Assembly (NCBI GenBank): GCA_003144275.1
Contig: NJBF01000033.1
Location: 17,443 to 49,442 of the forward strand
Reading direction: 5' to 3'
From: Candidatus Heimdallarchaeota archaeon B3_Heim
GTDB lineage: Archaea; Asgardarchaeota; Heimdallarchaeia; Hodarchaeales; Hodarchaeaceae
DNA: 32,000 nucleotides
The notes below the pieces were generated by a model that was given only the letters and a program-made list of their open reading frames with translations, did not search any database and had not been told where the DNA came from. The position numbers were made by a program, and so were the translations under genes. Below, in pieces: positions 1-32,000 of the stretch; the stretch's first letter is position 1, and the number at the start of each line of letters is the position of its first letter.

Positions 1-2
1 CC

Positions 3-914
3 CAATTAAAGCAGAAATTATTTTTACATAGAGAAAAACGGGTTAAACCGGTTTTAAACGATAATATTATTCTGTCTTGGAATGCGATTACCATCCTTGC
101 CTTTGCTCGTGCTTCCTTCATTTTGAGTGATCCTGAATATTTAGATGTGGCAGAGCAATCACTTAATTCTTTAGTAACTCTACTTCAAGATCAAGCGACA
201 GGTCGTTTGCGACGCACATTTCGGAAGCAACCTCGCGGGTGGGCTTTTTCGGAAGATTACACTCTCTTGATACAGGCTATCTTAGAACTCTTTGGTTTAA
301 CTGGCAAAAGAAAATACTTGGAATTGTCTTTACAGTTTCAACGGATCTTAGACGATCATTTTTGGGATGAAACCAATTCGGGGTACTATTTTACTGGTTC
401 ATGGGTAAAAGATACCATTGTACGGGAAAAACCTGTGATAACGTTTTCAATTCCCAATTCTAATGCCGTTGCTTTGGAAAATCTCCTTAAATTATATCAT
501 TATACTGGTGAAAGTGATTTTCTTAAAAGAGCGGATGCTCAAGTGGCGTTCCTCCTCGGTTGGTTCGAAGAATATGAAACTTTCAATGGAGAGGCCTTAC
601 TCTCCCTCAATTTATATGAACATAAACCAGTTGAATGTATCTATTTTGGAGGTTCTGATCTTAGCGAGACAGATAAAATAATGGATTATTATCGGAGTAC
701 TTTTCTCCCAAATTCAATTTTCCTTAATGTTTCAAAAGAGACGTTCAACGATTTGAAGGACTTGCCTTTAGTTCGTGATCGATTCAAAGAATCTTTGGAG
801 TATCCTTTGGGCAAGGCAACAACTTTCATTTGTAAAGATCTCACTTGTTCAGTTCCTTTAAAAACAGGAACAGAAATCGATCTTTATTTAAATAGTGATT
901 TGGGTGATAAATAG
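3..914 (+). CDS. yyaL: Thioredoxin-domain/YyaL (SPATA20-like) family protein, C-terminal (alpha/alpha)6 barrel part; 5' end lies outside the window
   Basis: The frame is open from base 3: QLKQKLFLHREKRVKPVLNDNIILSWNAITILAFARA matches the YyaL R-x-x-P-x-x-DDK-x-L-x-x-WN motif. EDY, FWDETNSGYYFT, PNSNAV and the C-terminal ICKDLTCSVP are also typical. The ORF-track start at 123 is internal. Confidence 0.85.
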   Translation, partial: QLKQKLFLHREKRVKPVLNDNIILSWNAITILAFARASFILSDPEYLDVAEQSLNSLVTLLQDQATGRLRRTFRKQPRGWAFSEDYTLLIQAILELFGLTGKRKYLELSLQFQRILDDHFWDETNSGYYFTGSWVKDTIVREKPVITFSIPNSNAVALENLLKLYHYTGESDFLKRADAQVAFLLGWFEEYETFNGEALLSLNLYEHKPVECIYFGGSDLSETDKIMDYYRSTFLPNSIFLNVSKETFNDLKDLPLVRDRFKESLEYPLGKATTFICKDLTCSVPLKTGTEIDLYLNSDLGDK

Positions 915-1070
915 TCCTAATATTACAAGTAGATTCTTTACTACAATCCCACGTTAGTTCATCTCTTAAGGACTACTCAACAATGAGTAAATAAGAAATA
1001 TTTAAGTAGAGCCTGTCTTGATTGGTGACCATATCTTTAATTTTATGAATACTCTTAGAACCAGCTAAAT

Positions 1071-2159
1071 GTGATTTTTATGGATCCTCAGGAACAAAAA
1101 GAAGTGATTATAGGACCTGCCATTGTAGCGGGTGCAAATGCTATGCGTGCTCTTGATGCACCTGTCAGATATCCTTTAACACTGAAAAATTTTGATCTTA
1201 TGATCCAACGTCAGGTAGCAAGTGATCCCATTAGATATATATATGTTCCTGATCCCGTTCTGGTACCCTCACGATCCATATTCATCGTATTGATTGAACA
1301 TCTAATCGGTACAATCTTAGTCCTATTACTCTTATTTTCCAGGAAAGCTTCTTCCACTCTCAAATCACAGATTAGTACTTTTGATAGACGAGATTGGATA
1401 TCTTTTTTCTTAATGTCAGCAGGTTCAGGTTTGGGACTCTTTTTCTTTATGATTGCCTTTAGTCATGGAAGTCCAACTATTGCTATCCTTCTGCAAAAAA
1501 GTCAACCCTTTATTACGTTACTCTTTGCAATGGTGGTATTACAGGAACGTCCCTCCAAGTGGTTCTACTTCTCTCTGCTTGTTGCTATTTTTGGCATCTA
1601 TCTTATGATATTTGAGACTTTTGGTTCAGGATCCACAGATGAACTAATGGCAGCTGTGTTTTCTCTTGTTGCTGCGATTTTTTGGGGATCAAATACAGTA
1701 TGGGGACGAATTTTAACTGAGAAAGTTGATTATTGGAATCTAACTACACTACGATATATCGGAGGATCAGCAATACTGATCGTTGTTAATCTTTTAGTTG
1801 GAGCCTACAATCCTGACAACTTCGGAGTTTTATCAGAGACGATAATCACTTTCGGCTCTGATTTTGCTATTCCAATCAACGCGTTAGTTGCAATAGCTCT
1901 GGTAACAATATTTACTGGCGGAATCTTTCCTTTAGCGCTGTACTATTATGGATTACGCTGGTCACGAGCTTCTGTTGGTGGAATTGCTGAACTAGCATTT
2001 CCTATTCTAGCGATTTTTGTAAATTTCTATTTTCTAGGTTTTGGACTCACTGAAATGCAAATAGTAGGGGCGATTATTCTATTCATTATCGTCTCGTTAA
2101 TGAGTTATATCAACAAGATTGAACACGAGCAGTCTACTATAGATACCACAAGTGCCTAG
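1071..2159 (+). CDS. EamA/DMT family transporter (about 10 TM)
   Basis: Two EamA repeats: IEHLIG, QKSQPFITLLFAMVVLQER, AAIFWGSNTVWGR, ELAFPILA. Start is GTG 1071 or ATG 1080. Confidence 0.85.
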   Translation: MIFMDPQEQKEVIIGPAIVAGANAMRALDAPVRYPLTLKNFDLMIQRQVASDPIRYIYVPDPVLVPSRSIFIVLIEHLIGTILVLLLLFSRKASSTLKSQISTFDRRDWISFFLMSAGSGLGLFFFMIAFSHGSPTIAILLQKSQPFITLLFAMVVLQERPSKWFYFSLLVAIFGIYLMIFETFGSGSTDELMAAVFSLVAAIFWGSNTVWGRILTEKVDYWNLTTLRYIGGSAILIVVNLLVGAYNPDNFGVLSETIITFGSDFAIPINALVAIALVTIFTGGIFPLALYYYGLRWSRASVGGIAELAFPILAIFVNFYFLGFGLTEMQIVGAIILFIIVSLMSYINKIEHEQSTIDTTSA

Positions 2160-2201
2160 TATATGAAAAAGTATATTTCCTCTGCGAAAATAAATTTTCA
2201 A

Positions 2202-2504
2202 CTATTTTTCTTCTGATATACTAGAAGATTTGGCTTGTTCTAAACGAGGAATTAACCCCCAAAACTCTAAAAGAAGTATGAGACCAAATACTAAAGTAAA
2301 ACCTGGTAAATCATGCAGGAATGTTTTTACAAAAACATTATCACCAACGAAAGGGTTTAAGAGAAACGCAAATGCTATACCTGTAAGCCATACTATTAAG
2401 CCCACTAATATTCCCGAAATAAATCTTGTTGTTCTGGATCTTTGAGAGAGTTTGTAGATATCTTCGATTGGTTTTGGTATTCTTTGTGAGATCACTGAGT
2501 TCAC
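2202..2504 (-). CDS. Small hypothetical membrane protein (2 TM)
   Basis: 100-aa ORF with two hydrophobic helices that fills the gap between convergent neighbours. No family recognised. Confidence 0.6.
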   Translation of the reverse strand: MNSVISQRIPKPIEDIYKLSQRSRTTRFISGILVGLIVWLTGIAFAFLLNPFVGDNVFVKTFLHDLPGFTLVFGLILLLEFWGLIPRLEQAKSSSISEEK

Positions 2505-2603
2505 CTGTTAATTCGGTCTATTTCTCGTTTTAATATAAGACTTATTCTTTGATCTACTAATGTTGAGAGGGGGTCGTGTAGGAAGAATGAGTATTACTTG
2601 TTC

Positions 2604-3170
2604 CTAAATTTTCTTTTTTTTCTTAACAATTAGGGGGAGCAATAAAAATAGAATTAACTGGTTATGAAATCCAGAAACTTGATTTGAAGTTATTGATGTT
2701 GTTGGAGGAGTGGATGTATCCACTATGTTTATTGAAAAGTAAAAAAGATCGTCTGAGGCTTTACGAATTGAGTGTACATCAGAATAATCTAAACAGTCAG
2801 GAATATTAAACAGCGTACCATTCTCCAACTTGATTTCGAAGTTAAATCCAAGTATTGTCTCTGCTTCATACTCTGGGATAAATTCTATGCTGAAAAAACC
2901 AAAAACATTCCTTTCTAGTTGTAAACTTGGAAAGTGACAAATAAAAACTGGTTCTAAGGAGCAATAATGAAGCAATACGGAACTGATGGCTATTTCTAAA
3001 TTATTTCTAATTGTTAAATTGAGAGGTGTTTCTACAAGAAGAGATGTCCCATCTGGATCCTGTATAATTGTAAAAGGTTGTGATGCCTTGAGAGCAGAAC
3101 TAGGTTGACAAACGAAAAGAAAAAGGAATAGCATTCCATAAAGGAAACCTGTTTGATTTCGCTGAAACAT
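2604..3170 (-). CDS. Secreted/surface protein with a C-terminal sorting-signal-like tail (S/T linker, SGF, hydrophobic stretch, KKKKK)
   Basis: N-terminal signal peptide, a beta-rich domain with 3 Cys, and the tail TSTPPTTSITSNQVSGFHNQLILFLLLPLIVKKKKKI. Confidence 0.7.
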   Translation of the reverse strand: MFQRNQTGFLYGMLFLFLFVCQPSSALKASQPFTIIQDPDGTSLLVETPLNLTIRNNLEIAISSVLLHYCSLEPVFICHFPSLQLERNVFGFFSIEFIPEYEAETILGFNFEIKLENGTLFNIPDCLDYSDVHSIRKASDDLFYFSINIVDTSTPPTTSITSNQVSGFHNQLILFLLLPLIVKKKKKI

Positions 3171-3202
3171 ATATTAATCTCTCAAGAATCGCAATCACTT
3201 AT

Positions 3203-3871
3203 CTAAATTGGAGAAATCTTTCTCTTCTTCATCAAGAAGATAATAGTTATCGAACTTATAAGGTTAAAGAGTATAATAAATCCAGGGGAGGACTTGGAGC
3301 TAGTGTTTACACTCATCTCTGAAGTAGAAAGGGAGGAATATGTATAATCTATAACAATCAATTGATCTAAAGCAGAGATTATGCCTACATTATCAAACCC
3401 AATTTCTGTATACACAATGAAGCCTGATTGGTTAATGATGTACATTGTAGGAATATATCCAGTTCCGTAATCTTGATTCATATTAGATTCATCCAGTGAA
3501 ACAATCCATGACATATTATGCTCTTGTACAAAAGAAATCACCTTGTCATACGATTCATCTGGATCGATATCAATAGAGATGATTTCAAGATCAGTGCTAT
3601 TACAAGAATTCTGAATCTGTTTGATTTGAGGAATTGCCTGAATGCATGGACCACACCAGGTTGCGAATAGATCAAGAATTACAACTTTGCCCAAATAGTC
3701 TGATAGTTGTGAACTTGTATTAGAATAAATATTAACCATATCAAAATTTGGAGCGAGCTCTCCAACTGATAATTCTTGCGGAGAAGCGATTGTATTAGAC
3801 ATCCCAGGAATAATTGCCAATAAATTGAAGAAAAGTATTGGAAGTAGCCTGAAAATTTTTTTTAAGTGCAT
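3203..3871 (-). CDS. Exported TlpA/ResA-like thiol-disulfide oxidoreductase with a PGF-CTERM-like tail
   Basis: GKVVILDLFATWCGPC, the cis-Pro loop YIPTMYIINQSG, a signal peptide, and the tail SSPGF-hydrophobic-KKRK. ATG 3871 (MHLKK) is preferred over 3907. Confidence 0.85.
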   Translation of the reverse strand: MHLKKIFRLLPILFFNLLAIIPGMSNTIASPQELSVGELAPNFDMVNIYSNTSSQLSDYLGKVVILDLFATWCGPCIQAIPQIKQIQNSCNSTDLEIISIDIDPDESYDKVISFVQEHNMSWIVSLDESNMNQDYGTGYIPTMYIINQSGFIVYTEIGFDNVGIISALDQLIVIDYTYSSLSTSEMSVNTSSKSSPGFIILFNLISSITIIFLMKKRKISPI

Positions 3872-3935
3872 AATTTTTAGAATGTTAGAAGTTAGATATA
3901 AAGTCATTCAGTTACTAGTGTTAAGTGAGACGTTG

Positions 3936-4472
3936 ATGTCTGACTATACTAACATTTTAAATGCAGAAATAACCAAAGAAAAATATCAATGGCTTTTAAC
4001 ACGAATGGAACCATTTCTTCTCATGTTTCAAAAAGAAATTCACAATTCTAATGATAAATCTCATGGAATTACCACTTCTACGATACCAAACTTATTGGGA
4101 ATAGGTGAAGGTAGTACACCACAGTCAGATGATTTATATTTAGGAATCATTGCTACAATAAAATGTAAAGAACCCTCTCTCTCTGAGGTTCTTCAAAATT
4201 TATCGCTTATTAAATACGAAAGCTATACAACAAGAAAAAGTTCATCCTTAATTCGGTCTTTTCTTCGCTATAATTTTCCCGATGAAATAAAACCTATTAT
4301 AGAGCTCTTAAAGATTGATTTTCCTTCTACTGCGCATATCATGAAATTTAAAATGGAAATTCAAAAAATAAAACTGATTGGTGCCTCATCTGGGTACTAT
4401 TTTCTGGTTGGAGTGCTATGGCAACTCGAATATTATGAAAATCAGAAGCAAAATTTGATAGTGAAAAAATAA
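3936..4472 (+). CDS. DUF2877 (AllH/YahE-like) domain protein, short divergent form
   Basis: LLGIGEGSTPQSDDLYLG resembles LIGLGPGLTPSGDDFLxG; TTRKS and IGASSG resemble TTxxS and GHSSG. The ORF-track start at 3825 overlaps the divergent tlpA-like gene, so ATG 3936 is preferred. Confidence 0.65.
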   Translation: MSDYTNILNAEITKEKYQWLLTRMEPFLLMFQKEIHNSNDKSHGITTSTIPNLLGIGEGSTPQSDDLYLGIIATIKCKEPSLSEVLQNLSLIKYESYTTRKSSSLIRSFLRYNFPDEIKPIIELLKIDFPSTAHIMKFKMEIQKIKLIGASSGYYFLVGVLWQLEYYENQKQNLIVKK

Positions 4473-4497
4473 ACGACACAAGAATGAGTGTGATTGG

Positions 4498-5541
4498 ATG
4501 AAAGCTGTATTATTACACGAACATGGAGCAATTGAAAATTTAAAGTACGAGGATTTCCCTACTCCAGAACCCAAGTCAAATGAAGTTTTAGTAAAGATTC
4601 AAGGTGTTGCATTGAATCATTTGGACTTATTTGTACGAAAGGGATTACCTGGGTTAAAATTGGAAATGCCCCACATATTAGGATCTGATATTAGTGGTAC
4701 CATTAATGAGCTGGGATCCGCAGTATCTGAATTACACCTTACAGAAGGACAAAATGTTGTTATTGACCCAGGTATCTATTGTGGAACATGTGAATTCTGT
4801 TGTCAGGGACAACACTCATTATGCAATACTTATGGAATTCTTGGTGAACATAAACGTGGAGGATATGCAGAATATATAGCCATTCCTGCTCCTTTAGTTA
4901 TTCCTATACCCAAATCTAGTCCAATAAGTCCATTACATGCAGCAGCTGTTCCTTTAACGTTTATGACAGCCTATCACATGTTAATGGATCGTGCGAAAAT
5001 TAAATTGGGAGAGGATGTTTTAATTACAGGAATTTCAGGCGGGGTAGCTCTTGCCGCATTACAAATTGCAAAAACCGTTGGCGCACGGACTTTTGTAACT
5101 TCATCTTCTGATGAGAAATTGAAGCAAGCCAAAGATCTAGGAGCCGATTTTTTAATTAATTACAACACTACTCCTGACTATCACAAAGAAGTGTTCAAAA
5201 TGACACATAAAAGAGGTGTAGATATTGTGATAGATTCCGCAGGACAGGATACTTGGAAAAAAAGTATACGTTCATTGCGTAAAGGAGGACGTCTAGTCAC
5301 CTGTGGTGCAACTACAGGTCCGATTGCAGAAACAAATATTAATCTTTTATTTTGGAAGCAATTCGATCTTCTTGGTTCTACCATGGGGACTCGGGGGGAT
5401 TTGAATGCTGTGCTAGAACTTGTCTGGAAAGGTAGGTTGAAACCAGTTATTGATCGTGTTCTCCCGTTAAGAGAAGCTCAGGATGCACATAGACTACTAG
5501 AAAAAGGAGATCATTTTGGTAAGATAATTTTGCAACCTTAA
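4498..5541 (+). CDS. Medium-chain dehydrogenase/reductase (zinc-binding ADH-like/quinone oxidoreductase family)
   Basis: Structural-Zn motif CGTCEFCCQGQHSLC, PHILGSD, the nucleotide-binding ITGISGGVA, and GDHFGKIIL. ALNHLD replaces the catalytic-Zn Cys, as in QOR-like members. Confidence 0.9.
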   Translation: MKAVLLHEHGAIENLKYEDFPTPEPKSNEVLVKIQGVALNHLDLFVRKGLPGLKLEMPHILGSDISGTINELGSAVSELHLTEGQNVVIDPGIYCGTCEFCCQGQHSLCNTYGILGEHKRGGYAEYIAIPAPLVIPIPKSSPISPLHAAAVPLTFMTAYHMLMDRAKIKLGEDVLITGISGGVALAALQIAKTVGARTFVTSSSDEKLKQAKDLGADFLINYNTTPDYHKEVFKMTHKRGVDIVIDSAGQDTWKKSIRSLRKGGRLVTCGATTGPIAETNINLLFWKQFDLLGSTMGTRGDLNAVLELVWKGRLKPVIDRVLPLREAQDAHRLLEKGDHFGKIILQP

Positions 5542-5714
5542 TGAATAATACTGGAGATTTATGTATAAATACTTCCTATGGAATATAATTAGAAGAGGAA
5601 CTTGCCTATTTGAAAATTTTTGAAAACCAGATCCTTCCATCTATTGAATAGACATCGTATAAAGTGTTTTTCCAATAGGTATTAGAATATAATTAAAATC
5701 AGGATGTTACGCAC

Positions 5715-6524
5715 ATGTGGCGGAAGTTATATCAGTTATTAAAGGCTCAGGGTTTCCGACTCCCTCGAGAACATGGTTTAACTATCATTTGGACTGGTGC
5801 TATTAGTCTCGGGATTGGAATCTCTATAATGAATAATTCAGACATCATTGGACTGACCCTTTCCATATTGTTTTCTACTAGTATCCTATTTAGTGCGGAT
5901 TCATTGATGAAGCTGGCAAAAAATCCTAGCAAAGAGATTCAATGGTTACCAATACTTCTAATTGCTGGAACTGCTGGGATAATGCTACTGTGGACTTCTT
6001 TAAGAGCAGAATTAGTGTTTATTCTAATTATAATTGGAATTTTATCGACGGGGTGGATATTTTTCTCTTATAGAACTAAACAAGTAAATCCAATGGAGCT
6101 GGTTCTCGGATCGGTGTCTATTGGGTTACTTTCTCTGGTTATATTTCTTGCATCTGTTAAGAGTATATCACCAATTCTTTTACAACAAGGGGTAGTAATT
6201 GTTTGGGCATTTATTGGTGTTGCAATCGCGCATATTCAATATGTTGAGACTTTACGCGATAAATTGAGTATAAAACCCTTTTTCTTTACATGGATTCTAT
6301 TTTTAGGGAGTTTATTCATTCCAATTAGTCTTTCTAAAGTCACAATCTTCATTTTTCTACCTTTGATAGAGCCAACGATTTTTGTGCTGTTACAAACATA
6401 TCAGCAGGAGAGATTAAAAAATTCGAGACGTAAAATAAGAACAATTGGATTTCGTTTAATGTTTCGTCTTTGGTTTGCAGTAGTCTTAATGTTAGTATTT
6501 TATCCTTTGATCATAGTATCATGA
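5715..6524 (+). CDS. YwiC-like family integral membrane protein
   Basis: N-terminal LPREHG motif (YwiC-like P-x-[QE]-HG) followed by about 8 TM helices. Confidence 0.6.
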   Translation: MWRKLYQLLKAQGFRLPREHGLTIIWTGAISLGIGISIMNNSDIIGLTLSILFSTSILFSADSLMKLAKNPSKEIQWLPILLIAGTAGIMLLWTSLRAELVFILIIIGILSTGWIFFSYRTKQVNPMELVLGSVSIGLLSLVIFLASVKSISPILLQQGVVIVWAFIGVAIAHIQYVETLRDKLSIKPFFFTWILFLGSLFIPISLSKVTIFIFLPLIEPTIFVLLQTYQQERLKNSRRKIRTIGFRLMFRLWFAVVLMLVFYPLIIVS

Positions 6525-6531
6525 GACGAAG

Positions 6532-7302
6532 CTAGTTAGTTTTCTTTTCAAGATAAGCTTTTAACTGTAAATAAAGATCCTCTAACGTACCTGAATCATC
6601 AATTGGAAACTGAGGGTTTTCGCGATCTAAATCTGTGGTAATGATCTTATCTGGGGCAGTATTTGTTTCGATGAAAAAAGTCTTGATCCCAAGCTTTCCA
6701 GCAACCATATCATTAATTCTATCATTACCAATCATTGCACATTCATCTGGAGATTTGTTGATTTTTTCCAGGACTTCCTCATAATACGTGAGATACGGTT
6801 TTGCAGTAGAATAAGCATCGGCAACGGTTATTTCTAGCCAGGGAATTATATCTAATCCAATTTTACCCCAATTAAGTCTCTTTTCTGTTGCAATTCTTGG
6901 GAACAGGGGATTAGTAGCGGCTACCACATGAAAATGTTGGGATACAAGATGAAGTAAGGGCTGAGCAAATGGAGCTGGTGAAATAATTTGGGCCAATTGA
7001 TCAAATTGATAGGCATAAAAATGGAGGAATCGTTTTAAGATTTCTTCAAAAGGAAGATTTAGTTTTGGACTAAAGTGAGCAGCAAATTTCTCAAGGTTTG
7101 TAAGTCCTTCAGGTTCCTTTTCTAACATTGCATGAGTCGAAGTTAAGAATAATTTCATAAATTCTTCATAAGAAGATATCTCTTCGGTAAAATACGCATG
7201 AATATTCTTGCCATACATAGGAATGAACTCATTTTCATCAAACATGATCAAGGTATTGTCTAAATCGAATAAAAGTGTAGTAATTTCATTCCAGTTAATC
7301 AT
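6532..7302 (-). CDS. HAD-superfamily hydrolase (phosphatase)
   Basis: Motif I FDLDNTL, motif II ATNP, motif III AKP, motif IV MIGNDRINDM. Confidence 0.9.
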   Translation of the reverse strand: MINWNEITTLLFDLDNTLIMFDENEFIPMYGKNIHAYFTEEISSYEEFMKLFLTSTHAMLEKEPEGLTNLEKFAAHFSPKLNLPFEEILKRFLHFYAYQFDQLAQIISPAPFAQPLLHLVSQHFHVVAATNPLFPRIATEKRLNWGKIGLDIIPWLEITVADAYSTAKPYLTYYEEVLEKINKSPDECAMIGNDRINDMVAGKLGIKTFFIETNTAPDKIITTDLDRENPQFPIDDSGTLEDLYLQLKAYLEKKTN

Positions 7303-7524
7303 GATAAGTACCGATCCGGAATTTATCCAGAAAAGTGTTAAATAAAAATATTATTTTGTTACTCCCAGAAAATTCGACCGAAAATTCATTTAGGTAGAGA
7401 TTATTAGTGAGATTCCTTTCCTCTGATTTTTGCGTGTTCCTCGCTTCTTAAAACAAATGGTTTATTAAGAAACTACTGACAAGCCATTAATGTACGAGAA
7501 AAAGGATAAAAGGATGATAGAAAA

Positions 7525-9087
7525 ATGACAAGTCCAATGAGACCAGTTTCACGGAAGAAATCAAGCGCATTAAAGTTCACTGCTGAAAAAGTAAGAATAT
7601 ATCCAAAAAATACAGTAATTCTTTCACCAGAGACTGGTTTGTTTAAGGGGAGTTTCAAAAATCCGCAACTTCAATTAATATCCCCAACACAAACCGTCTT
7701 TACCGAGCATATCGTCATCTCTGACCATGTACCCGTCGATAAGATATGGATTTCAAAACAGATGCTAAATGAATTAGATGCAGAGGACGGGGATATTATT
7801 CAAGTATTACCTCTAAGTCGCACACCACCCGATTCTTATTATTTAATCCGTAAACGAATGATGCATAGAAGAGCATTCAAGGGTAATGAAATAGAACAAG
7901 TTGTTAATGATATTGCATATCACAGATTGAATCAATTAGAAAAAGCTGCTTTTGTACTTTCTCAAATCTTTGAACCGTTTAATATGGATGAGATTGAAGA
8001 ATTAACAAAGGCTATGGCTCAAACAGGAGAGATGATAGATTTCGGCCAGCACACAGTCTTTGACAAACATTCTACTGGGGGTGTTCCCGGTAATAAGGTA
8101 ACTCTTTTGATTGTGCCGATTATCGCCGCCTCTGGATTATTAATTCCCAAAACAAGTAGTCGAGCAATTACTAGCCCTTCAGGTACGGCAGATACTATGG
8201 AAGCACTGGGATGTGAGGTCATTTTTACCTCAGATGAACTAGTGGAAATTTCCCAAAGAACTAAAGGAATGATTGTATGGGGCGGAGGATTCAATCTTGC
8301 ACCAGCTGATGATATTCTAATTAAAGATGTTGAATTTCCACTAGGAGTAAATCCCACTTCGATGATGCTTGCATCAATTATGTCTAAGAAGCTGGCCACT
8401 GGGATTCATTTTCTCGTGATGGACCTACCTACTGGACCCGGTACTAAAATCTCTGATATAGGAACAGCCCAAGCTCTAGGTAGAGAATTTGCTGAGCTAG
8501 GAAGACGTCTAGAAATTAGAGTTGAAAGTGGAATTACTTTTGGAGCATCTCCAGTAGGTCATACTGTGGGAAGCGCTTTAGAAGCCCAAGAAGCTCTTCA
8601 GACATTAATAAATCCCAAAGAAGGCCCATCTAGTTTAGTAGAAAAGTCCTGCGAGTTGTCAGGGATATTACTAGAGATGGCTGGTAAAGCTCTTAGAGGG
8701 CAAGGTCGGGAACTGGCAAAACAAATCCTTTATAGTGGAAAAGCGATAGAAAAATTCCGAGAAATCATCGAAGCCCAATCAGCCAATCGAGATATGAAAC
8801 CTGACGATATTGAAATTGGACAGTATTCTATTGAAATTCCTGCTCCTTCCTCTGGCTGGATAGTTCAAATTGATAATGTTAAAATTGCTGAAATTGCTCG
8901 AACCGCAGGTTGTCCCAAAGATAAAGGTGCCGGTATCGTCTTTTTAAAGAAGAAGGATGCTGTTAAACGGGGTGAATCATTAATTCGGATTTATTCATCT
9001 TCTGAATCCCGTCTATCTGCCGCTGAAGGTAAATTTGCTAAGTTAAATCCTATTACTATTGAAGGGATGCTCATAGGTCGAGTTTAG
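7525..9087 (+). CDS. deoA: AMP phosphorylase/thymidine phosphorylase family protein, paralog 1 (putative catalytic Asp replaced by Asn)
   Basis: DKHSTGGVPGNK, PKTSSRAITSPSGTAD, LAPADD, LASIMSKK, DLPTGPGTK, ARTAGCPKDKGAG, and the archaeal N-terminal beta-barrel extension. It reads GVNP where the family has xIDP. Confidence 0.92.
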   Translation: MTSPMRPVSRKKSSALKFTAEKVRIYPKNTVILSPETGLFKGSFKNPQLQLISPTQTVFTEHIVISDHVPVDKIWISKQMLNELDAEDGDIIQVLPLSRTPPDSYYLIRKRMMHRRAFKGNEIEQVVNDIAYHRLNQLEKAAFVLSQIFEPFNMDEIEELTKAMAQTGEMIDFGQHTVFDKHSTGGVPGNKVTLLIVPIIAASGLLIPKTSSRAITSPSGTADTMEALGCEVIFTSDELVEISQRTKGMIVWGGGFNLAPADDILIKDVEFPLGVNPTSMMLASIMSKKLATGIHFLVMDLPTGPGTKISDIGTAQALGREFAELGRRLEIRVESGITFGASPVGHTVGSALEAQEALQTLINPKEGPSSLVEKSCELSGILLEMAGKALRGQGRELAKQILYSGKAIEKFREIIEAQSANRDMKPDDIEIGQYSIEIPAPSSGWIVQIDNVKIAEIARTAGCPKDKGAGIVFLKKKDAVKRGESLIRIYSSSESRLSAAEGKFAKLNPITIEGMLIGRV

Positions 9088-9090
9088 TCA

Positions 9091-9128
9091 ATTTATTTCT
9101 CTCTTCCCCTTTTTTATTGGTTATTTTT
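9091..9128 (+). terminator. Candidate archaeal oligo(T)/pyrimidine-tract terminator after paralog 1
   Basis: The tract atttatttctctcttcccctttttttattggttatttt lies immediately after the stop at 9087. Confidence 0.45.
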
Positions 9129-9368
9129 GAGCGTGTTAATGAATTCTCTAGCTGAAATTTCCCAAAAAGAAAGCTGTAAAAAAGGCCAGTGATTTAGTAA
9201 AACAATAAGTTAGTAAAGAGTATTCACAATAGATAATCAATTTAACGAGTCTTTCTCCATTCAATAAGAGATATAGCTAAACTCATCACTCTAGAATCTC
9301 GGGGAAGATTTTGTATTCTAAGGGTGAGATTTTTCTCTTTATCCACTGTAGAACAGGATGTACAATAT

Positions 9369-10877
9369 ATGAAATTAACACTTAAAGAAATACCTTTAGA
9401 TTCACCATTCGCGCTTATTAATGAGCAAAATTTTCCTAAAGCAATTACTTATCCATGTCAATTACGAATCTCATTTGATAGCACTTATTTTCCTGTACAA
9501 GCTTATTTAACTAGTAAATATGTCGATAAAGGGGAGATTGGTTTGTCTGAATCTGTGATCAAACGATATGGCTTGTTGGAAGGGACGGAAGTGGATGTTC
9601 AGACTAGACGAACATTTGATTCAGTTGCACATAGACTGATTATTGATAAAGTTAAAGGAAATATGCTCAATAAAGAAGACATGGATACAATTACAAAGGG
9701 GTTCATGAATGCGGAGATTTCTCCTTCCCATTCTTCTGCATTTTTATTGAGCCAGCATTTCACAGAGTTCTCCTTGGATGAAATAGAAGCAATGGCCCGT
9801 TCTTTTGCCGATTCGGGAAAAATTCATGATTTTTCAGCTCCAGTCTTTGATAAACACAGCATTGGAGGTGTTCCAGGCAATAAAATTACGTTATTAATTG
9901 TACCCATCCTTGCTGCTGCTGGATTACTCATTCCCAAAACATCTACCTATGCTATCACTTCTGCCAGTGGCACAGCAGATACAATGTCGGTTTTGGCACC
10001 TGTTGAGTTAAATGCTGATGAGGTTTTTGATCTAGTTAAAAAAACGAAGGGATGTATAGTATCTGGCCGTGATATGGGGATTGCGCCCGTTGTTGATAAA
10101 ATTATCACAGAGGCTGCCTTTCCTTTGGGCATTGATCCTGAGTCCCTATTCCTTGCAGGAATATTAGCTAAAAAGCTTGCAATGGGAGTAGATTTTATGT
10201 GCTTGGATATTCCGGTTGGTACCGGCACTAAAGTTGATAATGAAGAAGATGGGCGTACTTTAGCCCGTTTATTTGTTAGTTTAGCATCTAGACTTGGTAT
10301 AAAAGCCGAAGCAGGATTAACCTATGCTAATGTCCCCGTTGGTCATAGTATAGGTCCTGCGTTAGAAGCTGCTGAGGCGTTAGATGCATTAGCTGGAAAA
10401 GGCCCTACTTCTTTAGTTGAAAAAAGCTGTGAATTAGCAGGGATTATTTTTGAGTTAGCAGGTATGACGGGTCGCGGTCTTGGCAAACCATTTGCTGCCG
10501 ATATATTACACAGTGGAAAAGCTTTGAAAAAAATGCGTGAAATCATTGAAGGTCAGGGAGGAGATCCAAAAATATCCTCAGATGAAATTCGTGAAAAACT
10601 CGTTGGGAAACCTGTATTATCATATCAAGCACCTGGAGATGGGTGGCCTCATACTTGGAACAATTACGCTTTAAAAGAGATAGCTCGTGCAGCAGGGGCA
10701 CCAGGGGATCGATTAGCAGGAATCCAAATTTTATCCAAAAAAGAATCCGTGCGCAAGGGTGAGGAAGTTTTTCGTGTCTACGCATCCTCAGACTCGGCTT
10801 TGGATGAGGTAAGAGGGCTTATTGCCAAATTACGTCCCGTTATCGTTGAGAGTGTCCTTTTGGAAAGAGTTGCCTAA
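9369..10877 (+). CDS. deoA: AMP phosphorylase/thymidine phosphorylase family protein, paralog 2 (altered AMP-binding residues)
   Basis: DKHSIGGVPGNK, PKTSTYAITSASGTAD, GIDPESLFLAGILAKK, DIPVGTGTK, ARAAGAP. ATG 9369 (MKLTLKEIP) is preferred over GTG 9324. Confidence 0.92.
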   Translation: MKLTLKEIPLDSPFALINEQNFPKAITYPCQLRISFDSTYFPVQAYLTSKYVDKGEIGLSESVIKRYGLLEGTEVDVQTRRTFDSVAHRLIIDKVKGNMLNKEDMDTITKGFMNAEISPSHSSAFLLSQHFTEFSLDEIEAMARSFADSGKIHDFSAPVFDKHSIGGVPGNKITLLIVPILAAAGLLIPKTSTYAITSASGTADTMSVLAPVELNADEVFDLVKKTKGCIVSGRDMGIAPVVDKIITEAAFPLGIDPESLFLAGILAKKLAMGVDFMCLDIPVGTGTKVDNEEDGRTLARLFVSLASRLGIKAEAGLTYANVPVGHSIGPALEAAEALDALAGKGPTSLVEKSCELAGIIFELAGMTGRGLGKPFAADILHSGKALKKMREIIEGQGGDPKISSDEIREKLVGKPVLSYQAPGDGWPHTWNNYALKEIARAAGAPGDRLAGIQILSKKESVRKGEEVFRVYASSDSALDEVRGLIAKLRPVIVESVLLERVA

Positions 10878-10949
10878 ATATCTTAGTAATAAGTTCTACC
10901 ATTGAAAATTTCCTTTCTCAAAAATAGAGGCTGAGAAAGTATAGGCTTT

Positions 10950-11351
10950 TTAAATCATAGCTGCAAGCTTTTTTGCTGCACGTTTCATATCTAAAAGAAT
11001 TAATCCCAATTTAGCGTTGGCACGGGCGATACCTACTAGAACAGCATGCTCTCCAGAATCACGAATAATGACTATTCCATTGGATCCAGTGATAATCACC
11101 TGTTCCATTATCCCTCTCTCTAACTCAACAACCACTCTTTCCGATAGCGATAAGCTAGCTGCTGTCATGGCAGAGATACGATCTTCGTCGGTATTAGTAT
11201 AGAGAGCACTCGCGATGGGTAATCCATCTCTGGTTACAACGGCAAGCCCTTCTAAATCTGGAATTCTGCTTTGAACATCTTTCAAAATTTGTTCAATTTG
11301 TGCCAACCTATCCATAATTTCTTGGTCATCATTCTCTAGCAATCGGTTCAC
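10950..11351 (-). CDS. Roadblock/LC7 (MglB-like) domain protein
   Basis: GLAVVTRDGLPIAS, EDRISAMTAASLSLSERVVVEL, ITGSNGIVII and AKLGLILLDMKRAAKKL are canonical for the family, with a short N-terminal helical extension. Confidence 0.92.
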   Translation of the reverse strand: MNRLLENDDQEIMDRLAQIEQILKDVQSRIPDLEGLAVVTRDGLPIASALYTNTDEDRISAMTAASLSLSERVVVELERGIMEQVIITGSNGIVIIRDSGEHAVLVGIARANAKLGLILLDMKRAAKKLAAMI

Positions 11352-11731
11352 CTGAATGGCTTAACTAAGTTCTAGCTATATTGTTTTTAATGGTTTTGTT
11401 ATATTAAAGTATTGCCAAATAAATTGTCTTGAACTGAAAAAGAATCTGTGACGTGTATTCTAGTTTCCCCGATCAGATTTTCAGACACTGTTTGGATTTT
11501 ATTATTTCGATGTTGTAAAGTATACTTTTAAATATGAATTTCTAATCCTCTCTGGATAGAAAAGTGAGTCCAGGGATAATATTTAGCCATCATCGTCCTC
11601 CTCCTCAAGAAGAAAAGACTATAGAGCTCCTCTTTACTTTTTTTCTTCTTTTTTTTCAGACTTAAATTCGAAAAATCAAGAAAAGTTTTTCTTATCCTTA
11701 GAATTATTTTAGAAAAACCTCTATAAGAGTA

Positions 11732-12235
11732 GTGACTGCTGAAAAGAATTCATCTGATAATCTCTTGTATCGGTTTATTAGGAGTTTATGTTATATGGCA
11801 GAAAACAATAAAATGGCTTACTATGTCGGCACGTTTATCTTTGTAATTATTGGGTACTTTGTATCCTTATTTGTGGAGGATCTTCTAGCTGAAGTTGCTC
11901 CATCAGAGTCTATTCTCGAAATATTTACCCCTTTCAGGGTAATGTGGATTTTTACAGCTCTTGTCTGGTTCATATTCCTCTTTGTAGTATACTGGGGATC
12001 TACTATGTTCACAGATTTCGGTGAAAGAACTGGTTTAGCCTCAATTACTTTTGTGATAACATTAATTATCGCTACATTAGCAATGGTCATTGCTTATATA
12101 ATCTTTAACTTAGTTAACGACTCTTCAGTTACAATTGATTTGGATTACTTACTGGATAGCTATTTCATTGTTTTAAGAAGTAGTGTAGCACCTGCAGTGG
12201 CAGCAACTTTTGGTTATAGTAATAAATCGAAGTAG
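11732..12235 (+). CDS. Hypothetical membrane protein (4 TM)
   Basis: 167-aa ORF with four hydrophobic helices, followed by a T-rich tract at about 12240-12262. Confidence 0.7.
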   Translation: MTAEKNSSDNLLYRFIRSLCYMAENNKMAYYVGTFIFVIIGYFVSLFVEDLLAEVAPSESILEIFTPFRVMWIFTALVWFIFLFVVYWGSTMFTDFGERTGLASITFVITLIIATLAMVIAYIIFNLVNDSSVTIDLDYLLDSYFIVLRSSVAPAVAATFGYSNKSK

Positions 12236-12283
12236 AAATTAATTTTCTCTTCTCTTTTTTTCTATTATAGGAGATTTTATTGA

Positions 12284-13468
12284 ATGGATAATGTTGTAAT
12301 AGTAGAAGCCGTCAGATCGGCAATAGGTAGTTTCGGAGGCACTTTAAAGGATATACAAGCTCCTGATATTGCTTCTGTCGTCATGAAAGCAGTTATTGAA
12401 CGGAATGGCGTTGAGAACATTGCAGAGCAAATTAATGATGTTAGATTTGGATGTTGTGTTGAAGACAATCGCTATATGAATGTCGCCCGAATTGCAGCTT
12501 TACGAGCAGGTATTCCCAAAGAGGTACCTGCAGTAACGCTTAATCGTGTTTGCACCTCCGCAATGGAAGCTATTGTCTCTGGAATGCACCAGATACAAGC
12601 TGAACCAACTAGTGAAATTATTCTCGCTGGTGGGGTGGAATCTATGAGTACAATTCCCTACCTTTCTTATGATATGCGTTGGGGATCTCGATACTTTGAT
12701 AAAGTATTCGTTGATGGTGTTATGGAGGGTCTTAAGGCTGGGGGTGACAAACTCATGGGTATGACCGCGGAAATATTGGCTGAAGAATTTAAATTGACTA
12801 GAGAAGAATTAGATGAAGTTGCCTATCGTTCACATCAGAATGCCTTAAAAGCAACATCATCTGGCCGATTTAAGGATGAAATTGTCCCAATTGAGGTGAA
12901 AACACGAAAAGGAGTAACCAATTTTGAAGTTGATGAACATCCACGTGATTATTCCCTTGATCAATTAGCAAAAATGAGACCTGTGTTCAAAAAAGATGGA
13001 GTTGTTACATCTGGAAATGCCTCAGGGATTAATGATGGAGCAGCTGCAGTTCTAATAATGAGTGAATCAAAAGCTGATGACTTGGGTATAAAATCATTAG
13101 CTAAAATAGTTGGTTATGGCATAAGTGGTGTAGATCCCGATCGAATGGGTATGGGCCCAGTTCCAGCTACAAAAAACTTGTTTTCTAAAGTGTCTGATTA
13201 TACTTTTGACGATATCGGGCTTATAGAAATGAATGAAGCATTTGCTGCAACATATCTTGCTGCAGAACGCGAAATGGGTTTTGAACGTGAAATTGCTAAT
13301 GTAAATGGATCTGGGATAGGGTTAGGTCATCCTGTAGGATGTACTGGTTCACGCATTACAGTAACCCTTTTACACGAAATGATTAAGCGTCAAGAATCGG
13401 TTGGGTTGTCCACATTATGTGGTGGGGGTGGACTAGGTATGTCCCTCTTACTCACACGCGATATATAG
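12284..13468 (+). CDS. Acetyl-CoA C-acyltransferase (thiolase)
   Basis: NRVCTS (nucleophile Cys), AGGVESMS, NASGINDGAAA, NEAFAA, GHPVGCTG, LCGGGG. A GGAG SD-like element lies upstream. Confidence 0.95.
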   Translation: MDNVVIVEAVRSAIGSFGGTLKDIQAPDIASVVMKAVIERNGVENIAEQINDVRFGCCVEDNRYMNVARIAALRAGIPKEVPAVTLNRVCTSAMEAIVSGMHQIQAEPTSEIILAGGVESMSTIPYLSYDMRWGSRYFDKVFVDGVMEGLKAGGDKLMGMTAEILAEEFKLTREELDEVAYRSHQNALKATSSGRFKDEIVPIEVKTRKGVTNFEVDEHPRDYSLDQLAKMRPVFKKDGVVTSGNASGINDGAAAVLIMSESKADDLGIKSLAKIVGYGISGVDPDRMGMGPVPATKNLFSKVSDYTFDDIGLIEMNEAFAATYLAAEREMGFEREIANVNGSGIGLGHPVGCTGSRITVTLLHEMIKRQESVGLSTLCGGGGLGMSLLLTRDI

Positions 13469-13541
13469 TTAAAATAATAATTCGTTTTCCTCCTTTTTTT
13501 GTGTCTCATTAGTCAATTCTCTCAAAATAATTTTAACCAAA

Positions 13542-14279
13542 TCATTGATAGATTTTCCCAAGTCCAAGTATTAGGATAACGAAAATAAAAATGAAGAGAA
13601 GAATCGATATAACAGGTAAATCTCCTCCCATTTCACTCATTTCAGTCGTGGAATCTTGTAATTGTTCTGAGACGAGTTCAAATAAAGTTATCATTTCATT
13701 ATTTGATATTAATGTCATTGACCAGTATACGAGCCAACCTGTCTGCCAATTTCTCATGATCATAATCTTGATGCGTGGTGTATTACCACCAAAGGGGAGA
13801 GGGGATTCACTTGACATTATTATAAGATTATCCTTAAAAGTTACATTGTGTAATTCATTTTGGCTAATCCAATATGATTGATTAGATGTTGTTTTCATTA
13901 CATATTGAAAATTTATAAAACCGAGAGTGTAGTTATCAGATCGGTCTTTCTCTGTAATATTCCCGTCATAAATAACTCTTATTGTAGCACGGTCAGCAAT
14001 TTCACTACTAAGACTTATAATTTCGACTGTGATTTTAGAACCTTTTCCAAGGGTAACTTCGACTATATTTCCATCCTTCGTTGTGACTGGAAATCTTATT
14101 AAACTAGCCAGATTTTCATCAGGTTCGTTATCATCATAATAATCAATTACAGTATATGTTTCTCGATTACTTATATTTACTTTCCATTCCAGATCTTGTG
14201 TAAAATGCTGTACTGAGAAATGACTTGCAGAAAACACTAATAATATTAGAACTATACTCAGAAGTTTTGTTTTTTGCAT
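13542..14279 (-). CDS. Hypothetical exported protein with a single C-terminal membrane anchor
   Basis: Signal peptide MQKTKLLSIVLILLVFSA, a beta-rich ectodomain and a C-terminal TM helix. No family recognised. Confidence 0.7.
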   Translation of the reverse strand: MQKTKLLSIVLILLVFSASHFSVQHFTQDLEWKVNISNRETYTVIDYYDDNEPDENLASLIRFPVTTKDGNIVEVTLGKGSKITVEIISLSSEIADRATIRVIYDGNITEKDRSDNYTLGFINFQYVMKTTSNQSYWISQNELHNVTFKDNLIIMSSESPLPFGGNTPRIKIMIMRNWQTGWLVYWSMTLISNNEMITLFELVSEQLQDSTTEMSEMGGDLPVISILLFIFIFVILILGLGKIYQ

Positions 14280-14522
14280 ATATTTTGACTCGACTTCGTC
14301 TAATCTTGTAGAATATGTACTCAGACTTCTAGATACTTACATTTAGTCTTAAAAAGTTCTCCAGTCCATAGGATTCATATTGATATTTAGCCTCTTTCTT
14401 TGAAGAAATTATGTGGGAATGATTATATATTTCTTTTATACATCTTTTCTAGTCTTCAAGAGTCCTAAAAGAGTTTCTTAATTCATTAAATAGTTTTTTG
14501 TATAAAATTATATCGCCTAAGA

Positions 14523-14885
14523 TTAAGGGTCACTCTTAATATCCTCATTATTTTGCGAGGACGGACTAGGTGCATCCTGTTTACTCACGCGAGAAAAATA
14601 ATCTTTTTCAAAGAATTTATCCAATGTGGGACGTGTTTCCCACTCCTTTCTCTTTTTGGAGCTAATCTTAGTAAGAACTTGTAGATTACGCGAGGGGATT
14701 CTACTGCAGTCAAATTTGATCTTAAAACATGCTTTATTGGGAGTACATTCACCTTCAAAGAAATAACTGTCATCAGGTTGAATTTTCAATTGACCCACGT
14801 TTGGATGACGGCAATAACAGAGTATTCTTTCTTTTCCACTATTATTGGCCTTTTCTAATTCTCTGAAGAATGAATCGAATGGCAT
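14523..14885 (-). CDS. Hypothetical small Cys-rich protein
   Basis: 120-aa ATG ORF with CYCRH, ECTPNKAC and FDC, plus a disordered tail. An AT-rich promoter-like region lies upstream. Confidence 0.5.
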   Translation of the reverse strand: MPFDSFFRELEKANNSGKERILCYCRHPNVGQLKIQPDDSYFFEGECTPNKACFKIKFDCSRIPSRNLQVLTKISSKKRKEWETRPTLDKFFEKDYFSRVSKQDAPSPSSQNNEDIKSDP

Positions 14886-15438
14886 TTGACGTAATCCTTA
14901 GTTGTTGTTACTGTAATAAGAACAAAATCATTCCCTATTTAAAAATGTATGATTTAAGTCGGCTTAAAAACTTATTTGTTTTCATTTCTTTTTTATCGAA
15001 TTTTGATCTCAGGTTTGACACATTGATTCCCTGAGTAGTCTTCGATGGAATGATTATTTTGAATGAAGACATGAAAGAAGCATTTGTGGAGGTAAATCAG
15101 CTTATAGAAGTAATCACAGATTTAAATGAAAGCAAACGGGAAGTTTGATCGGAAAATCAATGTGGCTGTAATTCCTGAAGCTTCTCGACGAATCACCATC
15201 ATTCTTGTTCTTTCTTTAATTATTAATTAGAATAGGGAATACGAATCTATGCTAACTCACTCCTCAGATAAGTTCAAATTGGCACAAGAAAAGCCTAAGT
15301 CTTGATTCTTTTTATAGAGGAATGGCATCTGCGATAAGAAATGCAGTAGGAGAATATTCAACCTTATTTCTAATTTGGACTAATTAATTTCTTGCGGATG
15401 AATAAGATTATTTGATGAATGCTTAAAAGAGGTTATTT

Positions 15439-16194
15439 ATGAGTAATTCACTTTTATCTGGTGGGAATCATTACGATTTACTAATTAATTGGGAAAAAAG
15501 GTTAGCTCGTGAGATCCCATTTCTTTCGAGTTTTTTTTCTAAACAAATATCAGCTAGAAGTTCAATCTTCTCTGTTGGTTGCGGGACTGGGCGGCATCTG
15601 AAAGAATTGTACCAAAATTTCCGTTGTTCCTTAACAGGGACAGATCTCGACCCCACCATGATTGAGGAAGCAAAAAAAAGGGTTCCTGAAGCTGAATTCA
15701 TTGTAGGGGATTTTCTTGATCCTAATTTATTGCCAATGAGGTCATTTGACGCCATCTATAGTCTAGGGAATTCAATTGGATTAATTGCTTCTTCAACTGG
15801 TTCATTTAAACCTGTTATAACCAAAATTTATCGACATCTTAAGCCGAAAGGTATTTTGATATTCCAAATATTAAATACCATGAAAGAACGTAATGGCTGG
15901 TCACCTCCTAGAAGTGTTCTTACTCCAAATGGTGAATATGTCTTTCTACGTGGATTTTCTACCGATGAGAAGTTTATCCATCCAGAAATAGTCACTCTTT
16001 TTCGAAAATCAGAGGGTTCCGATTACGAATTGGTGACAACTGGTAAAACTAATATTCCCCGTATATCTGTACACAAAATGAAAGAATTATTGGAAGAAAC
16101 TCAATTCAAAAATATTGAAGTGTATGGCAGTTATAACAAGGTTTCTTATGATGGGGATTCTTCAACAGATATGATATTTGTATGTAACAAATGA
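15439..16194 (+). CDS. Class I SAM-dependent methyltransferase (glycine/sarcosine N-methyltransferase-like N-terminus)
   Basis: GCGTGRH, GTDLDPTMI, FDAIYSLGNS, LKPKGILIF; N-terminal YDLLINWEKRLARE. A GAGGT SD lies upstream. Confidence 0.85.
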   Translation: MSNSLLSGGNHYDLLINWEKRLAREIPFLSSFFSKQISARSSIFSVGCGTGRHLKELYQNFRCSLTGTDLDPTMIEEAKKRVPEAEFIVGDFLDPNLLPMRSFDAIYSLGNSIGLIASSTGSFKPVITKIYRHLKPKGILIFQILNTMKERNGWSPPRSVLTPNGEYVFLRGFSTDEKFIHPEIVTLFRKSEGSDYELVTTGKTNIPRISVHKMKELLEETQFKNIEVYGSYNKVSYDGDSSTDMIFVCNK

Positions 16195-16494
16195 AGATAG
16201 ATGAGAATTTTTCTAATTCTGACCTATCAGCTGAACATTTTAACAGCTTTTAACTCGTTCAGCTAAAAAACACGGTTTTAAATATAAGAAAGAGCTTCTA
16301 TATTACCTTCTTTGATTTTCATCAGACTTGTTGCACCGTTGGGAAGTGTATCCATCCTAAAATTGGCCTGATCATTTAAAACAGATTTTTAAAAGGTAAT
16401 CATGGCTCACGTGACTAAATATGGATGCTAAAGGAGAAAAAATAAAAAATATCAATTAAAACCTACATTGATCAACAAAATTATGGCAATAATC

Positions 16495-16516
16495 AACATT
16501 GCGCAATGTTTATAAA
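16495..16516 (+). promoter_or_regulatory. Perfect 16-bp palindrome overlapping a TATA-box candidate upstream of the surface-protein operon
   Basis: AACATTGCGCAATGTT (16495-16510) overlaps TTTATAAA (16509-16516), about 65 bp before ATG 16582. Confidence 0.5.
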
Positions 16517-16581
16517 TGTTGAACATCCGAAGTATCCTAATTTATATGGGTATAGCTAAACATATACAGGGTCGTTATGAG

Positions 16582-17442
16582 ATGAAAAAACTTAGATTAT
16601 TAGTTTATGCGTTCATTGTCGGGTTTTTAACACTTCAGTTTTGTATAACCAGTGGTTTAATTACAGAAGAGATTCAATTTATCACCAGTTATTGGAATAC
16701 TACTGATTATGATAGTGGAATAGGACTAGATGATTGGAACGAAGCTGGAGGTATAAATTTCATATTTTCTGGTTATAAAGGGAAGTTGTATGTAAAAAAT
16801 GATAATCTGAACTTGTATTTAGGCATTCTGATTTTAGGAGAGCCGAACGGTAGTATGACATGGCGAGTTAACTTTGACATTGACGCTGACGGTTATTGGG
16901 CTGAGGATGTCAAAGAGTTAGGGATAGTAGAAAATGGAGGTGGTGGATATCAGCTGGAGATTGATGATCAAAGATACCTTCAGGGTGATCCTACCCCTTA
17001 CAGTGATTCCAAATCAGATGATTTCACTGCCGTGCTAAGAATTTTCGATTATTTGGGAGATAATTATACGATCTTTGAATTAACTATACCTCTTCAATCT
17101 GACGATCTTCTCAATGATCTTCAAGTATCTAATCCGGAAGAAAGTATAATTGGAATCTCATTGGATGTTTTTCATAATGGATTAGGCATTAATGGGACGT
17201 GGAAAGGAAACTCTTATCCAAATTTTGCTGATTCCCTCAACTATGCCCAGATCATTTTTGCAGGGCCTCAAGACCGCCAAATTCCCATATTTGAAGAAGA
17301 ACCACCTCTTACTACAACGACGACTACAGAAGAGGCTACGTGGGCACCAGAGGGAGCTGCAGGGGATGAGTTTGGAATGTGGATTTGCCTACTCGGTCTT
17401 GGATGCGCTTCATACATTATTCAGAGGAGACGAAGAAGATGA
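16582..17442 (+). CDS. Membrane-anchored surface protein with a DOMON/CBM9-like domain
   Basis: Signal peptide MKKLRLLVYAFIVG; LYVKNDNLNLYLGI, NFDIDADG and FELTIPL fit DOMON/CBM9-like strands; then a P/T/E linker, a TM helix and RRRRR. The ORF-track start at 16516 sits in the TATA box. Confidence 0.7.
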   Translation: MKKLRLLVYAFIVGFLTLQFCITSGLITEEIQFITSYWNTTDYDSGIGLDDWNEAGGINFIFSGYKGKLYVKNDNLNLYLGILILGEPNGSMTWRVNFDIDADGYWAEDVKELGIVENGGGGYQLEIDDQRYLQGDPTPYSDSKSDDFTAVLRIFDYLGDNYTIFELTIPLQSDDLLNDLQVSNPEESIIGISLDVFHNGLGINGTWKGNSYPNFADSLNYAQIIFAGPQDRQIPIFEEEPPLTTTTTTEEATWAPEGAAGDEFGMWICLLGLGCASYIIQRRRRR

Positions 17443-19121
17443 GAAAATATACAGTCTTTTCACTCGGGATAATCATTATTGTTTTCGGATCAACATTCCC
17501 ATTATCTACTGTTCGTGCATCCAATGACGAAATGACTACGTTTTACGGGAGTTTTTATGATAACGCTGTTGCCATTAGGAATTATTATCTCCATAGTGGT
17601 TCAGGAGCATTAAGAGAAGTAAGAAATGACCCAATAATTAAAACCAAGACCAACTTACTTATTGCTTCCACATTACTAACTGAGTTTAATCTCGGAGGTT
17701 CAAATGTACTTCAAGATATTGCTCGCTCCATTGTTCATGCTAGTACACGGTATTTTGATGAGGCATATACGAGTGATAATGCTGGATGGGTAAGTTTCTT
17801 TGATTTCTCAAAAAATGAAAATAGTTATGTCAAAAGTCAGAAATTTACCCATGATCAAGTTCTCATGATTCTAAGTCTTGCATTAAGTTATCCGAATTTA
17901 GCTTCTGATGATGAGTTTAGATATGAATATCAGGAAGGAATAACCGAAACATTGGATTTTATTAATCGAAATCTACTAGGAAATGAAAATGGATGGATTG
18001 ACTCCTTATTCGCAGTTAATAGAACGAGTTATACAAAGAATCAATTCAGGTTAATAGAGAATATCTGCTGGACAATATGGAGCATCTTAACATTCCCTGA
18101 TTCAATTGATTCACCTTTTTCTCTTGATGATATCTCCCAAATATTGGACCTAATTCATACTGATAGAACATATAATGGTGCGGTGTTTAATGTATTGTCT
18201 CCAGATTGGAGTTCTTCTGATGATGTATTAAAACTCCGAACCAATGCTTTATATGGAATAATCAATCTTATGCTCTATGAAAAAACTGCCATTACAAATT
18301 TTCTTGATCGAGGAAAAACGATTTTCGATTTTCTACGTAATTTCATGTATGATAGAGGCTTTGGAGGGTTTTTTGATGTTGTAGATAAAGATGGCATGTT
18401 AATTGTCCAAAGGAAGAGTGTAGTCGGAAATACTATGGCATGCTTACTATCCAGTAAACTAGGTAAATTTTTTCCGTCAAATAAAACAATAGAAACAACT
18501 TTAGTGCGAACCAATAGATTTATTGAGGAAAACCTTTTAGAAAAGAATACAGGGTTATATTATATAACATCTGAAAGATCAGGTTTACCTTTAACACAGC
18601 ATTCTTTAATGAGTGATGCAGTCCGATTGTGGCAGCGTGGAAATTCTTTACATATTGTAAATGGGTCGATTTCATCCGAAGTTTCAATCGGTGAGAAGAT
18701 TAAAATTGACTTTCATATGTATAATCCAAATGATCAAAACTACACTCTCTATGTCGTAGGGGACGAAATCGATCCTTTTAATACCACAACAACCGATTCT
18801 CACCTTTCGAATATCTTAAATCTGAAAGACAATGCAAAACTCGGTTATTTTAATGTGAAAGTTCAAATTAAGATCCTATCGGGAATTGTGGATCAAACTA
18901 CCGCGTTAAATGTAAGAATTGGATCTGATAGACGCCTTCCACAGGGGTTAGTGTATTTAATCGCATTAGGAATCTTAGTAGGCATTGTTGTAGTTGTGAG
19001 GTATCCGCCTAGGAATCTTGAAGAATTATTAGCACGATTGAGTTCTATAAGTGCGATTGAGGAAGAATCAGGAGGTTCACACGAGGGACAATCGTTACCA
19101 AATGAAGAAACCTCAAAGTGA
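17439..19121 (+). CDS. Exported (alpha/alpha)6-barrel protein (AGE-epimerase/six-hairpin glycosidase-like) with an Ig-like domain and C-terminal TM
   Basis: ATGA overlap with the upstream stop; signal peptide; recurring hairpin motifs (NAGWVS, ENGWID, YNGAVF, DRGFGGFFDVVDKDG, NTGLYY); a beta-sandwich, a TM helix and an acidic tail. Confidence 0.7.
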   Translation: MRKYTVFSLGIIIIVFGSTFPLSTVRASNDEMTTFYGSFYDNAVAIRNYYLHSGSGALREVRNDPIIKTKTNLLIASTLLTEFNLGGSNVLQDIARSIVHASTRYFDEAYTSDNAGWVSFFDFSKNENSYVKSQKFTHDQVLMILSLALSYPNLASDDEFRYEYQEGITETLDFINRNLLGNENGWIDSLFAVNRTSYTKNQFRLIENICWTIWSILTFPDSIDSPFSLDDISQILDLIHTDRTYNGAVFNVLSPDWSSSDDVLKLRTNALYGIINLMLYEKTAITNFLDRGKTIFDFLRNFMYDRGFGGFFDVVDKDGMLIVQRKSVVGNTMACLLSSKLGKFFPSNKTIETTLVRTNRFIEENLLEKNTGLYYITSERSGLPLTQHSLMSDAVRLWQRGNSLHIVNGSISSEVSIGEKIKIDFHMYNPNDQNYTLYVVGDEIDPFNTTTTDSHLSNILNLKDNAKLGYFNVKVQIKILSGIVDQTTALNVRIGSDRRLPQGLVYLIALGILVGIVVVVRYPPRNLEELLARLSSISAIEEESGGSHEGQSLPNEETSK

Positions 19122-19132
19122 GGATTTGAAGA

Positions 19133-22100
19133 ATGGGGAAACCAGAAGAATCAATAAAATGTCAAAATTGTGGGAATGTTCTCCCGCCCCATACAAAGTT
19201 CTGTACGAAGTGTGGAACAGAGATAAAAATTGGTCAACCTCCAGGAGAATCTATTCCCCCATCTCCTCCTGAACCACAGGAAACCAGACAAGGAGAATCT
19301 CAACTTCAAATTCCTCAGGGGAGGGGAATTATTGAGACACTTCAAAATTCATGGCAATTCTTCAGAACACATTTTTCACAGATATTTATTGGTGTAGGGG
19401 TGATAAGTCTTATTTCAGCAATCGCTTTCATCATTATTGCTTTTATTCCGAGAGAGTTCATAACTGACGTGGATATCCCACCCGTAGAAGGATTCATTTT
19501 TGATATATTCGTAATTTTAAATGTGATTCTAACGATTTGTAAAGAAATCAGTTATTTCTGGGGTATTCTACCAAGGAAAAAGATTCTAGATAAGTGGTTT
19601 TCTTTAGTAATATTGCTCCTTTGGTGGATCAATCTTATCACATTTGGATTTGGCTTAGTAAACACAAGTATTTTCTATGATTTAGGTGGAAGAATACCAA
19701 CTATATTCGTAGTATTCAGTATAATAACCTTAGCTGTCTCTTTTCTATATTTTGCGCGGTACAGGAAACCACTGTTTTCAAGTACACTTGTGATTTCCAT
19801 AATGACAATCATTTATCTACAACAATGGATAATTCCAGTAGATCCAATTATGTATACAGCAATTATTATCATTACAGCGATGTTATTGTTCTTCATTACA
19901 TTTCTCACAAAGGATCTTGTTCCCACGATTGGAGTCATGATTTTAGTTCCTGGGATGTTTTTATCTCCCTATATTTTGAGTAATACGTCGTTTCTCCCTA
20001 TTTCAATTCTCCTGGGGTTACTCCCTTTCATTGATATTTTTTTCACTAAAAAGGTTGGTGAAGAGGCCTCTAATTTTAATAAAGGCTTGATTATTCTTTC
20101 TAATGTCTCCAGCTTATTTGGAATAATTACTCTTGGCTTTACAGTATTCTATGGATATCTATCGGAGGAGTTCTTCTTACTTCTCCTTTCTATAATAGTA
20201 TTAATGTTTTTACTCTTGAAATTGAGATTTAAACAGGCCCTATTATTTCCTTTAAAGGATTGGACCTTAACGTTAATATTATTATTCTTTGTTGCGTTTT
20301 TTGATATGATTGAGATTGATCTGTTCATTCTCACAGCAATAGCTGGAATACTCACCCTGTTTGCATCTTTTAACTTCTTTGAATATGTTAGTACCAAAAG
20401 ACCGCAGGTTATCCAGTATTCCGAATTCCTTCTCTTGGCTACGTTAACTATCATTTCGATAACGAAAATTGAATTTATTCCGAAAAGTAGTTTCTTTATC
20501 CTTCCTTTGTTAAGCTTATCGATCTTGCTCTACCATGGAATAGAATTCGATCATTCAACTGTCAGATTATTTGTATTTGGATTTATTTTATTATTCATTA
20601 TGAACTTTTTACAGCATCCATTTTACAATTGGATTATTATCCCCATTTATTCTTTGATTGCACTGGGAGGAATTTTCTGTGTTAAAGTTTTCCATGATAT
20701 TCGAAATCATGAAGGTTTTCATATCGATTTAAGTATTGTAGCAATCTTATTAGAAATAGACTTGTTAATACTAATGTTGGGAACAAAAACTATATCAGAG
20801 ATGATATATCCCGTAATGATGCTCATTGCATTGGTAATTCTCCTTAGCGGAATTCAACTATGGAAACCTCTTAATGAGAAATTCTCTTGGGTAAATTCCT
20901 CATTTCTCATCACTTTTGGATTAATGACATTTTGGAACGAATTTGATTCGATCTTCACTTTATTGATATCTTTTATCTTATTACTCCCGATGGCCTTAGA
21001 AAAATTAAGCTTCACGGAGTTAGACCTCCCATTACACATGGATAGAGTGAATCAATCACATAATTTCAATATTGCTTTAGCAGCTGCGGGATTAGCACTC
21101 ATAGTCCTTTTTGAGGAATTAGATCCAATAAGTCATACTATCTTACTTCTTCTAGGGCCTATTATCTGGGTTATTATTTCTGTTCAAAATAAAATTGATA
21201 ATTCGACAAATTTATTATTGATTTTGCTTCCTCCAGGTTTTATCTATCTATCTGAATTAGTCATCCGTTCTACCATATTTACACCTATTTCCGAAGAACC
21301 TTATTTATATTCTGCGTTAATCGTGATCACAATTCCTGCAATTATTCTTCAAGGTGCGAAGCAGCTCAAGAAAGAGGTATTTTCTGAAACAAAAATTAAT
21401 CCATTTATTGTGATGACAGCACTGCTTGGGATAGTGATAACTTCCTCAACATGGATCTATGAACTTGATGTGGAGGTAGTATCCCTTTTATACCTTGTTT
21501 TATTAGTTTTACTCGTTATCTCCTCATTCCTGATTACTTGGCAATATGAGTCCATATTACTGGTGATGATAACATTTTTACCCTCAGTATTGTTTTCTTA
21601 TGATGTAGGTTTTCCCCAACTGGTCAAATATATCCTACCCGTAATTCCACTCTGTTTCAATATTGGTATTGTATTCAAACGAATGAAATCAACTCTCGCA
21701 GTTAAAACTCATGAAACACTGATGGTGTTATACCTGATTTTCTTCATTCTCTTGTATCCTGTAAAGATTCTTGAATATACTATACTGCTTGCAGCATTAC
21801 TTTTAATTTCATGGCAAATCCTTGGGGTTTTAAACCGAAGACTTGACTCAAGTCTATTAGAAATAACTAATTTCCTTAATTCAATATTAGTTTTGGTGCT
21901 AATCATCTTTATTGATTCTTATGTCATAGAAGAAACCTTGGTTGTAGGGAGTTCTGTTTTAGAACTGAAAATTATCTTTCTTACTTTAATTAGTGGAGTA
22001 GTTGTCCTATCAATGCTCCTACATGTCATTTATGGGCAGGTAAGACGGGAATCGGTGAAACTCCCGATATTGTTATCAGGATCGATAGTGACCAATATTT

Positions 22101-22558
22101 CTTCGTTAATCCTAGTTACAGTATCAATAATCATTCGTACTACAGATTTAACGTTTGATAATATTGAAATCGGAATATTAATTATAACAAGTAGTCTACT
22201 TATGGTTAGTTTACTGGTAAACATTAGACCTAGTAGAATTAACTCAGATGTGATTACAGGATTTATTCTGGCAAGCTCTCTCTGGGTATTGATTTCATCT
22301 TCATATTTCCAGAATGTTGAGATAATTTTCCTTTGGATTGTGTTTGCTCCTATCATAGTCGCTTTCTACCTAAATAGACAAGATTTGAGTTATCTCGTTG
22401 TTGGAATTGCATTCTATACTCTTACAGGGATCCGTTTACTTGAAATTATTCTGAATTCCCTGCAAACTGGGATCACAAATTGGCTAGGCATTTTAGGATT
22501 AATCTTCCTCGGGGTAGAACTACTATCGATTGGGATATATACCGTCCTTGAGAATTAA
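19133..22558 (+). CDS. Giant polytopic membrane protein with an N-terminal double zinc ribbon
   Basis: CQNCG...FCTKCG zinc ribbon, a Pro/Gln-rich linker, then about 1070 aa that are almost continuously hydrophobic (around 30 or more TM by eye). It starts 11 bp after the upstream stop. Confidence 0.8.
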   Translation: MGKPEESIKCQNCGNVLPPHTKFCTKCGTEIKIGQPPGESIPPSPPEPQETRQGESQLQIPQGRGIIETLQNSWQFFRTHFSQIFIGVGVISLISAIAFIIIAFIPREFITDVDIPPVEGFIFDIFVILNVILTICKEISYFWGILPRKKILDKWFSLVILLLWWINLITFGFGLVNTSIFYDLGGRIPTIFVVFSIITLAVSFLYFARYRKPLFSSTLVISIMTIIYLQQWIIPVDPIMYTAIIIITAMLLFFITFLTKDLVPTIGVMILVPGMFLSPYILSNTSFLPISILLGLLPFIDIFFTKKVGEEASNFNKGLIILSNVSSLFGIITLGFTVFYGYLSEEFFLLLLSIIVLMFLLLKLRFKQALLFPLKDWTLTLILLFFVAFFDMIEIDLFILTAIAGILTLFASFNFFEYVSTKRPQVIQYSEFLLLATLTIISITKIEFIPKSSFFILPLLSLSILLYHGIEFDHSTVRLFVFGFILLFIMNFLQHPFYNWIIIPIYSLIALGGIFCVKVFHDIRNHEGFHIDLSIVAILLEIDLLILMLGTKTISEMIYPVMMLIALVILLSGIQLWKPLNEKFSWVNSSFLITFGLMTFWNEFDSIFTLLISFILLLPMALEKLSFTELDLPLHMDRVNQSHNFNIALAAAGLALIVLFEELDPISHTILLLLGPIIWVIISVQNKIDNSTNLLLILLPPGFIYLSELVIRSTIFTPISEEPYLYSALIVITIPAIILQGAKQLKKEVFSETKINPFIVMTALLGIVITSSTWIYELDVEVVSLLYLVLLVLLVISSFLITWQYESILLVMITFLPSVLFSYDVGFPQLVKYILPVIPLCFNIGIVFKRMKSTLAVKTHETLMVLYLIFFILLYPVKILEYTILLAALLLISWQILGVLNRRLDSSLLEITNFLNSILVLVLIIFIDSYVIEETLVVGSSVLELKIIFLTLISGVVVLSMLLHVIYGQVRRESVKLPILLSGSIVTNISSLILVTVSIIIRTTDLTFDNIEIGILIITSSLLMVSLLVNIRPSRINSDVITGFILASSLWVLISSSYFQNVEIIFLWIVFAPIIVAFYLNRQDLSYLVVGIAFYTLTGIRLLEIILNSLQTGITNWLGILGLIFLGVELLSIGIYTVLEN

Positions 22559-22738
22559 GGTAATTTTGTTTTTTCAGCGAGAAATATCTCAGTAGCAAGT
22601 CATTCTAGTTATTTCGTCTGAGTATATCTAGTTAATGAGTTTTTCTCTCAATTTTCTTCCACAAGTTTAAAATACCTCAACGAGTATAATTCAAAACTAA
22701 TAAAAAAAAAGATAAAATAATAGAGAGAGACTTCATAA

Positions 22739-23185
22739 ATGACGGATGAGAACTACAATTTTGGCCGATGTGGGGTATTTTGTGAGATGTGTCCCACTGG
22801 GAACGGTCAAATTAAAACTTATGCTGACGAATTATTACGATTAACAAAAAATGGTTACTCTTGGGCAGAAGATAATGTGAATTTTAGTTTTAACGATGTT
22901 TGGGAAGGATTAAAATGGATTAGTGCTCAATCATGTCCTGGTTGTACAAATATTAAGGAGCCTTGGTGTGAAGTTTTGAAGTGTGAGAAAATTGCTGAAA
23001 TAGAGAGCTGTTTACTCTGTGATGATATATCCACTTGTTCACGAATGTCATATCAGAGAGACAGATATCCCTTTGTCCTTGAACATCATAAAAAAATAGA
23101 AAGAATTGGGTTACAGGAACATTTCAAAGAAGAACGCAGAAAATCAAAGAATGGTGTTACCCTTATCGACATTAGAAAATGGTAA
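22739..23185 (+). CDS. DUF3795-like Cys-rich metal-binding protein
   Basis: GRCGVFCEMCP, CPGC, CEVLKC, CLLCDDISTC. Confidence 0.75.
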   Translation: MTDENYNFGRCGVFCEMCPTGNGQIKTYADELLRLTKNGYSWAEDNVNFSFNDVWEGLKWISAQSCPGCTNIKEPWCEVLKCEKIAEIESCLLCDDISTCSRMSYQRDRYPFVLEHHKKIERIGLQEHFKEERRKSKNGVTLIDIRKW

Positions 23186-23224
23186 CTCATTATAGTTCAA
23201 ATCCATAGCATTCTTTTTAATTGT

Positions 23225-23341
23225 TTACCAATATAGGTCTTTTGCTGTGGTGAATTTTTGTGTATAGTTTTCCGCGACTATTCCGTCAGAAATTCTTATT
23301 ACACGATCAGCCAGTGAACAGATTTTCAAGAAAAGGGTTAC
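23225..23341 (-). pseudogene. C-terminal remnant of a LolD/MacB-type ABC ATPase
   Basis: VTLFLKICSLADRVIRISDGIVAENYTQKFTTAKDLYW* aligns without gaps to the VTH...ADRVIxxxDG...A..L.W tail. The H-loop His is lost, and no Walker A/B or signature motif is found upstream. Confidence 0.6.
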
Positions 23342-23516
23342 ACACAGTAACCATTTTTGGGCTAGCAAAAGAAGGGACTCCTCCTCACTGGCAAACTTTA
23401 GAAGATACAACTGAAAAACTATCAGGCCCTAAGATCGCCAAATGAGCTGAAATTGCTATTCAATTTGTTTTGAATGTTGATCAGTCCTGAAATATAACAA
23501 AAATGTTATTCTGTAC

Positions 23517-24095
23517 TTATTCGGGAGTTAGTGTATCAAGTAAAATATCTGGCTCAATTCCAGATATAATTATTTCACCAACCTCATTGGTAATGACTTC
23601 CATTAGTGGGATTTCGTCTAAAACGAATTTCTTATAGAAATCTGAATAGTAAAGGTAATTTTTGTTACTAGAGCCCCTCAAACCTGATTGGATCTTAAAT
23701 TCACTACGATATCGTCCTGCAATAATTAGGTCGATATTTTCTGTTACTGATTTAATCCTTGGTAGTCGGAATAGCTCTTTAGGGCTGTACCCAGTTAAAA
23801 TAATTATCCCCAAGCTTGTTTGTGATTTAATGTGTTTAGTAAGCTGGATAACCTCGTCTATTTGTTGAAAAGGTTCCCCTCCTGTCAATGTTACACCGAT
23901 TATTTGTTTCTTCAACCAATACTTCTTAATATCTTGGAGTAAATGTGATGTTTTCTTTTCCATTCCTAAAGTCGTGTCATGTGTATGGGGATTGAAACAG
24001 TCTGAACATATTAACGTGCATCCTTGAACCCAAATCGTGTAGTGTGGTCCTGGGCCATTAACTCTAGAAATCGGTATAATAGATGATATTTTCAT
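23517..24095 (-). CDS. NrdG-like radical SAM (4Fe-4S) activating-enzyme family protein
   Basis: VNGPG, IWVQGCTLICSDCFNP (CxxxCxxC), GVTLTGGEPFQQ, TGY, IDLIIAGRY, LRGSSNK. ATG is 24095 or 24107. Confidence 0.85.
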   Translation of the reverse strand: MKISSIIPISRVNGPGPHYTIWVQGCTLICSDCFNPHTHDTTLGMEKKTSHLLQDIKKYWLKKQIIGVTLTGGEPFQQIDEVIQLTKHIKSQTSLGIIILTGYSPKELFRLPRIKSVTENIDLIIAGRYRSEFKIQSGLRGSSNKNYLYYSDFYKKFVLDEIPLMEVITNEVGEIIISGIEPDILLDTLTPE

Positions 24096-24317
24096 TTTGT
24101 GTATCATCCTTGGATAGTTCTTTTCATTGAATCGTTCTGTTCCAGTAAATTACTATCCATCAAGATTTTTATTCTTTTTTAAGGGTGAGAAGATTGAAAT
24201 TGATACCATTCGTATATAAAGAAGAGAATAAAACTTGCAGTTAAATCGATGAATACACCTCATCGCATGTATGAGATAAAAATTGATTTAATTGTTATTA
24301 GTCTATAAAAGGGAAGA

Positions 24318-26663
24318 TTGATGGACCCATTACTTCAGGGATTTTTAGAACGTCTGGAAAAAGAATCTAAAAAATATCCTGACCTACTCCCGTTTTTCAG
24401 ATGTGTCTTTACATTTTGTTATGTTTTCCCCATTTCAGAGCTAAATAATGTTCCTGATAAAACTTCTTTTATAAATATCTTATCTAATGGGAAATTGTTG
24501 CCTAGAATGAGATTCATATTCGATTCTTTAGCTGTAAAAGAAGATACTCTTATTATTGATTACCTAAAGGAAACATATTGGTGGTGGGAGGCTGTTCATG
24601 GAGTAGCTAAGGAAGGAATTGATATTTATCAACTCTCATATCTTTATGAAACGTTAACACGAACCCAGAAGAAAAAAACTACAGGATTATTCTTTACCCC
24701 ACAAAATCAAGTTCATTTCATCTGTCACTTCAGTCTATACAAGTACTTAATGTTCAATAACCCTCTGGCTATTGATCAATCTTTAATACATCGAATTATC
24801 TTTCAGGGAAAAATTTCACAAAAGAACCAGGATATTTACAAAACTTTTGTAAACCAGTTGTCATCTATGTCTATAATTGATCCAAGCTGCGGCACTGGGT
24901 TATTTTTGCATGAAATAATAGAAATTTATAGCACCATAATCTTCAAGATTAAGAATTCGATTTCCAATTACGAATACCAGCAATATTTCCAGAAATTTCT
25001 CTCCAATTTATATGGTTTTGATATTGATCCTATTCATGTTATTTTAACAAAATTAGTTTTTCTACATCACTGGATAACAAAAGTTGTATCTTATGAATCA
25101 ATTTCTGTTGAAGAAATGAGAAACTTTGTAAAATCAATTATAGACATTAAAGAAGAGAATTTTCTGCTTGTAGAAGAGCCAAGCAATCTGAAATATGATT
25201 TATGCATTGGTAACCCTCCTTATATTCGTCATCATAATATTGATAAGAAGAAAATTATTGCAAAACTTGTTACTATTCCAGAATATCAATCACTCTTTTC
25301 AGGAAGTAATAAGCAAGTTGATTCGAAAGCAGATCTTTATTTTTACTTTTGGATAATATTGATGTTTAAGCTTAACCCAAACGGAGTCCTAGGATTAATT
25401 TTATCACGATCTTGGTATTCTTCACGATTCCTATCTCCTATAAATTCCCTTCTCCTTGAAAAATACTTTAACCTTGATTTAATTCTTGAGCTTCCTTCAG
25501 AGCCATGGAAAAAAGCCGAAATTATAACGAATATTATTATTGGACATAAGGTTGAACATTTTGATGAAGTAAATTCTACTACGGTGTTAGTCTGGAAGAA
25601 AAAATTGTCTGAATTGTTAAAGATTGACGAACCATTGTCTGAATATATTGACTCGGTGGAACAATTACGTTCAACTCAATTAAATGATATTAATATCGAA
25701 TCTTTTGAAAATAATGAATATCGAATGAGTCGAATAACAAATTCCCATCTCTTTTTTTCTCGAGATAACACCTACCGATTTCCAATAATGAGAATTGATT
25801 ATCTTACCATGGCTCCCTTCTTTCTCCATCATATTCTTTTAGCCAATAAAGACAAATTCTGTCTATTGAACCATCTAGGGAAACTTTCTTTAGGTTCTAC
25901 GACTGGAGCTAATAGATATTTCTATTTATCTGAAGATACGGTACAAACTTTTAGTCTTTCGCAAGAATACTTAGTTCCTATGACTAAATCACCAAAAGAC
26001 TTTATCAGCTTAGGTATAATTGCTCCTCAGAAATCGTTATACCTGTTGTCTATTCCCTCTGAGGTCAACATTGAGAAAGACGTCCATTTACAGCATTATT
26101 TAGATAGTATCAAAAATAATATTCTTTCCAGACCATATTTCCTAAATAAAAGCAAATCAACTTGGTATCGTATTTCAAAAATTCAACCAAAAATTCTTAT
26201 TCCAAATATGACTTATTTACGTTCATTTGTTGCATATAATACGCAAGAGTTACATGTAGACAAACAATGGATAGGATTTTGGCCAGATAACCCTGTTTGG
26301 ACTGAATTTTTACTTGGATTCATGAATTCATCATTAGGTGTATTGTTACGTGAAATTCAAGGGACAAGAACGTTAGGATTAGGCTCATTGAAATTGTCGC
26401 TAAGTGAATGCCAAAATTTACTTGTACTTGATCCAAGACAGATGCCAGACACCACCATACACCAAATAAAAGAATGTCTCCAAGAATTAATTGAATTACC
26501 CATTCCAAAAATTGGAGAAAAGACTAAATATCTGAAAATCCAAATGAAATTGGATCAACTTCTTTGCGTTGATTATTTGGGATTATCTCCACACTTTGTG
26601 GATCAGATTCAACAATCAATCAAATTTGAGGTTGAATGGCGTCTAGGAAAACCAATATTATGA
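24318..26663 (+). CDS. N6-adenine DNA methyltransferase (gamma class, Eco57I/TaqI-like) with a C-terminal target-recognition domain; apparently orphan
   Basis: GLFFTPQ, motif I IIDPSCGTGLFL, YGFDID, motif IV IGNPPYIR, ADLY; TRD-like LLGFMNSSLG...LGLGSLKL. Confidence 0.88.
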   Translation: MMDPLLQGFLERLEKESKKYPDLLPFFRCVFTFCYVFPISELNNVPDKTSFINILSNGKLLPRMRFIFDSLAVKEDTLIIDYLKETYWWWEAVHGVAKEGIDIYQLSYLYETLTRTQKKKTTGLFFTPQNQVHFICHFSLYKYLMFNNPLAIDQSLIHRIIFQGKISQKNQDIYKTFVNQLSSMSIIDPSCGTGLFLHEIIEIYSTIIFKIKNSISNYEYQQYFQKFLSNLYGFDIDPIHVILTKLVFLHHWITKVVSYESISVEEMRNFVKSIIDIKEENFLLVEEPSNLKYDLCIGNPPYIRHHNIDKKKIIAKLVTIPEYQSLFSGSNKQVDSKADLYFYFWIILMFKLNPNGVLGLILSRSWYSSRFLSPINSLLLEKYFNLDLILELPSEPWKKAEIITNIIIGHKVEHFDEVNSTTVLVWKKKLSELLKIDEPLSEYIDSVEQLRSTQLNDINIESFENNEYRMSRITNSHLFFSRDNTYRFPIMRIDYLTMAPFFLHHILLANKDKFCLLNHLGKLSLGSTTGANRYFYLSEDTVQTFSLSQEYLVPMTKSPKDFISLGIIAPQKSLYLLSIPSEVNIEKDVHLQHYLDSIKNNILSRPYFLNKSKSTWYRISKIQPKILIPNMTYLRSFVAYNTQELHVDKQWIGFWPDNPVWTEFLLGFMNSSLGVLLREIQGTRTLGLGSLKLSLSECQNLLVLDPRQMPDTTIHQIKECLQELIELPIPKIGEKTKYLKIQMKLDQLLCVDYLGLSPHFVDQIQQSIKFEVEWRLGKPIL

Positions 26664-27466
26664 TTACTCCCAACTCAGCCAAATTAATGCTAAAAAGAAG
26701 AAAGGATATACATAAACAAGTCATTTTTCATGAAGATTACTATTTGGAATACACTTTTGATCCCGCTGCAAAACCTGGTCGAATGGAGGCGATTATGAAT
26801 GAATTATCAGATTTTTCAGTTATATCGCCTTCTCCCGCTACAATAGAAGATGTCCTACTCGTCCATACAGAAGACCACGCAACTCGTGTACAAAATGACC
26901 ATGACCAAGTTTATCAAAGTGCTTTATTGGCGGTAGGGGGAGCATTATTAGCTGCGGAAAATGCTTACAATCAGCAACCCATGTTTGCTGTAATTCGTCC
27001 TCCAGGTCACCATGCGTCTCCTGATGGTTATTGGGGGTTCTGCTACTTCAATAATATTGCTATTGCTGTTAGATATTATTGCATGCACAAGCAAATACAA
27101 AATGCTTTGATAGTAGATTTTGACCTTCATTTTGGTGATGGTTCAAATCATACATTTAGAAACGATCCTCTTGTCACTTATTATGCCTGCGATGGACATA
27201 CATCGGAAGAATTTCTCTCAAATTTAATAGATTTCCTTGCACAACATAGGAAAGTGGATTTTTTGGCCGTATCCGCAGGATTTGACCGACATGAAGATGA
27301 TTGGGGAAAGCTCCTCTCAACAAAGGACTATCGATCAATAGGTACATTATTGAAGTCGTTCAGTGAGGACCATGGAAAAAATAGACGATTTGCCTGTCTG
27401 GAAGGGGGATATAATCATACTGTTTTAGGGAAAAATGTTCGAGCGTTCATTGAGGGATTTTATTAA
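26660..27466 (+). CDS. Zn-dependent histone deacetylase (HDAC/AcuC) family protein
   Basis: RPPGHHA, GFCYFNNIA, DFDLHFGDG, SAGFD and LEGGY are all intact. ATG 26660 overlaps the methyltransferase TGA (ATGA). Confidence 0.9.
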   Translation: MITPNSAKLMLKRRKDIHKQVIFHEDYYLEYTFDPAAKPGRMEAIMNELSDFSVISPSPATIEDVLLVHTEDHATRVQNDHDQVYQSALLAVGGALLAAENAYNQQPMFAVIRPPGHHASPDGYWGFCYFNNIAIAVRYYCMHKQIQNALIVDFDLHFGDGSNHTFRNDPLVTYYACDGHTSEEFLSNLIDFLAQHRKVDFLAVSAGFDRHEDDWGKLLSTKDYRSIGTLLKSFSEDHGKNRRFACLEGGYNHTVLGKNVRAFIEGFY

Positions 27467-27481
27467 GATCAAACCTAGTTT

Positions 27482-27802
27482 TTAATCCCCTAAAACTCCT
27501 TGCATCATGCTTTTATATTTTTCAAAGGCTGATATTCCATTTTGCGTAATTTCTAAGATTGTAGTAGGTTTTTTTTCCCGAAAAGTTTTTGTTATCTTGA
27601 TGTATCCCGCTGCTTCTAGTTTGGAGGCATGGCTAGAAAGATTTCCCCAAGAAAGCTGTGTCTTTCTCCTGAAGAATATTAAATCGGCGTTTTTAACGAC
27701 ATACAAATAAGATAAGATAATAAGTCGTGAGGGCACATGAATAACCTTATCAATATCTGTATTAAATGGAAAATCATCTGCAATACCTTGATGTCCTTCC
27801 AA
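27482..27802 (-). CDS. Winged-helix (MarR/ArsR-like, HTH_34-type) transcriptional regulator
   Basis: DKVIHVPSRLIILSYL, LSWGNLSSHASKLEAAGYI, the wing KTFREKKPTT, and ITQNGISAF. Confidence 0.88.
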   Translation of the reverse strand: MEGHQGIADDFPFNTDIDKVIHVPSRLIILSYLYVVKNADLIFFRRKTQLSWGNLSSHASKLEAAGYIKITKTFREKKPTTILEITQNGISAFEKYKSMMQGVLGD

Positions 27803-27804
27803 AA

Positions 27805-28446
27805 TTAATCCTCCTCAAGAACAATAACAGGATAATTTCGGATAAACCAGATATACCTAATTACGCCTAATGCTAATACCAATAATCCGAGAGTAAAGAA
27901 GTACAAATACATACCATCAAAAATATTCGGGAAGTCAAGTGTCGAAATTCCCAATCCTAGGATGGAGGAAAATATTCCGAAAACGTAGTAATATCTTTGA
28001 CCTGTTTTCTCTACAAGGAATAAACTTGGACCAAACATGATTAAGCCAAACATAAAGGGTACCCATGAGTACCATAAGGAAATATCAAGAATCTTTCCTT
28101 CAAATACCATCATAAAAGTAAAAGTAAGAATAACTGCAACTAGGAGAAGAATGAGCACATCTCGAAGAGATGTTTTCATAGAGTAATTCTCTATTTTTTC
28201 TTGCTCTTTAAACTCCACTCTACCAATACGAGGATAAGTTGTTCGCTGCCTAATATATTCAATAGCCTGTGGACTAAGAAAAAGGAGAAAGGGAACAAAT
28301 ACCACAAAAATCGGATTTAGTATAAGTAACGGGGAAAATAACAGTATTAAACCAGCAAAAAATTCAGTAATTCCATCAATCATAAATTCATTAAATGTTT
28401 TTTGCTCTAGTTCCTTTAAATTAATTTCATCATTCAATGCAATCAC
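27805..28446 (-). CDS. Hypothetical membrane protein (about 6 TM), co-transcribed with the regulator
   Basis: DG near the N-terminus and the TYPRIGRV loop; its stop lies 2 bp before the regulator start. Confidence 0.75.
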   Translation of the reverse strand: MIALNDEINLKELEQKTFNEFMIDGITEFFAGLILLFSPLLILNPIFVVFVPFLLFLSPQAIEYIRQRTTYPRIGRVEFKEQEKIENYSMKTSLRDVLILLLVAVILTFTFMMVFEGKILDISLWYSWVPFMFGLIMFGPSLFLVEKTGQRYYYVFGIFSSILGLGISTLDFPNIFDGMYLYFFTLGLLVLALGVIRYIWFIRNYPVIVLEED

Positions 28447-28497
28447 CTAAGACATGTAAGTTGTTAATTAGACTAGTGGTTAATACATATTAAATAG

Positions 28498-28527
28498 CTT
28501 TGTATGAAGGAAGTACTTCATACAAAG
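28498..28527. promoter_or_regulatory. Perfect inverted repeat (12-bp arms, 6-bp spacer); candidate operator
   Basis: CTTTGTATGAAG-gaagta-CTTCATACAAAG lies in the divergent intergenic region, next to a TATA-like TATTTAATA on the minus strand (28496-28488). Confidence 0.65.
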
Positions 28528-28654
28528 TACAAACCAATTTCAATTAGAGAAAGGAAAAACGGTTTATTTACAATTCTAACCTCGTAGCCATAATGTTATG
28601 ATAATGAGGAAATCAAGTCTTAATAATTATAAAGAAATCTTAGATGGGATAATC

Positions 28655-29560
28655 ATGAATCTAATACGTACACCAGAAAAGAATTTTGATAATTTACCTG
28701 GATTTCTATATGAACCTAAATATGTAACATTAAATGGCGCAAGAGTTCATTATATTGATGAAGGATCAGGCGATGTCATTTTATGTCTTCATGGTGAACC
28801 AACTTATTCATATCTTTATCGTAAGATGGTTAAACCATTTACAAGTGCTGAAAAGCGAGTTATCTCTTTTGATTTCATTGGTTTTGGAAGATCAGATAAA
28901 TTTACTTCTTTAGAGGATTATACATATGATATGCACTATAAAACATTAACAAAATTCGTGGAAGAATTAGATTTACATGATATTACACTTGTTGTTCAGG
29001 ATTGGGGTGGATTGATTGGACTACCATTTGCAGCGAATAACCCAGAGAAGATCAAGAATTTAGTAATTATGAATACTGGTTTGCCATCAGGACGATCTAA
29101 ACCGACTGAAGCTTTTATGCAATGGCGGGAATTTGTGGAAAACAATCCTGATTTACCTATTGGGATGGTTATAGAACTAGGGTTGGCAAATAAGGAAAAC
29201 ATTGCACCTGAAATTCTAAAAGCGTATGAAGCCCCTTTTCCTGAAGAAAAATACAAAGTTGGAGCACGAGCCTGGCCATTACTTGTCCCAATCTCCCCCG
29301 ACAATCCGGTAGCAACTATTATGCTTGAAACAAGAGAAAAATTAAAAAAATGGAATAAACCAGCATTAGTTATGTTTTCGGATAAGGATCCTATTACTAG
29401 AGGTGCTGACAAATTCTTCAGGAAATTAATTCCAACTGCCAGAGATAATCCCGAAATTGTAATTAGAAATGCTGGTCATTTTCTCCAAGAAGAAAAAGGC
29501 GAAGAAATCGCAGACCATATTATAAATTTCTTAAATTCAGAAGAATTAAAAGAGAATTAA
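28655..29560 (+). CDS. Haloalkane dehalogenase (HLD-I, DhlA/DhmA-like)
   Basis: LCLHGEPTYSYLYR, FDFIGFGRSDK, VQDWGG, FMQW, FSDKDP, AGHFLQEE. ATG 28655 (MNLIRTPE) is preferred. Confidence 0.85.
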   Translation: MNLIRTPEKNFDNLPGFLYEPKYVTLNGARVHYIDEGSGDVILCLHGEPTYSYLYRKMVKPFTSAEKRVISFDFIGFGRSDKFTSLEDYTYDMHYKTLTKFVEELDLHDITLVVQDWGGLIGLPFAANNPEKIKNLVIMNTGLPSGRSKPTEAFMQWREFVENNPDLPIGMVIELGLANKENIAPEILKAYEAPFPEEKYKVGARAWPLLVPISPDNPVATIMLETREKLKKWNKPALVMFSDKDPITRGADKFFRKLIPTARDNPEIVIRNAGHFLQEEKGEEIADHIINFLNSEELKEN

Positions 29561-29581
29561 TAAGGTATAATGGAAATGAAC

Positions 29582-30177
29582 ATGTCTAGGAGTATCTATA
29601 CTAGGAAAGGGGATAAAGGGAAACAGGAATGTTAACAGGAGAGCGGATCGAAAAAATTGACCCACGAATAGAAGCTTATGGGACAGTTGATGAATTAATT
29701 ACAAGTTTAGGGGTAAGTAAAGTTTTTTCGAAGCCTCTCCTTTCTGAATTTATCCATAAGATCCAGCAGCACTTATTCATGATAGCAGCTGAATTAGCTA
29801 CCCCAATTCACCATTTCGAGGAAAAAAATGATCTGTTAAAGGGAATTAAAAGGACCACCTCTGAAGACGTAATTGAATTGGAGACAATTGCAGATGAACT
29901 AACCGATCAACTTCCCCCGATAAAAAATTTTGTTATTCCAGGAGGAACTAAATCAGCAGCTTTTATACACCAGTCTAGAACCATTTGTCGGCGTGCAGAA
30001 AGGCATATTATTCGATTTATGAATTTAGAGGAAGTTAATCCTGAGATCTTGAGATATATTAACCGCTTGTCTGATCTTCTCTTTGTCTTCAGTCGTTTTG
30101 CGAATGTCAAATTAGGTGAAGGAGATCAGATAATTTCCCGACACGGGGTAACTAATCAAAAACATGACTCACCTTGA
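29582..30177 (+). pseudogene. pduO: PduO-type ATP:cob(I)alamin adenosyltransferase with a 1-nt frameshift near 29618-29623 (real or assembly error)
   Basis: MSRSIYTRKGDKG from 29582 ends at TAA 29633. The -1 frame carries TGMLTGERIEK...AYGTVDE, FVIPGG, RTICRRAER and YINRLSDLLF. Confidence 0.8.
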
Positions 30178-30179
30178 TA

Positions 30180-31154
30180 TCAATCTTCAATTAAACTTGA
30201 TAATGTATTAAAAAAATCAGTTAAATCGATATTCCCTCCTGAAATAATCAAACCAATTTTCTTATTTTTGATTTTGTACTTCACTTCTTCATTTACAAGA
30301 CGAAATAATCCTGCTAAGGGAACAGCTCCAGATGGTTCAACTACTATCTTCATTCTTTCCCAAAGAAACTTCATAGCGGAAATAATTTGTTTTTCAGAAA
30401 CTGTGATTATATCATCTACGTTTTCTTTTATAATCTTAAATGTGATATCTCCCAAATTCGTACGTAGCCCATCAGCGATAGTTTTAGGGTTTACAGATGG
30501 GTATATTTTTGTTCCATCCTTAAATGAGAGGTATGCATCATTGGCATTTAGTGGTTCGATACCGATAACAATTGTATCTGGAAATAGAGATTTGACACAT
30601 ATTGAAGTTCCACTGAGTAATCCTCCACCTCCTACAGGTGCTAATACATAATCTAGTTCCCCTACTTCGGTTAAAAGTTCATAAGCAGCTGTACCTGCCC
30701 CATGGATTATCTTGTAATCATTGTAAGGGTGAACAAGAGGATACCCATATTTTTCAACAACTTCTTTGGTTTTTACTACGCGATCTGTTGGGGAATTTCC
30801 ACATTCAATAATTGTCGCACCATATCCTCTAGTAGCCGCTTTTTTAACAAGAGGAGCATTTTTCGGCATAATTATTAATGCTTTCACTCCTAATTCACGT
30901 GCAGCCAAGGCAACGGCCTGAGCATGATTACCTGATGAATGAGTTATCACTCCAGCTGGATGTGAGTCTTCTATGAGTTGTTTAATAGCATTGAATGCTC
31001 CACGAGCTTTAAATGCGCCTATCCGCTGATAATTCTCGCATTTAACGTAAATATGAGCTGAGCTGAGTTCATTAAGAGTACGAGATGTCATAACAGGTGT
31101 TTTATTTACATAATCCTTTATTCTTTGATATGCATCAATGATATCTTGACTCAT
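30180..31154 (-). CDS. Fold-type II PLP enzyme, serine racemase / serine-threonine dehydratase family
   Basis: KCENYQRIGAFKARGA (PLP Lys), THSSGNHAQA, VGGGGLLSG, IEPLNAND, TIADG, VEPSGA, ISGGNID. Confidence 0.9.
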   Translation of the reverse strand: MSQDIIDAYQRIKDYVNKTPVMTSRTLNELSSAHIYVKCENYQRIGAFKARGAFNAIKQLIEDSHPAGVITHSSGNHAQAVALAARELGVKALIIMPKNAPLVKKAATRGYGATIIECGNSPTDRVVKTKEVVEKYGYPLVHPYNDYKIIHGAGTAAYELLTEVGELDYVLAPVGGGGLLSGTSICVKSLFPDTIVIGIEPLNANDAYLSFKDGTKIYPSVNPKTIADGLRTNLGDITFKIIKENVDDIITVSEKQIISAMKFLWERMKIVVEPSGAVPLAGLFRLVNEEVKYKIKNKKIGLIISGGNIDLTDFFNTLSSLIED

Positions 31155-31396
31155 GAATTTAGGAAATAATCAATTCATATTAAAATTTTAGGGCAGGTAA
31201 GGTGAACGAGAGTTCAGGACAGACTGTTCACTTATCCAAATATGGCGATTTTAGATTTCACCCATAATCTACAAATTCAGTCATGGGTTTGTTACTCTGA
31301 AGTAAGAGTTCGGGCAAAATTTCATCATCAAAAAAATGAGGAAGATCGACACAAGTTATGTACGGATATTATGTGTGATTTACAATTCCATTCTAA

Positions 31397-31564
31397 CTAT
31401 TTTGAATCAAAAAGATCATCAAGTTCAGTTAGAGCATCAGAAATTGAATATTTAGAAAGAACATTTTGACCCTGAACTATTTGTGTGATAATCGATTTCT
31501 GAGAATCAGTCATATCTTGCATTAATTCCTTGAAGAGTTGTGCACCATCAATAGGGTCTTGCAT
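31397..31564 (-). CDS. Small hypothetical ORF (55 aa) or the 5' part of a degraded gene
   Basis: MQDPIDGAQLFKELMQDMTDSQKSIITQIVQGQNVLSKYSISDALTELDDLFDSK*; helical, protein-like composition, with TTTATAAATA about 68-77 bp upstream. It is not in the ORF track. Confidence 0.35.
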   Translation of the reverse strand: MQDPIDGAQLFKELMQDMTDSQKSIITQIVQGQNVLSKYSISDALTELDDLFDSK

Positions 31565-31954
31565 CTGTTAGCCTCTTTGTACTAATTTCTAATGATAAAA
31601 AACTGAATGACAATTATACTAAATGCTTAACTTTATAAATATTTCTTAGATTCTTGCTGCAGATCTATCTAAATTGAGAGATTACCTAAATTTTCGTATT
31701 ACTCTCGTATTATCCCAGTTTTACCAGATCAGTCCTTTTAGTCGGTGAAGGTAAATAAATGGGTCAAAGATAGAAATACACCAAAAAAGAAATACTGGAC
31801 TTGTCTAAAGGTCAAATAGATCACTCTTCATGTTCGAATCATTTTTGGTGTTGTATCCAGTAGTATTTTTTTCGAGATTTCGTCTAAATTGTTGTAACTA
31901 AGCTATGGGGAGGAAAATTGCTAAAAAAGCATTATAATCGTTAAAAGAAAGTGA

Positions 31955-32000
31955 ATGACACTGGAGGGAAAGATAAAAGAAGGTAAAAATGAGGGAAAGA
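31955..32000 (+). CDS. Possible start of a gene running off the window end
   Basis: ATG 31955 opens MTLEGKIKEGKNEGK to the edge. There is only a weak resemblance to the archaeal riboflavin kinase N-terminal motif (LxGxVxSGxGEG). Confidence 0.25.
   Translation, partial: MTLEGKIKEGKNEGK

Follow-up and report, generated by a model that had tools for sequence, protein, structure and literature searches.

The two tandem genes in the analysed window, a stretch of 32,000 nucleotides from an Asgard (Hodarchaeales) archaeon, encode members of the NP-II/AMP (NMP)-phosphorylase family which are predicted from their sequences to be working enzymes with a complete phosphate/ribose-phosphate machinery and a leaving-base pocket rebuilt differently in each. 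We tentatively interpret them as base-specialised nucleotide phosphorylases, a reading to which we assign a probability of about one half; most likely, the pair is a variation on a known enzyme and not a new kind of system. The substitutions in each paralog are the conserved signature of an Asgard subfamily, termed N-type for paralog 1 and G-type for paralog 2, and not private decay. The genes concerned are arranged as follows:

6532–7302, minus strand: HAD-family hydrolase (Pfam HAD), divergent from paralog 1
7525–9087, plus strand: paralog 1, an open reading frame of 520 amino acids; N-type AMP/NMP-phosphorylase homolog
9088–9368, plus strand: intergenic spacer; an oligo-T tract comes right after the stop codon of paralog 1
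9369–10877, plus strand: paralog 2, 502 amino acids from the ATG; G-type AMP-phosphorylase-like protein
10950–11351, minus strand: Roadblock/LC7 protein (Pfam Robl_LC7), a conserved neighbour of G-type genes

The reading frame of paralog 2 is open from a GTG at 9324 (9324–10877, plus strand; 517 amino acids), but the ATG at 9369 is the likelier start because the orthologs, 502 residues long, begin at its equivalent. The two paralogs are 49% identical across 383 residues and show almost no alignment over their N-terminal ~130 residues. Their best PDB matches are the Thermococcus structures (E about 1e-119), and both share with the AMP (NMP) phosphorylase of Thermococcus kodakarensis (Tk; 4GA4/4GA5/4GA6; TIGR03327; EC 2.4.2.57) roughly 40–50% identity, the phosphate- and ribose-binding residues, the C-terminal tail pattern and an architecture of three domains, one of them the archaeal N-terminal domain. 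Against TIGR03327, an equivalog profile of 500 positions with a curated cut-off of 535 bits, paralog 1 scores 546.2 bits (profile positions 13–499) and lies above the cut-off, paralog 2 scores 485.2 bits (positions 8–500) and lies under it, and a third, near-canonical paralog on another contig (G000:C54), which keeps D256 and S264 in Tk numbering and carries E250Q, is at the cut-off with 535.5 bits. The AF2 models reached a pLDDT of 89 and a pTM of 0.83 for paralog 1 and a pLDDT of 85 for paralog 2. The latter model superimposes onto 4GA5_A (Foldseek) with TM scores of 0.90/0.94 and an rmsd of 2.2 over 500 columns, its only internal low-confidence segment being residues 210–212 in the loop after the Arg195 position.

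Residue equivalences were fixed by HMMER alignment to 4GA5, the solved structure from Thermococcus, and to the thymidine phosphorylase of E. coli (EcTP), the human enzyme being abbreviated hTP. Every codon named in the sequence-only reading was checked and proved exact, and both reading frames are as it described them. The relevant positions, all on the plus strand, are:

8161–8163, plus strand: CGA, R213 of paralog 1
8329–8337, plus strand: V-E-F of paralog 1
8350–8352, plus strand: AAT, Asn276 of paralog 1 (Tk Asp256, EcTP Asp178)
8374–8376, plus strand: TCA, S284 of paralog 1
8539–8541, plus strand: TTT, Phe339 of paralog 1 (Tk Tyr319), the second N-type-specific change
9945–9950, plus strand: ACC-TAT, Thr208-Tyr209 of paralog 2 (Tk Ser194-Arg195, EcTP Gly114-Arg115) in the glycine-rich phosphate loop
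10113–10121, plus strand: A264-A265-F266 of paralog 2, of which Ala264-Ala265 (GCT GCC, 10113–10118) correspond to Tk positions 249–250 (A249/E250) and EcTP Arg171-Asp172
10134–10136, plus strand: GAT, D271 of paralog 2
10158–10160, plus strand: GGA, Gly279 of paralog 2 (Tk Ser264, EcTP Ser186, hTP Ser217), the position of the base-binding Ser

Compared to the Thermococcus enzyme, paralog 1 carries D256N and Y319F, and paralog 2 carries S194T, R195Y, E250A, S264G and Q322V. The alignment upholds the earlier view that neither copy is canonical and that the changes do not overlap; the base-pocket set of the Thermococcus enzyme (E250, D256, S264 and R/K195) is kept by neither. Both paralogs retain the phosphate-binding residues and the catalytic His, which corresponds to the essential His116 of hTP (PMC2719695), and no catalytic residue is lost in either. 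In EcTP the base is bound by Arg171, Ser186 and Lys190, which align with Tk positions 249, 264 and 268; in hTP the base pocket is lined by Val208 and Ile214, the counterparts of Tk 255 and 261 by motif numbering. By the same numbering, Val208 corresponds to the residue before Asn276 of paralog 1 (PMC2719695). Homology to thymidine phosphorylase would place the subfamily changes in or beside the base pocket, the probable placement of positions 250, 256, 260, 319 and 322 being derived from sequence adjacency and not from coordinates. The role of proton donor, which had been attributed to the Asp of the xIDP motif, sits poorly with the family, since position 256 is D in 85, E in 17 and N in 12 of 120 cluster representatives.

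The N-type proteins form an Asgard clade of 55 members with the signature D256N and usually Y319F. Asn occupies Tk position 256 in 53 of them, and two proteins nested inside the clade have Asp again; position 319 is Phe in 48 of the 55, while 67 of 69 canonical proteins have Tyr there. N-type proteins and the third paralog type together constitute one clade (99% support), and the G-type proteins a clan of 47 (98% support) marked by S194T, S264G, E250A/G, Q322V and an Arg195 relaxed to K/H/R. Position 194 is Thr in all 47. At position 250, 64 of 69 canonical and all 55 N-type proteins have Glu, 27 of 28 proteins of the third type have Gln, and 43 of the 47 G-type proteins have Ala or Gly; position 264 is Gly in 46/47 but Ser in all 152 others. 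At position 195, all canonical and N-type proteins have R or K, and the G-type shows K (19), H (18), R (9) and Y (1), with Lys or Arg in the deeper members and Tyr found only in paralog 2 and the closest species (G063). The pairing of N/D with SR/TY noticed in the two paralogs does recur in related genomes, but in the form SR/T[HY], as position 195 is usually His in the close orthologs of paralog 2. Of the refuting condition set in the sequence-only reading, that Asn/Tyr at these positions be common among active homologs, half is borne out: Asn at 256 occurs fairly often among homologs, whereas Gly264 is limited to a single clade and Tyr195 to paralog 2 and that closest species. Positions 249, 250, 256, 260, 261, 264, 319 and 322 vary by subfamily, whereas the phosphate- and ribose-binding residues (K-H-S, GG, N-K, K191, S193, T198, S199, T203, D205, K268/K269 and D280) show little or no variation in any of the four groups, G-type included, a pattern that fits the sub-functionalisation suggested earlier.

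Over ortholog pairs, dN/dS amounts to 0.02–0.06 for paralog 1 and 0.03–0.09 for paralog 2 (0.036 and 0.074, respectively, in the unsaturated pair of this genome and G063), which indicates strong purifying selection. Since both genes are intact and under such selection (0.02–0.09 overall), decay can be dismissed, as the sequence-only reading had already argued from the intact frames. Three paralogs are retained across the 21-genome genus.

The canonical pocket is predicted to contain two carboxylates, Glu250 and Asp256, together with Ser264. In the N-type enzyme, Asp256 is replaced by Asn and Tyr319 by Phe, in the third paralog Glu250 by Gln, and in the G-type enzyme Glu250 by Ala, Ser264 by Gly, Gln260 by Leu and Gln322 by Val; the loss of these four side chains would leave the G-type pocket larger and apolar, with a further relaxation at Arg195 of the phosphate loop. 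In this scenario, the three phosphorylases would divide the nucleotide substrates among themselves by base. The exchange of a carboxylate for an amide next to the base is a classical swap between amino-base and oxo-base preference, and in the NP-I purine nucleoside phosphorylases Asp204 of the E. coli enzyme versus Asn243 of the mammalian one constitutes a base-specificity switch. D256N of the N-type and E250Q of the third paralog are changes of the same type, on an unrelated fold and hence comparable by analogy only; we know of no NP-II enzyme for which such a switch has been shown. The characterised AMP phosphorylase is a generalist acting on AMP, CMP and UMP (PMC9700705), so that splitting this range among paralogs appears plausible.

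With the NP-II nucleoside phosphorylases E. coli DeoA, human TP and Bacillus PyNP the paralogs share the fold and the catalytic loop, and the base-binding helix motif ASIxxKK aligns unambiguously. Nucleoside phosphorylases hold the pyrimidine by Arg171, Ser186 and Lys190, whereas in the AMP-phosphorylase types the Arg gives way to Val or Ala and the G-type, unlike the NP-II nucleoside phosphorylases, is also devoid of the base-binding Ser.

Each enzyme would convert a nucleotide and phosphate into the free base and ribose-1,5-bisphosphate, from which an eIF2B-family isomerase and subsequently type III RuBisCO would lead to 3-phosphoglycerate. The genome of this marine-sediment or cold-seep archaeon (judged from the labels of runs with 21–36% of the sampled words) likewise contains the type III RuBisCO and a candidate for the eIF2B-family isomerase of the pentose bisphosphate pathway (PMC9700705). 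The RuBisCO (L005:1483-2790, minus strand) scores 538.9 bits against TIGR03326 with a cut-off of 497, in line with the pathway link proposed for the pair. An isomerase candidate exists as well (L007:1462-2412, an e2b2 protein), but with 204 bits against its best family TIGR00511 it stays below the cut-off of 314 bits; a separate MtnA is above its own cut-off. A pathway operon for the pair was considered and rejected, as the RuBisCO and the isomerase candidates are on other contigs, and in this respect, as in having three paralogs, the organism differs from Thermococcus with its one generalist. The HAD hydrolase upstream, which has only weak NCBIfam matches, to pyrimidine 5'-nucleotidases, is found at the same position in five genomes of the genus (G062, G066, G071, G072 and G074) and one gene off in G073, and may be functionally linked to paralog 1.

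Several findings stand against base specialisation: the very Ser-to-Gly change of paralog 2 abolishes hTP activity, this paralog carries Tyr at position 195, it scores below the TIGR03327 cut-off, its N-terminal domain is gone in nine orthologs, and the isomerase candidate falls short of its family. The nine orthologs, from sister species, are devoid of the ~90-residue domain and thereby, with ~432 amino acids, correspond in length and domain content to the NP-II nucleoside phosphorylases, while the N-type partner retains the domain; in G074, a remnant of the G-type domain holds three stop codons. G070 has such a short G-type form, with the Ser-to-Gly change, near a full-length copy. Nishitani and co-workers are said to have found in 2013 that this domain is essential for the activity of the Thermococcus enzyme.

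A second interpretation, which we consider unlikely, is that the G-type is no NMP phosphorylase but represents a new activity on the NP-II/TrpD fold, whose enlarged, apolar pocket, with Glu250, Gln260, Ser264 and Gln322 all gone, would accept an aglycone that is bulky, modified or non-canonical. The protein would operate within an Asgard module of the Heimdall, Thor and Odin lineages comprising the G-type enzyme, the tandem PHI-like sugar-phosphate isomerase and the Roadblock/LC7 protein, often with the N-type as partner or subunit. An orthologous Roadblock protein accompanies the G-type genes in five separate lineages, with 50–70% identity for those beside the genes of LC_3, Thor, L037 and L038 and 87–97% within the genus, and the tandem PHI-like SIS protein also travels with them. 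A complex prediction for paralog 2 and its Roadblock neighbour, run without controls, gave a score of 0.00, which counts neither for nor against an association.

It is similarly improbable, in our estimation, that N-type and G-type subunits co-assemble into a hetero-oligomer via conserved central and C-terminal dimer interfaces, in which the G-type subunit would be auxiliary, regulatory or the carrier of a second specificity. The persistent co-localisation would fit a heteromer as well as it fits base specialisation: the genes are adjacent in 10 of the 12 genomes of the genus that carry an N-type gene, and adjacent or within 3 kb of each other in the deeper lineages of LC_3, L037 and an Odin MAG, and 17 G-type/N-type pairs have the same longest-contig figure, which is only a proxy for location on one contig. 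The C-terminal tail common to both proteins and the selective loss of the N-terminal domain from the G-type partner point in the same direction. However, tandem duplicates may trivially be kept or lost together. Moreover, the genes are on opposite strands in LC_3, Odin and L037 and more than 6 kb apart in Thor, and the oligo-T tract and the spacer length of 237–282 bp suggest separate transcription units. In G075, the spacer measures only 33 bp. An Rfam scan of the window matched no family, and we therefore see no riboswitch in the spacer. Strict co-occurrence as a proof of partnership is weakened by three genomes with a G-type but no N-type gene nearby (G397, L036 and L038) and by G072, with an N-type but no detectable G-type gene. 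G072 and G076 are fragmented assemblies with the Roadblock ortholog at or near a contig edge, and for this reason the absence of the G-type gene from them is not secure. The G-type, finally, has invariant catalytic and ligand residues for which a purely structural subunit would have no use. Representatives of ~900–1000 amino acids, considered as paralog fusions of the Rosetta-stone kind, turned out to be single AMP phosphorylases with intein-like insertions of ~430–490 amino acids and were rejected.

That the three paralogs are redundant, broad-range NMP phosphorylases with tolerated substitutions, differing only in regulation or expression, we regard as decidedly unlikely. The variability of position 256 among the 120 representatives, the tolerance of K at 195, the N-type score above the equivalog cut-off and the two N-type-clade members with Asp are compatible with redundancy, but Gly264 occurs in only 4 of these representatives, all G-type, and comes with four other concerted pocket changes fixed across lineages only 45–50% identical; three paralogs under strong purifying selection across the genus likewise argue for distinct roles.

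Very doubtful is the idea that paralog 2, as a non-catalytic pseudoenzyme or a sensor of ligands, still binds phosphate and ribose phosphate without cleavage and has a regulatory role, perhaps together with the Roadblock protein conserved beside it: the hTP mutant S217G shows no detectable activity (PMC2719695), and the H/Y at the Arg195 position, the low-confidence loop adjoining it, the domain loss in sister species and the score under the cut-off would agree with inactivity, and the Roadblock ortholog found with G-type genes in five lineages would agree with such a role, but the catalytic His, the K-H-S motif, S193, T203 and K268 are invariant in the 47 G-type proteins, the deeper members have Lys or Arg at 195, dN/dS is similarly low in both paralogs, and concerted clade-wide pocket changes are expected of a new specificity and not of loss.

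The archaeal pentose bisphosphate pathway starts with the AMP/NMP phosphorylase, which is known from essentially one characterised generalist, and the Asgard genomes have in effect run their own specificity experiment on it. If the paralogs indeed split the nucleotides by base, the blanket automatic annotation as "AMP phosphorylase" or "thymidine phosphorylase" would be too coarse, reconstructions of Asgard nucleotide salvage would need revising, and positions 250, 256 and 264 would provide a testable specificity code for a family already used in biocatalysis. Should a mixed multimer or a new G-type substrate prove true instead, the NP-II fold would have acquired a new functional form.

The assembly of the B3_Heim genome (3.95 Mb, 94% complete; the window lies on its contig C74) contains two neighbouring genes of the AMP phosphorylase family:

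7525-9087, + strand: paralog 1, a 520-aa open reading frame for a full-length AMP phosphorylase homolog
9324-10877, + strand: paralog 2, a 517-aa open reading frame for a full-length AMP phosphorylase homolog

Since the orthologs of paralog 2 are 502 aa long, its translation probably begins with the ATG at 9369. The two proteins are 49% identical across the C-terminal 383 residues, and their N-terminal domains are divergent. Residue equivalences were taken from HMMER alignments to the Thermococcus kodakarensis AMP phosphorylase (Tk; 4GA5) and E. coli thymidine phosphorylase (EcTP). Asn276 of paralog 1 corresponds to Tk Asp256 and EcTP Asp178. In paralog 2, Thr208-Tyr209 correspond to Tk Ser194-Arg195 (EcTP Gly114-Arg115), Ala264-Ala265 to Tk Ala249-Glu250 (EcTP Arg171-Asp172) and Gly279 to Tk Ser264 (EcTP Ser186). 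The substitutions which the sequence-only reading had noticed in the two active sites are thus real, every codon named there being as described. Judged from their sequences, both paralogs probably work like, and clearly descend from, an NMP/AMP phosphorylase; compared with the characterised AMP phosphorylase, however, the base pocket is altered in both, and only paralog 1 lies above the curated equivalog threshold, paralog 2 falling below it. A third homolog of the genome, encoded at 13483-15006 of contig C54 (507 aa, 535.5 bits), retains Ser194, Arg195, Asp256 and Ser264 and carries Gln at position 250. Directly upstream of this near-canonical paralog lies a gene for a 393-aa protein (L002:47-1228), whose first ca. 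100 residues weakly match the AMP phosphorylase N-terminal domain (TIGR03327 positions 4-106, E 8e-5) and whose remainder, which matched no NCBIfam family, appears vWA-like by eye.

With both paralogs as queries 223 homologs were gathered and scored at Tk positions 193/194/195/256/264/268. The canonical signature SS[RK]DSK was found in 95, that of paralog 1 (N-type, SS[RK]NSK) in 66 and that of paralog 2 (G-type, [SA]T[KHRY]D[GA]K) in about 58 of them. The G-type proteins form a single clan supported by 98% in FastTree and IQ-TREE alike. In a tree with distant outgroups they join the N-type grade, inside which the third-paralog clade is nested, in an Asgard superclade (99% support). Among 120 representatives of 50%-identity clusters, used as an unbiased sample, position 256 is D in 85, E in 17 and N in 12, position 195 R in 105, K in 8, H in 5 and Y and G in one each, and position 264 S in 116 and G in four, all of the latter being G-type. 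Asn256 is, therefore, a recurrent variant, Gly264 a rare clade marker and Tyr195 a local oddity. Only B3_Heim and G063, a relative at 98% identity, have Tyr195; in other G-type proteins the position is occupied by His (close orthologs) or by Lys or Arg (deeper members). A literature search retrieved no paper describing the N-type or G-type subfamilies. Eight homologs of 900-1000 aa (P0224, P0244, P0250, P0256, P0261, P0291, P0304 and P0340) contain a single insertion of ca. 430-490 aa, located after the PKTSSRAITS loop or close to the KHS-GG loop, which resembles an intein placed in a loop of the active site.

The phosphate- and ribose-binding residues of the nucleoside-phosphorylase-II family (K-H-S, the GG loop, N-K, K191, S193, T198, S199, T203, D205, K268/K269 and D280) are invariant or nearly so in every group, including 47/47 G-type proteins. 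The variable positions are compiled below.

Residues of the subfamilies at the variable positions (Tk numbering)
249: canonical V; third type V; N-type V; G-type A
250: canonical E; third type Q; N-type E; G-type A/G
256: canonical D; third type D; N-type N; G-type D
260: canonical Q; third type M; N-type M; G-type L
261: canonical M; third type M; N-type M; G-type F/I
264: canonical S; third type S; N-type S; G-type G
319: canonical Y; third type Y; N-type F; G-type Y
322: canonical Q; third type S; N-type S/L; G-type V

In EcTP the base is bound by Arg171, Ser186 and Lys190, with which positions 249, 264 and 268 align. Motif numbering matches 255 and 261 to Val208 and Ile214, which line the pocket of human thymidine phosphorylase (hTP; PMC2719695). 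The changed positions 250, 256 and 260 are sequence neighbours of such base-binding or pocket-lining residues. Tk Arg195 is equivalent to hTP Arg146, which is located in the glycine-rich phosphate loop. Accordingly, the polar group of the putative base pocket that is altered is a different one in each of the three paralogs of the genome: the third type and the N-type show carboxylate-to-amide exchanges (E250Q and D256N, respectively), and the G-type appears to have lost four polar side chains.

We consider sub- or neo-functionalisation by base the best explanation of the paralogs, with a probability of roughly 0.5. Four arguments suggest such a split: the catalytic and phosphate-ribose core is invariant across the subfamilies, the changes are concerted, clade-wide and placed at or beside base-binding or lining positions of thymidine phosphorylase, purifying selection is strong, and the characterised ancestor is a generalist which acts on AMP, CMP and UMP (PMC9700705). 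Of the two ideas in the sequence-only reading, the residue pattern lends no support to an enzyme/pseudoenzyme pair and favours split specificity.

Neither gene is decaying. In the unsaturated comparison of the B3_Heim genome with G063, dN/dS (Nei-Gojobori) amounts to 0.036 (paralog 1) and 0.074 (paralog 2), and the remaining genome pairs gave 0.02-0.09. The AF2 models are confident (pLDDT 89 and 85, respectively); that of paralog 2, whose sole weak internal segment comprises residues 210-212 right after Thr-Tyr, superimposes on 4GA5 with TM values of 0.90/0.94, the N-terminal domain included. In nine genus members, G071 and G075 among them, the ortholog of paralog 2 is a short protein of 389-446 aa devoid of this domain. 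In G074 (C48; L018/L026) its loss is caught in progress: the spacer between the paralogs contains a decayed remnant of the domain, matching the profile from position 29 and interrupted by three stops (two TGA, one TAA), in front of a short G-type gene whose 432-aa core is still under purifying selection.

The linkage survey covered 268 Asgard species genomes that are at least 85% complete, a G-type call demanding at least 700 bits with the G-type profile. Of the 15 genomes in the window's genus, 11 possess a G-type and 12 an N-type gene; one distant genome, G397, has a G-type gene as well. The genus keeps the order HAD hydrolase (-), N-type, G-type, Roadblock (-), membrane protein and thiolase, and in four genomes the G-type gene is followed by a tandem PHI-like SIS gene. 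The recurrent neighbours are:

6532-7302, - strand: HAD-family hydrolase whose resemblance to pyrimidine 5'-nucleotidases is only weak
10950-11351, - strand: Roadblock/LC7 protein; orthologs at L010:5247-5639, L013:4122-4505, L037:5921-6325 and L038:11189-11575
Other genomes: tandem PHI-like SIS protein beside G-type genes, at L026:8193-9335 (G074), L012:4574-5785 (Odin), L013:4546-5778 (Thor) and L038:9872-11035

The paralogs are separated by TldD/PmbA genes in G063 and by one unassigned gene each in G069 and G070; in G073 a carboxypeptidase gene parts the HAD from the N-type gene. The insertion in G063, the closest relative (98% identical proteins), is a metallopeptidase pair on the opposite strand (L014:2395-5298). 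Outside the genus, an Odin MAG and L037 have the N-type and G-type genes side by side in convergent orientation; in Heimdall LC_3 the distance is 3 kb, and in a Thor MAG, where matching contig sizes suggest that both lie on one contig, it exceeds 6 kb. For 17 G-type/N-type pairs an equal longest-contig size is reported, which is a mere proxy for a shared contig. G-type genes of G397, L036 and L038 have no N-type neighbour. The persistent linkage and the loss of the G-type N-terminal domain would fit a mixed multimer of N-type and G-type subunits, which we nevertheless regard as unlikely. Simple redundancy of the paralogs, compatible with the variability of position 256, leaves the G-type signature unexplained and is improbable.

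The Roadblock/LC7 ortholog adjoins G-type genes in five separate lineages, with identities of 50-70% across the Heimdall, Hod and Thor lineages and 87-97% within the genus, a conservation exceeding that of the enzyme. In hTP, Ser217 hydrogen-bonds N3 of the base, and the S217G mutant is inactive (PMC2719695). The mutant result and the Roadblock neighbour would fit a non-catalytic, ligand-sensing G-type protein, an improbable reading that agrees poorly with its invariant catalytic residues. The tandem SIS orthologs (32-43% identity), likewise recurrent across lineages, are ca. 380-410 aa long and consist of two 6-phospho-3-hexuloisomerase-like domains, both halves matching TIGR03127 below its cut-off. 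The homolog in the B3_Heim genome (L035:6824-7981) lies away from the pair and adjoins a 3-hexulose-6-phosphate-synthase-like gene. In most genus genomes the HAD hydrolase and N-type genes form a divergent pair, as they do in G072, in which no G-type gene was detected. A haloarchaeal HAD protein is a RuBP phosphatase (PMC9700705).

With respect to a functional split by base, the bases preferred may tentatively be deduced from the pocket. Purine nucleoside phosphorylases, which have a different fold, possess an Asp/Asn switch, and by analogy the amide variants E250Q and D256N may prefer oxo bases. The apolar and enlarged pocket of the G-type suggests a bulkier or unusual aglycone. As to the fate of the sugar phosphate, the genome encodes a type III RuBisCO (539 bits versus a cut-off of 497), a RuBisCO-like protein and MtnA. 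It also has an eIF2B-family protein that matches ribose-1,5-bisphosphate isomerase best, although its 204 bits fall short of the cut-off of 314. None of these genes is close to the paralog pair. On contig C96 this eIF2B-family protein, the best R15P-isomerase candidate of the genome (L007:1462-2412, +), divergently adjoins a gene for a 311-aa small-GTPase-domain protein (L007:311-1243, -). With the above set of RuBisCO, MtnA and eIF2B-family genes, a downstream pentose bisphosphate route in this archaeon is plausible.
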